Shown: positions 1 through 44,055 of the stretch, in pieces
Layout of the letters: each line of letters opens with the position of its first letter
How positions within the stretch are numbered: position 1 is the stretch's first letter
Virus record (IMG/VR): IMGVR_UViG_2778261667_000008
Coordinates: 1 to 44,055 of that record
Origin: a virus
Lineage: Duplodnaviria; Heunggongvirae; Uroviricota; Caudoviricetes
Strand: one strand, 5' to 3'
DNA: 44,055 nucleotides
The notes under the pieces: generated by a model
The model's database searches: none
What the model saw: only the letters and a program-made list of their open reading frames with translations
What the model was told of the DNA's origin: nothing
Translations under genes and position numbers: made by a program

Positions 1-1146
1 GCCATCATCCGGCATCACCACATTACTGCGGTTATAGGTCCACACCTTATCCGACGGTCGGTCCTGCACGAACGTCAGCGTCTGCCCGTTCCATACCGGC
101 ATACAGCGCATCGCCGAGCAGAAATCGCTGAGAACATCCCACGCCTTACGCTGCGTGGTCAGGTAAGCGTTACAGGTGATGCGCGGCTCCGTGCCACCAA
201 AGCCATCCGGCACCGACTGGTCGCAATTCTGGCCGATGACATACAGCGCCCATTTATCCACATCCGCTGCACCAAGACGTTTCCCCATGCCGTAGCGCGG
301 ATGGGTCAGCATATCCCACAGACACCAGGCCATGTTGTTGCTGTATGCCGGTTTAAACGTTCCGTCCCAGATACCGCTGTATTGTCGCGTCTGCGGGTTA
401 TAGTTCGACGGCACCTGCAGAATGCGCCCGCGCAGATGATAATTACGGCTCACCTGCTGGCTGCCGAACTGCTCCGAATCCACCTGCACGCCGACCAGTG
501 CCGTGTTCGGGTAGCACTGTTTCACATCGATGATTTCGGTGTATGACGACCAGAGCGTTTTGTTCTGCAGCTGGTCTGTGGTGCTGTCCGGCGTCATCCT
601 GCGCATCCGGATATTAAACGGGCGCGGCGGCAGGTTACCCACCACCACCGAGGCCAGATACTGCGAGGTGGTTTTGCCTTTAATGGTGATGTCTTTTTCC
701 GTCACCCAGCCACCGTTACGCTGTATCTGAACCAGCAGGCGGACTTCCGATGGATTCCTGTCCCCCTTTGAGGTGGTTTCCACCAGTGCCTGCACACCGA
801 AGGTAAAACGCAGACGGTCGATGTTTGCCGACGTGATGGTCCGGGTGATCGGCGTGTCGTATTTCACTTCCGTACCCAGTACCGTCTCGGAACCTGATGA
901 TTCAAATCCCTCCGGCGGTGTCTGCTCCTGCTCACCTGCCCGGAACACCACCGTGACACCGGAGATGTTGGTATTCCCCTCACTGTCCAGCACCGGTGTA
1001 CTGTTCAGCAACACGCTTTTTAATCCATCCCCCGGACCTTCAATCGGCCCTTCGCTGATGGCATCGATCACACTCAGCAACTGCGTGGATTTCAGGTTGT
1101 CCTTCGCTTCGCGCGGGGTATGCCCCTTACTGCTGCCTTTACCCAT
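1..1146 (-). CDS. J: Tail tip / host-specificity protein J, N-terminal ~380 codons (gene continues beyond left window edge)
   Basis: Not in the ORF track because the stop lies outside the window. Reverse-strand ATG at 1146..1144 preceded by GGAG; hand translation gives MGKGSSKGHTPREAKDNLKSTQ..., which matches my recollection of the lambda J N-terminus. The plus-strand ORFs at 301-1162 are antisense to it. Confidence 0.8.
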   Translation of the reverse strand, partial: MGKGSSKGHTPREAKDNLKSTQLLSVIDAISEGPIEGPGDGLKSVLLNSTPVLDSEGNTNISGVTVVFRAGEQEQTPPEGFESSGSETVLGTEVKYDTPITRTITSANIDRLRFTFGVQALVETTSKGDRNPSEVRLLVQIQRNGGWVTEKDITIKGKTTSQYLASVVVGNLPPRPFNIRMRRMTPDSTTDQLQNKTLWSSYTEIIDVKQCYPNTALVGVQVDSEQFGSQQVSRNYHLRGRILQVPSNYNPQTRQYSGIWDGTFKPAYSNNMAWCLWDMLTHPRYGMGKRLGAADVDKWALYVIGQNCDQSVPDGFGGTEPRITCNAYLTTQRKAWDVLSDFCSAMRCMPVWNGQTLTFVQDRPSDKVWTYNRSNVVMPDDG

Positions 1147-1206
1147 TCGTCATGCTCCATAAACGACAAAACCGCCCGGAGGCGGTTTCACATAAAATAT
1201 TTTGCA

Positions 1207-1854
1207 TCATCGACCAATCACCACAACCTGACCACCATCCCCTTCGTCTGCCGTGCTGATCTCCTGAGATACCACGCGTGACCCCACGCGCATTTCACCG
1301 TACAGAACGGGCAGAACATTCCCCTGGGCAACCATGTTATCCAGTGAGGAGAAATACGTGTTCTGTTTGCCGTTATCCGTTGTCTGTGTGCGGGGAGTTC
1401 TGGCTTTCGGTGCCAGCATCTGCGCCACACCGCCCAGGATCATACTGGCCCCTACCGCATACATACCCGATACAGCCGCGACACCCAGCCAGCCCACAGG
1501 GTTCCACCATGCCACCGCAATCAGCGCAGCCCCCAGCACTGCCTGAAAAACACCGCCACTTTTGGCACCCGCCAGACGCGGTACGATGTGGATCACGGCA
1601 CCATTTGCCAGCGGCTCATTAAGACGGGCAGATAATTCGTTTTCGCCTGCATCACGCCCGGCAATGCGCACCTGATACCAGCCCTCATTCAGTTTCTGAC
1701 GAAACGCCGGGAGCTGCGTGGCCAGCGCCCGGATAGCTTCGGCTCCCGTTTTCACACGAAGGTCGATGCGGTGGCCAAATCGTTGCAAATCCCCGTAAAG
1801 GCAGATGCGTGCCATGCCCGGTGACGCCAGAGGGAGTGTGTGCGTCGCTGCCAT
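1207..1854 (-). CDS. I: Tail assembly protein I-like
   Basis: 215 aa; Gly/Ala-rich hydrophobic middle and C-terminus ...GEMRVGSRVVSQEISTADEGDGGQVVVIGR as in lambda gpI; sits between K and J as in lambda. Confidence 0.8.
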   Translation of the reverse strand: MAATHTLPLASPGMARICLYGDLQRFGHRIDLRVKTGAEAIRALATQLPAFRQKLNEGWYQVRIAGRDAGENELSARLNEPLANGAVIHIVPRLAGAKSGGVFQAVLGAALIAVAWWNPVGWLGVAAVSGMYAVGASMILGGVAQMLAPKARTPRTQTTDNGKQNTYFSSLDNMVAQGNVLPVLYGEMRVGSRVVSQEISTADEGDGGQVVVIGR

Positions 1855-2495
1855 TTGTCGGTATACCTCTCTCGTTTGCTCAGTTGTTCAGGAATATGGT
1901 GCAGCAGCTCGCCGTCGCCGCAGTAAATGGCGGCATGATTCGGCACCGATGAACCAAAGCAGCACAGCAGCACATCGCCCGGCTGCGCCTCTGTCAGTGC
2001 GGCACGGTAAAAACCAGTCGCCTCCATATTGTCAAGATAGAGATTCTGGCCGTTACGCCACCAGTCATCCCCGCGATGAAAATCCGGCATCTCAATTCCC
2101 GCCAGATGGTAAGCGTCCCGGAACAGCGTGTAACAGTCCGTCACCCCGTGCTCAAAGCGCCGCCCGGTGAGATGCGGCACACAGCGGAACTTATGAATCG
2201 CCCCGCGGCAGACCAGCCACCACGGCAAATCACTCTGCACCTGCAGCCGCCGGTCGGCCTCACTCAGCCAGGGCAGACCACCGGGGTGGCTGTGGACCAG
2301 CGCCACAATCTCACCCTGCATCTCTGCCTGCAGCCAGTCCTCCGGAGCCATCCGGAAATACTCCTCCGGCTCACCGGAAATATTCACGCAGGGAAAATAT
2401 CTTTCCCCCTCCGGCGTTCTCACCACGAAGCCGCACGACTCCGCTGGCGCACATCGCCGGGCGTGCGCCAGAATCGCTGATTCTGTCTCTGTCAT
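1752..2495 (-). CDS. K: Tail assembly protein K-like (JAB/MPN + NlpC/P60-type)
   Basis: 247 aa, ATG at 2495..2493; HSHP motif and Cys/His region typical of lambda gpK; 3' end overlaps the start of I. Confidence 0.8.
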   Translation of the reverse strand: MTETESAILAHARRCAPAESCGFVVRTPEGERYFPCVNISGEPEEYFRMAPEDWLQAEMQGEIVALVHSHPGGLPWLSEADRRLQVQSDLPWWLVCRGAIHKFRCVPHLTGRRFEHGVTDCYTLFRDAYHLAGIEMPDFHRGDDWWRNGQNLYLDNMEATGFYRAALTEAQPGDVLLCCFGSSVPNHAAIYCGDGELLHHIPEQLSKRERYTDKWQRRTHSLWRHRAWHASAFTGICNDLATASTFV

Positions 2496-2500
2496 GGGAT

Positions 2501-3199
2501 TTACTGCGAAAGTTTGTTAATGGAAAGGAAGCCGCCAAAGTTGCCGACGTTATTGCGGAACTTACAGCCACTCAGGCATTTGCTGCATTTATCCTTCGTG
2601 ATATTGGACGTCGGCTGGTCATATTCATCCGCGACCGCCGGACCGCTATAACCGCACTCATCACCGCGATAGGTCCAGGTGCAGGTGTTGGCCAGCATGA
2701 TGCGCCCCGGAAAAACAGCACCATCCGTTTCCGTCGGCGTGGACAGCACAAAGGCCGCGCTAACCGCGTTCAGTTCGCTGCACTGCTCGATGCGCCAGCG
2801 GCTGATCACCTCCTGCTCCGGATCGGCTTCGCTGTTTCCGTTGACGAAGTTCACCGCATCCAGAAAACGGGCGTAAACCTTACGCCGGACCACCGTTCCG
2901 CCGACCAGACTCTGCAGATCTTCCGCCATCCCGGTGACCATGCCGTGCAGGTTTGATACCTTAAGTGTGGGACGTGCGCTGCTGCCCTTACCGTTCATCT
3001 CAAAGCCGCTTCCCTGAATGGGGTACGCCTGATACTTTCGCCCCTGCCAGGTAACCGGTTCACCTTTTTCGTTCTGCTCATTGCAGAAAAAGTAACGCTC
3101 CCCACCGACCTCTGTCAGATCAATTTCCCAGAGCACCACGCTGGCCGACTGCTCCGCACGGATACATTCATTCAGTGTTTCCTGTCGTATGTCCTGCAT
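2501..3199 (-). CDS. L: Minor tail protein L-like
   Basis: 232 aa, same length as lambda gpL; Cys cluster near C-terminus (CSKCLSGC); start codon overlaps the M stop. Confidence 0.8.
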   Translation of the reverse strand: MQDIRQETLNECIRAEQSASVVLWEIDLTEVGGERYFFCNEQNEKGEPVTWQGRKYQAYPIQGSGFEMNGKGSSARPTLKVSNLHGMVTGMAEDLQSLVGGTVVRRKVYARFLDAVNFVNGNSEADPEQEVISRWRIEQCSELNAVSAAFVLSTPTETDGAVFPGRIMLANTCTWTYRGDECGYSGPAVADEYDQPTSNITKDKCSKCLSGCKFRNNVGNFGGFLSINKLSQ

Positions 3200-3495
3200 C
3201 AGATCACCACTTCGTCAAACTGACATGAAAAATCGGTATAGGTGATATGTTCTGTCGCTGACCACGTTCGACACACCACTCTGATTTTTCTGTTAATACC
3301 CGGCGGGCGCCAAAAAAAAGATTTATAGCCTCCATGCCGAGCCAGAAACAGTTCAAATGAATTACGTTCATTCGCCTCAACCCTGAAATCACAGGTAAAA
3401 ACACGCAGAGAATGATTAAGTCCGTTTGGGCTTCGTTGTTCATAACCATCGCCAAATCTTACAGTTTTTATCGATGGCTTATTTTCTGTTTTCAT
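3199..3495 (-). CDS. M: Minor tail protein M-like
   Basis: ORF track starts at 3537 with a GTG; the first ATG with an SD (AGAGGATGGA) is at 3495 (MKTENKPSIKTVRFGDGY...), which aligns with the lambda gpM N-terminus (VRFGDGY motif). Confidence 0.7.
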   Translation of the reverse strand: MKTENKPSIKTVRFGDGYEQRSPNGLNHSLRVFTCDFRVEANERNSFELFLARHGGYKSFFWRPPGINRKIRVVCRTWSATEHITYTDFSCQFDEVVI

Positions 3496-3529
3496 TCCAT
3501 CCTCTGGTAACCAGTAAAATTCTTCCGTA

Positions 3530-6500
3530 TTAGCCACTTAACATTCCTCCATCACGTCGCATATTTAACAGAGCGCCCTGCACCCGCTGATCAACCATCC
3601 CCATAAGTGCTTTTATTGCCTGAGGACCAATCTCTCCATTCTGGCCGTCATTTTGAATAGTGATTTGGTATACAGGGGCATAAGTAATATCTCTGCCTCC
3701 ATTACCACTTTTACTATTAATAGCTCTGACACCAAGAGAACCATCGGAAGTTCGCGTTAATGGCATAATAGCTTCCGGTCCAGCCTCACCAAAAACACCA
3801 GCTCCTTTTGCAAAAGCAAAAAATTGCGGGGAGTCATAAATACCGTTCGAATATGTACTCAATGACGGAGACTCATAAACACCGCCCTTTGCATTCGGAA
3901 TAAATTTACTAATAGCACTCCCGATAGTTCCTAAAATACCCCCAGAAGAACTGTTACTAATGCTGTCGAAAATCCCAGTAATTGAAGCCTTTAATGCAAT
4001 TCGACTAAGATCCGAAATCACGGAAGTAGCGAAAGAACGAAAATTTGCCTTGCCTGTCGTGACAAAATCACCTAGCGCATCGGTCATCCCATCAAACATC
4101 TGAGTCGTGGTTGATTTTATCTGCGCACCGATATCCTTAGTGTCATCCAGCCAGTTATTGAATCCCTGGGAGGCACCACTAATCCAGTCTCCTGCCTGAA
4201 TATCGAGCTGCTCGTTTTTCTGGCTGACAATTTCTTTTTCTCGTTCCAGAGCATCATTCAGAGCCTGCATTTTCTCCTGAAAAACATGATTTGACATTCC
4301 ACGGGATTTATCTGCATAGTCACGTTCAAGTTGCAGACGCTGATTGTTATATTCACGTTCAATCCGCAGTAATTCCTGCTGGCGTTGCTGATTTTTATCG
4401 CCAACCCCATAACCAGCAATCTGAATATCATACCCCTGCTGACGATTATCAATCGAAGCCTGCAATGAATCACGCCATGCGGCTATTTCGGCGGATTCTT
4501 TGATTAGCCTGCTATTTTTTTCAATCGCAACATTTTTCTCCATCAACGCGGTTATTTCTTCCCGGTGTAAGAGAAGTGATTTCTGCTCTTGGGTTAATTT
4601 CGATGACGGTCGTGACTCTAGGTCGGCAATCTGCTGACGCCACTTAACCAGTTCCTGTTCAGAGGAACTTAATTTAACGGTCAATTCAGCTTGTGAACTT
4701 AGTAACGCATTCTGTTGATTCAGATGATCAATCATTCGTTGGGCAGCATCATCCGAATAACCTTTCGCCTTTGGTTGCTTTGGATCTTTATAACGCTCAT
4801 TTATTTGAGCGATAAGATTATTATATTCTTCCTTTGAATACTGATTCTTTAGCTTTTCCAGTTTTGCAAGTTCACTAGCTCTCTGCTGCTCCCGGGTCTG
4901 ATATTGTTTTGAAAAAGCATCTGCTCTCTGTCTGAGTTCAATTCCTTCCTGTTGTCGCTTGTTGTAATCGTTTATTGATGAATTTAGTACGTCCTGAGCA
5001 ATTTTTTCTGCTTGAAGTACGCCCAATTGCTGCTTTAATCGTGCCAGCTTTTTATTTTGAGCTCCGCCATCTCCAATGCCACCTAACCCGAAAACTCCGG
5101 GTCGGGTATTTTTTTCTATTTCATCAATTTGACGGAGAACATCTGAGATTTTTTGATCAAGGGAGGCCTCACGGCCAATATCCAGCATGGAATCCCATGC
5201 CCATTTTGCGGAGTCTGCGACAGCTTTCCATGCAGTCTCAAGATAACCAAGATTTTCTTTAATCTGGTTGGTGCGCTGGATCATTGAGGATGAGTATGCT
5301 TCTGTCGCAATGCGGGCGGCCTCCTGCTGGTTCCCTTCATCCTGTAGCGCCTTAATTTGGTTATAAGTCGCAAGTGTCAGAAAATGGTACTGATCATTAA
5401 GTTTTGATATAGCACTGACAGGATCCTTTGCAATTTCATTGAAGTCATTAACCAGTTGTTCGGTTGATATTCCTGTTACTTCGCTCGTTTTTACTATCGC
5501 TGTCGTCACTTGCTCCAGCGAACTGCTCGCTACCTTTCCCGAACGCACAAGCTGGTTTAATACTGCCGCCGCAGCGCCAGTTGTCGAATCAGCCGCATTC
5601 CCGGCACGTTGAGCTATATCGGCCAATTGCCCGCTGGTTGTCCCCAACTGATTTCCGGTAAGAATAAGAGATTTATTAAATTCGTTCTGCTCCTGAGAGC
5701 CTTTATAGTAAGCCAGCCCTAAGACGCCAACGGCTGCTGCGGCCAGGGTAAAAGGATTAATTAATCCCAGCACATAAGAACCAACACCTTTGATCGCCGG
5801 GCCAATCCCACCGAACATATCTTTTAGCTGGCCGCCCTGCTGCATTAACACCATAAAAGGCGACTGACCAGTGGACAACCCAACAACAATATCCGTCATT
5901 TGTGCAGGCAACATGCGCATAGCAAAAGCCGTTTGTTTTGCCGACATTCCGGTTTTGCTTAGTTGCGATTGAGTAGCCTCAAGCTCACTCCGCATAGCAC
6001 GAAGTTTTCCTGAAAGCTCCTCATACATTTCAGGAGAAAGCATCCCCTTGGCTTTTGCTTCGCTGAGTTGCTTTTGCTGCTCTGTCAGGCGGTTAAAAGC
6101 AGTTCCGACAGGGTCAAGTTGAGCAATCAGACGTTGCAAAGCAACAACCTGTTCATCATGCGCTTTTGCTGCTTCTCGCTCTGCCTGAGCCTCTCCGGTA
6201 AGCTCTCGCCGTGTTTCCTGTATTTTTCGGCTATAATTCTCAAACTGAGAACCATTTATTTTCCCGGATGCAAACGCAGCATTAAGTTCATCCTGCTGTT
6301 GTTCAAGATTTCTTAGCGCCGCAGCCAGAGGGTCGATCTTGTCCAGCATTCTTTGAAAGGCCTGAGCCTGCGCTTCCTGCTGGGCGGCAGCAAGTTTTCC
6401 GGCCTTCTCGGCTTCTCTCTGCGCTTGCGCAACCCCGCTCAATTCCTCTGTGGTTTCATTAAGTTTACGGACAAGAAATTCATATTCTTCTTTATCAATA

Positions 6501-6763
6501 AGCCCTTTATCGAAAAATTTCTTTAATTCAGAATAGCGTCGACCGACAGTATCAATTGCGGCACCAACTGGATCAATAGCTGCTTTTAATTTTGCGAGCG
6601 CGTTCTTCTCATCTTCTGTTGCCTTAGTCACTTTCCCTGCGCTATTTGCAGCAGTTTTCCCAGCCTGCGTCATTTTGACTAATGAGGAGGTCAGATTGTC
6701 AGCATTATTTTTCGCTCCAGTGCTATCAATAATTATTGCGAGACGCGAGGTTTGCTCTGCCAT
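3530..6763 (-). CDS. Tail tape measure protein
   Basis: 1077 aa; long coiled-coil-rich Q/E/K/A sequence, Gly-rich hydrophobic segment, position immediately downstream of the G/GT chaperone genes; AGGAG SD before ATG at 6763. Confidence 0.85.
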
Positions 6764-6782
6764 TTATTAAAACTCCTGACAA

Positions 6783-6809
6783 CAAAAAACCCACCGAAGT
6801 GGGTTTCAG
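6783..6809 (-). terminator. Intrinsic terminator-like hairpin between GT chaperone genes and tape measure gene
   Basis: Minus-strand sequence AACCCAC-TTCG-GTGGGTT followed by TTTTGTTG. Confidence 0.45.
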
Positions 6810-6926
6810 GCGACATAATAGTAGATATAGCGATTACGAGGTCACGCAATGCTTTTCTCCAGGAGCATCATCGATTTAATTAAAGACACCATCACATCTC
6901 TGTAACAGAGTGTACGTAATTAACAA

Positions 6927-7247
6927 CTACACACACTGCTCCTGAAAATACTGGTCATCCAGTGCAAAGATCACTGCTTCAAATTCATCGCGCTCAATCA
7001 ATACCGGATGAGTGGCTAAATATTCATTTATCTCTGTCAGAGATAAAGGCAAAGGCACCCCAGTCATTCCAGCATAACGTCGGGCACGGGATATTACCGA
7101 ATAGGCGTACAACAATTCCTTAAGCACCGGGTCTATTTCTGGTTCCGGTATCGGTGGCAACCTGAGTTTTTCTCGCTTCCATCTTGCCTTTTCCCCCCTT
7201 TCTCCCCCGAACTCCGATAACCACCGTTGGGCGGCTATGGCTTTTTT
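6927..7247 (-). CDS. C-terminal extension of tail assembly chaperone (GT-type product reached by -1 frameshift)
   Basis: The -1 frame is open from the slippery heptamer at 7247..7241 through the 77-aa ORF ending at 6927 (hand translation KKAIAAQRWLSEFGGERGEKARWKREKLR then LPPIPEPEID...). Confidence 0.6.
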   Translation of the reverse strand, partial: KKAIAAQRWLSEFGGERGEKARWKREKLRLPPIPEPEIDPVLKELLYAYSVISRARRYAGMTGVPLPLSLTEINEYLATHPVLIERDEFEAVIFALDDQYFQEQCV

Positions 7248-7696
7248 ATCGTATCCTGCTTCTGCTGCTCTTTACCCTGGGCGATGCTGGCTGCTTCTGC
7301 AAGGATCTGCCAGTACAACTCTGGATTCTGCCTAAGCAGCGCGATCCCTCGTTCTGGCGTATATTCCAGTGCAACCTCAACACCATTAACCAGTTCACCA
7401 ACCCCTTTCCAGTCTTTCAGCAGATAACGAGCGGCATTATCAATGAGTAAATCATCAACAGAATCCACCTCGGAAACCTTTGAAATATCAAACTCCTTCG
7501 TTCCGACGTGCAAACTGGCATCCATTTTCTCAATGTGGCGACGGATTAATGCATTACGGGAGCGATACTGATCGTTATCGCTGCTTGCCACCAACAGTTT
7601 TAACCCGTCTACAGGTTTTAAGTCCTTCATTGGCGTAAACCAGCGTTCTCCACCGATGATAATTTTCTGATTAAGAATAAACATCCATAACCTCAT
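7235..7696 (-). CDS. Tail assembly chaperone (G-like)
   Basis: 153 aa, acidic, between major tail protein and tape measure genes; ends at the slippery site. Confidence 0.65.
   Translation of the reverse strand: MRLWMFILNQKIIIGGERWFTPMKDLKPVDGLKLLVASSDNDQYRSRNALIRRHIEKMDASLHVGTKEFDISKVSEVDSVDDLLIDNAARYLLKDWKGVGELVNGVEVALEYTPERGIALLRQNPELYWQILAEAASIAQGKEQQKQDTIKKP
7241..7247 (-). promoter_or_regulatory. Programmed -1 ribosomal frameshift slippery heptamer A AAA AAG
   Basis: Minus-strand AAAAAAG located 2 codons before the stop of the 153-aa chaperone ORF; zero frame reads ATA AAA AAG CCA TAG. Confidence 0.6.
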
Positions 7697-7744
7697 TCAA
7701 TGCGTCCCCCTGTAGTGCAGTACCACAGGGGGAATAACGGAAAA

Positions 7745-8707
7745 TCAACTAATCGCCTCAGCACTGGCTTTTGCGATCACGGCAGCCGGAGAGTTTTTTT
7801 TTCTGGTTATCGTAGGTGCTTCATCTGCTGCGGTAATGCTCAATTGAACCTGGATAATGTCGGTATTACCCCCATCAGGCCATTCACCTGACACCTGAAC
7901 CTTCGGGAAACTGAAAGTGTATGCCCCCTCTCCATTCGAAAGCGTGAAGCTGAACGGAACTGTTTCTCCAGTCAGTGTTTTACTCCAGATTTCCCATGCA
8001 GCTTTAGACCATGAAAGCGTCACCGTACCGGACGGTGTAAAAGTAGTCGGAATATTTGCTCCTGCATAAGGCGAGCCAGTCCCGATACAACGCTGTGTCT
8101 GGAGTTTGTTATCGAACTGAATATCAAAACTGTCGATACAAAAACCGTTACCTCCGGCAACACCATTCAGGCTTACTGCTGAAACCTCCTTAAACGAATA
8201 ACGTAGCTTTCCTGCACTATCCACAGGTTCGCCTTTGATAAAATTCGTATCATCGGCCTTTGATTCCCAGTCCAGTCCGGCAAAGGTTACGGTCGCTGTA
8301 ATATCGCCGTCGTTAGGGATCTGCATTTTCCATGAGCCAACCTGCGCTCCTCTGACGACAGAGGCAATTCCGACATCGGACGCATAGGTCGCCAGAGAAA
8401 ATGTTATTCGCTCATTCCCCATTGTCAGAGAATCGCCTGACCATTCCGCGCCGAAACAGGATGCAAGAAAATCATCATGTTGACCCCAGCGAAATTTGGT
8501 ACCAACATCACCGCCGACATCCACAGTGCCAGGCGTCGCCCCCTGAGCCATCCGGGAGCCACCAATCTCATTATTTTCGCCTTTATTCTGGGTGGGTTTT
8601 ACTCCCCAGCTTGTGCGTTTTAATAAACTCCAGTCACCACTTGCTGGCGTAGTGCCTGCAACCGTCTCCCGGATAAATGCCGAGATAACCTTTGCACCTG
8701 AACTCAC
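7745..8707 (-). CDS. Major tail protein (tube), with C-terminal Ig-like extension
   Basis: 320 aa, Gly/Ser/Thr-rich beta-type composition; position upstream of the G/GT chaperones. Confidence 0.6.
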   Translation of the reverse strand: MSSGAKVISAFIRETVAGTTPASGDWSLLKRTSWGVKPTQNKGENNEIGGSRMAQGATPGTVDVGGDVGTKFRWGQHDDFLASCFGAEWSGDSLTMGNERITFSLATYASDVGIASVVRGAQVGSWKMQIPNDGDITATVTFAGLDWESKADDTNFIKGEPVDSAGKLRYSFKEVSAVSLNGVAGGNGFCIDSFDIQFDNKLQTQRCIGTGSPYAGANIPTTFTPSGTVTLSWSKAAWEIWSKTLTGETVPFSFTLSNGEGAYTFSFPKVQVSGEWPDGGNTDIIQVQLSITAADEAPTITRKKNSPAAVIAKASAEAIS

Positions 8708-8733
8708 AGGAGCCTCCTATGTCATTAATTGCG

Positions 8734-9126
8734 CTAGAGCGCGCGATATGGAATTTGAAGATTAAGCTGGAACCAGCCATTCTTTTCGCCAACGGCTATT
8801 GAGGAAACAGCCTGGTAACTGAGACGATCGTCATCCTGAAACTCAAACAGTCCCCGCAATTTATCGGCTGTCTCAGTAATGAGTTTTGAACCAGAACCTG
8901 CGGGGACAAATAACTGAATAATGATTATCCCCGTGCGATAAACAATCGGCCCCGCGCCAATTTCATTAACTCCAGCCTGCCCGGGAATATTACTTAACCG
9001 CGCCCAGATTAACTTACCGGAAGGATCGAACGTTGGCGCGTTCGGATACAATACGTCTTTTCCATCAATAATCGTCTGTGCCGTCATTCTGGAAATAACC
9101 GTATTTCTGATTTCAGTAAATGTCAT
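8734..9126 (-). CDS. Tail terminator / minor tail protein (U-like position)
   Basis: 130 aa, position between head-tail joining genes and major tail gene. Confidence 0.45.
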   Translation of the reverse strand: MTFTEIRNTVISRMTAQTIIDGKDVLYPNAPTFDPSGKLIWARLSNIPGQAGVNEIGAGPIVYRTGIIIIQLFVPAGSGSKLITETADKLRGLFEFQDDDRLSYQAVSSIAVGEKNGWFQLNLQIPYRAL

Positions 9127-9503
9127 TTGTAAGCCTGTAAAACACCATGAAAAGCGTTGGCATACACGCCAGTTGGCGCTTGTTGTGAATGACCGTTTTC
9201 AAGAGCCTCTGCATAAGGAAGGTTATTCTGGATATAAATAACTCCGTAATTTGCAGCTTTCGAAATAACCCCGATCCCACGCTGAACCGCAATCGTACCG
9301 TTCGGATCCACGTTATCAGATATACCAAAATCGGGATGCTGTAACGACACCAGGTTGTTATTTCTGAAACGTCCGGTATCAACCGGAGCAGCAATATCAA
9401 TAGCAGTAAGAATCTGCATAGCGATGTAGCGAATTTTCAGCCCCACATCTTCCTCAATCATCCCGGCAAATATTGACGGTTCTATATCCCATGCCTTTGC
9501 CAT
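9123..9503 (-). CDS. Head-tail joining / tail completion protein
   Basis: 126 aa, start overlaps the upstream stop (translational coupling), position. Confidence 0.4.
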   Translation of the reverse strand: MAKAWDIEPSIFAGMIEEDVGLKIRYIAMQILTAIDIAAPVDTGRFRNNNLVSLQHPDFGISDNVDPNGTIAVQRGIGVISKAANYGVIYIQNNLPYAEALENGHSQQAPTGVYANAFHGVLQAYK

Positions 9504-9887
9504 TTACGCTCTCCTTAACTGGATAGAGTAAACTGATGCGGAAGGATCTACACTCGCTGTAATTACCTCGTATCGTTGTAACTGCCTTAATACAGGATCA
9601 TAAATCTCAATAATATGGTCGACAGCGGGTTTATCCGTAACCTCGCATACCAGAGCGGTTAATTTAAGGTCACCATGCAAAATATTAATCCCATCAATTC
9701 TGCCCAGCTTATAACGTGTCAACACGCCTCGCCCGGTATAGATTGCGGTGGATTCGCCGCCAGTTTCCGTCACAGGATCCCAGTGCCGGTGCGTAACGTA
9801 AGAACCAGAAAAATCACTCACGGCGTCCGCTAAATCCTCATCAAAAGCAGCGGCAACCTCTGACTGAATCTCTTCACGAAGCCCCAT
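9504..9887 (-). CDS. Head-tail adaptor / head closure protein
   Basis: 127 aa, tightly packed (ATG overlaps the previous stop), position. Confidence 0.4.
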   Translation of the reverse strand: MGLREEIQSEVAAAFDEDLADAVSDFSGSYVTHRHWDPVTETGGESTAIYTGRGVLTRYKLGRIDGINILHGDLKLTALVCEVTDKPAVDHIIEIYDPVLRQLQRYEVITASVDPSASVYSIQLRRA

Positions 9888-10282
9888 TATCCCCCCCTCA
9901 CAACCCTGACTTGTGAGCGACTAAGTCCGTACGGTTTCAGCAGTGCTATCGCAAGCTGTAAATCGGGTTCAAGCAATACAGTGCTGTTTGATGGCAACTC
10001 AGCAAATGATTTCGATACACTGACCCCGTCAGCCGACACGGCTTTACTGATAACAACGCCAGAATCATTTTTCTGCTGAAACAACTTACCGAATGAGGCA
10101 ATTCTGGCTGCATATGCTCCCGCAAGTTTTACCTCTTCCGGAATACGGGATGGGTTAATTTTCAGGTTGAAGCCATTAAGCCAGGCATTAGCCATTAAAA
10201 CAGCTTTATTTTTAGCGTTCTCACTCGTCCAAGCGTTCCCAAACGCATTATCAACGTCATCACAGGTCACGTAAGTGATCAT
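9887..10282 (-). CDS. Head-tail connector / DNA-packaging protein
   Basis: 131 aa, position downstream of the capsid gene. Confidence 0.4.
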   Translation of the reverse strand: MITYVTCDDVDNAFGNAWTSENAKNKAVLMANAWLNGFNLKINPSRIPEEVKLAGAYAARIASFGKLFQQKNDSGVVISKAVSADGVSVSKSFAELPSNSTVLLEPDLQLAIALLKPYGLSRSQVRVVRGG

Positions 10283-10285
10283 GTG

Positions 10286-10462
10286 TTACTCCTGAGTTTT
10301 CCAGCCCATAGCCTTCCAGTTGTCAACTTCATCAGGATGAACATTAGCGATAGTTGGTGCGCCGGGAAACATCTGATAATCGGTCACCATAACCACTAAC
10401 TCAATTTGCGTTTTTTGTGCGGCTTCACGCTGTGCTCTTTGCTCTTTAGTTAATCCGGCCAT
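10286..10462 (-). CDS. Small hypothetical protein (58 aa)
   Basis: Below the ORF-track cutoff. ATG at 10462 preceded by GGAGGG; hand translation MAGLTKEQRAQREAAQKTQIELVVMVTDYQMFPGAPTIANVHPDEVDNWKAMGWKTQE; fills the gap between capsid and connector genes. Confidence 0.35.
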   Translation of the reverse strand: MAGLTKEQRAQREAAQKTQIELVVMVTDYQMFPGAPTIANVHPDEVDNWKAMGWKTQE

Positions 10463-10472
10463 ATGCCCTCCA

Positions 10473-10494
10473 TTAAAAATGGGGCCGAAGCCCC
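10473..10494 (-). terminator. Intrinsic terminator just downstream of the major capsid gene
   Basis: Minus-strand GGGGC-TTCG-GCCCC followed by ATTTTTAAT, immediately after the capsid stop codon. Confidence 0.55.
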
Positions 10495-10504
10495 GTTTGA
10501 ATGT

Positions 10505-11644
10505 TTAACCAAGAATCAGACAACCATGTGCCGGCTTCACTGATGAAACACCCCATGCCAGTCCAACTTCATAGCGCACCTGGCGATACTGACGATACAG
10601 TGCAATCTGGAACGTAATCCCTGAAATCGGGTCCGTAACATTCATTACATCATCAGCATTATCGCCACCTTCCGGCATTGCCGGAGTACGGGATGCCAGC
10701 AGAAACGCGTTGCGATCAAACGCCATATTTGCAGTAAAGGAGCCAACAACTGTGATTGCAGTATCATCGGCCAGATCCTGACGCAGTCCGGGCGCTGCAA
10801 GAGTAATCAGATTGCTGGTCGCTGCTGCCACAACATACTGATTCGGATCGCCAGCGAACGTAACAATCTGACCTGCAGAAATACTCCCCGAACCAGTATC
10901 AATGGAAATAAGAACATCGCCTTCTTTTTTCTCGCCATTCACGAGATAACCAGTTGCAGCAACCTTTGGCGCTCGTTTTACACCTGCCGAACTGTGAATA
11001 TTGAATCCCTCCAGACGCCCCAACACGCCCTCACGCAGTAGCTGTTCAGTGCCGGATTCATTCACTTTAAACAGTACAGACTGTTTTCCGCGCAAATTAG
11101 CAATGGCAGTGGAGCCAAGCACCATCTGCAGATCGGTTGCCGGTGCGCCGTTATCCTCCAGAACCTGACGAGCCAGAGCAGCATCAGAAAGATCATCTTT
11201 AACACCAAACGGCGTTGTCCCTGCGGTTCCCACGGCGCGGGAAGCACCGAAATACAACGCACCAAGATCAGCCTCAACCTCGTTTGCAAGGGCGCGAAAA
11301 GCCTGCTTGAACTGATCAGCCAGAATAGTGTTGTAAGTCCCTGAAGGGCCAAGAGCCAGTTGTTCTTCACCATTCCATTTAACCGGTGCCATTTTGGATT
11401 TAGTAATTTTCACATCAACAGTGCCAATATTTTGATCACCGGTATTCGGAGCTGACGGCCCCGGTACGATATCTTCGGTTTTCGCCTCAGGCGCAACTGG
11501 CGCGGTTACCGTCTGATCTTTTGCTGCGGCGTCAGCTTTTGCGTTTTTTGCTACCGCAGGGATAAAACCTACCTGCTCACGGGATACAACATCCAGGGCG
11601 GTATAAATAGTCGGGATCAACCCGGTCAGGGTATTTCCAGCCAT
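10505..11644 (-). CDS. Major capsid protein
   Basis: ORF track gives 410 aa from 11737; first ATG with SD (AAGGAA) is at 11644 (MAGNTLTGLIPTIY...). Size, position after the scaffold gene and the downstream terminator fit a capsid gene. No family recognised by eye. Confidence 0.55.
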   Translation of the reverse strand: MAGNTLTGLIPTIYTALDVVSREQVGFIPAVAKNAKADAAAKDQTVTAPVAPEAKTEDIVPGPSAPNTGDQNIGTVDVKITKSKMAPVKWNGEEQLALGPSGTYNTILADQFKQAFRALANEVEADLGALYFGASRAVGTAGTTPFGVKDDLSDAALARQVLEDNGAPATDLQMVLGSTAIANLRGKQSVLFKVNESGTEQLLREGVLGRLEGFNIHSSAGVKRAPKVAATGYLVNGEKKEGDVLISIDTGSGSISAGQIVTFAGDPNQYVVAAATSNLITLAAPGLRQDLADDTAITVVGSFTANMAFDRNAFLLASRTPAMPEGGDNADDVMNVTDPISGITFQIALYRQYRQVRYEVGLAWGVSSVKPAHGCLILG

Positions 11645-11742
11645 AATTAAATATTCCTTAAAAATTTGCGTAATTGTGAATAGATGGAGTAATGAGCTAT
11701 CCAGCCCTGACACCAGCTCCCATCCGGAAGCTGACAAATGTG

Positions 11743-12507
11743 TTAATCAACAATTGTGATACCGTCTTTCAATGCGTTTTGCTTACCTGCAACATCCAGT
11801 GCATCAAAAGCAGAGCGTTTCATCGTTTTCTGACCAATATCATGCTGTGTCGGACGGGAGCCGCCGCCATTGTTGCCACTGGCTTTCAGGATGTAGTCTT
11901 TCTGAGGGTAATTTTCGACGAGGAACTCCAGCGCCTCATCAAACTGCGCCAGTTCGCCAGGCTTCGCGCGGGAATAAATTTTGTTGCCGGAAGCGTCATA
12001 AGCAACGATCTTCCCTTCTTCCACTTTGAATGCCTGCCCGAAGCGGGCTTGTAATAAATCTGCCGGGATCGCAATTTTATCGGCAATATATTTTGAACCC
12101 GCAAAACTACCGCCAATCATAGAATCGTAAAGCTGCTTCTCCAGCATCTGAGAGCGTTGCTTTTCTTCATCTAATTGCTGCTGAAAATTTTTCGTAATTT
12201 CAGCCTTAACCTGATCAACCTGTCCCGCATCGATCAGCTTTTTCTGGTCGATTTTTGACAGCATTTCCAGTGCCTCGATCGCCTTCTTCGGGTCTTCGAT
12301 AGCGGCAAACTTAGCCAGTTTTTCCTCTGCAGCTTCTTTAGCCAGGCGATGATTTTTTGCCTCGCCATTAAGTTCTGTAATTTTTTTTGTCGCCAGCGGT
12401 GCATCGAAGCCGATTTCTTTACCATCGTCGTGCACATAAACTGGCAGGCCAGCAGTATCAATTTCTGCGTATTGTTTTCCGTTAATCTCGACCGTTTTCA
12501 GTTTCAT
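11743..12507 (-). CDS. Scaffolding protein
   Basis: Charged, coiled-coil-like (EAAEEKLAKFAA..., QQQLDEEKQRSQMLEKQ); position between head-morphogenesis and capsid genes; probable ATG at 12507 (MKLKTVEING...). Confidence 0.5.
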   Translation of the reverse strand: MKLKTVEINGKQYAEIDTAGLPVYVHDDGKEIGFDAPLATKKITELNGEAKNHRLAKEAAEEKLAKFAAIEDPKKAIEALEMLSKIDQKKLIDAGQVDQVKAEITKNFQQQLDEEKQRSQMLEKQLYDSMIGGSFAGSKYIADKIAIPADLLQARFGQAFKVEEGKIVAYDASGNKIYSRAKPGELAQFDEALEFLVENYPQKDYILKASGNNGGGSRPTQHDIGQKTMKRSAFDALDVAGKQNALKDGITIVD

Positions 12508-12611
12508 ATTAGTACCTGGTTTAAGTCTTCCGACAGTTACGCTGCTCACCATCCGGATCGCAGCAATAAAAAAGGCCACCCGAAGGTAGCCTGTTGTAAT
12601 AAATGATTTAT

Positions 12612-13727
12612 TTAAATCCCTGCTTTTCTGAATACCTGTGCATCACGCTCACGGAGTTGCTTCAGCGTCAGCCATTCGCCTTTATCGGTGTAAAATTCAT
12701 CTGGCGACATACCACCATCCCGAATCAGCTTTGCCCGGGTTTCCCCCACAATCTGTTTTTGTCTGGTGTAAGGCTGACGCAAAAACCATTCCCTGTAGGT
12801 TGTATCTCCGGCTACCACGCCATCCATGCTGGCCCGCTCAGCCGGGGAAATATCACGAACATCAATACCCAGTTCCTTCGCTGATTTCAGAATGAACGTT
12901 TCCGTTGAGCGGCAGCAGAAATGAATTTTTCCCGGCCCCTGCAAATAAGGCACGCTGTGACCTACAGGTTTATTATCCAGCGTATATTTGAGGCGATCCC
13001 TGATTCGACATTGTGGCGTAGTACGATTATCAAGCGTTGATAACCATTGCTTACCCTTAATCAAATCATTATTCGCGCGTGCAAAACTCTCACGAGCAGT
13101 AGCAGCAAGATGTCCAACCGCTGTTTTTGCAATGCTGGCCGCATTAGCCCGGCTCATCTGCAATGCACCATCCTGAAATCCCTTACTGACATGTCCCCGA
13201 ATTTTTCTTGCGATCTGCTCATTGGTATCCCCCAGCAAAAAACCCTGACGCACCGTATTTGTTATGCGTCTGAGCCGATCCGCCTCAAGATCTGAGGCCC
13301 ACTCACTGAGCAGTCGTCCCTGGAATGGTCGCGCCATTGCAGCGGCGTAAAGTGCATCAGAAGAGATACCAACTAGAGGGTGAACATCAGCAACAAAATC
13401 AGGTAGCAGAGAATCAAACAGACTTAACTGATAACCAGCCTCATAAATTGCCAGCTCGTTCAGCTCTCCGGAGAGACTGGTAAACATGCTGTTAATAGCA
13501 GCGCGGTTAACCTCTCTGACACTCGCCAGAAGTGACTCCAGGCGCGTAACGGTAAAACTACCAGGATCGAGGCTGTCCAGTGCTACCAGCAGGCGAGCTG
13601 TAAGCTCCGCATCGCTGTCATTCAGTATTTTCACCATTCTGGCAGCCACACCAGTGCTATAGCGGGATATCCAGACTGCATGAGCAATTGATTCATCACG
13701 CAGCCGTTCATTCACGGTTTGCATCAT
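12612..13727 (-). CDS. Head morphogenesis protein (Mu F / SPP1 gp7-like minor head protein)
   Basis: 371 aa, downstream of portal gene. Confidence 0.55.
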   Translation of the reverse strand: MMQTVNERLRDESIAHAVWISRYSTGVAARMVKILNDSDAELTARLLVALDSLDPGSFTVTRLESLLASVREVNRAAINSMFTSLSGELNELAIYEAGYQLSLFDSLLPDFVADVHPLVGISSDALYAAAMARPFQGRLLSEWASDLEADRLRRITNTVRQGFLLGDTNEQIARKIRGHVSKGFQDGALQMSRANAASIAKTAVGHLAATARESFARANNDLIKGKQWLSTLDNRTTPQCRIRDRLKYTLDNKPVGHSVPYLQGPGKIHFCCRSTETFILKSAKELGIDVRDISPAERASMDGVVAGDTTYREWFLRQPYTRQKQIVGETRAKLIRDGGMSPDEFYTDKGEWLTLKQLRERDAQVFRKAGI

Positions 13728-15114
13728 TGATTTCCATCAGCATTACACTCTGATTTTTTAATTCATCGATCACTTCCTCTGGACGGGAATCCTGATCGAT
13801 AAATTTCAACGCCTGCAACACCCGAACCGCATCAATCTGACGTATATCACCGCCCTGACGCAATGACTGAACAGCCAGCGCGGAGGATGAGTCAAACACC
13901 TGGGCAGATACATCCAGTTCAGTGCGCACATCCACATTGCCACCGCAACTCTCTCCGATCCATTCCGCCATTATCTGGAGAATATTATCGAGGGCATCTT
14001 CGAGGGAGTTCGCCATTGTATAAAGCGGCGAGTGTTCCTGCATCCGCTCTTCATTAGTCTGATCAACAGATTTGGTGGATGTATTTTCAGCCCGCAGAAG
14101 TTTAGCGCCGGCATGACGCATCTGATTTTCCAGCTTCTCAAGTGATGTTTCGCCAGATTCTATCGCTGCGCCACTATGTTCAACATATTCGAGGCCATTT
14201 TTTGTTCTGTCCTCAAAAATCGTAGCGGTGGATGCACCAACCGTCAGTTCTTCATTCCTGTCCAGCCCGTAGGCCACCAGCAATGGAACGCGGGCAACAT
14301 GAAGAATATTGTCCTGCTCGCTCTGGCTTTGCCAGTGCTTGATATTCAGCAAGCCAAGATTAAGCAATGGCGGTGTACCACGCATAAACCCTGTTTTCTT
14401 CGTATACAGTGTTACCAGAGGAATATCATCACGGCTGGTATTCCATGACTCATGAAGCGTCCAGACAGATTCGCCATTAGTACCTTCGCTGCGTCGATAA
14501 ATTTCAACTCGACGGGGCATAATATGGCGGATCTGCTCCACCTTCTTCTGCCCGAAATCATCACCATCAATAATGATGACCTCTTTTATACGCAAATCAG
14601 TGAGAACAACTTTCCCTTTTTCAACTTTCGATTTCCATCCAATAACCTGGCGTGGATTCAGCATCGTAACGTACGGGCGACCACCGGCCGCGTTTTCATC
14701 GGCTTTTGTCCGAATCTCGTTCATATCCGTTCGTGGATAGTCCACCAGCGCATGTGCCACACCATACTGAAATGCGAGACTAAAAAATTGCTGCGCCCAC
14801 ACATCCAGTCGGCTCCCCTCCATGTCGATATTTTCTGCATATTCCCTGATTTTTTCCGGCGTTTCCTCACTCAATACTGTCGGCTCTGCAAATATGCGCC
14901 CAATATTTTGTTTGATGCTTTCTTCATACACAGGAAGTAGCGTAGCCACAGACAGGCGTTTTTTATAAGCGTCTTCATCTTCATTAGGCCATTTGGGGAG
15001 ATAATTTTCCCCCTGCCTGCGCATTTCAAGCGTACCGCCCATCAATGCGTCGTTAATATCCCACGCCTCCAGCATATCGTTATAGTCGAGGTTGGGTGTT
15101 GATATATCAGCCAT
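13708..15114 (-). CDS. Portal protein
   Basis: 468 aa, immediately downstream of terminase large subunit; acidic C-terminal region. Confidence 0.65.
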   Translation of the reverse strand: MADISTPNLDYNDMLEAWDINDALMGGTLEMRRQGENYLPKWPNEDEDAYKKRLSVATLLPVYEESIKQNIGRIFAEPTVLSEETPEKIREYAENIDMEGSRLDVWAQQFFSLAFQYGVAHALVDYPRTDMNEIRTKADENAAGGRPYVTMLNPRQVIGWKSKVEKGKVVLTDLRIKEVIIIDGDDFGQKKVEQIRHIMPRRVEIYRRSEGTNGESVWTLHESWNTSRDDIPLVTLYTKKTGFMRGTPPLLNLGLLNIKHWQSQSEQDNILHVARVPLLVAYGLDRNEELTVGASTATIFEDRTKNGLEYVEHSGAAIESGETSLEKLENQMRHAGAKLLRAENTSTKSVDQTNEERMQEHSPLYTMANSLEDALDNILQIMAEWIGESCGGNVDVRTELDVSAQVFDSSSALAVQSLRQGGDIRQIDAVRVLQALKFIDQDSRPEEVIDELKNQSVMLMEINDANRE

Positions 15115-15116
15115 AA

Positions 15117-16424
15117 TTAAATCCGAAGTGATGTGACTCTTCCGGTCGGTTTGACAATAGGGAATTGCTTAACGATGAAATAACCTCCGGCATCATTCGG
15201 GTGATCATTGCCAGATTTTTTATCAGGCTCCCCCTTATCATCCCAGACCTGTTGCTCCAGAGATTCGGCATATACCGGACAACGCTTCACATTAACTTTA
15301 TAGCGACGCTCACCATTGGCATTGCAGAACATTGCATTCATTGAGTTAACGCGATCTTTTACTGGCGGGTTCGAGCTGTTCACCACAACGTTAAAACCTG
15401 CCTGCTTAAGCTGGGCTATATCCGTCGTACTTGCGTTACTTGATTTTCTGGAATCTCCGGAAGCATCTGGATAAATATAAATCTCCCTCACTTTCCGGTA
15501 ATCATTCCCGTCATACAGCCAGAAGCGTTCTTTAATGATGCGGATCATATCCGGCGTATCGTAAGCATTGATGATTTCAGTTACCGCACATGGAAGCCCC
15601 AAACGCAGCACATGGACGATCCCCGCCATCTTTCCAACGTTAAAATCCATCCCAATATAAATCGGCTCCCCTGGCTGCTCCACTTCTTCGCAATTATTCA
15701 GTTTCCGGTCAAACTGATGGTAAACAGTACCACTTGTCAGGTTAGTAAACTGTCCTCGAAGATAGGCTTTAATCAGCTCTGGAGGGTATGATTCAAGAAG
15801 CGAAGGAATGTAATCTGCTGGCAGGTTCTTTTCATTATCGAAAGTAGATGCCTGCACCAGACCATACAGTGAGGCCAGCTCTGTTTTTTCACGCACGGCT
15901 TTAACAAACTGCTCGTAGACAAATTTGAATCCTTCCGGCGTGGTTGTAACGTCAATACCGTTGCGAAGTCCATCAATCTTATAACGCATACGCGCAATTA
16001 TCTTGCGCCACGCCGTTCTGGCTTTTTCCTTCGGCAAAATGTCCAGTTCATCCACCAGCGCATTACCAATTTTGAAACCGACGATCGTTTGTGGCTTCTC
16101 CATCGATCTGCAGATAGTGGTTCCCCGATACTGGCGTCCGTAATAAAAGTGAACCTCTTTATTTCCCTCATTAATTTTTACGTTCAATCCCCAGTCAGCA
16201 GCAACTTCTTCCACTGTAGGGTAAAAAATATCGCGAATTTGGGGATACGTTGGCGCAAAATATCCCTGATTTATACCTGGATGCTCCCAAATCCCCTTGC
16301 ATATGCCGCCACACCCAACCCATGTTTTGCCCGAGCCAAAACCAGCAATATAGGCTTTAAATTTATGGGGCATTGAAAGAAATCGCGCCTGAGGCACATT
16401 AAGCGTCGGAGAGATCATCTTCAT
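15117..16424 (-). CDS. Terminase large subunit
   Basis: Walker A AGFGSGKT near the N-terminus, size ~435 aa, nuclease-type C-terminal half; track start 16427 is GTG, ATGs at 16424 and 16418. Confidence 0.8.
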   Translation of the reverse strand: MKMISPTLNVPQARFLSMPHKFKAYIAGFGSGKTWVGCGGICKGIWEHPGINQGYFAPTYPQIRDIFYPTVEEVAADWGLNVKINEGNKEVHFYYGRQYRGTTICRSMEKPQTIVGFKIGNALVDELDILPKEKARTAWRKIIARMRYKIDGLRNGIDVTTTPEGFKFVYEQFVKAVREKTELASLYGLVQASTFDNEKNLPADYIPSLLESYPPELIKAYLRGQFTNLTSGTVYHQFDRKLNNCEEVEQPGEPIYIGMDFNVGKMAGIVHVLRLGLPCAVTEIINAYDTPDMIRIIKERFWLYDGNDYRKVREIYIYPDASGDSRKSSNASTTDIAQLKQAGFNVVVNSSNPPVKDRVNSMNAMFCNANGERRYKVNVKRCPVYAESLEQQVWDDKGEPDKKSGNDHPNDAGGYFIVKQFPIVKPTGRVTSLRI

Positions 16425-17493
16425 CACTCCTTAATCTGGCATCAACCACATTAATATTGATCGCCACAGGCTGGGGATGTTCATTATCCTCCACCGTTTC
16501 GATCTCTTTGCGCAGCTTCTGGTTTTCCATTCTGCGCCGTTCAATTTCCAGTTCCTGTAGCCGCTTATCTGCACATAATGCCCCGCCAGCAGAAAGCAAA
16601 CGCAACAATTCACGCCGGGCGGCAGCCTTATCCTCCAGCAGGATCTCAACACCGTATTTTCCGAGCTTTGACCCTGCATATAATTGCCGCGCATCCCCAT
16701 CAAGCAGTGTGGTATCAGCCATATAAAGCTGTCCCGTTCCCTCACCGCAGCACTTCGGGCAATCCGGATTGGGTATGGCGTTATCAACAAAGCCGAGGCC
16801 TCCATATTCCGGCTCGGGTTTACCATCTCTGGAGGCCTGTGCCGCAGCCTTATCGAATTCTGCAATATCACGCCACTGGTAGAGATGATTCTCGCCCCAG
16901 CAATAACGGCAGTTAACACGGCGAAATTGTGCCAACTGATTGGGGTCGGCCTGGACAATGGCCATCAACTGGCTCACCAGTAAATCCAGGTCTGCGGTAT
17001 AGCGTTTCTGGTACTGATTGCGGAAGTAGCTGATAGCACGATAAACCCTGGCATTTCTAAGCATACGGCTGGCGTTGCTGTTAGCTGTCGCACCTTGCCC
17101 CTCATAACCAGCCAGTCGGTATGCCTCTGTCGGCTTTTTCCCCTGAGCAACCAACATGGCGAATTTTGCCTGCTGGTCAGAAATACCGAATTCATCGGGG
17201 CAGAACGAAATTTCTTCCGTGTCCCCCTCAATCAGGAATGCATCGGATACAGCCTTTTTTTTCTGAGATTTTCCGTTCTGCCTTTGCGCAGTCTGCGCAG
17301 TTTTTTTTCGCGCACTTTTTTGCGCAGTTTTGCGCATTTCTTTCTGCGCATTTTTCGGAGTTTTTTTGATGTAACGACGGGCTGTTGCGTAGTTCAGTCC
17401 CCTTGCTTCACACCATGCCACCGGAGATATACCGGAGCGGGTGTATTCAGCAATATACTCCTGCTGCAACGCCCCCCAGTCCGGTCTGCTCAT
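16399..17493 (-). CDS. Terminase small subunit-like DNA-binding protein
   Basis: 364 aa; N-terminal HTH-like segment, lysine-rich low-complexity linker, Cys-rich C-terminal half (CRYCWGE...CPKCCGE); directly upstream of and overlapping the terminase large subunit. Confidence 0.5.
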   Translation of the reverse strand: MSRPDWGALQQEYIAEYTRSGISPVAWCEARGLNYATARRYIKKTPKNAQKEMRKTAQKSARKKTAQTAQRQNGKSQKKKAVSDAFLIEGDTEEISFCPDEFGISDQQAKFAMLVAQGKKPTEAYRLAGYEGQGATANSNASRMLRNARVYRAISYFRNQYQKRYTADLDLLVSQLMAIVQADPNQLAQFRRVNCRYCWGENHLYQWRDIAEFDKAAAQASRDGKPEPEYGGLGFVDNAIPNPDCPKCCGEGTGQLYMADTTLLDGDARQLYAGSKLGKYGVEILLEDKAAARRELLRLLSAGGALCADKRLQELEIERRRMENQKLRKEIETVEDNEHPQPVAININVVDARLRSDEDDLSDA

Positions 17494-17496
17494 CAG

Positions 17497-17748
17497 TTAG
17501 TCCTGATTTTTATCCACCCTGAGTAGTTCGCGCAGAGCAAAGGCATCCCCTTTTCTGGCAAGCTTAAACAATGCCGCTCGTAACTCGGCTTCACCTTTCG
17601 CTCTGCCCTTACGGATGGCCGCATAAAAATCTGTCATTGCTTCCCGATTTTCTTTCAGTCGGTTCAGATCAACATCCAGAACGTCAGCGATTTGTTGTGC
17701 AGTCATCCGGCACGCTGCCAGAGACTCGACTTTCGAATACGGAATCAT
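17497..17748 (-). CDS. Small HTH-type protein coupled to the terminase genes
   Basis: 83 aa; ATG at 17748 with GGGGGTGA SD; its stop and the next start form TAACTGATG. Confidence 0.35.
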   Translation of the reverse strand: MIPYSKVESLAACRMTAQQIADVLDVDLNRLKENREAMTDFYAAIRKGRAKGEAELRAALFKLARKGDAFALRELLRVDKNQD

Positions 17749-18640
17749 TTGTCACCCCCATTGATATGCAGGGTGTCTTCTTCCTGTATTTTTCGTGAAG
17801 GATTTTTACTGCAGCGTTGTTCCAGGTGACCTGATGGTGAATGCGTTTATGGCTGGCACCCATCAGTGAGATTTTTACGCACGACGGCGAATACATGACG
17901 GAGTAAAAACTTTTAACGTAGGTTCCGGAATCCAGATACAGCTCGGTCATTCCGCCGCTGTTTTTCTGCGTCTGTTTCTGCCCTAACTGGACAGCACCGA
18001 TCGTCATAAACAATTCACCACAGCGACCGAGATTCGTGTACGTATTCACATCCTCGTTAATGCGCCCCATGAATGAGAACGGTCGATCAACCGAACAGAT
18101 AAAGCTGTTCATTGCCTTGCGTTTCACCCACGAAGCATGGCCGCCATTGTCACCAAGAAAATCCCCGCCCTGCGACATAGCGATGGAAAGCGCGGGTATT
18201 GATTCGTAATACGCCAGCATTTCAGAAAGGATCGCATCCAGTTTCCTTATCGGGAAATAGGCCTGGTCATAGTTGCGATCCACCCGAAACTGGAACTCGT
18301 GATAATCATCATCGAGCTGAATGAAGTATTTACACCCGACCAGTTTTGCCAGGTCGAAACAGGCATTACGGGCGTAAAAAATTGAGCGGCGGTCACCAAA
18401 ATTATCGGCTTCGTCAAAACGACTGGCAATATCGGCTTTGGAAAATACCAGCACCTGTTCACCAAATTCAGCCATGTACTGATGCCGTGTCTTATCTTCA
18501 TCATCAACAACGATAAAAATTTTCCCGGTATAGCCAGCACGACGCAACGTCCGGTAAGTCAGAACTTTGTCCGGTCGCCCGTGAGTCAGAATAAAGGCGC
18601 AAAAATCATCACGCATATTCCTCCTCCTCCTCCCCGCCAT
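17684..18640 (-). CDS. Hypothetical 318-aa protein (possible nucleotide-sugar-transferase-like fold; function unknown)
   Basis: ATG at 18640 with GGAG SD; acidic motifs FIVVDDEDK and IQLDDDYHEF; follows the ParB-like gene and precedes the terminase genes. Confidence 0.5.
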   Translation of the reverse strand: MAGRRRRNMRDDFCAFILTHGRPDKVLTYRTLRRAGYTGKIFIVVDDEDKTRHQYMAEFGEQVLVFSKADIASRFDEADNFGDRRSIFYARNACFDLAKLVGCKYFIQLDDDYHEFQFRVDRNYDQAYFPIRKLDAILSEMLAYYESIPALSIAMSQGGDFLGDNGGHASWVKRKAMNSFICSVDRPFSFMGRINEDVNTYTNLGRCGELFMTIGAVQLGQKQTQKNSGGMTELYLDSGTYVKSFYSVMYSPSCVKISLMGASHKRIHHQVTWNNAAVKILHEKYRKKTPCISMGVTNDSVFESRVSGSVPDDCTTNR

Positions 18641-19403
18641 GCATGATCTCCACCATGCGCTGCGTCATTCGGACAAATCCATTTTCAATAGCCTGCTGAT
18701 AATCAATGATCACCAGCGCCGACTCCTCGAAAAGGCACTGAATTTCAGCGGGGGCATGAGCGTAATAGTCCGCAATTCTGCTGAAATTAAACACTGTGTG
18801 ACGTTCTGCCGCACACAGGAGGAATTTCTCAATATCAGGATCAAGGGACGCCGAACGTATCCGGCTGATCAGCTCCTGAGTTTTCGTATCGTCGTACAGT
18901 TCACTGATATCCGGTTTACCGCCCGACGGCTCATAAACAGGCGTATCAATTTTCGTCGTATACGGCTCCTCCTCATTTCCTGTACCGGGCAAAACATCCG
19001 TCAACAGTTCATCAATTTCTGTCGGGATGAAGCCTGTCAGGGAGACATCAAAATCAGCATTGATTAGGTCCGACAGCTCCATCCGCAACAGATCTTCATC
19101 CCAGCCAGCATTCATCGGCAGGCGATTATCTGCCAGGCGGTACGCCTTTTTCTGCTCATCCGTCAGGCCAGACAGAACAATGACCGGAACAGAATCCATT
19201 TTGAGCATTTCAGCCGCCATAACACGACCGTGACCCGCAATAATTTCGCCCTTTTCGTCAATCAGCACCGGATTAGTCCAGCCGAATTGCTTAATACTTT
19301 CTACCAGTTGTGCCACCTGCTCAGTACTGTGCGTCCTGGCGTTGTGCGCATACGGTGACAATTCTTGTAATGGGCGATAGACTATCTTTAATTTCTCGCT
19401 CAT
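18609..19403 (-). CDS. ynaK: ParB-like nuclease domain protein
   Basis: 264 aa; N-terminal ParB/Srx-type segment (IDEKGEIIAGHGRVMAAEM...); acidic C-terminus; adjacent to trkG as ynaK is in K-12 Rac. Confidence 0.6.
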   Translation of the reverse strand: MSEKLKIVYRPLQELSPYAHNARTHSTEQVAQLVESIKQFGWTNPVLIDEKGEIIAGHGRVMAAEMLKMDSVPVIVLSGLTDEQKKAYRLADNRLPMNAGWDEDLLRMELSDLINADFDVSLTGFIPTEIDELLTDVLPGTGNEEEPYTTKIDTPVYEPSGGKPDISELYDDTKTQELISRIRSASLDPDIEKFLLCAAERHTVFNFSRIADYYAHAPAEIQCLFEESALVIIDYQQAIENGFVRMTQRMVEIMHGGEEEEEYA

Positions 19404-19540
19404 ACAGCCTTGCTTTATGAATAAAACGCACCCCAGCAGCCAGTGCTACTGGGGGCGGAGGTGTTGCTGGTAAAGTTAGGTATTGGATCAATGAGTGAGT
19501 CAACATAATATTAAACTCACAATTATAAATCAGCCATATA

Positions 19541-20998
19541 TTAGGAGCGCCAAAAAAAACCTGAAAACAATATAATAACAGGATAAATTTCAAGGCGACC
19601 AAGAATCATAGCTATGCACATTAAATATTTTGCAATGTCATTAAGCACTCCGAATGACGATGCAGTAGCCCCAAAACCTAATCCCATATTATTAATACAT
19701 GCAGCCACTGTTGCAAATGATGTAAGAAAATCATATCCCATACCATTTAACACCAGTATAAAAAACACCGTGAAGAGAGTATAAAGAAAAAAGAAACTCC
19801 ATACAGACCTCATTACACGATCTGTAACTATCTTCCCTCCTACATTTACACTCAACAACGCTCTGGGATGAGAAAGTTGATTTATCTCGTGTTTGCTTTG
19901 TTTGAAAAGTATAAGAAATCGAAGTGACTTAATTCCACCACAGGTTGAACCGATACATCCCCCAAAGAAACTTGACAACAGCAAAAACACTATCGTGTGC
20001 GTGGGCCAGTTTGCATAATCCTGCGTAGCTAAACCATTATCAGTGAGCATGGAGCTGGCAAGAAAAAACGAATGAATAAAACTTCCATGCAAGTCATACA
20101 TACCTATATGCCAGACCTGGAAAGAGGTAACAATGATCACCCCTAAGGCTATTAATAGAAAGAAACGAAGTTCAATATCTCTGATTAAAGGTTTTATCGT
20201 TTTTCTGCTAATAACAATATACCAAAGAGTGAAGTTGAAAGCCGATAGCAGGGAAAAAGAACCAGCCACCAGCTCAACCAAATAGTTATTAAAATATCCG
20301 ATACTCTCGCTATGAGTTGAGAAACCACCAAGCGAAACTGTGGAAATCCCGTGACAAATAGCATCAAACAAAGGCATTCCTGCAAGTCTATAACAGACAA
20401 TACAAGCAATACCTAATAAAGAATAAGTTATCCACAGTGTCCGTGACGTATCGGCCAGGCGGGGAGTGAGTTTGTCATCCTTAAATGGCCCCGGCATTTC
20501 TGACTGATAAAGCTTTGCACCACCAATACCCAATAATGGCAATACTGCAACCGCCAGAACAATAACTCCTAAACCACCTATAAAATTTAACTGTGACCGA
20601 TAGTACAAATATGCCCGAGGTAATGAACTAACATCATCAATTACAGTTGCTCCTGTTGTTGTTATTCCAGAAACCCCTTCAAACAGAGCATCAATGAACG
20701 TTAAATTAAGTTCTGAGTCAATCCATAAAGGGAATGCACTAATAACAGAAAACAAAATCCAAAACATTACAATTATAATAAACCCATCACGGGTACGTAA
20801 TTGAATGCCAGATTTCTTAGTTGTATACCACGCTCCGCCACCAATGCAAAAAAATATAACGAAAGTTATAAAGAAAACGAACAGGCTTTTTTCTTTATAA
20901 AACAATGCTACAACCATTGGTGGCAACATTGAAAGACTATAGAGCCAAACCAGGAACCCACACATATGAGTAACAACTCTTACATGAGATGTATTCAT
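19541..20998 (-). CDS. trkG: TrkH/TrkG-family potassium uptake membrane protein
   Basis: Polytopic membrane protein; sequence from MNTSHVRVVTHMCGFLVWLYSLSM... matches my recollection of K-12 TrkG; first ATG at 20998 (the track start at 21016 is TTG); AT-rich gene. Confidence 0.9.
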   Translation of the reverse strand: MNTSHVRVVTHMCGFLVWLYSLSMLPPMVVALFYKEKSLFVFFITFVIFFCIGGGAWYTTKKSGIQLRTRDGFIIIVMFWILFSVISAFPLWIDSELNLTFIDALFEGVSGITTTGATVIDDVSSLPRAYLYYRSQLNFIGGLGVIVLAVAVLPLLGIGGAKLYQSEMPGPFKDDKLTPRLADTSRTLWITYSLLGIACIVCYRLAGMPLFDAICHGISTVSLGGFSTHSESIGYFNNYLVELVAGSFSLLSAFNFTLWYIVISRKTIKPLIRDIELRFFLLIALGVIIVTSFQVWHIGMYDLHGSFIHSFFLASSMLTDNGLATQDYANWPTHTIVFLLLSSFFGGCIGSTCGGIKSLRFLILFKQSKHEINQLSHPRALLSVNVGGKIVTDRVMRSVWSFFFLYTLFTVFFILVLNGMGYDFLTSFATVAACINNMGLGFGATASSFGVLNDIAKYLMCIAMILGRLEIYPVIILFSGFFWRS

Positions 20999-21135
20999 AT
21001 CTAAATATTCTTTCAATTATAACCACCTTGCTGCAATATTATGATTATACTGTATAAAATTTAACTCCTCTTAGATTTTACTTCACTGTTCCTTATGAAA
21101 CAATCATCAAAATGAATCATATTGTAGTTAAGATT

Positions 21136-21615
21136 TTACTTTAAACACTGTTCGGTTATGTATTGCTGAGCACCTTCAAGTTGGGCCTGCATCATTACCA
21201 GTCGTTCCCGGAGGGTGAAATAATCCCGTTCAGCGGTGTCTGCCAGTCTGGGGGAGACTGCATTATCCACGCTGGAGGTGGCGGTGGCTTCACGCACTGA
21301 CTGACAGACTGCTTTGATGCGCAACCGACGACGACCAGCGGCAACATCATCACGCAGAGCATCATTTTCAGCTTTCGCATCAGCTAACTCCTTCAGGTAT
21401 TTTGCATCGAGTGCAGCAACATCACGCTGGCGTATCTGCATGTCAGTAATGATTGCGGTCGCCTGGTTGAGTTTTTCCGTCACATTATCGCGTTGCGCTT
21501 TGTAGGTAATGGCATTATCACGGTAATGATTAACAGCCCATGACAGGCAGACGATGATGCAGATAACCAGAGCATAAATAATCACGGCAACTCTGCTCAC
21601 TGCTCTATCCCCCAA
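21136..21615 (-). CDS. rzpR: Rz-type i-spanin
   Basis: 159 aa, N-terminal TM segment, coiled-coil periplasmic domain; overlaps the endolysin 3' end and contains the embedded Rz1 frame. Confidence 0.75.
21195..21380 (-). CDS. rzoR: Rz1-type o-spanin lipoprotein (embedded in Rz in the +1 frame)
   Basis: 61 aa; lipobox LVVVGC, proline-rich PPPPPAW; matches my recollection of RzoR. Confidence 0.75.
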
Positions 21616-22130
21616 CAGGCTAATGCGCTCTCCTGATCACGACGAATAACCTGACCGTAACAGTTATTTGAACGAAGGCGGCAATCGCGCCCCCTGTCCT
21701 TAATCCACCAGCGAATCGCCTCGCAGGCACCTTTACGATCACCTGCATTCAGCCGCTTATAAAATGTCGACGGAAAACACTTAGCGGGGCCAATGTTATA
21801 GGGACAAAATGACGCGATACCCGCTTTTTGTGGTTCGGTCAGTGTTACTTTAATATTGCGATCCACCCATGCCAGCGCCTTATCACGCTCAATGGCATTA
21901 ACCTGATCGCATTTTTCCTTCGTCAGTGTCATGCCCGGAATAACAGGTTTACCATCTACTATCGTGGCACCGCGACAGATGGTCCATATGCCGGAACCAT
22001 CGCGGTATGCCGTAGTGTGGTTACCCTCTTTTTCATCCAGAAACTGGTCAAGTATCTCAGGAGCAGATGCGCCTGCTCCAATCAGCGCCAGAACGGCCGC
22101 TGACAGGCCGTATTTGGTTTTTGCGTTCAT
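21597..22130 (-). CDS. SAR-type endolysin (phage lysozyme, T4-lysozyme fold)
   Basis: 177 aa; N-terminal Gly/Ala-rich signal-anchor-release segment ([21 protein letters not shown]); phage-21 R-like. Confidence 0.8.
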
Positions 22131-22235
22131 GGATATTTATCAGGATTTATCGGTTTCTGAACCCTGGATATGTTTATCTGCCCCGGCCTGTTGAATCAGG
22201 CGGGGAAAAGGTAAATACAATCAAGAGGATTATTT

Positions 22236-22508
22236 ATGGACAATAACACCATTTCTCTACAGGAGTTGCTCGACTGCATTTCCAGGCTTCGGGATGATGT
22301 AAATGCCCTCACTGTTGCATTTTCATATCTGGCCTTATCAATTCCCAGAGAACAAATGCAACCAACACTGGCATCGCTCCTGCTTGAATCACGCAACCCC
22401 AAATGGTCCCAGGAACAACAAAATTCTTTTAAGTGGCTGGCGACATTACTGGAAGAAAAATATGCTGGTAAAATTACCATTTCGGTGGAGTCTTCAGAAA
22501 ATCAGTAA
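22236..22508 (+). CDS. Hypothetical 90-aa protein encoded antisense inside the lysis cassette
   Basis: ATG at 22236 with AAGAGG SD 7 nt upstream; its 3' end overlaps the 3' end of the 114-aa minus-strand gene by 35 nt. Confidence 0.4.
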   Translation: MDNNTISLQELLDCISRLRDDVNALTVAFSYLALSIPREQMQPTLASLLLESRNPKWSQEQQNSFKWLATLLEEKYAGKITISVESSENQ

Positions 22509-22818
22509 TTCTTCCTGGTAGCTTTCCTTTGTAGGTTATCCACACATTCTGCGCCTCTAAAATTACGGGGCGCTTTTCCGGCGACTGCTCATCCCCTTCA
22601 CATAACCCGGCAGCAACATCCAGGAAGACCTGTCTGATGCTCCTTCTGGCTGCAGCCTCATAAAACTCCAGCGCAGCACCTTCAACACGGTCCAGCGAGA
22701 TGTCCAGGTCAAAAATTTCACCGTCAAAGCGTTTTTTGTCTTGTAATGCTACAGTTACCGCAACTTTATTCTCAAAATTGCGGATCCCTTTCACAATCAG
22801 TTCATAGTCTTGGGTCAT
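22474..22818 (-). CDS. Hypothetical 114-aa protein translationally coupled to the holin gene
   Basis: ATG at 22818 preceded by GAGAGGAGAG SD, 4 nt after the holin stop; no family recognised. Confidence 0.55.
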   Translation of the reverse strand: MTQDYELIVKGIRNFENKVAVTVALQDKKRFDGEIFDLDISLDRVEGAALEFYEAAARRSIRQVFLDVAAGLCEGDEQSPEKRPVILEAQNVWITYKGKLPGRITDFLKTPPKW

Positions 22819-22822
22819 TATA

Positions 22823-23038
22823 TTACTCTCCTCTCGCAGCCTTTCTTCTGTCTTCTCTGATTTTGAAGTACAGATTTGTCAGATAAGTCAAAAAGCCCAG
22901 AACCAGACTTCCCAGCACACCAATTGCAGCCCACTGTGACGAACTGACCTGATCCAGCCACTGTAAAAACCAGTATCCAGCACTGCCTGCGGAGGTGCCG
23001 TAGGCAATGCCCGTTGTTAACTTGTCCATGGATTTCAT
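22823..23038 (-). CDS. Class II holin (phage 21 S / pinholin type) with dual-start motif
   Basis: 71 aa starting MKSMDK (Met1 and Met4 starts at 23038 and 23029), two TM segments, charged C-terminus; GGAGG SD. Confidence 0.85.
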
Positions 23039-23254
23039 AGCCTCACCTCCGAGAATTCGGATGGTGCTAAACGTAGGGTCCAGGCTCTCAGATTTACTAA
23101 CAAGAAGTCAGAGATGTTATCCGTAGCCTGACAATGAAAAAGCCCTGGTACATGCAAGGGCCTGATGAAGTACCAGATTAAGAATCTGGCGGCATAACCT
23201 CGCACTTGATATCGTTACATCGCCAAAAGTAACAACTATCAATGGAGAAAATGA

Positions 23255-23767
23255 ATGGAACTATTTTTGGTTGATCGCCGAGGAATATACTCAACTGGCG
23301 ATATTGTTACACCAAAGCGATTCTCCGATATAAGTCCTGTCGAAATGTCATCTCTGGTAGACAAACTTTTTCCGTGCGGGCTTGCACCACATGGCGAGGG
23401 ATACCTTATTAACAATGCGGCAAAAAATTATAATAAAAACGAATTCATCGACTGGGGGTTAGAGTTTTACCGAAGAGGAGTTTACCCGCAAAAACCTTCT
23501 CGCTATACGTCACTCTTCGCATGGGGTAACCTGGAGGAGGCTAAACATTTTCGACTTACAGACGGGAAACCATCAGATAAAATCTTCATAATACAAACAG
23601 ATAGTTATCATCGCGGAGATATGTCATTATTAAGAAATGATACATCAGTACTGGAATTCACCTACAGAATGGAACTTTACTGGGCAGGTAAAACCTTTAA
23701 CCCTGATCCAGTCTGGGAATACATTTGTCCGCTACCAGTAACTATCGGTGAACAAGTCCTTGCTTAA
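23255..23767 (+). CDS. Hypothetical 170-aa protein (moron between Q-like gene and lysis cassette)
   Basis: ATG at 23255 with GGAG SD; AT-rich; antisense to the late-operon direction; no family recognised. Confidence 0.55.
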   Translation: MELFLVDRRGIYSTGDIVTPKRFSDISPVEMSSLVDKLFPCGLAPHGEGYLINNAAKNYNKNEFIDWGLEFYRRGVYPQKPSRYTSLFAWGNLEEAKHFRLTDGKPSDKIFIIQTDSYHRGDMSLLRNDTSVLEFTYRMELYWAGKTFNPDPVWEYICPLPVTIGEQVLA

Positions 23768-24021
23768 TCCCCTTCATCCCAATAAAGACCTTTCGCGACA
23801 CAATGGGGGCGGTAAGGATAGCAATAACTTGCTCTGACGTTACCAACCAGCGTACCACTTTCTTTGAATGCCTTATCTCCGTTCCTGAGCTGTGATAAGG
23901 CCTTTTCAAGTTCAGCTATCGCGACAGCCACGTCTTCGCTTTCTACATACAGTGAAAAACCTTTAATGGGTGAACTCATGGTAAGTTGGCTCATAGATAT
24001 TTGATGATGGTGTGAGTGCAT
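23764..24021 (-). CDS. Hypothetical 85-aa protein
   Basis: Track ORF 23764..24066; the best start is the ATG at 24021 (MHSHHHQISM...) preceded by GGGAGA; its stop overlaps the stop of the convergent 170-aa gene. Confidence 0.4.
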   Translation of the reverse strand: MHSHHHQISMSQLTMSSPIKGFSLYVESEDVAVAIAELEKALSQLRNGDKAFKESGTLVGNVRASYCYPYRPHCVAKGLYWDEGD

Positions 24022-24410
24022 AAATAGTCTCCCAGTGAAAGAAAATTCGAGTTGTGCTGTTACCATATCAAGGATGCTACTTATTTCTATATGAAAACAA
24101 TAATAATCATTTAATATGCATAATTATAATTAGCCATCAAGCATTCAAGAAACCATCAAGATATTGATATAAATCACCACAAAACCAATATCGCCTCATA
24201 AAATACCTACGATTCTTTGTCTGTCGGAATCTTTTGTAAATCCTTGTTCTTCTCACCATGAATTTTCACGGGCTCCTCTTCCGGGGAGCTATTTTTTATC
24301 GTAAATAACCACTCATTACAGATGAATTGACCAAAATCAATATCCGTCACAGACATAGAGCAATAGAATTAATAACGTACGCGGTTACTTATATACTTCC
24401 TTTATTCACA

Positions 24411-24438
24411 AGCGACTCTTTAACGGGTCGCTTTTTTT
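24411..24438 (+). terminator. Intrinsic terminator-like hairpin
   Basis: AGCGAC-TCTTTAACGG-GTCGCT followed by TTTTTTT. Confidence 0.5.
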
Positions 24439-24566
24439 CGGACTATCACCGACACAATGTCAAAAAAAAGATCTGCATCACAAAAAAACTTATAAAAAAA
24501 TCACAAAATCCAAAACTCCACTACATAAACACTAATAAATATTGCTTCACATATTTTCATACTAGT

Positions 24567-24588
24567 GCCCTCGCAAGAGGGCTTTTTT
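24567..24588 (+). terminator. Intrinsic terminator-like hairpin
   Basis: GCCCTC-GCAA-GAGGGC followed by TTTTTT. Confidence 0.55.
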
Positions 24589-24728
24589 ATCTGGATGAAA
24601 AACAATCAACCATTAATAATGACATAGTAATATTGACTAAGGTCAAGGAAAAACAAATCATGACACCTAAAGATATAAGAGTTTTTCTGGAGGCGAATTT
24701 TAAAATGCATTAGATTTTACGGCTCTTT

Positions 24729-24755
24729 CACGGGCCGTTTTTTTGCCTGAAATTA
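24729..24755 (+). terminator. Intrinsic terminator-like hairpin
   Basis: ACGGC-TCTTTCACGG-GCCGT followed by TTTTTTT; loop nearly identical to the hairpin at 24411. Confidence 0.5.
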
Positions 24756-24864
24756 TGCCAGAAGCCGTGCTGCATCATCTCACCAACATCAACGTCTCCT
24801 CAGTCCTGAATTAAGACTACGTGGTGATTTTTAGCCTAAAATCCCTGCCAAATACTTTCTATAT

Positions 24865-24890
24865 AAACAAAAAACCGCCCGTCAAGGCGG
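24865..24890 (-). terminator. Intrinsic terminator downstream of the Q-like gene (second of two)
   Basis: Minus-strand CCGCC-TTGACG-GGCGG followed by TTTTTTGTTT. Confidence 0.6.
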
Positions 24891-25155
24891 TAAAAAGATG
24901 GTTAGCTAAAGAGGTCATTATTATTATGATCTGAGGCGTCGGGTGCCTCCCGAAGTATATCAGCTCCTGACTAATACACTGTGGCTTCCCTCCCGCTAAA
25001 CAGTTATACCTTGCCACCCCCGCCCTGGGGAACACCTCAAGATCCTTAACAGATTAAAATACAGCATTAATAATATAAGTGATCTACATCACATTATTTA
25101 GGCATAGAAATATGCATCAAAACAACAACAATATATCAACACTAATATCTCATTT

Positions 25156-25185
25156 CTTACAGATACAAAAAAACCACCTTTAGGT
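25156..25185. terminator. Bidirectional intrinsic terminator just downstream of the Q-like gene (candidate tR')
   Basis: ACCACC-TTTA-GGTGGT flanked by an A-run on one side and a T-run on the other, so it reads as stem plus U-tail on either strand. Confidence 0.6.
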
Positions 25186-25270
25186 GGTTTTTTTGTATCC
25201 GTGGGATTGTTCGCCTCGCGATACAGCTTTGCGAAGCATAGCGAAATTGAAGCAGTTTATACGTAAGAAA

Positions 25271-25933
25271 TCAAGCCATTTTCTCAGCAAATGATTCACG
25301 CATGGGAATATATAGGACATACTCAGCAACAGCTAACCAATTAGCAATCCGTTTTTCGCATGTGCTAAAACACCACTCTGGGTGTGCATCATGTAGCAAT
25401 TCAGCCATTTTACGCTTAGTCATCCCCCGCCCTTCATAGCGTTGCCGGAGAATGCAAATCAATCCTGGATGCTCTGCCAGCACCTCACTTATGACTCGAT
25501 CAATACATAACGCCTCTGCATCAGTACAATGCGCCAGCCAGCTCTTTTGCTTGCCGTTGATCATCTCTCTCAAAAACGCTTCCAGCTCAGCTTTCTCTAT
25601 TCCCGCTTTTTTCATTCTGCGCAGGGCTTCATTGATGGCTGTTTTCGTCAATTTTTGGGATGCCAACAACTGATTGAACATATTTCCTGACCTGCCACCG
25701 CCAATATACGACCAGCGCCCCCACATACGCAGTTTGCCCTGAATCCAGACACTTTCCAGCGTGGCGAGACGAAGGTGTTCTCCGCTTTTTCCTGTATTCG
25801 TTGGGTAAATCACAAATATCCCTCCTTTCTCCAGATTTCTTGTGTGCGAAAAACACCTTCTGCATGCATCAGGCGTAATTCTTCTTTGGTGTAATCGCTG
25901 GTTTTTACCCGCCCGTCGATTAGATCGTGGCAT
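25271..25933 (-). CDS. Putative late-gene antiterminator (Q-like by position)
   Basis: Last gene before two tandem terminators and about 2.2 kb upstream of the lysis cassette; Cys/His-containing. The track start at 25933 overlaps the upstream gene by 124 nt; alternative ATGs at 25726 and 25681 would give a 151- or 137-aa product. Family not recognised by eye. Confidence 0.45.
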   Translation of the reverse strand: MPRSNRRAGKNQRLHQRRITPDACRRCFSHTRNLEKGGIFVIYPTNTGKSGEHLRLATLESVWIQGKLRMWGRWSYIGGGRSGNMFNQLLASQKLTKTAINEALRRMKKAGIEKAELEAFLREMINGKQKSWLAHCTDAEALCIDRVISEVLAEHPGLICILRQRYEGRGMTKRKMAELLHDAHPEWCFSTCEKRIANWLAVAEYVLYIPMRESFAEKMA

Positions 25934-26100
25934 GAGCTACAGGCAATCGCCGCCTGCATATCGTGTGGTTTTGTCGCTATTCCGCACGTTCCCGCCAGTC
26001 GGTAATGCGCCAGCACAGACGTTTCCGGATCGTGATTGCAGTAGCCAGGAATTCTGACGGTGCACATCTGCCCCCGCGCCGCTTTACGTAAATCCACCAT
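25810..26100 (-). CDS. YbcO-like (DUF1364) zinc-binding phage protein
   Basis: 96 aa with CxVRIPGxC...C..C pattern resembling my recollection of DLP12 YbcO; ATG overlaps the upstream stop (TAATG). Confidence 0.55.
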   Translation of the reverse strand: MVDLRKAARGQMCTVRIPGYCNHDPETSVLAHYRLAGTCGIATKPHDMQAAIACSSCHDLIDGRVKTSDYTKEELRLMHAEGVFRTQEIWRKEGYL

Positions 26101-26699
26101 TACGCAAACTCCAGCAGCTGCGCGGCCACATTTTCGACTTGTTCCGGAGAGGAAAATTTACGGAACAGAATCCTGTTCCACAGCACATTCAGAACAGATT
26201 TATAAACCTGCTGAAACTCGGTTTCGTCCATATTCGCAAAAGCGATGGATTTCGCCCGACGCCCATGGCTACCGTCCGGATAAAAATGTTCGGTGTAAAA
26301 TCCAGCCTGAATGGTTACCCACTCGCGAAAAGCCTCAAACGACTTTAGCAATGCCGTATCCCGGGTTCTGCGTGTCGCAACTGTATTCAGATATTGCTCT
26401 GCGGCATCACTCAGGGCTGGCGTGTGTTCCCGACCAACTGATTCGCACAGGTAATCAACGAAACCAGACAGCAGTTCTCGTTCGCGAGGCGTGATCGCCC
26501 CACCGACCGGAGTCCAGTAATCGAATCCCAGTTGCAGGAGTTTGAAAAAACGCTTGTGGAATGCGTAGTTACGCACACGCTTAAAGTCTGCGTGTATCCA
26601 CTCACCTATTTTGATTTGATGCAGAAAATCGCAACTCTCCGGCGTCGCCGGGAGAAGTAAACCAGAAGAAGTTTGTTTGACCAGTTGTATATGCGCCAT
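26100..26699 (-). CDS. Nin-region hypothetical protein (DUF1367-like)
   Basis: 199 aa, ATG at 26699; position between the cargo region and the Q-like gene. Confidence 0.45.
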   Translation of the reverse strand: MAHIQLVKQTSSGLLLPATPESCDFLHQIKIGEWIHADFKRVRNYAFHKRFFKLLQLGFDYWTPVGGAITPRERELLSGFVDYLCESVGREHTPALSDAAEQYLNTVATRRTRDTALLKSFEAFREWVTIQAGFYTEHFYPDGSHGRRAKSIAFANMDETEFQQVYKSVLNVLWNRILFRKFSSPEQVENVAAQLLEFA

Positions 26700-26973
26700 T
26701 TCTCAATCTCTCGATGGCGCAGTGCAGCAGATGCCAGTTGTTCAGGCTGACGTATAAAGTATAAATAAACTGGTTCCAGTGTAAAGCCCCCACATTGATG
26801 GAATAAAAATCAAACAATAGATTGCTGGGATAAAATACAACGCTTATTATTAAAAGCGGTTAGACAAATTAAATTTTAATGTTATGCAAATCTGCCAGAT
26901 CAGCATAATATCTCATTTGAAAACCGCTGAAATAACAATCCTATCAGGATTAATCATATTAAGGTGAGTAAAT

Positions 26974-27060
26974 ATGGAAAACAACAAATCTGCACATTAC
27001 GCTCCTTTTTTATCTGTAATACTTTTTGTTTTTTGCTGTGTATGGGCATTATTTTTATAA
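26974..27060 (+). CDS. Small hydrophobic peptide (28 aa), candidate membrane peptide
   Basis: Below the ORF-track cutoff. AAGGTGAG SD 5 nt before ATG; hand translation MENNKSAHYAPFLSVILFVFCCVWALFL; AT-rich setting. Confidence 0.3.
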   Translation: MENNKSAHYAPFLSVILFVFCCVWALFL

Positions 27061-27168
27061 AAATATTCACAGATAAAATAAACTCGCCGAATCAGGTTAA
27101 GTGTGGGTGCGTTGAGGATGCCTGACACATCAGAGGCGGCGAGGGATTTCTCCCTCGCCTGGTCACTC

Positions 27169-27324
27169 TTACTCCTCAGGTTCGTAAGCTGTGAAGACAG
27201 CGACCTCCGTCTGACCGGTTCGGATTCGCACCTCGCAGAGGTCTTTCCTCGTTACCAGTGCCGTCACTATGACGGTTAAACAGATGACAATCAGTGCGAC
27301 TAACATCGCCTTTTGCTGCTTCAT
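27169..27324 (-). CDS. hokD: Hok/Gef-family type I toxin
   Basis: MKQQKAMLVALIVICLTVIVTALVTRKDLCEVRIRTGQTEVAVFTAYEPEE is near-identical to my recollection of HokD (RelF); AAGGAGAAG SD; the track ORF extends 19 codons upstream in frame; perfect 9-bp stem-loop (27138..27159) in the 3' region. Confidence 0.8.
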   Translation of the reverse strand: MKQQKAMLVALIVICLTVIVTALVTRKDLCEVRIRTGQTEVAVFTAYEPEE

Positions 27325-27955
27325 AGCCTGCTTCTCCTTGCCTTCCGGCGCGTAAGAGGCTAACCTACATGTGCAAAGCATGAAATTGGCCTCAGATTAA
27401 TGTTAAGCGTCTTGCCGGACGCGTAATGTTATCTGGGGCTTTTCTCTATCTGCCGTTGGTGTTCATGCCCGAGGCAGATAGCCTCAAGCACCCGCAGCAA
27501 TTCTACTTAACCCCCGTCACCTCGCCAATATAAAATCAATCAGAAAGGCGATCCATAAGAACAACAGCAAGACAATAAATTGCCATTACAGCCGCAATAG
27601 CTAGCGCACATTTGAGAACCAGCACGACAACCTCCTGTATTGGGCGTACACCAGTCCTGATAAATATGAGGATGTCTCGTCAGTGATTCAATGCAACTAT
27701 TGGGTATAGTTTCTGTGATTTTGTTCTGTAGAAATGGAACACAACAACCAGTCACCATCCGCTCTTCTTTAAATGCGCTAAGTCAGACACAAGCCAACAT
27801 TTTAGTTGGCTTTGAGCGTTCTGGAGATGCGACATTGCTAACAGCCTTTTGAATGAACTAATCGGGGGCTAGTCATAACGGGCATAGCAGTCTCCAAGTA
27901 AGCAAGACTTTGCCATACAGAATGGAGCTAAGTTATTCATCAAATCTCCTTAAAT

Positions 27956-28933
27956 TCATAAAGTTAAATGCGGCCCTAAATACGCCACATATATCCGCTG
28001 ATTTACTGCGTCAGCATAAAAATGTAGGCGGTAACCGTCAGGTAGTTTTACATGATTCTCGCAATAGACCTGCCGTCCATCATCTAACCAAAATATGCGC
28101 TCTTTCTTCTTTTTGGGGGCATTATTTACACTGTCCGATTCACCGCTAACTTCAGCAGCCAAACCCAAATCTCTTAAATATTCATGACGGTACTCTACAT
28201 ACTCACCTGAACGCCATTTCTCACTAAACGATTCCAACACATTTAGCGCATCTCGTGCCTTGAACAAGACATTTTGCCTAGCAGACCAACCTTGTAGACT
28301 TGTACCTATTTGATTTGACAACAAAGTGAGATGAGGAAACAAATCTGCTCTTTTCAGCCAGATATCCTTAGCAGTACTTAACAACGTATTACGATGTTGT
28401 TTGAGTTCATCTCCATGCACATCCAAGCTCGCAGAATTACTCAGATTTAAAATCGTTTCATCCCTTTGTTCTGGTATTGCATCAAGCTCGAAAACCCATA
28501 CTTTAAAATGGCTATTTGTCCAAGTAGCTAAAGCCGTAAAACTAGCAAGAAAAGTTTTAAAATAAAACGCTGCTAATAGCACCGCTTTACCTGTATCTTC
28601 CCCTGGCAAGCCAACTTCTAATACATCACCTAAAGTTTCAATATCCACGGTTTCAAAGAGAGGCTGTTTCGTTTCAAGAGACTTTAGAAATCGACACCAA
28701 TCCGCAAGTTCTGCAACTTTGCTCGCAGAGGCAAGCCAATTGCGCACAAAATATCCGTTAGCCAGCTCCAATCCCATTAGCGACTTGTCTTGATCTTCAT
28801 CGATGAGCAAAATTTTCAGCCCAGCAGTTCGGCAGACCTTAAGAACAGTAAAGAAAGCCAATAGTCCTTCATCTGCATCCTCTTTGCTAGCAAATGGCAA
28901 AGAATGATGGTTCAACACAATTCCATTACTCAT
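27956..28933 (-). CDS. Hypothetical 325-aa protein, third gene of the DUF262/ATPase operon
   Basis: ATG overlaps the stop of the upstream ATPase gene (ATGA); AT-rich; no domain recognised by eye. Confidence 0.7.
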   Translation of the reverse strand: MSNGIVLNHHSLPFASKEDADEGLLAFFTVLKVCRTAGLKILLIDEDQDKSLMGLELANGYFVRNWLASASKVAELADWCRFLKSLETKQPLFETVDIETLGDVLEVGLPGEDTGKAVLLAAFYFKTFLASFTALATWTNSHFKVWVFELDAIPEQRDETILNLSNSASLDVHGDELKQHRNTLLSTAKDIWLKRADLFPHLTLLSNQIGTSLQGWSARQNVLFKARDALNVLESFSEKWRSGEYVEYRHEYLRDLGLAAEVSGESDSVNNAPKKKKERIFWLDDGRQVYCENHVKLPDGYRLHFYADAVNQRIYVAYLGPHLTL

Positions 28934-30039
28934 AACAGATGATCCAACTCCTTATCCCATTGGTCAAAGAAGCCTTCCGGCCAACAGTCTATTCGTCCCT
29001 CATCATCAATATTGGGGTACATGACTTCTGAGGCGTGAATGGAGTTATGAACATCTCGCTGTAAGAAAAAGACTTTGACATCGTCAGCTGCAACCACTTT
29101 CTGCTTCACCGCAACCCGTATACCGTTGAGAAAATGATCAGAATGAGATTCAACGATTAATTGCACGCCATTATTCGCAGCAATGGAGCACAATTTACCC
29201 ATCAAGGATTGCCCAGCGGGATGCAAGTGTGATTCTGGGTTTTCAATAATCAGCAAATCACCTTTTGCCGCACTTAGTATACTGGTTACGACAGGTAACA
29301 CATAACTTAATCCAAACCCCACATTCTGTGGTTTAAAGTCTTCGGTGGTGTCTTTCCCTTGGTTAAAAGAGTAACTAAGACTCACCGAATTAAACTGAGG
29401 CTGCGCTACTGCTTTAATTTTTAACCCTGGCGTAATATCCGACATCCATGCTTCAATATTAGAAAGCAAAGTCCCTGAAACAGCCTTTTGATGGCGTAAC
29501 GCTTCTATTTCCAGGTCTTTAGCGCCATTAACCGCGATAAAATGAACTGCAAATTCGCCATGATGACCAAGTGATTTTAAATCACGGATATGAAACTCAG
29601 ACAACTGGTGATGGCTTTGTGGGCCTAACCTATCGGCACATAAATACTGAAAATTAGAGTTAAATAAGCTTAATAATTCTGAATCACCGTCAATACCAGA
29701 TTTACGCAGCGGCAGCAGATCTGAGTCATGTTGATAATCAAACTCAAACCGTGTTGGCTGTTCTTTCTCGAGCCATTTAATGGTAAAAATAATCTCTTCT
29801 TGTTCACTAAAACTAGAGAGCGCGTCTTTACCCGTACCGATATTGACATAATCACCATTTAACAGCAAACCCTTAGTTTTAAGGGTATTGCGTTCATAAG
29901 ACTGCCTTAAAAGCAATAAACTTTGCACAAGCGTTGATTTTCCCATGCCATTAAGGCCTGAGAACAGATTCAGATTACCCAGTGGAAAACTGGCATTTAA
30001 CAAGGTTTTAAAGTTTTGAATATTAATAAACTCAATCAT
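28930..30039 (-). CDS. AAA_21/ABC-type ATPase (OLD/AriA/PtuA-like ATPase architecture, no nuclease domain evident)
   Basis: Walker A GLNGMGKST near the N-terminus; LLIIENPESHLHP (DEPExxLHP-type Walker B/D-loop signature); C-terminal ...CWPEGFFDQW; start overlaps the upstream gene's stop by 8 nt. Confidence 0.8.
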   Translation of the reverse strand: MIEFINIQNFKTLLNASFPLGNLNLFSGLNGMGKSTLVQSLLLLRQSYERNTLKTKGLLLNGDYVNIGTGKDALSSFSEQEEIIFTIKWLEKEQPTRFEFDYQHDSDLLPLRKSGIDGDSELLSLFNSNFQYLCADRLGPQSHHQLSEFHIRDLKSLGHHGEFAVHFIAVNGAKDLEIEALRHQKAVSGTLLSNIEAWMSDITPGLKIKAVAQPQFNSVSLSYSFNQGKDTTEDFKPQNVGFGLSYVLPVVTSILSAAKGDLLIIENPESHLHPAGQSLMGKLCSIAANNGVQLIVESHSDHFLNGIRVAVKQKVVAADDVKVFFLQRDVHNSIHASEVMYPNIDDEGRIDCWPEGFFDQWDKELDHLL

Positions 30040-31159
30040 TAAGCATCTCTTTAATCAAAGCATTGACTTTTTCATACCGTATTTCCACATGCTCTTTTCG
30101 CTGAGTGGAGTAGCTAATAACATTAATAAATTCAGCATCTTCCAATAACGTCTGCACCTTTTTTTGAAACTTTTTTTGATTATAAACCAAGCGGTTAAAC
30201 TCGTTTTCAGTTAATTTCACCAACATAACCATCCAGACTTCAAATAGTGTTGCATTTTTTGACCGTCTTCTTGATGCAGGGTTTTTTTCAAAACCCTTTT
30301 CTCCTAACAGTTGGTAACAGCGCTCTATTGCAGTTGAATACTTAGCTTTAAACTCTGCACGGTAGGCATCATCACCTTTTTTGATATCTTCCATGGCTTT
30401 ATCTAAAAACGAAGAAATTTCTTTTTTGTTTTTAGGGTCTAAATAATCAAAGCGATAGAACGCCCAGAATCGCAATACCAGTTCCTGATCCTTCATACGT
30501 TTGGAAAGGTCACCTAGCATGGCTTTCGAGCATGCTGAATTGGCTAACTCTTCGAGCAATTCTCTGTCTCTTGGCTTAGCGAGCGCATTACGGATCTCTT
30601 GATTATTTAGAGTTAAGCCACCTGTATTGATCCGGCGAAACACCGAATACTTAACGTCCTCAGGCGTACCCGGCTTAATCATGTACACAGTAACAGGACA
30701 TTCTTCAATACGGCGTTGATATTGACGATGTAATTTATCGAAGGTTTTACCATTAAGGTCTGTTAAGAACTCCAGTCCATTGAGACGAAGCTTTTTATCT
30801 AACACAAACTTGCGAATCGTAGATAACCGCTGCAAGCCATCCACAATTAGCCAATTATTTTCATCGGACGCATCGAAGTAGAAAGCAGGTAATGGGAACC
30901 GAATCAAAATTGATTCGATTAATCGGCTCATCTTGCGGTTATCCCATAACTCCGCATGGCGCTGAAAATCGGTATTCATGTCGATCTCATTGTGCTGAAT
31001 TCGCTTAATCAAGGCATCCAACGACTTCGGTTCAACGACGATATCAATATCAGTCGGGTTGAACGGGTGCATCACCTCATCAAGCAGTTCCGGCTCTTCC
31101 TCTTCCGCACCTGGCGCAACCAACTCTTCATCAAGCTCGGTTTCTTGATAATCAACCAT
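30032..31159 (-). CDS. DUF262-like (ParB/Srx-fold, GmrSD N-domain-like) protein
   Basis: 375 aa; FQR...W...IVDGLQRLSTI matches the DGQQR signature region of DUF262; acidic N-terminal tail; ATG at 31159 with AAGGGGAAG SD. Confidence 0.7.
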   Translation of the reverse strand: MVDYQETELDEELVAPGAEEEEPELLDEVMHPFNPTDIDIVVEPKSLDALIKRIQHNEIDMNTDFQRHAELWDNRKMSRLIESILIRFPLPAFYFDASDENNWLIVDGLQRLSTIRKFVLDKKLRLNGLEFLTDLNGKTFDKLHRQYQRRIEECPVTVYMIKPGTPEDVKYSVFRRINTGGLTLNNQEIRNALAKPRDRELLEELANSACSKAMLGDLSKRMKDQELVLRFWAFYRFDYLDPKNKKEISSFLDKAMEDIKKGDDAYRAEFKAKYSTAIERCYQLLGEKGFEKNPASRRRSKNATLFEVWMVMLVKLTENEFNRLVYNQKKFQKKVQTLLEDAEFINVISYSTQRKEHVEIRYEKVNALIKEMLND

Positions 31160-31342
31160 GTTCTTCCCCTTTTATTAATCGTGTCTTACCTGTAAGCAAC
31201 TCTTGTATCATACCTTGTTTGATTTGGCGGATTCTACCTAGCGGCTACCGCTTTTGGCACAAAACAGACAATCACGCTAGCTCTGCTCTGTCCGTGCCAT
31301 GAAAATGGCAATTTATATCTGAGCTAATGCTCTTTAATCTCG

Positions 31343-31765
31343 TCACTTCAATAAATACCGAACATCTCCCTGATAAAACGACAATATGCGCTGCATAACT
31401 TCGCTTTTACGGCACTCGCGACAGATTATGTTCAGACGCCTGTCGTAGCGGCGTATTTCTCCGTCTGGTAATGACCAGATAAGGTCCGGATCAACCACAG
31501 ATGGTTTCTTCACCTTTGCCCTAGATAGTTTTTTGCGGGCATTTTGCCAGTCCTTACGAGCCTGTTCAGACGGGAATAACCCGTAACCAGAGTTGTATAC
31601 ATCGCCACTGGCAACCAGCTCTCTGGCGAGAACGCTCATCAGATATCTTGTCGCACCTGTCTTGGCTTCCAGTTGCCGTAACGTCTCGCGCCCACTCCGG
31701 CGTACTAGTTCAACAACCTGCCCTTTAATTTTTTCCCGCTCTTCTTGTGTAAATACTTTTGCCAT
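31343..31765 (-). CDS. Hypothetical protein (YdaW-position)
   Basis: Track start at 31780 is TTG; first ATG at 31765 (MAKVFTQEEREKIKG...) with GGAGG SD; Cys pair CRECRK near the C-terminus. Confidence 0.5.
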   Translation of the reverse strand: MAKVFTQEEREKIKGQVVELVRRSGRETLRQLEAKTGATRYLMSVLARELVASGDVYNSGYGLFPSEQARKDWQNARKKLSRAKVKKPSVVDPDLIWSLPDGEIRRYDRRLNIICRECRKSEVMQRILSFYQGDVRYLLK

Positions 31766-31780
31766 AAGCGCCTCCGGCAA

Positions 31781-32542
31781 TCACTTTTCCGATACAACAC
31801 GGCGGGAAGAATCAGTAATCTGTCGAACAATATCCCGGTGCTTGTTCAGCTCCCGCAGCGCGGCGCAGACTCGCTCCCACTTCTGGACATGATTTTTCGC
31901 CCGACGCAGTTCACGGTTTGCCATATGCAGCGATGGTAAAATCAGGTTATCCGCTTGCGTTTCAGTAAACGATGGCAACGACTGCACAATGTCCGCCACA
32001 GTTTCTGTTTTAATATCTTCCTGTGTTGCAGCTTCCTGTACTGGTAACGCAACACCGGCTAGCTGAGGAAAGGCTTTACCATCTGTTTCCGCTACCGATG
32101 CAGCTTTCGGCTCTGCTGGTAAATTACCGCCCGGCATGCAGTAACGAAATTTACCGTTCTGATTAACGCGAATCAGACGAGCTTTGCTGATTGCCATTGC
32201 CAGCGTTGAAGCCACTTTGCGGGATGTGGTACCGAACAACGTAGCCAGTTCATCCGCAGTTAGTGGACCACGTTGTTCAATCGTCGCAGTTAAATCGCTC
32301 TCTGAAATTTTCGCGACTGTTGCCGTGGTAGTTTCTTCCGGCAGTTCTGCCGGCGCTGGCTGTTCCTGCTGAGCGTTGTTATCAGCCACACGCCAGGTGT
32401 ACGCGCTTTTATCAACGAAACCAGCCTTTTTCAGTTCCCATAGTTCGTTCAGCACTTCTTCACGGCTGATATCAAGTCGCGCAGCAAGTTCTATGGATGT
32501 GGCTTTTCCCATTGCTTTCAGTGCGTCAAAAACAGTCTCCAT
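31781..32542 (-). CDS. Hypothetical protein with N-terminal winged-helix-like segment
   Basis: Track start at 32575 is TTG; ATG at 32542 ([30 protein letters not shown]...) with GGGAGA SD; downstream of ydaV. Confidence 0.5.
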
Positions 32543-32564
32543 TAAATTTTTCTCCCGGTAAAAA

Positions 32565-33311
32565 TTACTTCGCAATTCCTAGCTGGACGACATTCGGACG
32601 CCAGCTCTCCCAGTTAAAATTCACCCATCGCCCGCCGTTCATGGTCATGCGATCCATAATCCTCTCGCCGAGCAATGTTTTCATGGCCTCATAATTCAGG
32701 TTTGTCAGCATCCCCACGCTGCGCATCGACGCTGTCCGGCGATCAACAATCTGGTGCAGCACCACCTGCTCGTTTTTTGTCTCGCGCTGAATGCCAATTT
32801 CATCAAGAACCAGCAGATCCACTTGGCACAGTTCCCGCAAAAATTTTTCGCCTGATTGCCCGTCGTCATAGCTGGCGTGTAGGGCACTCATGACATCAGC
32901 CACGGTAACCACAATCACTGTCTGGCCATCTTTCAGCAGGCGATTCCCGATAGCCGCCGCCAGATGGTTTTTTCCGGTACCAGGTTTTCCGCTGAACGCA
33001 AAATTTGTACACCCGGTCATCAGTTCATCAGCGATGGATTTCGCCTGACTCAACGCGTATCGCTGCCCTTCGTTCTGCACCTGGTAATTCGAAAACGAGC
33101 ATTTGCGGTGCAATGGCTGGATGCCAGAGCGATTCAGAATTTTTTCCACCCGCAACTGACGATTCTGACGGTTGATCTCCTCACAACGTTTCTGGCCTTC
33201 GGAAAGTTGCCACTCGCGCCACTCCGCTACCGTCTTGAATGGCGCGGTTACATGTGACGGGGCCAGTCTGCGGATACGTTCAAGAACATCGCCTGTCGCA
33301 ACATTTTTCAT
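32565..33311 (-). CDS. ydaV: DnaC/IstB-like replication ATPase
   Basis: Walker [16 protein letters not shown], Walker B LLVLDEIG; follows ydaU as in Rac. Confidence 0.85.
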
Positions 33312-33317
33312 GGTCAG

Positions 33318-34175
33318 TTACCCCCTGAAGCCTGGCGGGATCGCACTATCCGGTAACGAGACGGTGTTAACCTGTCGGAGTAACGTCTCAGGTCGAACAC
33401 CTTTCGGCGCGAACAAGCCCTGGTATTCATTGGCGATGCTGTGTCGAATCACCTGCTCAGGTGAAAAACCCTGCTGGCGGAATTTTTCCAGCTCCCGTAT
33501 CGCCCCGTTAGCGCCCTGCTCCGTTCGAATCGGTTTTCGCAATGCCTGGCGAAATTCAACCCACTCACGCCAAAGCGAGACAGAAATCCAGTTCGGCAAA
33601 GCAATATCCAGAGGGTCAAACTTTTTGACACCTCGATTCCCCCGGGGGGGATTTAGGGGGGGATCTGTTTTTAGATCTTTATCTGTATCTTTATTAGTTG
33701 CCTTTGTGTTGACATCATGTTCAAACACCACTTCAACATCTGTTTGAACACCTGTTAAATTTCTCTCTTGTTTTGTTTGAACATCTGCTTCCTTTCTGCT
33801 TCTTCTGGCCTGAACAGATGCTTTTCCTGCGGCTGATTTTTTGGTTAATTTTTCCCTGACTGATGCCAGATCTTCCTCAATCCGAAGATGCACCCATTCC
33901 TCGCCGTTATCGCAAAAAAACTCCTGCAAGGATGGTTCAACATCAGCCCATCGCTCGTTAGTCAGACGGGCAATTTTTGCCAGCCTGTTTTTAGGTATTG
34001 GCTTTCCTGTTTGCCAGTAATTGAACATCAGCAACAAATACGCACCATGCTCCTCTGCTGACAAATGCATGGTGTCAGCCAGGTAATCAGCTATGTACAG
34101 TTGCATGTATGGTAATGCGGCCATAATTGCCCCGTATGATGCTGCCCGGTGGCTTAGAATAAGCACAAACAGCAT
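33318..34175 (-). CDS. ydaU: Replication initiation protein (O-like, YdaU family)
   Basis: 285 aa, paired with DnaC-like ydaV; true start may be the internal ATG near 34124 (MAALPYMQLYIADY...). Confidence 0.7.
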   Translation of the reverse strand: MLFVLILSHRAASYGAIMAALPYMQLYIADYLADTMHLSAEEHGAYLLLMFNYWQTGKPIPKNRLAKIARLTNERWADVEPSLQEFFCDNGEEWVHLRIEEDLASVREKLTKKSAAGKASVQARRSRKEADVQTKQERNLTGVQTDVEVVFEHDVNTKATNKDTDKDLKTDPPLNPPRGNRGVKKFDPLDIALPNWISVSLWREWVEFRQALRKPIRTEQGANGAIRELEKFRQQGFSPEQVIRHSIANEYQGLFAPKGVRPETLLRQVNTVSLPDSAIPPGFRG

Positions 34176-34187
34176 GGAAACTTTTGC

Positions 34188-34610
34188 TTAATGAACAATG
34201 ACAGAATCGTCGGAAGAACCGCCGCCGCTGAAATGCGCTTTCCGGTAAACGGCTTGGACTGCATCATCATGCGCATCAATTGCCGTACTTAACGCTTCCT
34301 GCGCCGCCAGTAATGCACGGCGTTCCAGGGTATCGAAGATGCAGAGTCGGTGACGCAGCTCGCGCGGAAGGATTGCCAGAATTGCTGGGATCAGCTTCTG
34401 AATTTTTTCTCTTTGCGTTTTCGTTTCACCTTTCAACCAACGGTGATAGATATTCTGCTGATTGTTCCAGTCCTTGCCTGGAACCAGGGGCAATTCGCCG
34501 CCCCCCTGGCGCAGATATTCTTCAGTAATTGCATTGGCTACCCATGCCTGCCCTTTTTCGGCTGCTAGGGCAAACAACACTGATTCGATGTGCTCATGCT
34601 TGATTTTCAT
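34188..34610 (-). CDS. ydaT: YdaT (cI-repressed early protein, toxic when derepressed)
   Basis: 140 aa, follows ydaS in the leftward early operon; matches my recollection of Rac YdaT. Confidence 0.75.
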   Translation of the reverse strand: MKIKHEHIESVLFALAAEKGQAWVANAITEEYLRQGGGELPLVPGKDWNNQQNIYHRWLKGETKTQREKIQKLIPAILAILPRELRHRLCIFDTLERRALLAAQEALSTAIDAHDDAVQAVYRKAHFSGGGSSDDSVIVH

Positions 34611-34632
34611 GAATCATTTGCCTCTTGATGTT

Positions 34633-34929
34633 TCAGGTATGATCAAATGAGGATTTGTTACTGTCATTTAGTTGCTTCACTGACATATTCTGCGAACAAC
34701 ATGCCGAACGTCGTAAATATGACCAGTCAATATCAGGACGAAGTTCTTCGCACAGAACCTCACCTCTTGTTGCACGTTCAATTGCTGGACATCTCTCGGC
34801 AGGCAATTGACGTACCCCTTTGATCCATTGATTTACGCTTGGAGGTGATACACCTAAAAGCCTAGCCATTGCTGATTGCCCACCGACAACAGCACAAGCT
34901 TGCTTGAATGAATAGTTCTCTTTTTTCAT
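34633..34929 (-). CDS. ydaS: Cro-like HTH regulator YdaS
   Basis: 98 aa with HTH (QACAVVGGQSAMARLLGVSPPSVNQWIKG); divergent from racR across an operator-containing intergenic region. Confidence 0.8.
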   Translation of the reverse strand: MKKENYSFKQACAVVGGQSAMARLLGVSPPSVNQWIKGVRQLPAERCPAIERATRGEVLCEELRPDIDWSYLRRSACCSQNMSVKQLNDSNKSSFDHT

Positions 34930-34958
34930 CGAATGAACTCCAAAAACACACAGAAATA

Positions 34959-35023
34959 TTAGGCGACGCCTAACGCAATTGTCAATAGGCTGTGCCTAAT
35001 GCGGTAAGGGTAGGGATTGCCTA
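34959..35023. promoter_or_regulatory. Operator cluster in the ydaS-racR divergent promoter region (three TAGGC-N3-GCCTA palindromes)
   Basis: TTAGGCGACGCCTAA at 34959..34973, TAGGCTGTGCCTA at 34986..34998, TAGGGATTGCCTA (one mismatch) at 35011..35023. Confidence 0.6.
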
Positions 35024-35052
35024 ATGTAATGCGCATAGGAGAATATTAAGCA

Positions 35053-35529
35053 ATGCTTAGTGGTAAAGACTTAGGCCGAGCGATAGAGCAGGCCATTAAC
35101 AAAAAAATCGCATCGGGATCCGTCAAATCAAAGGCGGAGGTCGCACGCCACTTCAAAGTCCAACCACCATCAATTTATGACTGGATTAAGAAAGGCTCTA
35201 TAAGTAAAGATAAACTTCCAGAATTATGGCGTTTCTTTTCTGATGTTGTTGGTCCAGAGCATTGGGGGCTTAACGAATACCCCATACCAACCCCCACCAA
35301 TTCAGATACAAAAAGTGAACTTTTAGATATAAACAACCTTTATCAAGCAGCCTCTGATGAAATAAGAGCGATTGTAGCTTTCCTGTTATCTGGAAATGCT
35401 ACAGAACCAGATTGGGTTGACCACGATGTTCGCGCCTATATAGCAGCGATGGAAATGAAAGTGGGTAAGTATCTGAAAGCTCTAGAATCTGAACGGAAAA
35501 GCCAGAACATCACAAAAACTGGAACTTAA
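35053..35529 (+). CDS. racR: Prophage repressor RacR (HTH)
   Basis: 158 aa; HTH near the N-terminus; divergent from the cro-like ydaS; sequence consistent with my recollection of K-12 RacR. Confidence 0.85.
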   Translation: MLSGKDLGRAIEQAINKKIASGSVKSKAEVARHFKVQPPSIYDWIKKGSISKDKLPELWRFFSDVVGPEHWGLNEYPIPTPTNSDTKSELLDINNLYQAASDEIRAIVAFLLSGNATEPDWVDHDVRAYIAAMEMKVGKYLKALESERKSQNITKTGT

Positions 35530-35626
35530 ACTTATATGGTCTGACGGAAAACTCCTGGATTCCGTTATTTAACCCCCCCATCACTTTCTGCTGTCGCCAT
35601 CACCTATTAGGTTACGCTCAAAACAT

Positions 35627-35664
35627 TAGGCATAGCCTATTGACAATCAATTAGGCATTACCTA
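35627..35664. promoter_or_regulatory. Second operator cluster downstream of racR (OL-like)
   Basis: TAGGCATAGCCTA at 35627..35639 and TAGGCATTACCTA (one mismatch) at 35652..35664, same 13-bp palindrome family as in the ydaS-racR region. Confidence 0.5.
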
Positions 35665-35837
35665 TAGTTCCAGCATACCACCCACCCCGCCCCACAGAAC
35701 GCCGGGCAATACTTCGAGTTACCAGGCAGTGGTAAGGGGTTAAGTAGCCAGCCCGAGGCGTATGAACATGACGGCGGGATTCAAATTTTGCAGTGCAGCA
35801 GTTAGTTCCGCCACCCGGCGTTAAGGGGAGAGATAAG

Positions 35838-35972
35838 ATGGTGCATTACGAAGTAGTTCAGTATTTGATGGATTGTTGCGGTATCACTTACAACCAGGCT
35901 GTGCAGGCTTTACGCAGCAACGACTGGGATCTCTGGCAGGCAGAAGTCGCTATACGTAGCAACAAGATGTGA
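35838..35972 (+). CDS. ydaG: Small early protein (44 aa)
   Basis: Below the ORF-track cutoff. ATG at 35838 with AAGGGGAGAG SD; hand translation MVHYEVVQYLMDCCGITYNQAVQALRSNDWDLWQAEVAIRSNKM; name assigned by synteny and length. Confidence 0.5.
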   Translation: MVHYEVVQYLMDCCGITYNQAVQALRSNDWDLWQAEVAIRSNKM

Positions 35973-35982
35973 GATTCGCAAA

Positions 35983-36138
35983 ATGCAAAAAATCGACCTC
36001 GGCAACAACGAATCCCTGGTGTGCGGCGTGTTCCCCAACCAGGATGGAACGTTCACTGCCATGACGTATACCAAAAGCAAAACATTTAAAACCGAAACTG
36101 GTGCGCGCCGATGGTTGGAGAAGCACACAGTAAGCTAA
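35983..36138 (+). CDS. ydaF: Small early protein (51 aa)
   Basis: Below the ORF-track cutoff. Hand translation MQKIDLGNNESLVCGVFPNQDGTFTAMTYTKSKTFKTETGARRWLEKHTVS; stop overlaps the sieB 3' end; name by synteny and length. Confidence 0.5.
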   Translation: MQKIDLGNNESLVCGVFPNQDGTFTAMTYTKSKTFKTETGARRWLEKHTVS

Positions 36139-36623
36139 CGATTAAAACGTCTACTCCTGCTGTTCCAGAATAACTTCATAAAATGGGAGTATTTTTCGGT
36201 GACGAGATAATAAGAACAGTTTGCGCTATCACTCTGATGTTGAATGATGCCCTTCCGTTCTAATTTTTTCATAACCGGGTTACGGCAAGGAGAAGTGATA
36301 ATAAGATTTCCTGTTTTAAGGAAATCTTTAAATACAGCGATTTCTTTCTCAGATAAACGAAGCAATACTCGTTGCTCTGGTAGTAATGAATAATGCTTTT
36401 GAATATGTGCTCGCAATCTTGAGAAGGAAATGGCGACCACGAAAGAAAAGGCAAAAACGATAATCTGAAAGAGCCAAGGTATTTCAGTATAAGCATTGAA
36501 TGCGACAGTAAACTCTTTCGGTATCAGCCAGAGAGTGAGACCAAAAATGATAATCGTATACATAAGTCTTTCGAGTGGCTCGTTAGCAAAAAGTTTCAAC
36601 AATGGAGTAAATACATCCAACAT
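36135..36623 (-). CDS. sieB: Superinfection exclusion protein B
   Basis: From the ATG at 36623 (MLDVFTPLLKLFANEPLERLMYTIIIFGLTLWLIP...) the sequence matches my recollection of Rac SieB; TM segments; the track ORF extends upstream to 36746. Confidence 0.8.
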   Translation of the reverse strand: MLDVFTPLLKLFANEPLERLMYTIIIFGLTLWLIPKEFTVAFNAYTEIPWLFQIIVFAFSFVVAISFSRLRAHIQKHYSLLPEQRVLLRLSEKEIAVFKDFLKTGNLIITSPCRNPVMKKLERKGIIQHQSDSANCSYYLVTEKYSHFMKLFWNSRSRRFNR

Positions 36624-37064
36624 ATCAATAACTCTCAACTGTAAGGGTATTGAAATGTTAACACAAGCTCTCGCTGTAGGGGTATAGCCGAGACCACCGA
36701 AGCCCGGAGGTGGTGAAATAAAACCGGGCACAACACGAAGGCGCATTTCCGATATCCATAAAGAGTCGGTCTTGTCTGTTAAATTTAAATGGTGGGAGTG
36801 CGCCTCCGGTTGTAAATAACGACATTGCTGTGTGTAGTCCTGGCGGCATCAGTTTTTTTCTTGAAGTTCGGCTGATGTCCGCCCTTTTTAAAGTGAATTT
36901 TGTGATGCGGTGAATGCGGCTAAGCGCACGTGGCACAGTTAAAAGTCATGTTAGTCCTTATTGGTTTGGGTGGGAAAGCCGACTGTAATTGTTAACTGGT
37001 TGCAGTCACCTGGAGGCACCAGGCACCGCATCAACAAAGTTCATTTGTAAAAATGGAGATAATT

Positions 37065-37286
37065 ATGATTGCACATCACTTCGGAACTGATGAAATACCA
37101 CGTCAGTGTGTGACTCCTGGCGATTATGTTCTTCATGAAGGCCGGACATATATTGCCTCGGCAAACAATATTAAAAAGCGAAAACTATATATTCGTAACC
37201 TGACCACAAAAACATGCATTACTGACCGCATGATTAAAGTCTTCCTCGGTCGTGATGGTTTACCTGTAAAGGCGGAGTCATGGTGA
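37065..37286 (+). CDS. kilR: Cell-division (FtsZ) inhibitor KilR
   Basis: 73 aa from the ATG at 37065 with GGAGAT SD ([14 protein letters not shown]...); matches my recollection of KilR. Confidence 0.8.
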
Positions 37287-37456
37287 TGACTAAGAAAATA
37301 AAATGTGCTTACCACCTTTGCAAAAAAGACGTTGAAGAAAGCAAAGCTATTGAAAGAATGCTTCACTTCATGCACGGGATTTTATCAAAAGACGAACCGA
37401 GAAAATATTGCAGTGAAGCTTGTGCCGAAAAAGACCAGATGGCACATGAACTTTAA
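37286..37456 (+). CDS. ydaE: Small zinc-ribbon protein
   Basis: Below the ORF-track cutoff. 56 aa, [14 protein letters not shown]...CSEACAEKDQMAHEL with two Cys pairs; start overlaps the kilR stop (TGATG). Confidence 0.6.
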   Translation: MTKKIKCAYHLCKKDVEESKAIERMLHFMHGILSKDEPRKYCSEACAEKDQMAHEL

Positions 37457-37530
37457 TTAATTGACTATTCGAAACTGAATTTATGCCAGAAATGGCAGGT
37501 ATTCGCTCAACCTTAATTAAGGAGAAAAAC

Positions 37531-37806
37531 ATGATTACCAATTATGAAGCCACTGTTGTAACTACCGATGACATTGTTCACGAGGTGAATCTGGAAGGAA
37601 AGCGCATTGGCTACGTAATTAAAACAGAAAATAAAGAAACCCCATTCACTGTGGTTGATATCGATGGTCCATCAGGCAACGTAAAAACACTTGATGAAGG
37701 TGTCAAAAAAATGTGCCTGGTGCATATCGGAAAGAATCTGCCCACAGAAAAAAAAGCCGAATTTCTGGCAACTCTAATTGCAATGAAATTAAAAGGTGAA
37801 ATCTGA
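37531..37806 (+). CDS. racC: RacC
   Basis: 91 aa from the ATG at 37531 with AAGGAG SD (MITNYEATVVTTDDIVHEV...); immediately upstream of recE. Confidence 0.75.
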   Translation: MITNYEATVVTTDDIVHEVNLEGKRIGYVIKTENKETPFTVVDIDGPSGNVKTLDEGVKKMCLVHIGKNLPTEKKAEFLATLIAMKLKGEI

Positions 37807-37907
37807 AAGAAATAGCCTGCGTATGGCGCAGGCTATGAACAGTGTGTATCCGGCAAGATCATTCACTGAACAAAACGAATTTTAATCTGAGTTGAGGTTA
37901 AAAAACA

Positions 37908-40900
37908 ATGAGCACAAAACCACTCTTCCTGTTACGGAAAGCGAAAAAATCATCCGGTGAACCTGACGTCGTCCTGTGGGCAAGCAACGATTTTGAATCG
38001 ACCTGTGCCACTCTGGACTACCTGATCGTTAAGTCAGGTAAAAAACTGAGCAGCTATTTTAAAGCTGTTGCCACGAATTTTCCTGTCGTTAATGACCTGC
38101 CCGCTGAAGGTGAGATCGATTTTACCTGGAGTGAACGCTATCAACTCAGCAAAGACTCCATGACATGGGAACTAAAACCGGGAGCAGCACCAGACAACGC
38201 TCACTATCAAGGCAATACCAACGTCAACGGCGAAGACATGACTGAGATTGAGGAGAATATGCTACTCCCAATTTCTGGCCAGGAACTGCCCATTCGTTGG
38301 CTTGCTCAACACGGCAGCGAAAAACCGGTAACGCACGTTTCACGCGACGGACTCCAGGCATTACACATTGCTCGGGCTGAAGAACTACCGGCTGTTACTG
38401 CCCTGGCTGTTTCCCACAAAACCAGCCTGCTCGACCCGCTGGAAATTCGCGAACTCCACAAACTGGTTCGTGACACTGACAAAGTTTTCCCTAATCCTGG
38501 TAATTCAAACCTGGGACTGATAACTGCTTTTTTCGAAGCATACCTGAACGCTGACTACACCGATCGAGGACTGCTGACAAAAGAGTGGATGAAGGGTAAT
38601 CGTGTTTCACACATCACTCGCACGGCTTCCGGTGCTAATGCTGGCGGCGGAAACCTCACCGATCGCGGCGAAGGTTTCGTACACGATCTGACGTCACTGG
38701 CGCGCGACGTAGCCACTGGCGTACTGGCCCGTTCAATGGATCTGGACATCTATAACCTTCATCCGGCACACGCTAAACGCATTGAGGAAATTATCGCTGA
38801 AAATAAACCGCCCTTTTCTGTTTTCCGCGACAAATTCATCACCATGCCTGGCGGGCTGGATTATTCCCGCGCCATCGTGGTTGCGTCCGTAAAAGAAGCA
38901 CCAATTGGGATCGAGGTCATCCCCGCGCACGTCACTGAATATCTGAACAAAGTACTGACTGAAACCGATCATGCCAACCCTGATCCGGAAATCGTGGATA
39001 TTGCCTGCGGTCGCTCCTCTGCCCCGATGCCGCAGCGAGTAACAGAAGAAGGAAAACAGGATGATGAAGAAAAACCGCAACCATCTGGAACAACGGCAGT
39101 TGAACAGGGAGAGGCTGAAACAATGGAACCGGACGCAACTGAACATCATCAGGACACGCAGCCGCTGGATGCTCAGTCACAGGTAAATTCTGTTGATGCG
39201 AAATATCAGGAACTGCGGGCAGAACTCCATGAAGCCCGGAAAAACATTCCATCAAAAAATCCTGTCGATGCCGATAAATTGCTTGCTGCATCACGTGGTG
39301 AATTTGTTGACGGAATTAGCGACCCGAACGATCCGAAATGGGTAAAGGGGATCCAGACTCGCGACTCTGTGTACCAGAACCAGCCAGAAACGAAACAAAA
39401 CACGCCAGAAACTGTAAAAACCAGCCCGGATGTGAAACAACCTGAGCCAGTAGTGCAACAGAAACCGGAAATAGTCTGCAATGCCTGCGGTCAGACTGGC
39501 GGGGATAACTGCCCTGACTGTGGTGCGGTGATGGGCGACGCAACATACCAGGAAACATTCGATGAAGAGAATCAGGTTGAAGCTAAGGAAAATGATCCGG
39601 AGGAAATGGAAGGCGCTGAACATCCGCACAAGGAGAACGCTAGCAACCATCCGCATCACGATTGCAGTGATGAAACTGGTGAAGCGTCAGCTCATGTAGC
39701 AACTGAAATCATGTGGCCGTCATATTTCGAGCCTGGCCGCTATGAAAACCTCCCGAACGAGGTTTATCACTCCGCCAACGGAATAAGCAGCACAATGCTG
39801 AAGGATGCCCGCATCAGTCTGATGTATTACCACGGGCGGCACATTGCCGGAACTATTCCGAACGAGGAAAGTGATGCATTGCTGCGTGGGCGGATCATTC
39901 ACAGCTATGTTCTGGAAACGGATAAATTCGCTGATGAATATGCCATTCCGGTACCGGTTCCTGAATATGTGGTTACTACTTCTAACGAACTGATCACCAT
40001 CATTAAAAAACACAATGCCAGTCTGCCATCACTGATGACACCAGAGCAGATGAAAGAGTGGATCGAAAGCTACAACAGCACTCTTATACAGCCACTGTCG
40101 GTAAGCGCTGGGGCCGAAGAAACAGGCATCCTTTACGGTTCGCTTCCGGAGGAATTTCGGCGTATTCCTGAGGGGGAAAAACACACAGCATCAGCAATGA
40201 AAGCCTGTATTAAAGAATACAACGCAAGCCTCCCTCCTCTGCTGAAAACCAGTGGAACACGGGAGCAGCTTCTGGAGCAAATTGAAACTGTAGATCCAGA
40301 ACTGGCAAAAAAAGAACGTGCTAAATCGTTGCCTTACAACATCAGTGGCACAAAAGAGCAATTAACCGAAATCGCCCGGAAAATTCGCCCGGAACTGGTA
40401 ACACTGGAGGACTGGCAAAAACGCCAGCAAGAAGAAAATGCAGGAAAAACGTTTATCAGTCCAGATATGTATGAACAGGCAAAAAATATTCACGCGGCAC
40501 TGCAAAACAATACTGACGCGGCAAGACTACTCAACCACCCGGATCGCAAATCTGAAATCAGCTATTTCGGGTTTGATGAAGAAACCGGGCTGGAAATCAG
40601 AGTCCGCCCTGATATCGAAATCCGACTGCCATACGAAAGCATCTGCGCCGACGTGAAATCAGTAAGCCTCGGTTATGTGCGGCAAGAACGACTAAAAGAT
40701 CGCTTACACCGTGAAATTATTGAACGTGATTATCACCTGAGCGCCGCAATGTACTGCGATGTGGCAAACCTGGACAAATTTTTCTGGATCTTCGTCAACA
40801 AAGATGCTGGCTATCACTGGGTGGCTGTCGTGGAAGCCTCGCAGGAACTCCTGGAACTTGGTCGACAGGAATATCGCCGGACGCTACGACAGATAAACGA

Positions 40901-41000
40901 AGCGCTGGAGACAAACAACTGGCCAGCACCGATTACCGAAAGTTATACCGACGAATTAAACGACTTTGATCTTCGTCGTCTTGAAGCACTGAGCATCTGA
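37908..41000 (+). CDS. recE: Exodeoxyribonuclease VIII (RecE), full-length 1030-aa form
   Basis: N-terminus [46 protein letters not shown]... matches my recollection of RecE; internal Cys cluster [16 protein letters not shown]; nuclease-type C-terminal third. Confidence 0.85.
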
Positions 41001-41011
41001 GGAAGGACACA

Positions 41012-42064
41012 ATGAACGAATTAACTCAACAAGAAAATATTAACTCTAATGTTGCGGTTTTCAGCCCTCAGTCTCTGGCTGCAATTCAGACGTTTTCTCA
41101 GGTAATGGCTTCCGGCATGGCTACTGTACCGGAACACCTCCGAGGAAATCCATCAGACTGCATGGCCATCACCATGCAGGCGATGCAGTGGCAAATGAAC
41201 CCTTACGCAGTAGCTCAGAAAACTTTCGTTGTGAATGGTGTGCTCGGATATGAAGCGCAACTGGTTAATGCCGTAATCAGTACTCGTGGGCCGCTAACCG
41301 GGCGTATTGAATATGACTGGTTCGGGCCGTGGGAAAAAATTATCGGGAAATTTGAAATCAGGAAGAACGACAAAGGGAAAGAATATCGTGTACCTGGCTG
41401 GAAGCTGGCCGATGAAAACGGGATCGGAGTTCGCGTCCAGGCAACACTACGCGGAGAGAGCAAACCACGCGTACTGGAGTTACTTCTGGCGCAGGCCAGA
41501 ACACGTAACTCAACGTTATGGGCCGATGATCCTCGTCAGCAGCTTGCCTATCTGGCACTGAAACGCTGGGCGCGCCTTTATTGCCCTGAAGTGATTCTTG
41601 GAGTGTACACCCGGGACGAACTGGACGAACCACAGGAAAAAATCATTAATCCGGTTCAGGAACATAAAAACACATCCGCCTGCCGTGCGGAACGTGAAAC
41701 AACAATTATTGAGCAGGATGCAGGGGAAAACTGGATCAGTGCTTTCCGTGAACGTATTGAGCAGGCACAAAGCACCGGAGAAACAACAGCACTTCGGCAG
41801 GAAGTGGAAGAGCATAAAAATACACTTGGCGTTCTCTATACGGAACTTAAAGGAAAAGTGGTTCAGCGTCATCACCGTCTCAATGCTATTGCCCGTATTG
41901 AGAAGATGATAAATGAGCTGACTTCATCAGGTGATCCGGAAGCAGAACAAAAATTTACTGCTCTGGAAAATGCGTTGAATGCTGCACGACCACATCTGGG
42001 AGAATTATATGAGGCGTATAAAACGACACTGACAGATATGAAACCAGAATATATCGGCTCCTGA
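41012..42064 (+). CDS. Single-strand annealing protein partner of RecE (Red-beta-like rather than RecT-like by my reading)
   Basis: 350 aa immediately after recE; the N-terminal half (NPYAVAQKTFVVNGVLGYEAQ..., ...LWADDPRQQLAYLALKRWARLYCPEV) loosely resembles lambda Bet and does not resemble my recollection of K-12 RecT. Confidence 0.5.
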   Translation: MNELTQQENINSNVAVFSPQSLAAIQTFSQVMASGMATVPEHLRGNPSDCMAITMQAMQWQMNPYAVAQKTFVVNGVLGYEAQLVNAVISTRGPLTGRIEYDWFGPWEKIIGKFEIRKNDKGKEYRVPGWKLADENGIGVRVQATLRGESKPRVLELLLAQARTRNSTLWADDPRQQLAYLALKRWARLYCPEVILGVYTRDELDEPQEKIINPVQEHKNTSACRAERETTIIEQDAGENWISAFRERIEQAQSTGETTALRQEVEEHKNTLGVLYTELKGKVVQRHHRLNAIARIEKMINELTSSGDPEAEQKFTALENALNAARPHLGELYEAYKTTLTDMKPEYIGS

Positions 42065-42127
42065 TATTTACTATGGCGGCGTAGCCTCACCGCCATAACA
42101 AAACTTTATTTTATGAGAGAAAATACA

Positions 42128-42322
42128 ATGCGGTATGAAAAAGTCAAACCATGTCCATTTTGTGGTTGTTCATCAGTAACGGTGAAAGCCATCTCAGGAT
42201 ATTACCGAGCGAAGTGTAACGGATGCGAATCCCGAACCGGTTATGGTGGAAGTGAAAAAGAAGCACTCGAAAGATGGAATAAACGAACCACTGGAAATAA
42301 TAATGGAGGTGTTCATGTATAA
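42128..42322 (+). CDS. ralR: Restriction alleviation protein RalR (Lar)
   Basis: 64 aa from the ATG at 42128, MRYEKVKPCPFCGC..., zinc-ribbon Cys pairs; matches my recollection of RalR. Confidence 0.8.
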   Translation: MRYEKVKPCPFCGCSSVTVKAISGYYRAKCNGCESRTGYGGSEKEALERWNKRTTGNNNGGVHV

Positions 42323-42503
42323 AATTACCGCCACTATTGAAAAGGAAGGTGGCACTCCTACTAACTGGACAAGATATTCAAAATCTAAACTAACGAAATC
42401 AGAATGCGAAAAAATGCTCTCAGGTAAAAAAGAAGCAGGCGTTTCCAGAGAGCAGAAAGTAAAACTGATAAATTTTAATTGCGAGAAACTTCAGTCCTCG
42501 TGA
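42315..42503 (+). CDS. ydaC: Small protein YdaC-like
   Basis: Reading frame MYKITATIEKEGGTPTNW... with GGAGGT just upstream; overlaps the ralR 3' end; an alternative ATG lies at 42303. Name by synteny. Confidence 0.45.
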   Translation: MYKITATIEKEGGTPTNWTRYSKSKLTKSECEKMLSGKKEAGVSREQKVKLINFNCEKLQSS

Positions 42504-42602
42504 ATTGCACTGTATTCAAATTAAAACTTCATAGCTGATTATTAATAATCAACATCGGGCGTCAATTTCAGTCTAACATTGGCGCCTGCCAGAGGTGATG
42601 CG

Positions 42603-42818
42603 ATGGCACAAGTAATCTTTAATGAAGAGTGGATGGTTGAATACGGCCTAATGCTTCGCACTGGTCTGGGGGCCAGACAAATTGAAGCATACCGCCAGAA
42701 CTGTTGGGTGGAGGGCTTCCACTTCAAACGAGTATCTCCTTTAGGTAAGCCAGACAGCAAACGAGGGATTATCTGGTACAACTATCCAAAGATAAATCAG
42801 TTTATCAAAGACTCATGA
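42603..42818 (+). CDS. xisR: Excisionase
   Basis: 71 aa from the ATG at 42603 ([32 protein letters not shown]...); directly upstream of the integrase (stop and start form TGATATG). Confidence 0.8.
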
Positions 42819-42819
42819 T

Positions 42820-44055
42820 ATGTCTAAATTACCAACAGGTGTCGAGATTAGAGGTAGATACATTCGCATCTGGTTCATGTTTCGAGGAAAACGATGTCGG
42901 GAAACATTAAAAGGCTGGGAGATTACAAACAGTAATATTAAAAAGGCCGGAAATTTAAGAGCGCTGATAGTTCATGAAATAAACTCTGGTGAATTTGAGT
43001 ATTTAAGACGTTTTCCCCAGTCCAGCACTGGGGCAAAAATGGTGACAACGAGAGTCATAAAAACGTTCGGAGAACTTTGTGATATCTGGACAAAAATTAA
43101 AGAGACAGAGTTAACAACAAACACAATGAAGAAAACGAAATCACAATTAAAAACACTCAGAATAATAATTTGTGAAAGTACCCCGATATCACATATTCGT
43201 TATAGCGATATCTTAAACTACCGGAATGAACTGCTGCATGGAGAAACGCTTTACCTGGATAATCCAAGATCCAACAAAAAAGGAAGAACCGTGCGCACAG
43301 TTGATAACTATATCGCCCTGCTCTGTTCGCTGTTGCGTTTTGCGTATCAGTCGGGATTTATATCAACCAAACCATTTGAAGGAGTAAAAAAATTACAGCG
43401 AAACAGAATAAAGCCTGATCCGTTATCTAAAACAGAATTCAATGCATTAATGGAAAGTGAAAAAGGACAGAGCCAGAACTTGTGGAAATTTGCCGTTTAC
43501 TCAGGACTTCGTCACGGGGAACTGGCAGCTCTGGCGTGGGAGGATGTGGATCTCGAAAAGGGAATAGTGAATGTCAGAAGAAACCTGACGATACTTGATA
43601 TGTTCGGTCCCCCAAAAACAAATGCCGGGATCCGGACAGTAACACTACTGCAGCCTGCTCTTGAAGCACTGAAGGAGCAATACAAACTGACCGGGCATCA
43701 TCGCAAAAGCGAAATCACTTTTTATCATCGGGAGTACGGCAGAACCGAAAAGCAAAAACTGCATTTTGTTTTCATGCCCAGAGTGTGTAACGGAAAACAG
43801 AAACCTTATTACTCGGTAAGCAGTTTGGGTGCGAGATGGAATGCAGCAGTAAAACGTGCTGGTATTCGCCGCCGTAATCCGTACCATACGCGGCATACTT
43901 TTGCCTGCTGGCTGTTGACGGCAGGAGCGAACCCGGCGTTTATAGCCAGCCAGATGGGGCATGAAACTGCGCAGATGGTGTATGAAATTTACGGTATGTG
44001 GATTGATGACATGAACGACGAACAGGTAGCCATGTTGAATGCGCGGTTATCGTAG
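42820..44055 (+). CDS. intR: Tyrosine-type site-specific integrase
   Basis: 411 aa; C-terminal catalytic region with R...HTRHTF...Y-type motifs (NPYHTRHTFACWLL...YEIYGMW); stop codon TAG is the last 3 bases of the window. Confidence 0.9.
   Translation: MSKLPTGVEIRGRYIRIWFMFRGKRCRETLKGWEITNSNIKKAGNLRALIVHEINSGEFEYLRRFPQSSTGAKMVTTRVIKTFGELCDIWTKIKETELTTNTMKKTKSQLKTLRIIICESTPISHIRYSDILNYRNELLHGETLYLDNPRSNKKGRTVRTVDNYIALLCSLLRFAYQSGFISTKPFEGVKKLQRNRIKPDPLSKTEFNALMESEKGQSQNLWKFAVYSGLRHGELAALAWEDVDLEKGIVNVRRNLTILDMFGPPKTNAGIRTVTLLQPALEALKEQYKLTGHHRKSEITFYHREYGRTEKQKLHFVFMPRVCNGKQKPYYSVSSLGARWNAAVKRAGIRRRNPYHTRHTFACWLLTAGANPAFIASQMGHETAQMVYEIYGMWIDDMNDEQVAMLNARLS

Follow-up and report, generated by a model that had tools for sequence, protein, structure and literature searches.

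Does the tail assembly chaperone gene of this prophage end at its own stop codon, or is it also read through into a second, overlapping frame as a longer protein? An earlier note on the window (here meaning the whole 44,055-nt stretch of DNA that was analysed) had proposed that the chaperone is joined to a downstream extension by a -1 shift on an A AAA AAG heptamer, in the G/GT arrangement of long-tailed phages. This assignment is supported by synteny, by the phase of the heptamer, by its conservation and by a match of the zero-frame product to PHROG 313, and the locus, which belongs to an intact Rac-type E. coli prophage, can be read with high confidence from comparative sequence evidence as a case of programmed -1 ribosomal frameshifting like that of other phage G/GT pairs. 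The G/GT frameshift as such is already known, and what is added here is another family, the main gain being in annotation. The phenomenon has reportedly been known since the work of Levin, Hendrix and Casjens on phage lambda in 1993, was reportedly shown by Xu, Hendrix and Duda in 2004 to be near-universal in long-tailed phages, and was reportedly pursued further in lambda by the same three authors in 2013 and 2014.

Gene order and the zero-frame chaperone

The features of the locus are collected in Table 1. On the minus strand the tail tube gene is followed by the G/T region and then by the tape measure gene, the position that characterizes G/GT pairs (Xu, Hendrix & Duda 2004). A 163-nt gap containing a terminator-like hairpin separates T from the gene for the tape measure protein, the presumed client of G and GT.

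Table 1. Features of the chaperone locus, in window coordinates
Feature	Coordinates	Strand	Evidence and remarks
Tail tube (major tail) protein gene	7745..8707	-	Pfam Phage_tube_2 (E=1.4e-31); PHROG 290; upstream neighbour
Gene G, tail assembly chaperone, zero frame	7235..7684	-	PHROG 313; 149 aa from the likely start; stop TAG 7237..7235
Slippery heptamer A AAA AAG (X XXY YYZ)	7241..7247	-	Sequence, phase and conservation; proposed tandem -1 tRNA slippage
T segment, -1 frame, 104 codons plus stop TAG 6929..6927	6927..7241	-	Frame map; PHROG 1189
Hairpin directly 3' of the heptamer	7214..7240	-	RNA fold prediction
Tape measure protein gene, 1077 aa	3530..6763	-	Pfam TMP_2 (E=1.2e-81), Tape_meas_lam_C and TMP_4; PHROG 24; downstream neighbour

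The 153-aa open reading frame described previously is present (7696..7235, from an upstream ATG at 7696) and ends ...GAT ACG ATA AAA AAG CCA TAG. The true start of G is likely to be ATG 7684, giving a G of 149 aa and a GT of 252 aa, because a GAGG (7694..7691) lies 6 nt upstream of this codon and homologues start there, with the same MFILNQ that begins the SPF_0923 annotation. The G product matches PHROG 313 'tail assembly chaperone' (E=1.2e-46) and has a precomputed assignment to family PF27119; a Pfam search with G returned no match in a copy of the database lacking PF27119, and an NCBIfam search returned none for G, T or GT.

A first AlphaFold model of G, built from a 15-sequence alignment, was discarded (pLDDT 46), and an AF2 model from a 47-sequence alignment reached a pLDDT of 82.4. 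The profile search for deeper homologues of G covered the best 120 of 297 proteins, and the Pseudomonas and Acinetobacter clade lies outside the structure alignment. Foldseek comparison of the model with BFVD retrieved predicted tail or tape-measure chaperones (E 5e-5 to 1e-2, probability 1.00, TM 0.45-0.59), among them long forms of 231-268 aa. The same model found nothing significant in the PDB (best E 0.86), where sequence searches with the G and T profiles also gave no matches, so that the fold evidence for G consists of predicted structures. As modelled, G has the family and fold of a tail assembly chaperone.

The slip site and the -1 frame

The heptamer is, as had been claimed, placed near the G stop and phased for a -1 slip. 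It is a canonical heptamer, its first A is the third position of a codon, as X XXY YYZ requires, and it ends 3 nt before the stop, with a single sense codon (CCA) between AAG and TAG. The -1 frame, said to be open for some 105 codons to 6927, is indeed open, from 7271 onward, and provides 104 codons after the slip. The resulting GT, complement(join(6927..7241,7241..7684)), is 252 aa long; its junction reads ...QDTIKK followed by AIAAQRWLSEFGGE..., and the peptide spanning it is ...DTIKKAIAAQRWLSE.

The claim that T has neither a start codon nor a Shine-Dalgarno sequence of its own stands in part. The first ATG, GTG or TTG after the -1-frame stop at 7274..7272 is TTG 7160, 27 codons past the slip site, and no well-spaced Shine-Dalgarno precedes this or any other candidate start, but start codons do exist inside the extension (TTG 7160, GTG 7127, TTG 7112, ATG 7067 and GTG 7058), the choice among them varying between gene callers. 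The peptides AIAAQR, WLSEFGGER and EKLRLPPIPEPEIDPVLK are encoded in the -1 frame before TTG 7160. The T segment thus has the character of the T part of G/GT pairs, with no start of its own at its beginning, and the comparisons given below indicate that the -1 frame codes for protein right from the slip site. It matches PHROG 1189 (E=1.7e-36), an 86-position profile that models only the ~75 C-terminal residues of T, and resembles Pfam Phage_TAC_18 over profile positions 12-78 of 79 at 20.3 bits (E=6e-4), below the gathering threshold of 27 bits; Phage_TAC_18 matches at E<0.01 were obtained for 5 of 13 diverse T segments, all below the cutoff.

In the proposed mechanism, most ribosomes would read ATA AAA AAG CCA and terminate at TAG, releasing G of ~149 aa. 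A minor fraction, holding AAA in the P site and AAG in the A site, would undergo a slip of both lysyl-tRNAs back by one base, from A AAA AAG to AAA AAA pairing, and reading would resume in the -1 frame at GCC ATA GCC..., adding 104 residues to give the 252-aa GT. The slippage frequency is probably between <1% and a few per cent. By analogy with lambda, many copies of G together with the G part of GT would coat the tape measure protein, the T domain would recruit the tail tube protein, and both G and GT would be absent from the finished virion; these roles are assigned by analogy because the proteins have no detectable similarity to lambda gpG and gpT and no solved-structure match. We infer both the slippage itself and the assembly roles of G and GT.

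The hairpin directly 3' of the heptamer has the form CCAUAGCCGCC-CAAC-GGUGGUUAU-C-GG and a predicted energy of -14.9 kcal/mol within 50 nt. This GC-rich structure is present only in the E. coli clade, is weakened in one locus (L062), and no conserved stimulatory RNA structure was found in an RNAalifold consensus of 16 relatives (-3.9 kcal/mol, with a negligible covariation term of -0.36). An AGGA or GGAG lies 6 nt upstream of the heptamer in most, not all, relatives and is confounded with conserved Q/K-E/D codons; no well-spaced Shine-Dalgarno-like stimulator was found near the slip site. Conserved stimulators like those of dnaX and insertion-sequence sites (a downstream hairpin or pseudoknot at 5-9 nt and/or an upstream Shine-Dalgarno-like element) were not found in this family. 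The predicted 7214..7240 hairpin may be a clade-specific stimulator, which the frameshift model does not require. In E. coli, A_AA.A_AA.G and G_GG.A_AA.G rank with the -1 motifs of highest efficiency, and the best heptamers yield only ~0.3% shifting in a reporter when no stimulator is present (PMC4066793).

Conservation of the site and its alternative explanations

The locus was compared with 98 related loci (55-99% G identity) that comprise 54 distinct junctions. A T homologue occupies the -1 frame in 97 of the 98 loci, the exception carrying an indel, and in every one of the 54 distinct junctions the heptamer occupies the same codon position, with the G stop 3, 21, 75 or 105 nt downstream. 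Fifty of these junctions carry A AAA AAG, three G GGA AAG and one G GGG AAG, so that the site is canonical in 53 of 54. The change from GTA AAA AAG to GTG GGA AAG, seen in Raoultella, Serratia and Pantoea prophages and in Acinetobacter phage TRS1, is a coordinated one, replacing Lys by Gly while preserving the X XXY YYZ pattern. Relatives ranging from 99% to ~20% identity retain both the site and its phase, and the two-frame arrangement recurs in phages of Citrobacter, Klebsiella, Raoultella, Serratia, Pantoea, Erwinia, Pseudomonas and Acinetobacter. The locus thus shows, with exceptions, the conservation of site, phase and two frames in diverged relatives that marks the G/GT type.

The exceptions have a non-canonical sequence where the heptamer would lie: a Pectobacterium prophage has G GGG AAG, Pseudomonas phages have G GAA AAG and Erwinia phage Gungnir39 has C GCA AAG TAA, P-site re-pairing being imperfect in the latter two. 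In the wider family, therefore, not every member has a perfect heptamer. The Lys of AAG is invariant down to 20% identity, as one of eight invariant columns, and the third base of this codon is also invariant; in the preceding 60 nt, 19 of the 20 third positions of frame 0 are variable. One speculative reading, which we consider doubtful, is that the conserved recoding core comprises only the A-site 'A AAG' Lys codon and not the full heptamer, and that each lineage tunes its GT:G ratio through the surrounding context. In the E. coli clade this context includes, beside the 3' hairpin, a G stop one codon after the slip site. Should the variants indeed set different efficiencies, the family would offer a natural series for the tuning of chaperone stoichiometry.

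The distribution of variable columns follows the two frames. Upstream of the slip site, 13, 10 and 19 variable columns fall on frame-0 codon positions 1, 2 and 3, and in the 69 nt downstream 12, 13 and 21 fall on -1-frame positions 1, 2 and 3. With respect to more distant relatives, ~8-11 of ~16 codon changes are silent when read in the -1 frame, as against 1-3 of ~17 in frame 0. By these substitution patterns, the heptamer is the exact point at which purifying selection passes from the zero frame to the -1 frame. The invariant T residues A4, Q5, W7, G13, E14, G16, K18, W21 and L26 begin 4 codons past the slip and precede the first possible start.

These observations bear directly on the possibility that T is an independent small gene translated from one of its internal starts, beside which the heptamer would be incidental. 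In-frame start codons are available, 43-aa or 61-aa 'hypothetical proteins' are sometimes called in T by PGAP and by phage annotators, and PHROG 1189 covers only the C-terminal ~75 residues, all of which this explanation would accommodate. It would nevertheless leave nine invariant residues upstream of the first possible start, in a stretch that has -1-frame-specific synonymous variation, and would not account for a heptamer whose sequence and phase are conserved and covary. Candidate starts that lack a properly spaced Shine-Dalgarno, differ among gene callers and are not called at all in most records also argue against it, and we regard an independent T gene as extremely unlikely.

Transcriptional slippage, in which RNA polymerase would add one A within the A6 run at 7247..7242 and thereby place G and T in one frame, is suggested by the run itself, and a one-base insertion would lead to the same frame and a near-identical protein, so that the two routes look alike in the sequence by itself. 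For E. coli RNA polymerase to slip efficiently, however, runs of ~9 or more are generally needed. The relatives with G GGA AAG keep the fusion with only three A's, too short a run for the polymerase, while preserving the tRNA re-pairing pattern, and both the X XXY YYZ phase and the AAG codon, neither of them relevant to a polymerase, are conserved. A transcriptional origin of the fusion is therefore highly improbable, and a ribosomal shift remains the preferred reading.

A third explanation is that the two frames reflect chance or decay, a mutation or sequencing error having split a single G-T gene, or the -1 frame being open by accident. Within the window the heptamer alone is not rare (24 copies against 15.4 expected), but an in-frame heptamer followed by at least 60 open -1 codons occurs in only 3 of 61 open reading frames of at least 100 aa. 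The other two candidates of this kind were rejected as shadow open reading frames inside the capsid gene and a recT-like gene. A run of 104 stop-free codons has P ~0.005 from base composition, and only 3.6% of in-frame positions in real genes on the minus strand reach 104 open codons. A rare in-frame fused variant does exist (P0001, 240 aa), produced by an upstream indel, as do loci that carry indels, L049 being an example. Against this stand the recurrence of the same two-frame arrangement in 1,063 complete E. coli genomes, its spread from Citrobacter to Acinetobacter phages, and purifying selection on the -1 frame. Chance is ruled out because the arrangement is conserved across relatives, and the comparative data effectively refute decay as well, leaving this explanation a negligible probability.

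Comparison with known systems and annotation of the locus

The lambda system is among the closest known parallels. In lambda and other tested phages, G and GT are made at a fixed low ratio, are both needed for tail assembly and are absent from virions (PMC5009743, PMC5313236), the lambda G:GT ratio being ~30:1 (PMC5009743). Lambda G/GT likewise has a major tail gene (V) on one side and a tape-measure gene (H) on the other, makes its -1 shift close to the end of G at an X XXY YYZ heptamer that finishes in A AAG, and has a T without its own start and no evident stimulatory structure; its exact heptamer, G GGA AAG, is the one used by distant members of the present family. In contrast, lambda G and T match Pfam Phage_TAC_2 and Phage_tail_T strongly, whereas the present proteins match neither, and hhalign comparison of the two G/T pairs indicated no relationship (probability 0.1% for both). 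The lambda heptamer lies 15 nt before the stop, as opposed to 3 nt here, its T has 144 aa as opposed to 104 aa, and its T and H overlap where a 163-nt gap is found here.

Acinetobacter phage vB_AbaS_TRS1 (NC_031098) carries in TRS1_18/TRS1_19 a pair of the same family at long range. Its T domain shares 39% identity with residues 170-249 of the present GT, and its G aligns at ~20% identity. The tube gene is again followed by G/GT, with further genes after GT and no tape-measure gene located in the stretch compared. TRS1 differs in its host and lineage and in its heptamer, a G GGA AAG that precedes the G stop by 78 nt. The deposited record gives TRS1_19 as a CDS joined from two pieces, and the frameshift is therefore already annotated in this phage. 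For the related Loki pair gp12/gp13, an AAAAAAC adjoining the stop codon has been predicted (PMC5313236).

Within E. coli, gene ECs1801 of the O157 Sakai prophage Sp9 is listed as cluster A_AAA_AAG_25 and marked 'true' (Sharma et al. 2014, PMC4066793). This prophage tail chaperone gene, which lies between major tail and tape measure genes, finishes with an identical A AAA AAG, and its frameshift product is longer than the zero-frame product. Its 124-aa protein, however, is unrelated to G (BLASTP E=11) and belongs to Pfam Phage_TAC_1 (2e-61), which G does not match, and its stop codon immediately follows the heptamer. We accordingly rejected the ECs1801 cluster as the same chaperone, since the family is a different one. 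The E. coli dnaX (tau/gamma) site shares with the present one the A AAA AAG heptamer and the shifty tRNA-Lys mechanism. In dnaX, a Shine-Dalgarno-like element 10 nt upstream and a strong downstream hairpin accompany ~50% shifting to a shorter product. The present locus differs in having an AGGA only 6 nt upstream, a clade-specific hairpin and a shifted product that would be the longer one.

Among 5,426 complete E. coli genomes, 1,063 (~20%) carry the locus. No slippage feature was found in the E. coli records sampled, in which the chaperone is labelled "YdaY" and is N-terminally truncated, at 119 aa, and the 252-aa GT is annotated in none of the E. coli records inspected. T itself is represented in databases only by scattered fragments of 60-138 aa whose starts disagree, or by small "hypothetical proteins", or is missing. 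Among the papers searched, none joined 'ydaY' with 'frameshifting', and ydaY is not listed in the Sharma 2014 supplement (PMC4066793). Once the slippage is recognized, the set of tail-assembly genes in these prophages is complete, and the catalogue of bacterial -1 recoding sites gains a well-supported family with slip-site covariation. The deleted Rac remnant of K-12 appears to have served as the model for the 119-aa YdaY call, and the frameshift reading explains what K-12 ydaY is a remnant of.

Organization of the chaperone locus

Along the minus strand, the tail module comprises, in order, the tail terminator, the tail tube gene, an ORF encoding the tail assembly chaperone (G), a stretch without a long zero-frame ORF, and the tape-measure gene. 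The G ORF encodes 153 aa and its 3′ end reads GAT ACG ATA AAA AAG CCA TAG, in agreement with the earlier note. Frame mapping places the first A of the heptamer A AAA AAG at the third codon position, so that its phase fits tandem -1 re-pairing at an X XXY YYZ slip site, and shows the -1 frame to be open for 104 codons past the slip, against the ~105 previously proposed. Translation of G probably starts at ATG 7684, given a GAGG motif 6 nt upstream and the MFILNQ N-terminus of its homologues and of the SPF_0923 record, which would shorten the 153-aa product to 149 aa and yield a 252-aa fusion (GT) with the -1-frame extension (T). The earlier description of T as lacking a start codon and Shine-Dalgarno sequence of its own is accurate apart from one small correction: the extension does contain start codons, although none has the look of a functional one, and the first ATG/GTG/TTG of the -1 frame, TTG 7160, is not preceded by a well-placed Shine-Dalgarno sequence. 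The main features are listed in the table.

Features of the tail locus and prophage markers in the window
Feature	Position	Strand	Remarks
Tail terminator	9126..8734	-	Upstream of tail tube gene
Tail tube gene	8707..7745	-	Pfam Phage_tube_2
GC-rich stem-loop	7702..7738	-	Between tube stop and G start
Chaperone ORF (G), 153 aa	7696..7235	-	Between tube and tape measure
Open -1 frame, including T	7271 to stop 6929..6927		
Heptamer A AAA AAG	7247..7241	-	
Hairpin after heptamer	7240..7214		
Short zero-frame ORF in T	7190..7128	-	ATG GAA GCG AGA ... TAA
Gap between T and tape measure	6764..6926		163 nt, T stop to tape-measure start
Terminator-like hairpin	6786..6807	-	Mid tail operon
Tape-measure gene, 1077 aa	6763..3530	-	TMP_2, TMP_4, Tape_meas_lam_C
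sok-like antitoxin RNA	27319..27493	-	Rfam, 111 bits
RecE (1030 aa), RecT, integrase	37908..44055		
RalA antitoxin sRNA	42321..42499	-	Rfam, 225 bits

The sequence AAAAAAG is by itself unremarkable in the window (24 copies vs 15.4 ± 3.9 expected), and it is its combination with an open -1 frame that is rare. In-frame X XXY YYZ heptamers (Y = A or T) followed by at least 60 open -1 codons were found in 3 of 61 mechanically called ORFs of at least 100 aa, the other two being shadow ORFs inside the capsid gene and a recT-like gene, which were discarded. An open run of 104 codons has P ≈ 0.005 from base composition; among real genes of the minus strand, just 3.6% of the in-frame positions are followed by one as long.

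The protein encoded by G matches PHROG 313 'tail assembly chaperone' (E = 1.2e-46) and the T extension matches PHROG 1189 (E = 1.7e-36). Similarity of T to Pfam Phage_TAC_18 falls below the cutoff in the window (20.3 bits vs 27 bits), and reaches E < 0.01 in five of 13 diverse T members. AF2 initially gave a poor model for G (pLDDT 46), but with a 47-sequence alignment it reached pLDDT 82.4 and pTM 0.72. When BFVD was searched with the latter by Foldseek, many of the matches were proteins annotated as chaperones of tail assembly or of the tape measure (probability 1.00, E 5e-5 to 1e-2, TM 0.45–0.59), including those of Xanthomonas phage Suba, Acinetobacter phage Loki, Caulobacter CcrColossus, Salmonella 9NA and Escherichia phages Seurat and K1H. 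At 231–268 aa, several of the matched proteins are long forms whose size would fit frameshift fusions; a frameshift prediction was found for Loki only. No match to a solved structure was obtained by fold or sequence.

Three further elements were observed around these genes. The stem-loop preceding G has a 12-bp stem (CCCCCTGTGGTA/TACTACAGGGGG; -22 kcal/mol for the 48-nt spacer) without a T-run after it, and could be an mRNA stabilizer or a processing or attenuation element setting the tube:chaperone expression ratio. The short zero-frame ORF in T (~20 codons) is preceded by a G-rich, Shine-Dalgarno-like stretch, GGGGGGAAAAGG, and is probably meaningless, because that stretch codes for the GGE.GEK motif conserved in T. 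The gap after T holds a strong intrinsic-terminator-like hairpin, AAACCCAC-TTCG-GTGGGTTT followed by TTTTGTTGT, presumably read through under late antitermination. Four related loci (L086, L094, L096 and L098) carry unrelated terminator-like hairpins directly after their T stops, and several relatives have extra small genes inserted there, such as a lipoprotein-like MKK...LLAGC product in L092 and L097; the gap looks like a moron insertion slot.

Conservation of the slip site and coding-frame switch

The comparative set comprised three annotated records and 95 related loci taken from collections of viruses and genomes, with G identities from 99% to 55%. Relative to G, the homologue of T occupies the -1 frame in 97 of these 98 loci, the exception (L049, IMGVR_UViG_2513237361_000013) having lost one G from a GGGGGG run downstream of the heptamer, a 1-nt deletion that leaves most of T outside the -1 frame. 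The 54 distinct junction sequences carry their heptamer at the same codon: A AAA AAG in 50, G GGA AAG in three (Raoultella, Serratia and Pantoea), and the non-canonical G GGG AAG in one, from Pectobacterium odoriferum (L094). The change from GTA AAA AAG to GTG GGA AAG replaces Lys with Gly and also alters the preceding wobble base; this coordinated change preserves X XXY YYZ, an indication that the slippery pattern is itself under selection. No variation is seen at the last base of AAG, whereas 19 of 20 frame-0 third positions vary in the 60 nt upstream. The zero-frame stop of G wanders (3, 21, 75 or 105 nt past the heptamer), and the zero-frame tail after the heptamer shows no conservation.

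Coding constraint changes frame at the heptamer. Upstream, codon positions 1/2/3 of frame 0 hold 13/10/19 variable alignment columns; over the 69 nt past the heptamer, wholly before any -1-frame start codon, the counts are 12/13/21 by -1-frame position and 13/21/12 by frame-0 position. Pairwise comparisons with more distant relatives (22–23 codons) revealed about 8–11 synonymous changes among roughly 16 differing codons in the -1 frame, against 1–3 of roughly 17 in the zero frame; in the +1 frame there were 0–4. Across 13 diverse T segments, the invariant residues A4, Q5, W7, G13, E14, G16, K18, W21 and L26, numbered from the slip, all precede TTG 7160; only ribosomes coming in from G can translate this stretch. 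In keeping with this, T is represented in protein databases by just 27 sporadic 'hypothetical' fragments of 60–138 aa, against hundreds of entries for G, and annotations place its start at differing internal codons or call none.

The conserved site and phase, together with the frame switch, contradict the notion of T as an independent gene. A pseudogene or sequencing artefact is excluded: complete E. coli genomes carry the locus in 1,063 of 5,426 cases, many genera have it too, and T is under purifying selection. Transcriptional slippage on the A6 run would yield the same reading frame. The ribosome is favoured by the G GGA AAG variants and by conservation of the codon phase and of the AAG codon, although polymerase slippage may contribute to a small extent in the A6 clade. 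Production of the fusion by -1 ribosomal frameshifting at the heptamer is very probable. The earlier observation is real and was correctly interpreted as a G/GT-type frameshift, a reading supported by locus anatomy, tail-module position and the 98 loci.

TBLASTN with the predicted GT identified matches in two pieces (two frames) to phages of Pseudomonas and Acinetobacter at ~32% identity. Among annotated relatives, Acinetobacter phage TRS1 (NC_031098) is the nearest; the record for its pair consists of a 'Tail assembly chaperone' and a CDS joined from two pieces. The TRS1 slip site is G GGA AAG, located 78 nt upstream of the G stop, and the -1 product finishes with ...IFALDD..., as does GT in the window. 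The Lys read at AAG is one of just eight invariant columns in a G alignment reaching 20% identity. Imperfect sites occupy the homologous position in Pseudomonas phages phiPSA1 (L103) and Aurca01 (L100), both G GAA AAG, and in Erwinia phage Gungnir39 (L102; C GCA AAG, with TAA directly after). Their occurrence in two clades suggests that the minimal conserved element is a shifty A AAG. These sites and that of L094 may work via A AAG slippage alone, may be helped by an adjacent stop codon, or may be impaired. Permanently fused variants are rare; one, P0001 (240 aa, E. coli), is an in-frame G-T fusion caused by an indel upstream of the slip site; it shows a 12-residue gap and goes into the -1 frame early.

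Stimulatory elements and known frameshift systems

A hairpin starts right after the heptamer in the window (−14.9 kcal/mol within 50 nt), its inner GC-rich stem beginning about 5 nt downstream. Only the E. coli clade has it, and in L062, at 92% identity, it is already weaker; folding 16 diverse junctions into a consensus yields −3.9 kcal/mol and next to no covariation. An AGGA/GGAG motif 6 nt upstream of the heptamer is present in most relatives, not all, and coincides with conserved Q/K-E/D codons. No conserved stimulator, either downstream structure or upstream Shine-Dalgarno-like element, was found among the relatives, as also appears to be the case in lambda. Frameshift efficiency is not predictable from the sequence: the best V_VV.A_AA.G motifs yield ~0.3% without stimulators and much more with them (Sharma et al., PMC4066793), and lambda G and GT are made at about 30:1 (PMC5009743).

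The locus shares mechanism and position with the G/GT genes of long-tailed phages (reviewed in PMC5009743), for which frameshifting has been experimentally confirmed in lambda, P2, L5, TM4, phiC31, HK022 and HK97 (listed in PMC5313236). Membership of the lambda sequence family (G, Phage_TAC_2; T, Phage_tail_T) was rejected (hhalign probability 0.1%), as was that of the family of ECs1801 (Phage_TAC_1) from Sakai prophage Sp9, a published E. coli prophage case with an identical heptamer (BLASTP E = 11 against G).

Prophage context and public annotation

The window encodes an integrase, RecE and RecT as well as the RalA sRNA and a sok-like RNA, and its head and tail modules are complete. RalA belongs to RalR/RalA, a type I toxin-antitoxin system specific to Rac, and these markers identify the window as an intact Rac-type prophage. 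Its chaperone locus is a well-supported but ordinary case of a recoding device that is already known, and in this protein family public annotation largely overlooks the device. RefSeq/PGAP names the chaperone 'ydaY'; in the two intact prophages inspected (L001 and L002, both 1707..2066), it calls a 119-aa protein from an internal TTG, so that 30 codons are lost from the 5′ end of the 149-aa gene. The match in K-12 records (H105-H117) begins only at query position 111, directly adjoining ynaK, which shows that ydaY of the K-12 Rac prophage is what is left of G after loss of its 5′ part; its length appears to have been propagated to intact copies. Neither the records examined in detail nor the entries listed carry a slippage annotation, and no link between ydaY and frameshifting was found in the literature searched. 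A 246-aa database protein (P0038, 'ParB N-terminal domain-containing protein'; 18 contigs) combines a ParB domain (PF02195) with a YdaY-family domain (PF27119), and is probably a chimeric ORF from a Rac deletion joining ynaK to the truncated chaperone gene.

Follow-up and report, generated by a model that had tools for sequence, protein, structure and literature searches.

A probable pac recognition element made of TGCGCA hexamers in the small-terminase gene of a Rac-like Escherichia coli prophage

A run of palindromic hexamers inside the small-terminase (TerS) gene of an Escherichia coli prophage raises the question of whether selection there acts on the DNA, as a packaging signal, or on the basic peptide that the same letters encode. 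The window, that is, the whole stretch of DNA analyzed (44,055 nucleotides, IMG/VR record IMGVR_UViG_2778261667_000008), is an intact Rac-like prophage with trkG, a lambda-like tail, a P22-type coat gene, and recE, racC, and kilR, and its packaging genes lie on the minus strand in the order TerS-TerL-portal, with TerS directly upstream of the large terminase (TerL) and portal genes (Table 1). In P22 and SPP1, TerS serves as the recognition subunit and the packaging signal is located within or beside its gene; the way in which small terminases choose their DNA is still unclear or controversial and the in vitro binding of the P22, Sf6, SF6, and SPP1 proteins is weak or non-specific (PMC9611059). 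An initial reading of the window from its letters only (the sequence-only reading) had pointed to the repeats as either a terminase-binding site or a repeat-encoded basic linker.

That reading had called the gene small-terminase-like, and this is confirmed by the match of the ORF to Pfam Terminase_2 (PF03592; E = 1.3e-8, 36 bits, above the curated threshold of 26.1), by its match to phrog_51 (E = 6e-75), and by its RefSeq label, "terminase small subunit." The closest named relatives of TerL, the presumed cutting and motor partner of TerS, are those of the Kagunavirus and Jersey-like siphoviruses, which we take to be headful packagers. Among 5,426 complete E. coli genomes, 906 carry this TerS gene; Stx phages and prophages of Klebsiella, Yersinia, and Enterobacter contain related modules.

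TerS is composed of an extra N-terminal helix-turn-helix (HTH) domain, a linker, and a core (Table 1). AlphaFold predicts residues 1–44 as a confident three-helix HTH (pLDDT 72–89), and the best Foldseek matches of this domain in the PDB are all HTH domains, none of them significant; sequence and fold searches of the PDB gave no significant relative for either TerS or its N-terminal domain. The linker falls below pLDDT 50 at residues 57–94 and carries indels and compensated frameshifts among database variants. The PF03592 match covers residues 122–321 of the core, with a second confident HTH-containing block at residues 99–160 (pLDDT 75–91).

The array occupies nucleotides 144–209 of terS and codes for residues 48–70, the first half of the linker. 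The six phased motifs with T-runs that had been noticed at 9–15 bp spacing are present as described, five being TGCGCA and one CGCGCA within 66 bp, with start-to-start distances of 9, 15, 12, 10, and 14 bp and T-runs of 4–8 between them; the coding strand does give a lysine-rich segment, residues 43–75 reading KKTPKNAQKEMRKTAQKSARKKTAQTAQRQNGK. TGCGCA shows no general over-representation in the window (22 copies vs. 17.4 ± 4 expected). Five of the 22 copies fall inside the 66 bp (P = 6.6e-7 by a scan-statistic approximation), and none of 200,000 uniform random placements of TGCGCA gave a cluster of five. A search of terS for exact or one-mismatch copies found no second cluster, the sole other TGCGCA lying at 16509. 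Hexamer 2 is read as ATG CGC AAA (Met-Arg-Lys), in a frame different from that of the other hexamers of the array, and hexamers 2, 4, and 6 are polymorphic in E. coli, and therefore the six copies are not all required.

Table 1. Packaging genes, TerS segments, and hexamers in the window (hexamers numbered in coding order; alleles are the 39 distinct E. coli terS alleles).
Feature	Position	Strand	Remarks
TerS, 364 aa	16399-17493	-	ORF carrying the array
TerL	15117..16427	-	Terminase_6N + 6C nuclease (Pfam)
Portal protein (DUF4055)	13708..15114	-	next gene of the packaging module (Pfam and annotation)
TerS aa 1-44, extra N-terminal three-helix HTH	17362..17493	-	H6-20, H24-31, recognition helix H35-41 = YATARRY
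TerS aa 45-98, predicted disordered linker	17200..17361	-	5' half is the hexamer array
TerS aa 99-364, Terminase_2-type HTH and oligomerisation core	16399..17199	-	CxxC...CxxC insert, C-terminal tail
Array of six palindromic hexamers (five TGCGCA, one degenerate CGCGCA)	17285..17350	.	proposed recognition part of pac
Hexamer 1, TGCGCA	17345..17350	.	N48-A49-Q50, starts at codon position 3; invariant in 39 alleles
Hexamer 2, TGCGCA	17331..17336	.	M53-R54-K55, starts at codon position 2; TGTGCA in 11/39 alleles
Hexamer 3, TGCGCA	17321..17326	.	T56-A57-Q58; invariant in 39 alleles
Hexamer 4, CGCGCA on + strand, TGCGCG on coding strand	17309..17314	.	S60-A61-R62; window copy degenerate, TGCGCA (SAQ) in 29/39 alleles
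Hexamer 5, TGCGCA	17294..17299	.	T65-A66-Q67; kept in 38/39 alleles
Hexamer 6, TGCGCA	17285..17290	.	T68-A69-Q70; TGCACA in 26/39 alleles

Comparison of repeat conservation at the DNA and protein levels in relatives, a check that the sequence-only reading had proposed, shows that the DNA word is kept and the peptide is not. TerS genes of Klebsiella phages have 43% protein identity and a linker ∼24 aa shorter, yet contain six TGCGCA in 58 bp, which translate as TAQ, TAQ, PAQ, LRT, TAQ, and CAE and thus use all three frames. TerS proteins that are only ∼40% identical, from Klebsiella, Citrobacter, Enterobacter, Serratia, and others, have 4–6 TGCGCA at the same position in the gene. In a survey of one genome per species over ∼35 diverse species, 4–6 copies from ∼nt 138 are present in almost all TerS genes that encode this N-terminal domain, including those of Serratia, Buttiauxella, Citrobacter, Enterobacter, Raoultella, Leclercia, Kluyvera, and Pantoea, among others. 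Across 33 diverse loci with 166 hexamers, 126 copies lie in frame 3, 31 in frame 2, and 9 in frame 1, giving the peptide readings xAQ, [LMV]R, and CA, respectively; the prophage sequences compared are phylogenetically non-independent.

Codon resampling, in which the protein sequence is held fixed while synonymous codons are redrawn and hexamers counted, gives 0.8 TGCGCA expected vs. 5 observed in codons 41–90 of the window terS (P = 0.0002) and 0.3–0.9 expected vs. 4–6 observed over the 33 loci (P ≤ 0.002 in each). The hexamers of P1 pac, used as a positive control, gave 8 observed vs. 3.8 expected (P = 4e-4). Population data point the same way: in a set of 39 distinct E. coli alleles, codons 46–60 show a synonymous diversity of 0.003 and a non-synonymous diversity of 0.063, while in the remainder of terS synonymous diversity is mostly 0.06–0.27 and non-synonymous mostly <0.05, although low synonymous diversity spans codons 1–75, of which a recent recombinational sweep could be a partial cause. 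A repeat held at the protein level would keep its peptide while synonymous sites drift, and the dS/dN pattern is the opposite. The hexamers are thus very probably functional DNA elements. Because the distant relatives, the species survey, the codon resampling, and the population data all favor selection at the DNA level, the lysine-rich peptide appears from these comparisons to be a by-product of the DNA word and its A-rich spacers, with the DNA as the likely target of selection. The suggestion of a repeat-encoded basic linker therefore holds only as far as the peptide exists; the peptide is not the driver, and linker chemistry differs in relatives with other hexamers, being basic with TGCGCA and Ala-Asn-Ser-rich or acidic and His-rich elsewhere.

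The word also tracks the variant of the N-terminal HTH helix, independent of the type of TerS core. Helices of the form ...TARR[YH]IKK occur with TGCGCA in 4–8 copies on Terminase_2/CRYCWG cores, on a 933W-type core (L129), and on other cores (L122, L123), and ARRY or ARRH on a 933W-like backbone (L229, L144) is likewise accompanied by TGCGCA. The helix ...TAKRYIK[IV] is found with 4–7 copies of TGCGAA(T)/TTCGCA, on 933W-type cores in Klebsiella phage RothC and in L125, L127, and L128 and on a Terminase_2 core in Yersinia phage vB_YenM_29.18, and these class-B arrays are often built of a contiguous 12-bp palindrome, TGCGAATTCGCA. The helix ...TARTRIKM of 933W and other Stx phages, on the 933W-type core, goes with four copies of [CT]GATCAT at 12-bp spacing, and a different N-terminal HTH on the Terminase_2/CRYCWG core (L095, L111) goes with GGGGCA/TGCCCC. 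Core homologues without the N-terminal HTH, from Acinetobacter, Collimonas, and Moraxellaceae (L114–L119), have no hexamer cluster. Exceptions exist, as one lineage with the ARRY helix (L261–L263) lacks the array both in its linker and over the preceding 200 nt. No IMG/VR relatives were found for P0223, an ARRY protein with an Ala-Gln-poor linker. In P1, the ARRY helix is paired with the word TGATCA, and the mapping from helix to motif is therefore not a simple code.

IMG/VR was scanned without bias for triplets of TGCGCA separated by 1–10 bp; at least 120 loci matched, and among the 120 matches listed ∼76–79 sit at this position of the TerS gene. Among the same matches listed, 64 have the HTH motif in frame just upstream, ∼12 more have a variant or truncated module, three have another TerS-type HTH, and the rest are unrelated tandem repeats or intergenic operators. 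In one of them (L197), pairs of intergenic TGCGCA lie next to a tRNA-like segment; this locus was considered as a satellite mimic of pac, and it looks like an ordinary phage fragment. Other candidate partners of the array were also set aside: an upstream 83-aa ORF, considered as the binder, is missing from the DNA upstream of those Klebsiella TerS genes in which the array persists, and a host-factor binding site does not fit with a word that switches with the phage HTH inside the same hosts. On this sequence evidence, there are good grounds to expect that the N-terminal HTH of TerS is the reader of the hexamers.

A further step, which we offer tentatively and at rather less than even odds, is that HTH and array travel together as a portable "packaging-specificity cassette," which has been moved among unrelated TerS cores and in which the word could be read from the recognition helix (RRY → TGCGCA, KRY → TGCGAAT, RTR → GATCAT). 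A single Arg-to-Lys change would in that case go with a word that has one G:C pair fewer, and the disordered linker would largely be a coding-tolerant spot that keeps the pac site beside the gene of its reader. Independent switches of helix and word number about two or three, and some of the association between HTH and motif would be due to co-inheritance, since the array adjoins the HTH-coding DNA.

The closest known counterpart is the pac site of phage P1, in which TGATCA/G hexamers inside pacA, recognised by the PacA/PacB pacase, are the proven site and synonymous recoding of them lowered packaging ∼9-fold (PMC10028697). The P1 hexamers begin 194 nt into pacA, right behind the part that encodes the HTH, and lie on both sides of the mapped cleavage sites. 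In both systems, palindromic TG-NN-CA hexamers repeated 4–8 times at irregular spacing of 7–15 bp lie within the small-terminase gene, just downstream of an N-terminal HTH segment with the helix NxxTARRY[IL], and in both they occur in more than one reading frame and in excess of what the protein requires. PacA belongs to phrog_1711, which is matched by the N-terminus of the window TerS (E = 2.6e-4) and by 933W TerS (3e-5), and PacA in turn matches the 933W family, phrog_370 (E = 1.9e-4). An hhalign comparison aligns the two HTHs residue for residue, W6...NYATARRYIKK with W3...NPNTARRYLRAF, at E = 0.0016 with a probability of only 16%, and pairwise BLASTP of TerS and PacA gives E = 0.11, so that the N-terminal HTH of TerS appears weakly homologous to the N-terminal domain of PacA. 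The differences are substantial. The word is TGCGCA in the array vs. TGATCA/G in P1, and without GATC the array has no Dam-methylation switch; the array is one cluster of six, whereas P1 has two (HEX4/HEX3, 4+3), separated by ∼90 bp and placed on either side of an IHF site and the cut; and the window TerS has a Terminase_2 core unrelated to PacA and a TerL of Terminase_6 type vs. PacB in P1. With its excess hexamer cluster in the 5' part of terS and without the bipartite architecture and GATC, the array would by analogy be a variant of the P1 type of pac with a new hexamer rather than a member in the strict sense.

The TerS of 933W and other Stx phages (phrog_370) has the same N-terminal HTH family (tblastn, aa 1–43 to 1–74) and the same layout, with the HTH first and a repeat array in the linker after it. 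It differs in the helix (ARTRIKM), in the word (GATCAT, a Dam site as in P1), and in the core, and its array codes for an acidic, His-rich peptide, IDHEIDHKTDHEIDHD, unlike the basic linker of the window; no description of this Stx-phage array was found in the literature. P22 has one asymmetric 22-bp site in gene 3, unlike the hexamer array of the window, and SPP1 has pacL and pacR boxes around gene 1, with multiple contacts flanking the cut and poorly defined specificity in vitro; both are without a dedicated extra HTH and a matching, co-varying hexamer array. In the packaging literature searched, which took in Rac, 933W, and Yersinia phages, neither virion ends nor coverage steps turned up for TerS proteins of this family. 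The "Gally" prophage of E. coli LF82 has a pac site inside termS that was mapped by virome coverage (PMC9928086); its TerS is a 140-aa Sf6-like protein, and the case was not taken as data for the present family. The ends of matching phage records (vB_EcoS-*, SPF_0923, RothC, and phi419) do not lie at the array and are apparently arbitrary.

Selection on the DNA word and its linkage to an HTH suit any function in which an HTH binds the array, and the first packaging gene holds the array in its opening 210 nt, so TerS or another phage protein might bind the hexamers for regulation, for example by roadblock autoregulation of terminase expression. We consider this unlikely, given that pac cleavage is the function of P1 PacA and its hexamers, the one relative of the module that has been studied by experiment (PMC10028697), that six to nine sites exceed the usual needs of an operator, and that every copy of the module is joined to a TerS core and none belongs to a free-standing regulator. 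A role in nucleic-acid structure, either as three tandem hairpins in the terS mRNA acting on translation or stability or as antisense terminators, has on its side the folding of a 101-nt region into three hairpins (−29.5 kcal/mol, z = −4.2 vs. shuffles; z = −4.1 as ssDNA) and three terminator-like sites on the plus strand at 17284–17350, with hairpins followed by T-runs. Strong folding is, however, automatic for any repeated self-complementary hexamer, the commonest copy number in relatives is odd (five), and the TGTGCA and TGCACA polymorphisms are not compensatory. The terminator patterns, confined to the plus strand, are not kept in Klebsiella-type arrays, where two hexamers lie 1 nt apart and no T-runs follow the stems, or in class-B arrays, whose 12-bp palindromes cannot make hairpins, yet are classic duplex binding sites. 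An Rfam search of the array gave no match (best 19.7 bits vs. a gathering score of 80), and a structural role would leave unexplained why the exact word changes with the HTH helix; we rate it as quite improbable.

A repeat at the peptide level only, in which a lysine-rich low-complexity linker arose by recent duplication of a 12/36-bp unit and the DNA word has no function, would account for the periods of 12, 24, and 36 bp reported by Tandem Repeats Finder in the array region and for the K/A/Q-rich, low-complexity, predicted disordered sequence encoded there. This explanation is largely refuted by the codon resampling and allele diversity given above, with dN in the linker much greater than dS; it also runs against the use of three frames, the persistence of word and copy number across genera while spacers and linker length diverge, and a linker chemistry that is basic here and acidic in 933W, and little credence can be given to it. 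The hexamer contains GCGC, and a TAGT-family (TET-associated-type) glycosyltransferase (PF20691, E = 6e-35) and a ParB_N protein are encoded 200–1900 bp upstream, which would fit a target or decoy for DNA modification or restriction. Klebsiella relatives and other phages nevertheless keep the array without these neighbors, so that neither gene is tied to it, the annotation of the prophage includes no methyltransferase or TET/JBP gene, and the motif varies with the TerS HTH and not with the glycosyltransferase or ParB_N genes; such a role seems very remote.

The reading that we prefer is that the TGCGCA array is probably the sequence-specific recognition element of the pac site of this prophage, built like the hexamer clusters of P1, and the terminase-binding site suggested in the sequence-only reading thereby gains support from three-frame conservation of the DNA word, co-variation with the HTH, and likeness to P1. 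It is from selection at the DNA level and from a hexamer type linked to the HTH that we infer a function in packaging. Under this model, TerS would oligomerise through its Terminase_2 core, with each subunit bearing an N-terminal HTH on a flexible tether of ∼55 residues, and several HTHs of one oligomer could bind the six hexamers, which lie ∼12 bp apart over 66 bp with A/T tracts between them. Such multivalent binding would allow specific capture of phage concatemer DNA, after which TerL would be recruited, a cut made nearby, and headful packaging would follow. As the array falls within the stretch encoding the disordered linker, the DNA word could dictate the peptide (Ala-Gln, Met/Leu/Val-Arg, or Cys-Ala) with little penalty for the protein.

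The locus offers a tractable case of TerS recognition, with a dedicated HTH, a short exact word repeated 4–9 times, and interchangeable cores, as well as natural specificity variants that are one or two residues and one or two base pairs apart. It also illustrates overlapping codes: the amino-acid sequence of a disordered segment would be set by a cis-acting DNA signal. A fragment of 60–100 bp could act as a portable packaging signal for phagemids and transduction tools, as P1 pac already does. If the cassette proposal is true, pac specificity would for the first time be predictable from sequence in a small-terminase family, one that would take in hundreds of enterobacterial prophages, Shiga-toxin phages among them. 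The array also predicts the starting point of in-situ packaging and hence of lateral transduction of flanking host genes.

A recognition helix of the form TAKRYIK[IV] in the N-terminal HTH of the small terminase (TerS) is accompanied by arrays of TGCGAAT units in Klebsiella phage RothC (L137), Yersinia phage vB_YenM_29.18 (L138), and three further loci (L125, L127, and L128). These units, which encode the peptide ANSQ, often form the perfect palindrome TGCGAATTCGCA, and the combination of helix and array is carried by two different TerS cores. The sole change in the recognition helix relative to the class of the window, in which an ARRY helix is found with TGCGCA, is Arg39 to Lys. Judged from sequence, the TAKRYIK[IV] helix and its TGCGAAT array are a second, predicted specificity class. 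In the small terminases of Shiga-toxin phages, four copies of [CT]GATCAT follow directly after the same N-terminal HTH at an exact spacing of 12 bp and encode IDHEIDHKTDHEIDHD. Every one of these repeats in 933W contains a Dam site, as does the HEX4 hexamer cluster of P1, and no description of the Stx-phage TerS array was found in the literature searched.

In E. coli CUWW10 (L006, NZ_CP182145), TerS is cut short after the HTH by an IS1A element whose insertion point coincides exactly with the edge of the hexamer array (1788-2501 of the locus, equivalent to ∼17349 of the window); the array, rich in A/T tracts, may be an IS1 target. Two database TerS variants aligned to aa 45-80 (P0008 and P0019) contain compensated frameshifts confined to the linker and lying beside A-runs, which reflect either homopolymer assembly errors or a linker whose amino acid sequence is dispensable. 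On the antisense strand, hexamer pairs followed by T-runs resemble intrinsic terminators (see table), a resemblance that probably arises incidentally wherever palindromic words have A-rich spacers between them.

Features of the packaging region and of the 933W small terminase gene
Feature	Location	Strand	Remarks
Three intrinsic-terminator-like hairpins	window 17284-17350	+ (antisense)	hexamer pairs then T-runs
83-aa ORF	window 17497-17748	-	directly upstream of TerS; phrog_309, E=8e-23
TET-associated-type glycosyltransferase	window 17684-18640	-	PF20691, E=6e-35; RefSeq 'GREB1-related protein'
ParB N-terminal-domain protein	window 18609-19403	-
trkG (potassium transporter)	window 19541-21016	-	cargo gene between lysis genes and packaging module
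933W TerS repeat array	L136 (AF125520) nt 1642-1683		nt 142-183 of TerS gene L0112

The match of the 83-aa ORF falls in the central portion of phrog_309 (positions 145-218 of 319), a different small-terminase family. This ORF, not present in the Klebsiella relatives, may represent a remnant or else encode an accessory DNA-binding protein. The glycosyltransferase and ParB N-terminal-domain genes lie between trkG, a cargo placement shared with K-12 Rac, and the terminase genes; neither a TET/JBP nor a cytosine methyltransferase gene is among the annotated genes of the prophage.

Three IMG/VR contigs (L261-L263), whose TerS genes join an ARRY-type HTH to a 933W-like core through a very short linker (KAKAK), lack a hexamer array both in the linker and within the 200 nt upstream and are thus exceptions to the pairing of helix and array. 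Three other IMG/VR loci (L143, L223, and L244) encode TerS-like proteins that share a different N-terminal HTH (DW..IE.DY.AG.LS.R.IA...), with three to six TGCGCA copies in the segment after it, and because of these copies the layout of an HTH followed by its own array may be more general, extending beyond the TerS family of the window.

What the first reader, a model, noticed from the sequence alone, without database searches (positions are those of the whole stretch)
17684..19403. ParB-like nuclease-domain gene paired with an unrecognised 318-aa gene just upstream of the terminase genes
Seen: a ParB/Srx-type protein (ynaK-like, 264 aa, acidic tail) is followed, with a 32-nt overlap, by a 318-aa protein carrying acidic DxD-like motifs (VVDDEDK, QLDDDYHEF) reminiscent of nucleotide-sugar or nucleotidyl transferases, whose 3' end overlaps the first terminase-associated gene. 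Established: phages often carry ParB-like nuclease plus DNA-modification genes next to the packaging genes. Inference: the 318-aa protein could be a DNA- or protein-modifying enzyme or an anti-restriction factor. K-12 Rac retains only remnants of this region as I recall.
Basis: partly seen in the sequence, partly recalled or inferred. Interest (0 to 1): 0.5.

Follow-up and report, generated by a model that had tools for sequence, protein, structure and literature searches.

The report
Orphan DNA-type glycosyltransferase with dedicated ParB-like partner
The "unrecognised" gene belongs to the sugar-transferase family that phages and trypanosomes use to glycosylate DNA bases, and it is always encoded next to a ParB-like partner protein, but this E. 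coli prophage has no enzyme to make the modified base such transferases normally act on, so its target is unknown.

Summary
Both genes exist as described, on the minus strand of a Rac-like lambdoid prophage, between trkG and the terminase genes.

**The 318-aa ORF.** It is not unrecognised. It matches Pfam PF20691 (TET-associated glycosyltransferase, TAGT), and newer NCBI annotation calls it "GREB1-related protein". Its real start is M9 (window 18616, 310 aa, 8-nt overlap with ynaK). It has a GT-A fold and invariant R / DDD / NED motifs.

**The main result is the pairing.**
- All 50 informative loci, from Proteobacteria, Bacteroidota, Firmicutes, Saccharibacteria and others, carry a YnaK homolog upstream on the same strand. 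In 47 it directly abuts the TAGT gene, usually with overlapping stop and start codons. The archaeal virus HHTV-2 has the same pair.
- The invariant part of YnaK is a previously undescribed acidic C-terminal domain of about 110 aa, not the ParB/Srx N-domain.
- That domain also occurs alone as a roughly 130-aa protein. The pair then sits in phage replication modules rather than before the terminase genes.

**What is missing.** No TET/JBP or hydroxymethylase gene accompanies the pair, here or recurrently elsewhere.

**Best reading (about 0.45).** A partner-dependent, late-expressed DNA glycosyltransferase with an unknown acceptor, analogous to ParB-dependent phage thymine dioxygenases. Protein glycosylation or self-glycosylation is the main rival. 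The module is intact in about 16% of complete E. coli genomes, so it is easy to test.

The parts
18609..19403 (-). Full-length ynaK (264 aa): the partner protein of the glycosyltransferase
   Evidence: ORF. Pfam ParB_N and PHROG 620 hits. Intact (262-264 aa) in 78 of 79 assessable IMG/VR copies.
18999..19403 (-). ParB/Srx-fold N-terminal domain (aa 1-135), carrying the GHGR box-II-like motif at aa 57-60
18912..18962 (-). Conserved linear motif YTTKIDTPVYEPSGGKP (aa 148-164) in a low-confidence linker. Y148 and Y157 are invariant.
   Evidence: Alignments. pLDDT is 42-64 over this stretch. Coordinates checked.
18654..18968 (-). YnaK C-terminal domain (aa 146-250): an acidic, helical, undescribed family and the invariant partner of TAGT
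18622..18633 (-). Two overlapping-in-register GGAGGA Shine-Dalgarno copies for the TAGT start, formed by the Glu codons of the YnaK tail
   Evidence: The number of Glu codons varies from 3 to 5 between strains.
17684..18616 (-). TAGT-family GT-A glycosyltransferase gene (310 aa from the conserved start; the maximal ORF runs to 18640)
   Evidence: Pfam PF20691 E 6e-35; PHROG 842 E 1.5e-103. Start conserved. AF2 model and Foldseek hits to GT-A enzymes.
18575..18580 (-). Invariant G13-R14 (THGR), the 'R' of the R...DDD...ED motif of phage GT-A DNA glycosyltransferases
   Evidence: The motif is defined in bioRxiv 10.1101/2023.12.21.572611.
18494..18505 (-). DDED (aa 38-41) of VVDDEDK; D38 and D41 are invariant
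18305..18313 (-). DDD (aa 102-104), followed by invariant Y105: the DxD-type metal/nucleotide-sugar motif
18050..18058 (-). NED (aa 187-189), invariant; corresponds to the 'ED' element of the family motif
17687..17761 (-). C-terminal extension of TAGT (aa 286-310), absent from homologs outside Escherichia/Shigella. It reads through into the next gene in another frame.
   Evidence: Homologs outside Escherichia/Shigella end near aa 285. pLDDT is below 50.
17497..17748 (-). 83-aa gene between the TAGT gene and terS; a likely small terminase-associated protein
   Evidence: phrog_309 E 8e-23. The N-terminus MxPYxKxExLAAxR is conserved in Pantoea and Serratia, so the 69-aa PGAP call looks too short.
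15117..17493 (-). terS (16399-17493) and terL (15117-16427), immediately downstream; part of the module's conserved context
   Evidence: Terminase_2, Terminase_6N and Terminase_6C hits.
19431..19454 (-). Terminator-like hairpin after trkG, 28 nt upstream of the ynaK start
   Evidence: It implies that the pair is expressed by antiterminated late read-through (inference).

Best explanation
ynaK and the downstream gene form one translationally coupled, late-expressed two-gene module.

**The enzyme.** The downstream protein is a catalytically intact TAGT-family GT-A glycosyltransferase. It is basic (pI about 8.8).

**The partner.** YnaK is its dedicated partner subunit and is acidic. It has three parts:
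- a ParB/Srx-type nucleotide-binding N-domain;
- a flexible linker carrying an invariant Tyr-rich motif;
- a new helical C-terminal domain.

**Proposed mechanism.** The C-terminal domain binds and activates or gates the transferase. The complex transfers a sugar from a host nucleotide-sugar onto phage DNA after replication, around the time of packaging, and so changes how host nucleases or sensors see that DNA. This is modelled on phage ParB proteins that activate cognate thymine dioxygenases on double-stranded DNA.

**Shown here:**
- family membership, fold and motif integrity;
- obligate pairing across phyla;
- genomic context in packaging or replication modules;
- purifying selection.

**Inferred:**
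- physical complex formation;
- DNA as the acceptor;
- timing of action;
- the benefit to the phage.

**Unknown.** The acceptor group is unknown, because the prophage has no enzyme that makes 5-hydroxymethyl-pyrimidines.
For: **Family and catalytic integrity**
- PF20691, 121.5 bits; PHROG 842.
- GT-A fold.
- R14, D38/D41, D102-104 and N187-E188-D189 are invariant in 22 sequences. This matches the R...DDD...ED motif of phage GT-A enzymes shown to glycosylate 5hmC in DNA.

**Pairing**
- In 52 loci, one per bacterial species, all 50 with upstream DNA carry a YnaK homolog upstream on the same strand. In 47 the gap is -10 to +45 nt; in 3 another ORF intervenes.
- The same pair occurs in metagenomic phages with different terminases and in the archaeal virus HHTV-2.
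- In the window the stop and start overlap by 8 nt and the SD lies inside the YnaK tail.

**Which part of YnaK tracks the enzyme**
- Mean pairwise identity is 0.51 for TAGT, 0.47 for the C-domain and 0.28 for ParB_N.
- Divergence of TAGT correlates with that of the C-domain (r 0.35) more than with ParB_N (r 0.10) among distant pairs.

**DNA-related context**
- A terminase large subunit of several different Pfam families lies within three ORFs downstream.
- When the partner is the stand-alone C-domain, the pair sits among SSB, PolA, sliding clamp, Holliday-junction resolvase, dUTPase, RecA and clamp loader genes.

**Sugar chemistry nearby in other phages**
- Epimerase, GDP-mannose dehydratase, nucleotidyltransferase and UDP-glucose dehydrogenase genes, and second TAGT copies.
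- TAGT fused to SAM-methyltransferase or sulfotransferase domains.

**A universal acceptor is implied.** Enzymes from phages of archaea, Gram-positive and Gram-negative hosts are 39-59% identical.

**Precedent.** ParB-like proteins with an NBD-linker-CTD layout and no DNA-binding domain are required for 5mYOX activity on dsDNA (PMC13229309). The YnaK model has the same layout.

**Selection.** 79 of 80 TAGT copies and 78 of 79 assessable ynaK copies are intact; codon changes in the TAGT gene are 61 synonymous and 34 non-synonymous.
Against: - No acceptor-generating enzyme is present. There is no TET/JBP, thymidylate-synthase-like hydroxymethylase or other hydroxylase in the window or in two annotated sister prophages. 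None recurs within three or four ORFs of the pair in 52 loci.
- No TAGT member is known to glycosylate unmodified DNA.
- YnaK is strongly acidic in both domains and has no recognisable DNA-binding domain, so it probably does not tether the enzyme to DNA directly.
- The box-II arginine of the ParB domain is not conserved across the family, and 12 of 50 partners lack the ParB domain. NTP-dependent clamping therefore cannot be essential.
- One family member, GREB1, glycosylates a protein (PMC7968844).
- There is no robust enzyme-partner fusion: only one, probably artefactual.
- No experimental data on DNA from any phage carrying the pair were found in the searchable literature.
Confidence: 0.45

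Rival explanations
1. Protein glycosylation. TAGT glycosylates a protein rather than DNA. The acceptor would be either YnaK itself, on the invariant Tyr/Thr of the YTxKIxxPxYEP linker motif (glycogenin-like self-priming), or a protein that YnaK presents to it, such as a packaging or replication factor.
For: - GREB1, a TAGT-family member, O-GlcNAcylates ER-alpha (PMC7968844).
- The nearest solved folds include protein and peptide glycosyltransferases: GalNAc-Ts, ColGalT1/LH3, SunS, glycogenin.
- The only two universally conserved components are the enzyme and the partner domain. The partner carries two invariant tyrosines in a disordered linker.
- No hydroxylated DNA base is available.
- An acidic partner and a basic enzyme suit an enzyme-substrate or enzyme-adaptor pair.
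Against: - Context is consistently DNA replication or packaging, and the partner is often fused to a ParB/Srx domain, which in phages accompanies DNA-modifying enzymes.
- Stoichiometric self-modification gives no obvious benefit.
- Most characterised family members act on DNA.
Confidence: 0.2
2. Small-molecule or counter-defence enzyme. The pair glycosylates a diffusible nucleotide-like molecule, for example an immune signalling nucleotide, NAD-derived product or dNTP pool component. The ParB/Srx domain supplies nucleotide binding.
For: - ParB/Srx folds bind ATP, CTP or GTP and include small-molecule kinases (SerK, SbnI), seen as structural neighbours (PMC12704722).
- A universal small molecule would explain conservation across host domains.
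Against: - The ParB domain is dispensable in a quarter of pairs.
- Neither protein hits any PADLOC defence model, apart from the ParB domain of methyltransferases.
- The genes lie in late, packaging or replication modules rather than early anti-defence regions.
- No family precedent exists.
Confidence: 0.1
3. Lysogenic-conversion glycosyltransferase. The enzyme would modify a cell-surface polymer (O-antigen, teichoic acid), like Gtr or TarP enzymes. Its position next to ynaK would then be incidental.
For: - TarP and RmlT-type wall-polymer GT-A enzymes are among the structural neighbours.
- Prophages often carry such genes.
Against: - The pairing with YnaK is universal, not incidental.
- The enzyme is 39-59% identical in phages of archaea, Gram-positive and Gram-negative hosts, whose surface polymers differ.
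- It lies inside the late operon behind a terminator, not in a moron with its own promoter.
- No flippase or bactoprenol-GT partners are present.
Confidence: 0.04

Closest known systems
T2/T6 beta-glucosyl-HMC-alpha-glucosyltransferase (founding phage TAGT, PF20691)
   Same: Same Pfam family and same PHROG (842). GT-A fold with a DxD-type motif. Phage-encoded (PMC13216743).
   Different: - The T-even enzyme adds a second glucose to already glucosylated 5-hmC, made by a dCMP hydroxymethylase plus alpha-GT pathway that is absent here.
- T-even phages do not appear among tblastn hits at E<=1e-10, so this is a separate subfamily.
- Whether T-even phages have a YnaK-type partner was not examined here.
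5mYOX (TET/JBP)-associated phage GT-A glycosyltransferases and kinetoplastid base-J glucosyltransferase
   Same: Shares the R...DDD...ED active-site signature. These enzymes act post-replicatively on DNA and are often near ParB and terminase genes.
   Different: Those enzymes use 5hmC or 5hmU made by an adjacent dioxygenase, with or without a C5-methyltransferase. No such gene accompanies this subfamily. The literature notes many 'solitary' GTs or TAGTs but leaves them uncharacterised.
ParB-dependent phage thymine dioxygenases (ParB176/5mYOX176; PMC13229309)
   Same: A ParB-like protein with an N-terminal nucleotide-binding domain, an unstructured linker and a C-terminal domain, but no DNA-binding domain, is encoded beside a DNA-modifying enzyme and is needed for its activity on dsDNA. 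YnaK has the same layout.
   Different: - The client enzyme here is a glycosyltransferase, not a dioxygenase.
- Homology of the C-terminal domains could not be tested because no sequences were available.
- Here the C-domain alone suffices as partner in many phages, whereas ParB176 needs both domains.
ParB-domain-DNA methyltransferase fusions of prophages (PHROG 498; PADLOC MTase_II)
   Same: A closely similar ParB/Srx N-domain (E 9e-51 and 1.7e-38 over aa 3-144). PMC12704722 reports such ParB-methyltransferase fusions as strongly enriched in prophage regions.
   Different: In those proteins the ParB domain is covalently fused to the modifying enzyme. Here it is fused to an adaptor domain and the enzyme is a separate polypeptide with different chemistry.
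GREB1 (animal O-GlcNAc transferase of ER-alpha)
   Same: Same TAGT domain family. NCBI names the E. coli protein 'GREB1-related'.
   Different: GREB1 is a large multidomain cytoplasmic protein acting on a protein substrate. There is no ParB-like partner and no phage context.

Membership tests
TAGT, TET-associated glycosyltransferase (Pfam PF20691) | Sequence match to the family HMM above the curated threshold | tested here: met
   121.5 bits against a cut-off of 27.5; E 6e-35; profile positions 4-205 of 205. PHROG 842 E 1.5e-103.
TAGT, TET-associated glycosyltransferase (Pfam PF20691) | GT-A (Rossmann-like, DxD) fold | tested here: met
   AF2 model: mean pLDDT 70, mostly above 90 over roughly the first 140 residues apart from a dip around aa 61-80. 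Foldseek best hits are SpsA, RmlT, ColGalT1/LH3, WrtF and GnT-I, all GT-A enzymes (probability 1.00, E about 3e-5; TM only about 0.4).
TAGT, TET-associated glycosyltransferase (Pfam PF20691) | Conserved active-site residues (R ... DDD ... ED) | tested here: met
   R14, D102-D104 and E188-D189 are invariant in 22 homologs. Motif as described in 10.1101/2023.12.21.572611.
TAGT, TET-associated glycosyltransferase (Pfam PF20691) | Genomic association with an enzyme that creates the hydroxylated base acceptor (TET/JBP dioxygenase, or dCMP/dUMP hydroxymethylase plus primary GT) | tested here: not met
   None in the 44-kb window or in annotated sister prophages. Neither TET_JBP nor thymidylate-synthase families appear among families hitting two or more of 200 flanking ORFs in 52 loci.
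TAGT, TET-associated glycosyltransferase (Pfam PF20691) | Transfer of a sugar from a nucleotide-sugar to a DNA-linked acceptor | not testable with these tools
   Needs biochemistry or nucleoside mass spectrometry.
ParB/Srx N-terminal domain superfamily (PF02195) | HMM match and ParB/Srx fold | tested here: met
Canonical partition ParB (ParABS; TIGR00180) | HTH DNA-binding domain, ParA partner and full-length model score | tested here: not met
   TIGR00180 scores 38.1 bits against a cut-off of 58.45. PDB matches stop at position about 120, with no HTH. No parA in the prophage. The protein is acidic.
Canonical partition ParB (ParABS; TIGR00180) | Box-II arginine (GxxR) for NTP phosphate binding | tested here: inconclusive
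   Present in the window copy (GHGR, aa 57-60) but replaced in many family members (GNG.., VNK..). NTP binding is not testable here.
ParB-activated DNA-modification pairs (as for 5mYOX176/ParB176) | ParB-like protein with NBD-linker-CTD and no DNA-binding domain, encoded beside the enzyme | tested here: met
   The AF2 model shows an N-domain, an unstructured stretch at aa 137-152 and a C-terminal helical domain. The partner is upstream in all 50 informative loci, directly adjacent in 47.
ParB-activated DNA-modification pairs (as for 5mYOX176/ParB176) | Enzyme activity on dsDNA depends on the partner | not testable with these tools
   Requires co-expression or in-vitro assays.
Prophage serotype-conversion glycosyltransferases (Gtr / TarP type) | Own moron-type expression, membrane or flippase partners, host-specific surface acceptor | tested here: not met
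   The gene lies inside the late operon behind a terminator-like hairpin. No Gtr-type partners are present. The enzyme is conserved across hosts with unrelated envelopes.

The most novel reading that the evidence does not exclude
The YnaK-TAGT pair installs a sugar on DNA that contains no hydroxymethyl-pyrimidines. That would be a new acceptor chemistry: a canonical base, a DNA end created during replication or packaging, or the backbone. It would use a new type of acidic activator domain. It would do so in a lambdoid prophage present intact in about one in six complete E. coli genomes, and in phages of many bacterial phyla and of haloarchaea. This would be a widespread, so far unseen DNA modification in one of the best-studied phage groups.
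Probability: 0.2. Interest if true: 0.85.

Novelty: new variant of a known kind. Interest (0 to 1): 0.6.

Why it matters
**A family member without its usual substrate.** DNA glycosylation in phages is known only as the last step of pathways that first create a hydroxylated pyrimidine. Recent papers note hundreds of phages with 'solitary' TAGT or GT-A genes and leave them unexplained (PMC13216743; bioRxiv 10.1101/2023.12.21.572611).

**What this analysis adds.** One large, very conserved solitary subfamily is never really solitary. It always comes with a dedicated partner domain that has no family assignment, often fused to a ParB/Srx domain. It sits in packaging or replication modules across bacterial phyla and in an archaeal virus.

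**Two possible outcomes.**
- If the target is DNA, this points to an unknown modification or acceptor chemistry. It would also extend the newly found 'ParB-like activator' principle from dioxygenases to glycosyltransferases.
- If the target is protein, it is a new phage protein-glycosylation system.

**It is testable.** The module is intact in 866 of 5426 complete E. coli genomes, so standard E. coli genetics and nucleoside mass spectrometry can address it directly.

Tried and rejected
1. **Hidden acceptor-making enzyme.** I scanned the finding's genes and the unannotated or cargo ORFs of the window with Pfam, and read the PGAP annotation of two sister prophages. No dioxygenase or hydroxymethylase was found. 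I also scanned 200 ORFs flanking the pair in 52 loci, and none was recurrent.
2. **Rosetta-stone fusion of partner and enzyme.** Only one single-sequence case turned up, probably a frameshift. The N-terminal extensions of other long TAGTs are not the YnaK C-domain. C-terminal fusions are methyltransferase or sulfotransferase domains.
4. **Comparing YnaK with the published 5mYOX-associated ParBs.** No sequences or supplements are held. Iyer et al. 2013 (PMC3763556), which defined TAGT and discussed ParB links, is not in the library. What I say about it rests on citing papers and on memory.
5. **Literature on ynaK, GREB1-related proteins, or ParB plus TAGT in prophages.** Nothing specific was found.
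6. **NCBIfam.** There is no model hit for the 310/318-aa protein or for the 83-aa protein.
7. **Rejected: the 318-aa start and 32-nt overlap.**
8. **Rejected: a nucleotidyltransferase fold.** The only such Foldseek hit is ADP-glucose pyrophosphorylase, at rank 50.
9. **Rejected: a canonical partition role for YnaK.**
Full report
**Setting.** The window is a Rac-like lambdoid prophage of E. coli. It carries recE/recT, int, the trkG moron, lysis genes, a P22-type capsid gene and lambda-like tail genes. All late genes lie on the minus strand. The finding lies between trkG (19541-21016) and the terminase genes. A 2.1-kb query spanning it matches 1606 of 5426 complete E. coli genomes, 866 of them over at least 80% of its length. 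It also matches ten deposited phage records.

**Observation.**
- The 264-aa ORF 18609-19403 is full-length YnaK. It has a ParB_N domain (PF02195, just above threshold), matches PHROG 620 end to end, and ends in an acidic tail, GGEEEEEYA.
- The 318-aa ORF 17684-18640 carries the quoted motifs.
- All 21 aligned homologs start at MRDDFCAF, which is M9 of the ORF. PGAP uses that start. The Glu codons of the YnaK tail (GAGGAGGAGGAGGAA) give two GGAGGA Shine-Dalgarno copies just upstream of that ATG.
- The gene is therefore 17684-18616 (310 aa). It overlaps the ynaK stop by 8 nt (ATGCGTGA), a classic translational-coupling arrangement.
- At its 3' end the E. coli protein has an extension of about 25 aa that homologs outside Escherichia/Shigella lack. 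The extension is modelled with pLDDT below 50. It overlaps by 65 nt an 83-aa gene whose N-terminus is conserved in Pantoea and Serratia. That gene matches part of a terminase-small-subunit PHROG.
- TerS and TerL follow.

**Identity of the 310-aa protein.**
- It is a clear member of Pfam PF20691, the TET-associated glycosyltransferase (TAGT) family (E 6e-35), and of PHROG 842, annotated 'beta-glucosyl-HMC-alpha-glucosyltransferase' (E 1.5e-103). RefSeq and UniRef call it 'GREB1-related protein'.
- An AlphaFold model built on 22 homologs has pLDDT mostly above 90 over roughly the first 140 residues, with a dip around aa 61-80. It is a GT-A fold. The best PDB matches are SpsA, RmlT, ColGalT1/LH3, WrtF and GnT-I.
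- R14, D38/D41, D102-D103-D104-Y105 and N187-E188-D189 are invariant. They correspond to the R...DDD...ED signature reported for phage GT-A enzymes that glycosylate 5hmC in DNA.
'Unrecognised' is not.

**The pairing is the real finding.**
- I fetched 52 loci encoding relatives of the enzyme from a one-genome-per-species collection. They come from Enterobacterales, Bacteroidales, Clostridia, Veillonella, Virgibacillus, Desulfovibrionaceae, Saccharibacteria, Planctomycetota, Chlorobi, Acidimicrobiia and others. The enzymes are 39-59% identical to the E. coli protein outside Enterobacterales.
- In all 50 loci that include upstream DNA, a YnaK homolog lies upstream on the same strand. In 47 the gap is -10 to +45 nt, and in 3 another ORF intervenes.
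- Metagenomic phages with quite different packaging systems show the same order, ParB-like, TAGT, TerS, TerL.
- So do Lactobacillus, Nocardia and Vibrio phages and the haloarchaeal virus HHTV-2, genes 21 and 22.
- Within three ORFs downstream there is a large terminase of several unrelated Pfam families: Terminase_6N in 16 loci, Terminase_3 in 6, GpA in 2-3, TerL_ATPase in 2, and T7-type RNaseH in 7.

**Anatomy of the partner.**
- Aligning 32 partners splits YnaK into two modules.
- The N-terminal ParB/Srx domain (aa 1-135) is variable, with 28% mean pairwise identity. Its box-II arginine (GHGR in E. coli) is often lost. It is missing altogether in 12 of 50 partners.
- The C-terminal part is the conserved one (47% identity). 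It begins with a linear motif, YTxKIxxPxYEPxGxKP, with invariant Y148 and Y157 in a low-confidence linker. A helical domain follows, with invariant L195, A198, R201, A211, Y214, Q222, L224, E226, L230, I232, D234, A238 and G242. That domain is modelled at pLDDT 88-97.
- A profile of the C-domain finds 3114 proteins. The best-scoring are nearly all stand-alone proteins of about 130 aa with no Pfam annotation.
- In three such cases looked up, TAGT lies immediately downstream. In two of them the pair is embedded among SSB, DNA polymerase A, sliding clamp, Holliday-junction resolvase, dUTPase, RecA and clamp-loader genes. The third sits near radical-SAM and GT9 genes.
- Among distant pairs, divergence of TAGT tracks the C-domain (r 0.35) better than the ParB domain (r 0.10).
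- The partner is acidic in both halves (median net charge -10 each, pI 4.6). The enzyme is basic (median +6, pI 8.8).

**What is missing.**
- Characterised TAGT-family DNA enzymes need a hydroxylated acceptor made by another enzyme. The T2/T6 enzyme needs glucosyl-5hmC. Phage GT-A enzymes need 5hmC made by a C5-methyltransferase plus 5mYOX. The base-J transferase needs 5hmU.
- The window has no TET/JBP, thymidylate-synthase-like or other hydroxylase gene. The PGAP annotation of two sister prophages shows none either.
- Among 200 ORFs flanking the pair in the 52 loci, no such family hits two or more members.
- What does recur occasionally is sugar chemistry. This includes epimerase, GDP-mannose dehydratase, nucleotidyl- and cytidylyltransferase and UDP-glucose dehydrogenase genes, and second TAGT copies. 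TAGT is also fused to SAM-methyltransferase or sulfotransferase domains. All of this fits an enzyme that builds a glycan.

**Interpretation.**
- The enzyme is intact and under purifying selection. In 80 IMG/VR copies, 79 TAGT genes and 78 of the 79 assessable ynaK genes are intact. Distinct codon changes in the TAGT gene are 61 synonymous and 34 non-synonymous.
- It is unusually conserved across phages of unrelated hosts. This argues for a universal acceptor rather than a host-specific protein or envelope polymer.
- DNA is the obvious universal candidate. Supporting points are the family's known chemistry, the frequent ParB/Srx fusion of the partner, and the position in packaging or replication modules.
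- The nearest mechanistic precedent was published in 2026. Phage ParB-like proteins with NBD, linker and CTD, and no DNA-binding domain, are required for cognate thymine dioxygenases to act on dsDNA (PMC13229309). YnaK has the same layout.
- I therefore favour a partner-dependent DNA glycosyltransferase. It would be expressed from the antiterminated late transcript, since a terminator-like hairpin follows trkG just upstream of ynaK. It would act before or during packaging.
- Confidence is only about 0.45, because the acceptor is unexplained and the acidic partner is unlikely to bind DNA itself.
- The main rival (about 0.2) is protein glycosylation, in the extreme case of YnaK's own invariant Tyr/Thr motif. 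GREB1 is a protein O-GlcNAc transferase, and many structural neighbours are protein glycosyltransferases.
- A small-molecule target (about 0.1) and surface-glycan conversion (about 0.04) fit the context poorly.

**Comparison with what is known, and novelty.**
- The protein family, its fold, and a loose association of ParB and terminase genes with phage DNA-modification clusters are already in the literature.
- So is the observation that many phages have 'solitary' GT or TAGT genes of undefined function: 288 of 753 phage genomes with any of the three glucosyltransferase types, and about 65% of GT-containing contigs.
- I found four points nowhere in the searchable literature:
  1. This solitary subfamily forms an obligate two-gene module.
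  2. Its invariant partner is a new C-terminal domain rather than the ParB domain.
  3. The module alternates between packaging and replication neighbourhoods.
  4. It lacks any acceptor-generating enzyme.
- Iyer et al. 2013, which defined TAGT, could not be read and may contain part of this.
- I rate it a new variant of a known kind, with interest 0.6. It is a well-defined and very common module in E. coli, with a precise open question and simple decisive experiments.

Noticed in passing
window 27956-31159 (-): A three-gene defence cargo matching PADLOC NsnA (GmrSD_N/DUF262 domain, 375 aa, E 3.5e-123), NsnB (AAA_15/AAA_21 + DUF3696 ATPase, 369 aa, E 9e-122) and NsnC (325 aa, E 1e-89). In strains EC93 and PCP06022 the same slot holds an Sll1717-family P-loop ATPase instead, so this is a variable defence island inside the prophage. 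The same prophage thus carries a GmrSD_N-domain protein (the domain of enzymes that attack glycosylated DNA) and a putative DNA glycosyltransferase.
   Followed up: partly
window 17497-17748 (-): The 83-aa ORF between the TAGT gene and terS has a conserved N-terminus (MxPYxKxExLAAxR) in Pantoea and Serratia homologs. The 69-aa RefSeq call (start at 17706) is probably too short. With the longer form, the E. coli TAGT gene overlaps it by 65 nt.
   Followed up: yes
window 18612-18633 (-): The YnaK acidic tail varies between strains from three to five Glu (GAG repeat; protein 262-264 aa). The same GAG run forms the Shine-Dalgarno sequence of the TAGT gene, so repeat slippage could tune TAGT translation.
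   Followed up: partly
E. coli genomes H1-H7 (e.g. NZ_CP019250.1 3416929-3420290): In several complete genomes the otherwise 100% identical region is split into two pieces by an IS3-family transposase. Two 'ParB/Srx' CDS fragments are annotated, so ynaK appears to be a recurrent IS target. In PCP06022 ynaK is annotated as a truncated pseudogene although the DNA matches the window.
   Followed up: no
window 19431-21016 (-): trkG (a K+ transporter moron, about 38-42% GC against about 49% for its neighbours) sits between the lysis genes and ynaK. It is followed by a strong terminator-like hairpin (10 bp stem, 7 GC pairs) 28 nt before the ynaK start.
   Followed up: partly
proteins P0248, P0251, P0285, P0287; loci L146 8314-9578, L147 7053-8455: In other phages the same TAGT subfamily is fused to C-terminal class-I SAM methyltransferase or sulfotransferase domains. 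Elsewhere it is followed by a second TAGT copy plus a cytidylyltransferase, or by radical-SAM and GT9 genes. This suggests more elaborate, tailored glycans in those phages.
   Followed up: partly
L142 (Halovirus HHTV-2, NC_021340.1) 6196-7858: The ParB-like + TAGT pair, with overlapping stop and start, also occurs in a tailed virus of the archaeon Haloarcula hispanica. Its TAGT is 43% identical to the E. coli enzyme, so the module crosses the bacteria/archaea boundary.
   Followed up: partly
proteins P0268, P0286, P0271, P0307, P0316: Several representative TAGTs carry N-terminal extensions of 180-270 aa that match neither Pfam (apart from a sub-threshold methyltransferase hit in P0286) nor the YnaK C-domain. 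These are unexplained additional architectures of the family.
   Followed up: no

Follow-up and report, generated by a model that had tools for sequence, protein, structure and literature searches.

The window analysed here, a stretch of viral DNA of 44,055 nt, is a complete Rac-like prophage integrated at ttcA, with the minus strand as its late strand, and a prophage of E. coli KK19-02 shows 99.9% identity to it. The lysis cassette and the elements discussed below lie at the following window positions.

22823..23038, minus strand: holin of 71 aa, phage-21-type class II (pin)holin (PF04971, E 1e-34) with a Met1/Met4 dual start
22474..22818, minus strand: ydfR-family gene of 114 aa (DUF1327)
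22551..22577, plus strand: terminator-like hairpin, GCGCCUC-N9-GGGGCGC-UUUU, with a 7-bp GC-rich stem
22236..22508, plus strand: ORF of 90 aa, phrog_2411 family, the cargo of the putative moron
22196..22480, minus strand: ORF of 94 aa, a wobble-sharing antisense shadow of the 90-aa ORF
22181..22205, plus strand: putative hairpin 1 of the leader, CCCCGGCCUG-UUGAAU-CAGGCGGGG, fold z -3.1
22129..22235, plus strand: degenerate leader of the putative moron, promoter-proximal half conserved, hairpin 2 lost
21597..22130, minus strand: endolysin, a SAR-type phage lysozyme (PF00959, E 9e-24)
21136..21600, minus strand: Rz spanin, from the ORF list, called 'lysis protein' by RefSeq in near-identical genomes
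21195..21380, embedded in Rz: Rz1 lipoprotein, called 'RzoD' by RefSeq in near-identical genomes

The ydfR gene starts 4 nt past the holin stop, with GAGGAG 5′ of its start, and its end lies 343 nt from the endolysin start. In this interval the 90-aa ORF runs on the plus strand, with AAGAGGA (22223..22229) placed 7 nt 5′ of its start, and converges on ydfR so that the 3′ ends of the two genes share 35 nt (22474..22508). The N-terminus of the endolysin is hydrophobic and SAR-like (KD(19) hydropathy 1.67; maximum for the holin 1.72), its start is preceded directly by CCUGAUAAAUAUCC with no purine-rich SD sequence, and trkG comes after Rz/Rz1 on the late strand. A first-pass annotation of this DNA had already given the coordinates, the 4-nt spacing, the SD sequences, the 35-nt convergent overlap and the endolysin start without an obvious SD, all of which were confirmed in the sequence. 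Since RefSeq annotates both genes, and since 1,129 of 5,426 complete E. coli genomes contain the block of ydfR and ORF, the arrangement is not due to chance.

The cassette resembles that of phage 21 (S21 pinholin, R21 SAR endolysin, Rz/Rz1) in its PF04971 dual-start holin, in the hydrophobic, Gly/Ala-rich N-terminus of the endolysin and in the embedded spanin pair, but it has two additional genes between holin and endolysin. Profile searches, proposed by the first-pass annotation for both products, identify the 114-aa protein as PF07041 (E 9.5e-44; 148 bits against a gathering cut-off of 25) and as phrog_406, in agreement with its RefSeq entry (WP_000189896.1, 'YdfR family protein'), and place the 90-aa product in a PHROG family with no Pfam match. 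DNA of ydfR was found at ~8,600 places in ~4,350 of the 5,426 complete E. coli genomes, K-12 Qin included, and holin-like DNA at 15,537 places in 5,161 of them, so that ~55% of S21-type holin copies are accompanied by ydfR; the holin–ydfR junction itself was found in 3,617 genomes. The Qin cassette of K-12/C600, essD (essQ)-ydfR-rrrQ-rzpQ, has the same succession of S21-type holin, 4 nt, DUF1327 gene, lysozyme and spanin as the window. However, ydfR of Qin encodes 103 aa and overlaps the start of the lysozyme gene (rrrQ) where the window has its 343-nt interval, Qin contains neither spacer nor leader nor plus-strand gene, and the C-terminal tail of its YdfR is unlike that of the window. Thus, ydfR is an ordinary, optional part of S21-type lysis cassettes, and being a standard companion of phage-21-type holins it does not lie in an unusual insertion.

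In the YdfR family a core of approximately residues 1–78 is followed by a tail (79–114 in the window) that differs among phages; the sequences diverge after …LKTPP into forms of 114, 116, 176 and 183 aa, and in the window it is this tail that runs antisense through the 3′ region of the putative moron. An AF2 model of YdfR reached moderate confidence for residues 1–70 only, where it shows three strands and a helix, and a fold search with this model returned no informative match. The protein is soluble, with no membrane-spanning stretch (maximal KD(19) 0.84). For YdfR of Qin, two-hybrid and pull-down experiments are reported to show binding to the catalytic, N-terminal half of RNase E, and the protein is reported to co-purify with RNA (PMC13232886). 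In the window ydfR is a late gene translationally coupled to the pinholin, and by analogy with Qin we infer that its product probably acts on RNA metabolism in late infection rather than on the envelope.

A match to phrog_2411 (E 5e-57) covers the full length of the 90-aa ORF, which also has its own RefSeq entry (WP_000369847.1). The first-pass annotation had stated that the interval carries no minus-strand gene; a minus-strand ORF of 94 aa does exist there, and the coding strand accordingly had to be decided. Pairwise dN/dS of the 90-aa ORF is 0.1–0.4, but that of the 94-aa ORF is equally low, and because the shadow frame has common wobble positions, dN/dS alone cannot pick the coding strand. 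The choice was therefore made by counting stop codons: the plus frame is open in 7/7 diverged copies, whereas the minus frame is broken by 1–3 stops in copies L005 to L008, so that the plus strand is the coding one. The ambiguity of dN/dS is also what could be said for regarding the 90-aa ORF as no gene at all, but as a chance or shadow ORF in a spacer. Against this idea, to which we attach practically no credence, stand the plus frame being the only one kept open, the full-length PHROG match, an SD sequence correctly spaced before the ORF in every context examined, and the breadth of the family. The frame is kept in 65 protein clusters from Escherichia and Shigella, E. albertii and E. ruysiae included, with ~75% identity at the lowest; a Citrobacter homologue has 60% identity, and a profile search run exhaustively over 1.84 billion representatives returned only 20 relatives, all enterobacterial, among them distant ones with <50% identity. 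Judged by these comparisons, the 90-aa ORF is a real gene under purifying selection.

Its product is acidic (pI 4.6) and has no membrane-spanning segment, with a maximal KD(19) of 0.93 vs 1.72 for the holin, and its AF2 model (pLDDT 81.6) consists of helices at 8–34, 38–52 and 59–77 with a disordered tail. It is thus predicted to be a soluble, acidic, three-helix protein of the cytoplasm. No match was found for it in Pfam, NCBIfam or PADLOC, and the model had no match with E below 3 in a fold search of the PDB. Profile searches of both protein families, this one and YdfR, against PDB sequences gave none, and neither the accession numbers nor the PHROG id led to anything in the searchable literature; the LF82 prophage transcriptome paper likewise contained nothing on this gene.

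DNA of the 90-aa ORF occurs at ~1,350 places in 1,221 of the 5,426 complete E. coli genomes; ~92% of these genomes (1,129 of 1,221) have it adjoining ydfR as in the window. Comparison with related cassettes bears on the suggestion of the first-pass annotation that the interval is an inserted module: Qin and phage vB_EcoM-606R7 are both free of the 90-aa ORF and both keep ydfR, and the suggestion therefore stands for the ORF, which is extra DNA relative to these cassettes, and falls for ydfR. In 606R7 the order holin-ydfR-lysozyme has a spacer of 63 nt, and the ~290 nt of the window that this phage lacks include the final three codons of ydfR and extend to a point 58 nt short of the lysozyme start; in Qin the ydfR–lysozyme spacer is absent altogether. 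Base composition also sets the DNA apart, with a GC content of 41% in the leader/upstream region and 42.9% in the 90-aa ORF, vs 50.9% in the lysozyme gene, 47.7% in ydfR and 48.1% in the holin gene.

Moreover, the same DNA is found in quite different surroundings. An iha-linked copy (L007) lies in an IS-rich island and has only 22095..22575 in common with the window, ending after the terminator-like hairpin. About 72 IncF plasmids carry a copy downstream of an autotransporter. In phage phiSTEC1575-Stx2k a copy precedes a different holin/M15 endolysin set, and the Citrobacter copy belongs to a different lysis cassette, where it precedes a holin of the lambda-S type and a CHAP endolysin. Among homologues with <50% identity, that of Atlantibacter (L010) is antisense between tail genes M and L, that of Klebsiella (L014) is antisense upstream of terminase, and further ones occupy chromosomal sites, e.g. 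between dinI and bssS. From this distribution, the 90-aa ORF appears as added, mobile DNA.

These contexts also bear on two functional proposals of the first-pass annotation. If the 90-aa protein were a lysis-timing factor, antiholin-like or regulating the endolysin, its place in the cassette would be accounted for, and indeed most E. coli copies and the Citrobacter copy sit in lysis cassettes. However, the ORF lies on the strand opposite the lysis genes and is therefore not co-transcribed with them, its product is soluble and acidic with the low hydropathy given above, and homologues are found in tail operons, upstream of terminase, on plasmids and beside dinI; the phiSTEC1575-Stx2k copy, which does precede lysis genes, precedes an unrelated set. 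Nothing ties either soluble protein, YdfR included, to holin timing, and we consider a timing function highly improbable.

The second proposal is a toxin/antitoxin-like pair. In this form, or alternatively as a regulator with its target, ydfR and the 90-aa ORF would be one functional module of two genes, whose expression would be coupled by the convergent overlap. The adjoining ydfR in 1,129 of the 1,221 ORF-bearing E. coli genomes could mean such a functional link, as opposed to shared descent, and convergent small partners do recur elsewhere (238 aa in Citrobacter, 71 aa in Atlantibacter, ES18 gp24, HK022 gp22), with tails that look alike (…ITGSLKTPP, …ITGSLRVP, …GDLKKPP). Yet co-occurrence is not obligate, with ~8,600 places for ydfR vs ~1,350 for the ORF, and intact members of the ORF family that lack ydfR occur on plasmids, beside iha, in tail operons and at chromosomal loci; since ydfR mostly occurs without the ORF and the ORF family also without ydfR, a toxin/antitoxin pair is disfavoured. 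Beyond DUF1327, neither protein has a toxin–antitoxin or defence profile match in Pfam, NCBIfam or PADLOC. The Citrobacter and Atlantibacter partners were tried as YdfR homologues and rejected (hhalign probability 0.8% and 6%, respectively), and the likeness of the tails is best accounted for by late-strand ORFs that extend antisense into the conserved 3′ region of the cassette. A two-gene module is thus very unlikely.

Upstream of three of the homologues with <50% identity, the sequence AGGRATGGCTGATTAMCT forms the loop of a hairpin whose arms covary. A scan of IMG/VR with this 18-mer returned at least 120 viral contigs, and in them AGGRATGGCTGATTAMCT is part of a conserved leader of ~140 nt. 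In order, the leader consists of a terminator facing the late strand, a CTGAT-N5-ATCAG palindrome, a -10-like TWAWGGT, TCAGCCCG, hairpin 1, hairpin 2 with the motif, AAGGAA and the ATG; its promoter-proximal half reads …ATCAGGRT…AACCCTGGTTAWGGT…TCAGCCCG. Behind it lie at least 129 small ORFs, mostly of 60–100 aa, which fall into at least 27 BLAST-unrelated families. Among the matches listed, 74 of 80 non-redundant contexts have their flanking ORFs of at least 120 aa oriented opposite to the small ORF, and the late gene beside the leader is most commonly tail gene L, then J, tape measure, holin, and M or tube. In HK022 the leader precedes gene 23 ('srb'), which carries the annotation of a moron gene product and is antisense between I and J and convergent with gene 22, and in ES18 it precedes gene 25 ('possible moron'), which is antisense between M and L, convergent with gene 24 and provided with annotated terminators; HK633, mEp213, mEp043, SPN3UB and others also have it.

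The structure of the leader was tested on 60 non-redundant examples. Hairpin 1 is 97.9% paired, and 6 of its 8 pairs show compensatory changes with both sides altered, for example AU 37 / CG 17 / UA 3 / GC 2 in one pair and GC 39 / AU 19 in another. None of 500 shuffled controls reached any of the observed measures, and slid controls paired at 30–50% vs 88% observed. One leader pair is mostly U·G (35 of 60) and another is AU 24 / GU 22; these wobbles would be C·A mismatches if read on the other strand, and thus favour the ORF strand. The inner pairs of hairpin 2 are uninformative because they were fixed by the search pattern, and its outer pairs covary weakly. The covariation indicates that the leader is a structured RNA on the ORF strand. 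Rfam gave nothing relevant over the region and ten leader loci, and the leader sequence strings led to no paper in the searchable literature; since no description was found, the leader may be new.

Several other readings of the leader were tried and rejected. The palindrome, as CTG-N9-CAG, is one base too short for the spacing of a LexA box, the GG/GC spacing is wrong for a sigma-54 promoter, and the frame relation of a putative leader peptide (ATG-GCT-GAT-TAA) to the main ORF varies. The idea that all cargos form one hyper-diverged family was likewise rejected for the present, as hhalign links only the P0070-type cluster to the family of the window.

In the window itself, an nhmmer profile built from 75 viral leaders, all from the viral scan, had its top match at 22129..22176 (E 5.6e-4), and the same leader position was matched in copies L001, L002, L004, L008 and L022 and, with E 1e-12, in the Citrobacter copy. 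A covariance model matched 22175..22226 with 11.2 bits, which is not significant alone (E 0.68) and is collinear with the nhmmer match; on the Citrobacter copy the same model gave E 1.6e-8, and the Citrobacter, Atlantibacter and Klebsiella homologues of the protein all have the canonical leader. The putative hairpin 1 of the window covaries in the ETEC copy L008. In contrast to the canonical leader of the HK022/ES18 type, three parts are absent from that of the window: hairpin 2 with the GGAUGGCUGAUUA loop, by sequence and by covariance model, the upstream late-strand terminator, and the CTGAT-N5-ATCAG palindrome. AAGAGGA runs directly into the start region of the 90-aa ORF and is the former SD-like 5′ arm of hairpin 2, now serving as SD. 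Taken together, the matches indicate that the window keeps a degenerate copy of the shared leader. The spacer of 606R7 aligns with the first part of the leader, up to the 5′ arm of hairpin 1, so that it has the look of a scar or emptied cassette and not of a site that was never occupied; Qin represents the state without leader.

Upstream of the 90-aa ORF no strong sigma-70 promoter was found, with no site reaching 9/12 consensus matches. The conserved TATGGT/TAAGGT of the canonical leader has its aligned counterpart in the -10-like TATGTT (22169..22174), and an alternative TACAAT lies at 22216. At the other end, the terminator-like hairpin begins 43 nt past the stop of the 90-aa ORF, antisense in ydfR codons 80–88, and it was missed by a terminator scan because of its 9-nt loop. 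Its position is that of the terminators after HK022 gene 23, ES18 gene 25 and other cargos, and in the iha-linked copy it is kept with a perfect stem and the homology to the window stops right after it. As a terminator it is weak, having four U only, and it is also present in ydfR genes without the 90-aa ORF.

Set against the moron definition of Juhala et al. (2000), as quoted in PMC3594210, the locus shows additional DNA separating genes which are neighbours in related phages (Qin, 606R7), base composition unlike that of the neighbours and, weakly, a terminator of its own. It also has two features of the HK022 gp23 / ES18 gp25 type, a class defined here, namely the promoter-proximal half of the leader and a small ORF antisense to the flanking late genes. 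HK022 gene 23 and ES18 gene 25 are, like the gene in the window, ORFs of 70–100 aa antisense between two late genes, whose 3′ end abuts or overlaps a small ORF of the late strand and is followed past the stop by a hairpin terminator, and their upstream leader is homologous to window 22129..22176. On the other hand, these morons lie in the tail operon and the window gene in the lysis cassette, at the ydfR/endolysin junction, and neither BLAST nor hhalign relates the cargo of the window to gp23 or gp25. The moron with its own antisense promoter, one of the options named in the first-pass annotation, is thus in line with the low GC content, the terminator-like hairpin and the leader homology; the promoter, and likewise the expression in lysogeny and the role of the protein considered below, are inferred. 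We think it likely that the 90-aa ORF is a moron with its own promoter and terminator and that ydfR is a passenger gene, and, with similar conviction, that the holin–endolysin interval is made of two unrelated things, ydfR and an antisense moron. The starting observation is real and is mostly explained by known kinds of element: its 114-aa gene is a standard cassette component (YdfR/DUF1327), and its 90-aa ORF is present in 1,221 genomes.

A further possibility is that the plus-strand unit works chiefly through an antisense RNA, which would pair with the late S-ydfR-R mRNA and damp or delay endolysin production, in the lysogen or early after induction, with the protein being secondary. The unit does lie opposite the late transcript just upstream of the SD-less endolysin start, sister cassettes are antisense in the 74 of 80 contexts (among the matches listed), and the canonical leader includes a terminator facing the late strand. 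However, purifying selection is clear at the protein level, with the frame kept down to 60% identity, homologues are kept on plasmids and at chromosomal sites, which have no late operon in need of regulation, and the cargo sequences are unrelated between cassettes, so that there is no common RNA target. A purely RNA-level role is hard to square with the protein selection and with the plasmid and chromosomal copies; as the main function it is unlikely, and an antisense effect may be added to that of the protein.

Under the moron reading, a unit of ~450 bp of the HK022 gp23 / ES18 gp25 type would occupy the junction between the 3′ end of ydfR and the endolysin start, and would consist of the leader (promoter-like region and 5′ hairpin), the 90-aa ORF and the hairpin-U4 terminator inside the ydfR tail. 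It would be transcribed independently from the repressed prophage, and the 90-aa moron is probably expressed in lysogeny. The small cytoplasmic three-helix product would then bind a host or phage partner, and the likeliest arena, in view of the varied cargo of sister cassettes, would be phage–phage or phage–host conflict. After induction, Q-modified late transcription would pass through the moron from the opposite side. The gene for a conserved 90-aa protein, present in about a fifth of complete E. coli genomes, on many IncF plasmids and in iha-bearing islands, is placed where interference with lysis-gene transcription could occur.

The search for relatives of this protein led to a covarying RNA leader that is shared by morons of the HK022/ES18 type with at least 27 unrelated small proteins as their cargo. 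We tentatively suggest, as a serious candidate that falls somewhat short of a favoured one, that the leader is an undescribed cis-acting RNA element which provides the cassettes of enterobacterial lambdoid prophages with a common control and a recombination handle. A 5′-terminal covarying hairpin would be followed by a second hairpin that presents the invariant GGAUGGCUGAUUA loop and whose arms would imitate an SD/anti-SD pair, and the leader would drive and regulate very diverse small antisense-encoded proteins in lysogeny, perhaps with CsrA-type GGA recognition or a phage factor as the means. Homologous recombination would swap cargo among late-operon junctions; the window gene would be one worn cassette, and the 'empty' ydfR–endolysin spacers would be scars. 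If the leader is such a shared regulatory element, it would offer one handle on when and why prophages express small accessory proteins.

Lambda bor and HK97 gp15 are likewise independent small genes in or beside late operons and are expressed from the prophage (definition in PMC3594210). Unlike the 90-aa protein of the window, which is predicted to be cytoplasmic, both Bor and gp15 belong to the envelope and have known phenotypes.

At least 27 unrelated small ORFs were found antisense in lambdoid late operons, each located behind a conserved leader of ∼140 nt, with instances at the following positions:

IMG/VR comparison loci L023-L141: leader instances
HK022, AF069308 13980..14129: leader instance
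ES18, AY736146 18095..18234: leader instance

In order, the leader comprises a late-strand terminator, a CTGAT-N5-ATCAG palindrome, a -10-like box and TCAGCCCG, after which come hairpin 1, which is covarying, and hairpin 2, whose GGAUGGCUGAUUA loop is invariant. This family has no entry in Rfam, and its sequence strings were absent from searchable papers. With the models built from viral leaders, we obtained a weak match upstream of ydaY (window 7651..7739, minus strand; 11.5 bits and E 0.56 by covariance model) and a weak match inside the tail-terminator gene (8827..8876, minus strand; nhmmer E 0.018), both of which probably arose by chance.

Antisense genes in the window are not confined to the 90-aa ORF between ydfR and the endolysin gene. 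Between the Q-like antiterminator gene and the holin gene, another gene was found in antisense orientation:

23255..23767, plus strand: 170-aa gene, phrog_5663, a hypothetical protein in RefSeq, GC 41%

No match to this gene was found in Pfam or PADLOC, and it is a second moron-like gene, located in the late leader region. A stretch of ∼1.5 kb (23768..25271), which lies downstream of the Q-like gene, carries no annotated gene and is probably the pR'/tR' late leader; the Rfam matches in this stretch are sub-threshold, i.e. STnc100 at 24865..25065 on the minus strand (25.7 bits), together with structured matches clustered at 25130..25250.

Two further features were found in or beside the lysis cassette:

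19541..21016, minus strand: trkG, potassium transporter gene, 38% GC
22093..22111, plus strand: terminator-like hairpin with a T run, within the first lysozyme codons

The hairpin coincides with the start of homology to the iha-linked copy of the region, and trkG, a same-strand cargo gene, directly follows the spanin genes at the end of the lysis cassette, as it does in K-12 Rac. The C-terminal end of YdfR (window 22474..22584, minus strand; proteins P0096 and P0122) is a recombination junction: after ...LKTPP the protein varies by phage, ending in KW*, ESQP* or EF*, or continuing into a longer coiled-coil-like extension of 60-70 aa, which gives forms of 176 and 183 aa.

In the Stx2k phage phiSTEC1575-Stx2k (L022 1285..3303), the S21 holin gene, ydfR and the antisense ORF are followed by an unrelated second lysis set, in which an M15 peptidase gene accompanies two holin-like genes, so that this phage has two tandem holin systems. 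Relatives of the 90-aa protein were also found outside phages:

L019 4001..4279: distant homologue, 92 aa, E 2e-5

This homologue is a chromosomal gene of an enterobacterium, located between dinI and bssS and downstream of rne and pyrC, and in Sodalis ligni (L016) a further homologue lies in a region that is not phage.

The RefSeq annotation of the near-identical genome KK19-02 includes a large P-loop NTPase gene at a position matching window 27379..29829 (plus strand; provisional coordinates, since the translation there was not clean). This gene is on the strand opposite to the adjoining early genes and is possibly a defence gene.

What the first reader, a model, noticed from the sequence alone, without database searches (positions are those of the whole stretch)
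23039..24066. Convergent gene pair with overlapping stop codons in the AT-rich moron slot between the Q-like gene and the holin
Seen: a 170-aa plus-strand gene (23255..23767) with a good SD and an 85-aa minus-strand gene (23764..24021) whose stop codons overlap on opposite strands, both in DNA that is more AT-rich than the lysis and structural genes. Established: the Q-to-S interval of lambdoid phages is the classical location of cargo genes (for example stx in Stx phages) expressed from the late promoter. Neither protein matches a family I recognise. The 170-aa gene is antisense to late transcription, so it would be expressed mainly in the lysogen.
Basis: partly seen in the sequence, partly recalled or inferred. 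Interest (0 to 1): 0.5.

Follow-up and report, generated by a model that had tools for sequence, protein, structure and literature searches.

The report
Prophage ADP-ribosyltransferase-like gene with small partner
The two tail-to-tail genes are real and travel together between prophages: one encodes an uncharacterised enzyme with the fold of ADP-ribosylating toxins, the other a small partner from no known family, so this is probably a new toxin-and-neutraliser or phage-defence cassette, though no function has been tested.

Summary
A 170-aa + strand gene (23255-23767) and an 85-aa - strand gene (23764-24021) share a palindromic TTAA that holds both stop codons. Both have Shine-Dalgarno sites and evolve under purifying selection.

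The 85-aa protein has no known family. It accompanies the ART gene, always convergent and overlapping, in every locus of two ART lineages that share only about 38% identity. These loci span at least five phage backbones in Escherichia, Salmonella, Providencia, Arsenophonus and Klebsiella.

Related Rac-like prophages carry other cargo in the same Q-to-holin slot. Only 7 of 5426 complete E. coli genomes carry this cassette.

Best reading (about 0.45): a mobile ART effector with a cognate small neutraliser, also regulated by convergent transcription, possibly serving prophage defence. Enzyme activity, toxicity, protein interaction and expression timing are all untested. Other DUF2441 lineages lack the partner.

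The parts
23143..23159 (-). Terminator-like hairpin with a T-run in the late-gene direction, lying between the 5' end of the ART gene and the holin
   Evidence: 5-bp stem, CTTTTTC tail. Hairpins with different stem sequences sit at the equivalent place in Salmonella (L008 5910-5887, 10 pairs), Providencia (L031 4860-4881, 8 pairs) and E. coli C311 (L002 5939-5923). None was found in Arsenophonus.
23160..23254 (+). Conserved region of about 95 nt upstream of the ART gene (presumed promoter, operator or 5'UTR), including the inverted repeat CCAGAT-N5-ATCTGG, an invariant TCTGGCG and the Shine-Dalgarno GGAG
   Evidence: Five-genus DNA alignment. No sigma-70 consensus match. No convincing conserved RNA fold (z -1.6, no compensatory pairs). 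Function not established.
23255..23767 (+). 170-aa DUF2441 / BC2332-like ADP-ribosyltransferase-fold protein (phrog_5663)
   Evidence: All family-conserved residues are present: D7 R8, P40 G42 H46 G47 Y50, E70 R73, P81 S82 R83 S86 F88, D122 M123, Y142 W143 G145, W154 E155, P161.
23764..23767 (.). TTAA palindrome containing both stop codons (4-bp convergent overlap)
   Evidence: The same 4-bp overlap occurs in Salmonella, Arsenophonus, Providencia and E. coli C311.
23764..24021 (-). 85-aa partner protein with no known family. Predicted beta-beta-alpha-beta-beta-alpha. Conserved core KGFSLYVESED..AI..LE.ALSQL...FKESG..GNV and C-terminus HC.AKGLYWDE
   Evidence: No Pfam, NCBIfam, PADLOC, PHROG or PDB match. 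Shine-Dalgarno GGGAG at 24029-24033.
24271..24290 (+). Terminator-like hairpin in the ART direction, just beyond the start of the small gene. An ART transcript ending here would cover the whole small gene in antisense
   Evidence: Equivalents in Salmonella (L008 6790-6809, with A-run and T-run on either side, so bidirectional) and Providencia (L031 3905-3888). Absent in C311, where a methyltransferase gene abuts.
24022..25206 (.). AT-rich (GC 0.359) spacer with no credible ORF. It belongs to the same insert as the pair in this prophage but is not part of the conserved two-gene module
   Evidence: Homology to other E. coli downstream of Q stops at about 25207. The full spacer is found only in the 6 genomes that also carry the pair on this backbone. 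The module shared with the C311 prophage is 23147-24044 only (H7).

Best explanation
A self-contained, horizontally mobile two-gene cargo cassette (core 23147-24044).

The 170-aa gene encodes a cytoplasmic enzyme of the DUF2441 / BC2332-like branch of the ADP-ribosyltransferase superfamily. It most likely uses NAD+ to ADP-ribosylate a cellular or phage macromolecule.

The 85-aa gene encodes its cognate partner, most likely a neutraliser (antitoxin or immunity-like protein).

The genes are convergent and overlap at their 3' ends, and terminators lie only outside the pair. Each transcript must therefore run antisense through the other gene. Expression of the two should be mutually antagonistic, through transcriptional interference or antisense RNA, on top of any protein-protein neutralisation.

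In this lambdoid context the small gene lies on the late-gene strand, between Q and the holin. The ART gene would then be made from its own promoter in the lysogen, as a candidate abortive-infection or exclusion effector. It would be shut off and neutralised when the prophage's own Q-dependent late transcription sweeps through.

Shown: gene reality, fold and family, conserved active-site Glu, strict pairing, mobility, cargo position.

Inferred: enzymatic activity, toxicity, neutralisation by the small protein, timing of expression, defence role.
For: Fold and family:
- Every homologue carries a precomputed PF10386 hit.
- 54 of 65 family members match DUF2441 in the local Pfam copy.
- The family profile hits PDB 2AUA (BC2332) at E 5e-7 and 2e-13.
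- Foldseek finds 2AUA at E 2e-6, then sub-threshold cholera toxin and LT.
- DUF2441 is listed in Pfam's ART clan (PMC7955679) and BC2332-like is in the SCOP ADP-ribosylation superfamily (PMC3000352). Active-site template matches to diphtheria toxin are reported for 2AUA (PMC3024214).

Active site:
- E155 is invariant and sits at the start of predicted strand 5.
- R8 follows strand 1 and S86 starts strand 2, the topological positions of an R-S-E triad.

Functional linkage:
- The small gene is present, convergent and overlapping in all of about 20 loci with ART at 68% identity or more. These come from E. coli (two backbones), Salmonella, Arsenophonus, Providencia and IMG/VR or metagenome contigs.
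- It is also present in all of about 9 KP12-type loci, where ART identity is only about 38% and the overlap is 80-106 nt.
- The pair decays as a unit or ART-first. In Izhakiella the ART gene is split while the small gene is intact. In L032 a junction deletion truncates both. In L033 only a small-gene remnant with an altered C-terminus remains, and HicAB sits in the slot.

Cargo and defence flavour:
- Alternative cargo occupies the same slot in sister prophages.
- Relatives lie in the tail-integrase cargo zone of Gordonia temperate phages, one next to RelBE.
- Other relatives lie beside DUF4238 plus a resolvase, or HNH plus an AAA_15/21 ATPase.

Flanking terminators are conserved in position but not in sequence.
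Against: - No experiment and no interaction prediction.
- Many DUF2441 genes have no detectable homologue of the small protein. These include the L023-type prophage lineage (44-46% identity), which nests between the two partnered lineages in a crude NJ tree. The ART can therefore persist without this partner, which argues against an indispensable antitoxin unless it has been replaced by something else.
- Convergent orientation is atypical for type II toxin-antitoxin pairs.
- About 12% of family members, including the KP12 type, lack R8, so the NAD-binding motif is non-canonical. The conserved H46-G47-Y50 motif lies in a low-confidence loop.
- No promoter was identified for either gene.
- In KP12-type phages the orientation relative to the late genes is reversed, so the lysogen-on, late-off wiring cannot be general.
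- No PADLOC defence model matches.
Confidence: 0.45

Rival explanations
1. Phage-benefit enzyme rather than a toxin or defence effector. The ART modifies a host or competitor target to help the phage. It could be counter-defence like the anti-CRISPR ART AcrIF11, or host takeover like T4 Alt/ModA/ModB. The small protein would then be a regulator, specificity factor or chaperone rather than a neutraliser.
Against: In five enterobacterial backbones the ART gene is antisense to the late operon, so late transcription should suppress it. Relatives also sit in chromosomal islands next to defence-type genes. An ART-only pseudogene with an intact partner fits loss of a costly gene better than loss of a beneficial one.
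Confidence: 0.2
2. Small-molecule-modifying ART acting as a lysogenic-conversion trait, comparable to Arr, which ADP-ribosylates rifampicin. The lysogen would be protected from an antibiotic or toxin, and the small gene would have a regulatory or unrelated role.
Confidence: 0.1
3. Catalytically dead ART-fold protein, acting for example as a binding or sensor module, with the small protein as its ligand or regulator.
For: The canonical H-Y-E or R-S-E motif cannot be assigned with confidence, and R8 is missing in about 12% of the family. The window protein scores below Pfam's DUF2441 threshold on its own, 12.2 against 25 bits.
Against: E155, R73, R83, Y142 and W143 are invariant across 65 sequences that share about 30% identity, with dN/dS of 0.05-0.21. 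Published active-site template matches exist for 2AUA.
Confidence: 0.1
4. Two unrelated genes (morons) that happen to be adjacent, with no functional relationship. The small gene would simply be the first gene of the late operon.
For: In Salmonella the small gene follows Q by 137 bp and has no room for its own promoter after the terminator. The partner is absent from many DUF2441 loci.
Against: The pair is inherited together across at least five phage backbones and five genera. It stays together in a second ART lineage where it is flipped relative to the late genes. Within these two lineages no locus had one gene without at least a remnant of the other, apart from L033, where only a small-gene remnant remains.
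Confidence: 0.07

Closest known systems
BC2332 of Bacillus cereus (PDB 2AUA), Pfam DUF2441 (PF10386), SCOP 'BC2332-like' family of the ADP-ribosylation superfamily
   Different: Only 17% identity. The window protein is about 50 residues shorter at the N-terminus and alone scores below Pfam's threshold. BC2332 itself has no known function, so membership gives a fold but not an activity.
ART toxin-antitoxin and defence modules: DarT-DarG, ParT/RES-ParS/Xre, CmdTAC (from my own knowledge, plus the structural hits)
   Different: No sequence relationship. The partner is not a macrodomain, an Xre-type HTH or a SecB-like chaperone. The genes are convergent and overlapping rather than forming a co-directional operon. 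There is no PADLOC match.
Cholera toxin / heat-labile enterotoxin / pertussis S1 (R-S-E clade ARTs)
   Different: No signal peptide, no B subunit and no ExE/QxE motif (the sequence is V-W-E). The Arg is not universal in the family. Identity is about 12-14%.
Cargo of the lambdoid Q-to-S interval (for example stx in Stx phages), and prophage abortive-infection genes with built-in self-immunity such as BstA/aba (from my own knowledge)
   Same: Same genomic slot and the same logic of accessory genes swapped in and out between Q and the holin. Sister prophages carry tRNAs or TolA-like genes there.
   Different: stx is co-oriented with late transcription and depends on it. Here the enzyme gene is antisense to it. 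The self-immunity idea is only an analogy and is untested.
Convergently transcribed regulatory pairs (convergent restriction-modification gene pairs, type I toxin-antitoxin loci with 3' overlap; from my own knowledge)
   Same: Tail-to-tail genes with overlapping 3' ends and terminators only outside the pair. This predicts antisense control or transcriptional interference.
   Different: Both partners here are proteins under purifying selection, not a toxin plus an antisense RNA. There are no restriction or methylase domains.

Membership tests
Pfam DUF2441 (PF10386) / BC2332-like | Significant sequence match to the family model | tested here: met
   The window protein alone gives E 0.19 and 12.2 bits against a cutoff of 25, so membership is transitive rather than direct. 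All close and distant homologues carry precomputed PF10386.17 hits. 54 of 65 aligned relatives match PF10386.15 at E 0.01 or better. The family profile hits 2AUA at E 2e-13.
Pfam DUF2441 (PF10386) / BC2332-like | Same three-dimensional fold as the family's solved structure (2AUA) | tested here: met
ADP-ribosyltransferase superfamily (ART clan) | Split beta-sheet ART core fold | tested here: met
ADP-ribosyltransferase superfamily (ART clan) | Catalytic Glu (or Asp/Gln) at the start of strand 5 | tested here: met
   E155 is invariant in 65 sequences and present in 152 of 158. It lies at the start of predicted strand 154-159. The position was assigned from predicted secondary structure, not from a residue-level superposition.
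ADP-ribosyltransferase superfamily (ART clan) | NAD+-binding motif on strands 1 and 2 (H-Y or R-S[TS]) | tested here: inconclusive
   R8 (138/158) after strand 1 and S86 (135/158) at the start of strand 2 fit R-S-E. However, R8 is Ser in the KP12 and L023 types. The alternative H46-G47..Y50 motif lies in a loop with pLDDT below 50. R73 and R83 are the invariant arginines.
ADP-ribosyltransferase superfamily (ART clan) | NAD+-dependent ADP-ribosyl transfer activity | not testable with these tools
   Needs biochemistry.
Type II toxin-antitoxin system | Two adjacent genes that co-occur and are inherited as a unit | tested here: met
   Present in all of about 29 loci across two ART lineages, five genera and at least five phage backbones.
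Type II toxin-antitoxin system | Co-directional bicistronic operon, usually with the antitoxin first and autoregulating | tested here: not met
   The genes are convergent, with a 4-bp (enteric type) or 80-106-nt (KP12 type) 3' overlap. The partner has no recognisable DNA-binding domain.
Type II toxin-antitoxin system | Toxicity of one protein, neutralised by direct binding of the other | not testable with these tools
The small protein alone gives pLDDT 57.
Known anti-phage defence systems (PADLOC-DB v2.0.0) | Match of either protein to a defence-system model | tested here: not met
   No family at E 1 or better for either protein. As a positive control, the NsnABC genes of the same window are detected at E 1e-89 to 4e-123.
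DarTG | DarT (DUF4433) toxin plus a macrodomain antitoxin | tested here: not met

The most novel reading that the evidence does not exclude
The cassette is a new kind of prophage immunity module. A DUF2441 ADP-ribosyltransferase is armed in the lysogen as an abortive-infection or exclusion effector. Its dedicated inhibitor gene is wired, tail-to-tail and overlapping, into the prophage's own late transcription. Q-dependent read-through would then silence the effector gene by antisense transcription and also supply the protein that neutralises existing enzyme. The prophage would disarm its own weapon only when it goes lytic itself.
Probability: 0.2. Interest if true: 0.75.

Novelty: new variant of a known kind. 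Interest (0 to 1): 0.5.

Why it matters
DUF2441 is a large family. It has at least 1458 clusters at 50% identity, and a crystal structure has existed since 2005. I found no paper on its function in the library searched.

This work links one branch of the family to a dedicated small partner and to prophage cargo slots. That gives a concrete, cheap experimental entry point: a 0.9-kb cassette and a one-residue catalytic mutant.

If the enzyme is an active ART held in check by the 85-aa protein, it would add a new ART toxin and neutraliser pair to the DarTG, ParST and CmdTAC group. Its convergent, overlapping architecture would be unusual for such pairs, and it would be a candidate prophage-encoded defence.

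It would also explain why the small gene, which RefSeq annotates inconsistently or omits, is conserved.

Tried and rejected
- Direct family searches for the 85-aa protein found nothing. This covered Pfam on all 15 homologues, NCBIfam, PADLOC, PHROGs and a PDB profile search. The best PDB hit was a His-tag artefact matching the HHHQ N-terminus.
- The AF2 model of the 85-aa protein was too poor (pLDDT 57, pTM 0.44) to use in a fold search.
- A conserved RNA structure in the ART 5' region is not supported: alifold finds 6 pairs with no compensatory changes, and the single-sequence z-score is -1.6.
- No sigma-70 promoter match lies upstream of the ART gene. I tried hexamers by eye and none was convincing.
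- I searched for homologues of the small protein next to unpartnered DUF2441 genes, using a combined HMM with filters off. This covered the L023 type, L005, Photobacterium, L036 and the Gordonia phages. Nothing scored below E 4. The 62-aa convergent ORF in L036 looks spurious from its composition.
- The broad-alignment locus scan (A3) failed for lack of a conserved stretch. The genome-contig scan returned only Izhakiella. The AFDB50 fold library was unavailable.
- The literature search was negative. DUF2441 gave three papers, none functional. PF10386 and the RefSeq accessions gave none. No supplements were held for two defence-discovery papers.
- I rejected assigning the protein to Arr, cholera-toxin-like or DarT families. 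The evidence is superfamily-level structural similarity only.
Full report
**Setting**

The window is a Rac-like lambdoid prophage of E. coli. On the - strand lie trkG (19541-21016), Rz/Rz1, a lysozyme (21597-22130), a YdfR/DUF1327 gene (22474-22818), a class II holin (22823-23038) and, further right, a Q-like DUF1133 gene (25271-25933) preceded by DUF1364 and DUF1367 genes. Late transcription therefore runs right to left. The finding lies between Q and the holin.

**Observation**

The ORF list and the sequence confirm a 170-aa + strand ORF at 23255-23767 and a - strand ORF ending at 23764.

- Positions 23764-23767 read TTAA, so both TAA stop codons share one palindrome.
- The + strand gene has GGAG 8 nt before its ATG.
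- The - strand gene has three possible starts. The one at 24021 (85 aa) has GGGAG 7 nt upstream and is the length and N-terminus (M..HHHQ) conserved in homologues from other genera.
- RefSeq annotates this gene as 76 aa, 100 aa or not at all.
- Pairwise dN/dS among E. coli, Salmonella, Providencia and Arsenophonus copies is 0.05-0.21 for the large gene and 0.09-0.39 for the small one, so both are protein-coding genes under purifying selection.
- GC content is 0.41 and 0.45, against 0.48-0.49 for the flanking lysis and Q genes.

**Identity of the 170-aa protein**

Alone it matches phrog_5663 (function unknown, E 2e-59) and only weakly matches Pfam DUF2441 (E 0.19). The weak hit is nevertheless real, for these reasons:

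- Every homologue found in the 5.8-billion-protein search carries a precomputed PF10386 hit.
- An exhaustive profile search finds 1458 clusters at E 1e-3 or better, mostly single-domain proteins of 170-190 aa.
- 54 of 65 aligned relatives match DUF2441 in the local Pfam copy.
- The family profile hits the one solved member, B. cereus BC2332 (PDB 2AUA), at E 5e-7 with the close alignment and 2e-13 with the broad one.

The literature places DUF2441 in Pfam's ART clan (PMC7955679) and BC2332 in the SCOP ADP-ribosylation superfamily (PMC3000352). It also reports active-site template matches of 2AUA to diphtheria toxin, exotoxin A and cholix toxin (PMC3024214). I found no paper on the function of the family.

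**Active site**

I aligned 158 sequences and a separate set of 65.

- Invariant in the 65-sequence set: R73, R83, Y142, W143 and E155.
- At 90% or more in that set: D7, R8, P40, G42, G47, E70, P81, S82, F99, W154 and P161.
- Strongly conserved in the 158-sequence alignment: H46, Y50, S86, F88, D122 and M123.

Mapped on the predicted secondary structure, R8 follows strand 1, S86 opens strand 2 and E155 opens strand 5. These are the positions of the R-S-E triad of cholera-toxin-like ARTs.

This mapping is inferred from topology, not from a residue-level superposition, which the tools do not provide. It is also not clean. About 12% of the family, including the KP12 and L023 types, have Ser at position 8. 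The H-G..Y motif, which could instead be the His of an H-Y-E arrangement, lies in the low-confidence loop.

I conclude that the catalytic Glu is present and that the protein in this window keeps every family-conserved residue. The NAD-binding motif is non-canonical, and activity is unproven.

**Identity of the 85-aa protein**

It has no family in Pfam, NCBIfam, PADLOC, PHROGs or PDB sequences. Sixteen homologues were found, typically 85 aa, with a conserved core (KGFSLYVESED..AI..LE.ALSQL..FKESG..GNV) and C-terminus (HC.AKGLYWDE). Its AlphaFold model is poor (pLDDT 57), with predicted order beta-beta-alpha-beta-beta-alpha. Both proteins are mildly acidic and lack signal or membrane segments.

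**The two genes form one unit**

This is the main new result.

I scanned all fetched loci with HMMs of both proteins. Every locus whose ART is at least 68% identical to the window's has the small gene immediately convergent, with the same 4-bp overlap:

- E. coli on the Rac-like backbone.
- E. coli C311, on a different phage with a lambda-family holin, a canonical Q and a DNA methyltransferase upstream.
- Salmonella.
- Arsenophonus, between RusA and a methyltransferase.
- Providencia, with a different holin and an M15 endolysin.
- Nine IMG/VR contigs and one metagenome contig.

A second ART lineage, only about 38% identical, occurs in Klebsiella phage KP12 and related IMG/VR and SRA contigs (nine loci). 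It also has a convergent ORF there, unannotated in the KP12 record. That ORF is a distant homologue of the small protein (E 5e-5 with the first HMM, 1e-17 to 1e-29 with the combined HMM). It overlaps the ART 3' end by 80-106 nt. In that lineage the pair is flipped relative to the holin and terminase genes.

Decay patterns fit a unit:

- In Izhakiella the ART gene is split while the small gene is intact.
- In L032 a deletion across the junction truncates both genes.
- In L033 only a small-gene remnant with an altered C-terminus remains, and a HicAB pair occupies the slot.
- In L016 an IS10-like element has inserted between the two intact genes.

The DNA shared between the two E. coli backbones is 23147-24044, which is exactly the pair plus about 100 nt upstream of the ART gene.

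**Limits of the pairing**

Other DUF2441 genes have no detectable homologue of the small protein, even with filters off. These are the L023-type prophage genes between the lysis and terminase genes (44-46% identity), a metagenomic lineage (37%), Photobacterium, a chromosomal island copy and the Gordonia phage copies. In a crude NJ tree the two partnered lineages fall in one larger clade but are not sisters, and the unpartnered L023 type nests between them. The ART can therefore exist without this partner.

**Cargo character**

- Only 7 of 5426 complete E. coli genomes carry the block, and no sequenced phage record matches it at DNA level.
- Prophages with the same backbone at 95% identity carry tRNA-Gly/Thr or TolA-C-domain genes in the Q-to-holin slot.
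- Backbone homology downstream of Q ends near 25207.
- Distant relatives sit in other classical accessory positions. One is the tail-to-integrase zone of temperate Gordonia phages, in one case next to RelBE. Others are chromosomal islands next to DUF4238 plus a resolvase, or next to HNH plus an AAA_15/21 ATPase.

**Transcriptional anatomy**

No terminator can fit between the genes, so the terminator-like hairpins lie outside the pair.

- One in the late direction lies between the ART 5' end and the holin. It is found in the window (23159-23143), Salmonella, Providencia and C311, with different stem sequences.
- One in the ART direction lies just beyond the small gene's start. It is found in the window (24271-24290), Salmonella (where it is bidirectional, directly between Q and the small gene) and Providencia.

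Each transcript should therefore cover the other gene in antisense. This is inferred from consensus scans, not from RNA data. The 95 nt upstream of the ART gene are conserved across five genera. I could not identify a sigma-70 promoter or a supported RNA structure there.

**Interpretation**

The best-supported reading is a mobile two-gene module. It consists of an ART-fold enzyme, probably active, and a cognate small protein that most plausibly restrains it, with convergent transcription adding mutual repression. In the lambdoid context the small gene is on the late strand and the enzyme gene opposes it. This suggests enzyme expression in the lysogen and shut-off on induction.

I put about 0.45 on the effector-plus-neutraliser reading. 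Within it, I put about 0.2 on the specific version in which the prophage disarms itself by late transcription. The rivals are:

- A phage-benefit enzyme with a helper or regulator (0.2).
- An Arr-like small-molecule modifier (0.1).
- A pseudo-enzyme (0.1).
- Two unrelated neighbours (0.07).

What weighs against the leading reading is the existence of partner-less lineages, the atypical orientation for a toxin-antitoxin pair, the reversed orientation in KP12-type phages, the lack of any PADLOC match and the absence of any interaction or activity test.

**Novelty and score**

The enzyme family is a known domain of unknown function with a solved structure. The partner family, the strict pairing and the overlapping convergent architecture are, as far as the searched literature shows, undescribed. 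ART toxins with neutralising partners and prophage cargo genes are established concepts, so I rate this a new variant of a known kind, with interest 0.5.

Noticed in passing
window 27956-31159 (- strand): Three consecutive ORFs (325, 369 and 375 aa) match the PADLOC candidate defence system NsnC/NsnB/NsnA at E 1e-89, 9e-122 and 4e-123. Their Pfam domains are AAA_15/AAA_21/DUF3696 and GmrSD_N. In E. coli T-HYM1 the equivalent slot of the otherwise near-identical prophage holds an AAA ATPase plus a DUF4435 protein (PARIS-like). This is therefore a second variable cargo slot.
   Followed up: partly
window 27319-27493 (- strand): A sok antisense RNA (Rfam RF01794, 111 bits, E 2e-25). It belongs to a hok/sok locus between the replication-side genes and the DUF1367/DUF1364/Q block.
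   Followed up: no
window 24022-25206: A 1.2-kb AT-rich spacer (GC 0.359) between the small gene and Q, with no credible ORF. It has four + strand terminator-like hairpins about 150 nt apart (24271, 24410, 24567, 24719) and one on the - strand (24891-24874). That is 6 sites in the scanned region against 1.8 expected. The spacer occurs only in the six E. coli genomes that carry the pair on this backbone. There is a weak sub-threshold Rfam hit to STnc100 at 24865-25065. The region remains unexplained.
   Followed up: partly
window 25159-25202: A 21-nt inverted repeat, 95% complementary, flanked by A7 and T7 (ACAGATACAAAAAAACCACCT / AGGTGGTTTTTTTGTATCCGT). It is a bidirectional terminator-like element about 70 nt downstream of the Q-like gene, at the edge of the conserved backbone. 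It may be the tR'-type terminator of the late promoter.
   Followed up: no
window 22236-22508 (+) and 22474-22818 (-): A second convergent, overlapping pair inside the lysis cassette. A 90-aa + strand ORF (phrog_2411, E 5e-57; annotated hypothetical in RefSeq) overlaps the 3' end of the YdfR/DUF1327 gene by 35 nt. In E. coli EC1722-1 it is a pseudogene with an internal stop.
   Followed up: no
L016 5529-6737 (IMG/VR UViG_2657244961_000008): An IS10-like transposase gene has inserted between the ART gene and the small gene, leaving both ORFs intact but 1.3 kb apart. This is a natural uncoupling of the overlap.
   Followed up: no
L012 1352-2184 (Izhakiella australiensis): The ART gene is split into fragments of 117 aa and 52 aa, while the convergent small gene is intact.
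   Followed up: no
L033 4700-5750 and L032 4190-4575: In prophages where the pair is degraded, HicA/HicB toxin-antitoxin genes occupy the Q-to-holin interval on the strand opposite to late transcription. That is the same orientation as the ART gene has here.
   Followed up: no
window 23555-23583 (+), inside the ART gene: A promoter-like match (CTTACA-17-TAAAAT, 9 of 12) recurs at the same place in the ART gene in Salmonella, Arsenophonus, C311 and Providencia. It could drive antisense RNA across the small gene, or it could simply reflect conserved coding sequence.
   Followed up: no

What the first reader, a model, noticed from the sequence alone, without database searches (positions are those of the whole stretch)
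24411..24755. Three plus-strand terminator hairpins in 350 bp, two with nearly identical 10-nt loops but different stems
Seen: hairpins AGCGAC-TCTTTAACGG-GTCGCT (24411), GCCCTC-GCAA-GAGGGC (24567) and ACGGC-TCTTTCACGG-GCCGT (24729), each followed by a run of 6-7 T. The first and third share the loop sequence TCTTT(A/C)ACGG with completely different stem sequences, a covariation pattern expected of a functional RNA element rather than chance. They lie on the strand opposite to the late operon in an AT-rich region whose only long ORF (24327..24713) I judge spurious. They could be 3' ends of small RNAs, or protein-binding hairpins.
Basis: seen in the sequence. Interest (0 to 1): 0.5.

Follow-up and report, generated by a model that had tools for sequence, protein, structure and literature searches.

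The report
Four tandem antisense terminators, prophage late leader
Between the late-gene activator Q and the lysis genes of an E. coli lambdoid prophage lie four, not three, textbook transcription-terminator hairpins on the strand opposite the late genes; they most likely end short antisense RNAs or block antisense transcription, an ordinary kind of feature whose RNAs, if real, would be new.

Summary
The hairpins are real. Each is followed by a run of 5-6 T, and they end 143-156 nt apart. Dinucleotide shuffles of the 819-nt AT-rich module give 0.05 such sites.

G·U pairs and the T-tails show that the plus-strand RNA is the folded species. The late operon (Q-like DUF1133 gene, holin, lysozyme) is on the minus strand.

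The "identical loop, completely different stems" claim is overstated. Hairpins 1 and 3 align in register (15/18). They share three apical pairs and a 6-nt loop, and they differ by two compensatory pair changes. With two sequences and p of about 0.01, this is weak. Apexes of this type (CUC-UUAAnC-GGG) also recur on many unrelated phage terminator stems.

The position and orientation match the "convergent sRNAs in the PR' moron site" of Stx prophages: antisense AsxR/AgvB next to STnc100. A sub-threshold STnc100-like element lies alongside. There is no Rfam match, no strong promoter and no diverged homologue.

Best reading (about 0.45): 3' ends of short Hfq-type antisense RNAs. Main rival (about 0.3): a pure barrier against antisense transcription. 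This is a new member of a known kind, of modest interest.

The parts
24272..24297 (+). H0: terminator hairpin GCUCCUC-UUCC-GGGGAGC (24272-24289) followed by U-A-U6.
   Evidence: Terminator scan. Fold -14.7 kcal/mol, z -3.2. The 24273 C>T variant in L002 keeps the pair as U.G.
24410..24438 (+). H1: terminator hairpin AAGCGACUC-UUUAAC-GGGUCGCUU (24410-24433) followed by U5. UUUAUU lies 5 nt upstream of the stem.
   Evidence: -13.1 kcal/mol, z -4.6; the minus-strand version is weaker, -10.6. Upstream U-rich stretch.
24567..24588 (+). H2: terminator hairpin GCCCUC-GCAA-GAGGGC (GNRA tetraloop) followed by U6.
   Evidence: The weak isrD hit (16.4 bits) rests on the terminator only.
24719..24744 (+). 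H3: terminator hairpin ACGGCUC-UUUCAC-GGGCCGU (24719-24738) followed by U6. AUUUU lies directly upstream. Its apex is paralogous to that of H1.
   Evidence: In-register alignment with H1.
24044..24862 (.). AT-rich (31-37% G+C) non-coding module that carries the four hairpins. On the plus strand C exceeds G and A exceeds T. Its left boundary is at 24043/24044, where homology with other carriers of the neighbouring two-gene module ends.
   Evidence: Composition. Boundary. No plausible ORF. Not annotated in RefSeq copies.
24369..24397 (+). Weak promoter-like site TTAATA-17-TATACT. The predicted start near 24404 would give an RNA of about 35 nt ending at H1. TAGAAT at 24364 would give about 65 nt.
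   Evidence: This is a consensus match only.
24633..24661 (+). Promoter-like site TTGACT-17-AATCAT. The predicted start near 24668 would give an RNA of about 78 nt ending at H3.
   Evidence: This is a consensus match only. Promoter-like sites in the region are not enriched over shuffles (7 found against 8.3 expected).
24865..25065 (-). STnc100-like element on the late strand, ending in the minus-strand terminator ACCGCC-UUGA-CGGGCGGU (24891-24874) followed by U5. It is convergent with H3, 120-130 nt away.
   Evidence: Rfam RF02076, 25.7 bits (gathering score 47), E 0.0025-0.013, full-length model match. A bona fide STnc100 sits back to back with AsxR in Sakai Sp5.
25093..25120 (-). Promoter-like site TTGATG-16-AATAAT upstream of the STnc100-like element.
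   Evidence: This is a consensus match only.
25159..25202 (.). Perfect 21-nt inverted repeat with A7 and T7 flanks: a bidirectional terminator. On the minus strand it is the presumed tR' of the late promoter.
   Evidence: I1. Fold -29 kcal/mol, z -9.9. Insertions occur at this site in L238 and L245.
25209..25270 (-). Stretch just downstream of Q that travels with the DUF1133 Q gene in more than 1,400 E. coli genomes. I infer it to be the PR'/Q-utilisation region.
   Evidence: 1,411 genomes match only this end of the query. Loci L056-L058. The function is inferred, not shown.
25271..25816 (-). Q-like late antiterminator gene (DUF1133).
   Evidence: Pfam DUF1133, E 4e-106, plus Phage_antitermQ. 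phrog_753 'anti-termination protein Q-like'.
23764..23994 (-). 76-aa hypothetical gene, the first ORF on the late strand after the non-coding leader.
   Evidence: RefSeq annotation of identical copies. No family match.
23255..23767 (+). 170-aa gene on the same strand as the hairpins, 504 nt upstream of H0. It is the only plus-strand gene whose read-through the array could stop.
   Evidence: phrog_5663, E 2e-59. No terminator lies between 23767 and 24271.
22823..23038 (-). Class II holin gene, the start of the lysis cassette.
   Evidence: Pfam Phage_holin_2_1. RefSeq annotation.

Best explanation
The four hairpins are Rho-independent terminators for plus-strand transcription, that is, transcription running against the late operon. 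They sit in the 'moron' insertion site between the Q-dependent late promoter and the lysis genes.

My preferred reading is that they mark the 3' ends of three or four short transcription units of about 35-110 nt each. Each unit would have an unstructured C/A-rich body, a U-rich stretch, a terminator hairpin and a U-tail, which is the architecture of Hfq-binding sRNAs. The units would be expressed from weak promoters in the AT-rich spacers in the lysogen. They are convergent with an STnc100-like RNA on the late strand, as AsxR and AgvB are in Stx prophages.

H1 and H3 would be paralogues that kept the terminator, with two compensatory stem changes, while the 5' 'seed' parts diverged. As a side effect the array also stops any antisense transcription before it reaches tR', PR' and Q.

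Shown: the structures, their strand, their excess over chance, and their position and orientation. Inferred: that transcripts start in the spacers, that they bind Hfq, and that they act in trans or on the late leader.
For: - Four canonical terminators on one strand in 470 nt, against 0.05 expected.
- Plus-strand-specific U.G pairs, and a polymorphism that keeps the stem only on the plus strand.
- No ORF on either strand in the 143-156-nt units. The only long ORF is spurious.
- Three of the four hairpins have UUUU within the 16 nt upstream of the stem and the fourth has UUUAUU. The background frequency is 13% (p about 0.009, post hoc). All have U5-U6 tails beyond the stem. This is the Hfq-binding module named in the title of Ishikawa et al. 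2012, cited in PMC4104026.
- The upstream bodies are unstructured.
- Position and orientation are those of the published 'convergent sRNAs' downstream of PR' in lambdoid prophages: AsxR is 51-60 nt, antisense, and lies next to STnc100 (PMC4104026). I verified this in Sakai Sp5: STnc100 207.7 bits and AsxR 88.1 bits, back to back. An STnc100-like element lies next to H3 here.
- Other Q-to-holin intervals inspected have 0-1 strong antisense terminators, so four in tandem looks like repeated units rather than one stop signal.
- sRNA genes such as PasA, PasC, PasD and STnc100 are known to populate exactly this Q-holin neighbourhood (bioRxiv 10.64898/2026.05.13.724894).
Against: - No convincing sigma-70 promoter lies in front of any hairpin, and none at all lies before H2. 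Promoter-like sites are not enriched (7 found against 8.3 expected in shuffles).
- No Rfam family matches, including AsxR and AgvB, even at E up to 10.
- No homologue more diverged than 98.6% exists in any collection searched, so there is no covariation or conservation evidence for the RNA bodies.
- The H1/H3 similarity is only moderately beyond chance and involves a generically recurrent terminator apex.
- There are no expression data.
Confidence: 0.45

Rival explanations
1. The array is a pure transcriptional barrier. It would be a fail-safe series of intrinsic terminators with no RNA product of its own. It would stop plus-strand transcription from running head-on into tR', PR' and the Q gene and interfering with the late switch. 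Sources of such transcription would be read-through from the 170-aa plus-strand gene at 23255-23767 and spurious promoters in the AT-rich DNA.
For: - The 170-aa gene has no terminator of its own, and H0 is the first one downstream.
- No good promoters lie inside the array.
- The plus strand is C-rich and G-poor, so it would also be a good Rho substrate, while the late-strand leader is G-rich and C-poor.
- All terminators point the same way, towards Q.
Against: - One or two strong terminators would suffice. Four spaced about 150 nt apart, each with a U-rich 5' flank, is more than a barrier needs.
- Other prophages carrying the same two-gene module lack any such array.
- H0 lies 504 nt beyond the stop codon.
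Confidence: 0.3
2. The hairpins are relics. The module would be decayed cargo, former small genes or sRNA genes from an unknown donor, that rode into this prophage recently. The terminators would still fold but would have no present role.
For: - The module has no relatives. All copies are 98.6-99.8% identical, indicating recent spread, so intactness needs no selection.
- The AT-rich composition is typical of foreign DNA.
- No ORFs and no promoters are evident.
Against: - Four perfect stems with long T-tails and no disrupting mutation.
- The two compensatory changes between H1 and H3 imply past selection for pairing.
- The one stem polymorphism is pair-preserving.
Confidence: 0.18
3. The shared apex CUC-UUUMAC-GGG is a sequence-specific recognition element. 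It would be a binding site for a protein, or a kissing or pairing partner for another RNA, rather than just the top of a terminator.
For: - H1 and H3 keep 11 of 12 apical bases while their flanks show no similarity.
- Related apexes recur on unrelated stems in many phages.
- AsxR is reported to act by pairing with a terminator loop, that of FnrS (PMC4104026).
Against: - Only two of the four hairpins share the apex.
- No partner sequence above chance level was found in the window. The best candidate is 24032-24042, matching 10 of 11.
- Recurrence on unrelated stems after unrelated genes fits a generally favourable terminator apex better than a locus-specific ligand.
- No candidate binding protein is known.
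Confidence: 0.05

Closest known systems
AsxR / AgvB 'anti-sRNAs' (Rfam RF02703, RF02702): convergent sRNA genes in the PR' moron site of lambdoid Stx prophages (Tree et al. 2014, PMC4104026)
   Same: They are short units ending in a Rho-independent terminator with a hexaloop. They lie downstream of Q/PR', antisense to the late transcript and convergent with STnc100. Family members share the 3' terminator part and differ in the 5' part. All of this parallels H3, and H1 as its paralogue, next to the STnc100-like element.
   Different: There is no sequence or covariance-model similarity. The shared part here is about 25 nt, not about 42 nt. There are four units in tandem rather than one. The gap to the STnc100-like 3' end is 120-130 nt rather than 1-2 nt. 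AsxR has a clear TTGCGC-17-TAAAAT promoter, and nothing comparable is present here. Expression and Hfq binding are untested.
Ordinary Rho-independent (intrinsic) terminators of E. coli and its phages
   Same: G+C-rich stems of 6-9 bp, loops of 4-6 nt (including a GNRA tetraloop in H2) and T-runs of 5-6.
   Different: They are 'orphan' terminators: no gene ends in front of them. There are four in tandem on the strand opposite the only operon that crosses the region.
Prophage sRNAs of the Q-holin neighbourhood: STnc100 (RF02076), PasA/PasC/PasD, Esr41
   Same: They occupy the same genomic niche and are sRNA genes with 3' terminator and poly-U, as described for Pas sRNAs next to Q and the holin/lysozyme operon (bioRxiv 10.64898/2026.05.13.724894).
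   Different: Pas sRNAs occur in more than 1,300 complete genomes. This array matches only 6 of 5,426 complete E. coli genomes even with sensitive blastn, so it is not a Pas variant. STnc100 similarity exists only for the neighbouring minus-strand element, and below Rfam's threshold.
Phage terminator apexes of the CUC-U(U)AAnC-GGG type, including T7 T-phi (CCUCUAAACGGG)
   Same: H1 has the apex CUC-UUUAAC-GGG with a U.G second pair. The identical apex tops at least 4 unrelated IMG/VR terminators and 1 metagenome terminator. CTCTTAATCGGG tops at least 49. T7 T-phi reads CCTCTAAACGGG.
   Different: This is a resemblance of about 12 nt only. No common descent or shared mechanism is shown. T7 T-phi has a pentaloop and a much longer, bulged stem.
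Cis-antisense phage RNAs (lambda OOP, P22 sar); comparison from general knowledge, not tested here
   Same: They are short terminated transcripts made in the opposite direction to a phage operon, and can pair with it.
   Different: Those RNAs overlap coding or ribosome-binding regions of specific genes. Here the overlapped late-strand RNA is a non-coding leader.

Membership tests
Rho-independent terminator | G+C-rich hairpin (at least 5 bp, loop 3-8 nt) immediately followed by a U-run | tested here: met
   All four pass the scan and fold at -11 to -15 kcal/mol with z -2.2 to -4.6.
Rho-independent terminator | More frequent than the composition predicts, and strand-specific | tested here: met
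   4 plus-strand and 0 minus-strand sites against 0.05 and 0.10 in 2000 shuffles. The U.G pairs are valid only on the plus strand.
Rho-independent terminator | RNA polymerase actually releases transcripts there | not testable with these tools
   This needs Term-seq or in vitro transcription.
AsxR (RF02703) / AgvB (RF02702) anti-sRNA family | Match to the Rfam covariance model at or above the gathering score (the conserved 3' region of about 42 nt) | tested here: not met
   No AsxR or AgvB hit in 24000-25100 even at E up to 10. The positive control in Sakai Sp5 scores 88.1 bits.
AsxR (RF02703) / AgvB (RF02702) anti-sRNA family | Location downstream of PR', antisense to the late transcript, convergent with a late-strand sRNA (STnc100) | tested here: met
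   H3 is convergent with the STnc100-like element, and Q is upstream on the minus strand. The gap is 120-130 nt rather than 1-2 nt.
AsxR (RF02703) / AgvB (RF02702) anti-sRNA family | Own promoter giving a 51-60-nt primary transcript that binds Hfq and antagonises a core sRNA | tested here: inconclusive
   Only weak promoter-like sites were found. Expression, Hfq binding and targets cannot be tested here.
Hfq-binding sRNA module (Ishikawa et al. 2012, as cited in PMC4104026) | [quoted passage not shown] | tested here: met
   UUUU or UUUAUU lies within 16 nt upstream of all four stems, against a 13% background, and the tails are U5-U6 beyond the stem. Binding itself is untested.
STnc100 (RF02076), for the neighbouring minus-strand element 24865-25065 | Covariance-model score at or above the gathering score of 47 bits | tested here: not met
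   25.7 bits, E 0.0025, full-length alignment with a shared CGGGAGGCACCCG hairpin. It is best called STnc100-like.
Pas sRNAs (PasA-D) | blastn-level similarity to the E2348/69 Pas genes, which occur in more than 1,300 complete genomes | tested here: not met
   This test is indirect. Sensitive blastn of 24200-24860 and of H1 and H3 alone hits only the 6 genomes that carry this same module. Pas sequences themselves were not available for comparison.
Type I toxin-antitoxin (Ibs/Sib-like) | Small hydrophobic toxin ORF fully overlapped by an antisense RNA, with homology to a known toxin | tested here: not met
   The minus-strand 19-aa ORF 24560-24501 (MKICEAIFISVYVVEFWIL) has a GAGG 8 nt upstream inside H2. 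However, it carries two acidic residues, has no terminator, has no equivalent at the other hairpins, and matches no family.

The most novel reading that the evidence does not exclude
The array is a tandem cluster of three or four previously undescribed Hfq-type sRNA genes carried by a Rac/Qin-like prophage. This includes a paralogous pair (H1 and H3 units) that kept a common terminator while their seed regions diverged. It would be a new anti-sRNA or sponge-like family, made in the lysogen, convergent with an STnc100 relative and antisense to the late leader.

A separate possibility concerns the apex they share. It belongs to a widespread class of phage terminator tops, undescribed so far as I can tell (CUC-UUAAnC-GGG on dozens of unrelated stems). 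That recurrence may point to a sequence-specific role in termination or RNA stability.
Probability: 0.3. Interest if true: 0.5.

Novelty: new member of a known kind. Interest (0 to 1): 0.3.

Why it matters
If the units are expressed, this prophage adds a small cluster of new regulatory RNAs to the known repertoire of prophage 'moron-site' sRNAs (AsxR, AgvB, STnc100, Pas). These RNAs rewire host regulation in pathogenic E. coli. The paralogue pair would illustrate how such genes diversify: a fixed terminator with changing seeds.

If the array is only a barrier, it is a neat but ordinary example of insulating the late switch from antisense transcription.

The side observation may be of wider practical interest for terminator prediction and design than the locus itself. 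One 12-nt apex tops dozens of unrelated phage terminators.

Tried and rejected
1. Homology searches for the array: megablast and blastn against phage records, plasmids and 5,426 complete E. coli genomes, plus IMG/VR, GTDB representatives and JGI metagenomes by pattern. Only copies at least 98.6% identical were found. The 4 GTDB hits were unrelated tandem repeats. No covariation analysis of the RNA bodies was therefore possible.

2. Rfam at permissive thresholds gave nothing on the plus strand except a terminator-only isrD hit.

3. A decayed gene or tRNA remnant of what other prophages carry downstream of the same Q (HTH/STM1630-family genes, tRNAs): tblastn and blastn were negative, and ARAGORN found none.

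4. Small proteins: all ORFs of at least 8 aa on both strands were inspected. The best candidates are the plus-strand 17-aa MTPKDIRVFLEANFKMH with an AAGGA, and the minus-strand 19-aa MKICEAIFISVYVVEFWIL behind H2. Neither recurs at the other hairpins nor resembles a known family. A type I toxin-antitoxin reading was rejected.

5. Units as diverged tandem duplicates: pairwise local alignments of the four units show nothing beyond the H1/H3 hairpin itself. The 10-mer TTTCACGGGC shared by H0's flank and H3 is at chance level for a 1.3-kb region.

6. Extra RNA structure upstream of the terminators: z-scores of -0.4 to -2.3, driven by the terminators.

7. 'Neutral' loop-permutation controls for the apex motif. 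One of them (CTCTTAATCGGG) turned out to be a real, very common terminator apex. The control design had to be re-read, and three further permutations were used.

8. The second matching place in strain PCP06235 could not be located. It is probably a near-identical second copy.
Full report
CONTEXT. The window is a Rac/Qin-like lambdoid prophage of E. coli. Identical or near-identical copies in RefSeq genomes are annotated with these genes on the minus strand: DUF1367, DUF1364, a DUF1133 protein (25271-25816), a class II holin (22823-23038), YdfR, lysozyme and Rz. In some strains trkG lies beyond them.

The DUF1133 protein is a Q-like late antiterminator. It matches Pfam DUF1133 at E 4e-106, also matches Phage_antitermQ, and matches phrog_753 'anti-termination protein Q-like'. 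The late operon therefore runs on the minus strand. The finding lies in the interval between Q and the holin, the classical 'moron' insertion site downstream of PR'.

WHAT IS IN THE Q-TO-HOLIN INTERVAL. Going down in coordinates from Q:
- A 62-nt stretch (25209-25270) that accompanies this Q gene in more than 1,400 E. coli genomes while everything downstream differs (loci L056-L058). I infer this to be PR' and its Q-utilisation site.
- A perfect 21-nt inverted repeat with A7/T7 flanks (25159-25202, -29 kcal/mol), which is a bidirectional terminator and presumably tR'.
- A promoter-like site (25120-25093) followed by a 200-nt element (25065-24865). This element aligns over the full length of Rfam STnc100, but at 25.7 bits against a gathering score of 47. 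It ends in a minus-strand terminator at 24891-24874.
- An 819-nt AT-rich stretch (24044-24862, 31-37% G+C) with no credible ORF.
- A 76-aa gene (23994-23764, minus strand) overlapping, tail to tail, a 170-aa gene (23255-23767, plus strand).

The two-gene pair is a separate mobile module. In strain C311 and five IMG/VR contigs it sits next to other genes, and homology to the window stops exactly at 24043.

THE OBSERVATION. All three hairpins exist, each with a T-run.

The third starts at 24719, not 24729.

The '10-nt loops' are better drawn as 6-nt loops (UUUAAC, UUUCAC) closed by C-G, U.G and C-G pairs. This gives stems of 9 and 7 bp.

It also has a CUC/GGG top with a U.G pair.

The stem ends are 143, 149 and 156 nt apart.

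The cluster is not chance. There are 4 plus-strand and 0 minus-strand sites, against means of 0.05 and 0.10 in 2000 dinucleotide-preserving shuffles. Only 27 sites occur in the whole 44-kb window, both strands, under lax criteria.

The plus-strand RNA is the relevant species. The T-runs are 3' on that strand. The U.G pairs in H0, H1 and H3 become C.A mismatches on the other strand, and the folds are 2.5-2.7 kcal/mol weaker there. The only polymorphism inside a stem (24273 C>T in PCP06235) converts C-G to U.G.

THE 'COVARIATION' ARGUMENT. H1 and H3 align in register: CGACTCTTTAACGGGTCGC and CGGCTCTTTCACGGGCCGT. Five of seven stem pairs are the same. Two differ by double changes (A-U to G-C, and G-C to A-U), and one loop base differs. 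The stems are therefore not 'completely different', although there are two genuine compensatory changes. Nothing outside the hairpin and T-run aligns.

How unusual is this similarity?
- Among 30 strong terminators from 240 kb of E. coli chromosome and the rest of the window (435 pairs), none reached the H1/H3 score of 12, and two reached 11.
- With 6-10 pairs compared in this locus, the chance probability is of the order of 0.01. This is suggestive of common origin but not compelling.

The apex itself is also not locus-specific:
- CTCTTTAACGGG followed by a T-run tops four other independent hairpin families in IMG/VR (L007, L012/L033, L016 and the L029 group).
- An identical 26-nt copy of H1 occurs in an unrelated metagenome contig (L073).
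- An H1-stem/H3-loop hybrid occurs in another (L074/L075).
- Three loop permutations used as controls gave 1 of 16, 0 of 16 and 0 of 12 hairpins.
- A fourth permutation, CTCTTAATCGGG, unexpectedly sat on at least 49 different stems in 89 loci, downstream of unrelated genes.
- In an arbitrary sample of CTCTTNNNCGGG + T-run sites, the hairpin-forming ones carried the loops TTAACC, TTAATC, TTAAAC, TTTAAC and TTAGAC.
- T7 T-phi reads CCTCTAAACGGG at its top.

Apexes of the form CUC-U(U)AAnC-GGG are thus a recurrent top for phage terminators. Two neighbours sharing one is weaker evidence for a dedicated RNA element than it first looks.

COMPARATIVE EVIDENCE. The array is confined to one prophage lineage:
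- 6 of 5,426 complete E. coli genomes.
- 3 IMG/VR contigs.
- Many draft assemblies. The adjacent 76-aa protein is on record in 367 blocks, and all 10 places inspected carry a 99.6-99.8% identical array.
- Nothing in phage or plasmid records, GTDB representatives or JGI metagenomes apart from the isolated hairpin look-alikes.

Variation among copies is too small to test conservation. About 10 variable sites lie in the array, and one of them, in a stem, is pair-preserving.

WHAT IT MOST LIKELY IS. The closest precedent is Tree et al. 2014 (PMC4104026). The sequence downstream of the Q-antiterminated PR' promoter of lambdoid prophages carries convergent sRNA genes. The antisense members (AsxR, AgvB; 51-60 nt) share a conserved terminator-containing 3' part and have variable 5' ends.

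I verified the arrangement in Sakai Sp5. STnc100 (207.7 bits) lies on the late strand, back to back with AsxR (88.1 bits) on the other strand.

The window has the same layout: an STnc100-like RNA on the late strand, convergent with plus-strand terminators. Three further points fit this reading:
- The four hairpins have the sequence hallmarks of the Hfq-binding module, namely a U-rich stretch within 16 nt upstream and a long U-tail.
- The RNA upstream of them would be unstructured and C/A-rich.
- Other Q-to-holin intervals I inspected have 0-1 strong antisense terminators.

I therefore favour three or four short antisense-oriented transcription units (sRNA-like), with H1 and H3 as a paralogous pair, at a confidence of 0.45.

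The weaknesses are real:
- Promoter-like sites are weak and not enriched. The best are TTGACT-17-AATCAT before H3 and TTAATA-17-TATACT before H1.
- None exists before H2, whereas AsxR has a clear TTGCGC-17-TAAAAT promoter.
- There is no Rfam hit.
- There are no diverged homologues and no expression data.

RIVALS.
- A pure barrier (0.3). The 170-aa plus-strand gene has no terminator of its own, and H0 is the first one it meets. The plus strand is also C-rich and G-poor, so it would be Rho-prone. All four hairpins face Q. But four evenly spaced terminators with U-rich 5' flanks exceed what a barrier needs, and other hosts of the two-gene module have no such array.
- Relics of decayed cargo (0.18). 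Recent clonal spread means intactness needs no selection, but the compensatory changes imply past selection.
- A sequence-specific ligand for the apex (0.05). No partner was found, and the apex is generic.

NOT MEMBERS OF. The hairpins are not members of AsxR/AgvB (covariance-model test failed). They are not Pas sRNAs (their distribution is incompatible). They are not a type I toxin-antitoxin system, since small ORFs behind the hairpins are not convincing. The neighbouring minus-strand element fails Rfam's STnc100 threshold and is best called STnc100-like.

VERDICT. This is a real, statistically solid cluster of four orphan plus-strand intrinsic terminators in the PR' moron site of a rare prophage module. 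The covariation argument is weak. The sRNA interpretation is plausible by analogy with AsxR/AgvB but unproven. It is a new member of a known kind, and I score its interest at about 0.3.

Noticed in passing
IMG/VR loci L081-L169 (e.g. L090 3312, L100, L114); also L007, L012, L016, L029: The 12-nt terminator apex CTCTTAATCGGG (CUC/GGG with a U.G pair, hexaloop UUAAUC) sits on at least 49 different lower stems, each followed by a T-run. It occurs once per locus, downstream of unrelated genes, many of which look like major capsid proteins. Related loops (UUAACC, UUAAAC, UUUAAC) behave likewise, and T7 T-phi has CCUCUAAACGGG. No paper in the library contains these strings except the T7 one.
   Followed up: partly
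window 24865-25065 (-): STnc100-like element: Rfam RF02076, 25.7 bits against a gathering score of 47, full-length alignment with a shared CGGGAGGCACCCG hairpin. It has its own promoter-like site (25120-25093) and terminator (24891-24874). Its core (24922-25038) is 74.8% identical to an unannotated stretch in 116 E. coli plasmids, mostly conjugative (e.g. the IncF plasmid pVir68). It also matches phage SerU-LTIIb near tRNA genes.
   Followed up: partly
window 23255-23767 (+) and 23764-23994 (-): A convergent gene pair overlapping by 4 nt at the stop codons: 170 aa (phrog_5663; DUF2441 in precomputed Pfam hits) and 76 aa (no family). It moves as a unit between different lambdoid prophages. In C311 and five IMG/VR contigs it has other neighbours and is about 93% identical.
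   Followed up: partly
window 27319-27493 (-) and 27169-27381 (-): A hok/sok type I toxin-antitoxin locus: sok RNA at 111.4 bits (gathering score 59), with a Hok-like ORF ending ...MKQQKAMLVALIVICLTVIVTALVTRKDLCEVRIRTGQTEVAVFTAYEPEE.
   Followed up: no
window 25159-25202; L238 and L245: The bidirectional terminator just downstream of Q is an insertion site in other copies of the prophage. An IS (rve transposase) interrupts it in GCA_000176615.2, and an insertion of about 200 bp interrupts it in GCA_002109925.1, both at about 25172-25183.
   Followed up: no
window 17284-17300 and 17331-17350 (+): Two adjacent plus-strand terminator-like hairpins built on the same stem word TGCGCA (TTGCGCAGTCTGCGCAG + T8, and TGCGCATTTCTTTCTGCGCA + T5), 47 nt apart.
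   Followed up: no
NZ_CM129869.1 (E. coli PCP06235), position unknown: Every query from 23040-25270 reports a second matching place in this chromosome. The contig look-up lists one 'similar place not shown', so the strain probably carries two near-identical copies of the module.
   Followed up: no
window 24044-24862: Strong strand asymmetry of composition: on the plus strand GC skew is -0.1 to -0.32 and AT skew up to +0.2. The long untranslated late-strand leader is therefore G-rich and C-poor, which would make it a poor Rho substrate, while antisense RNA would be C-rich and G-poor.
   Followed up: no
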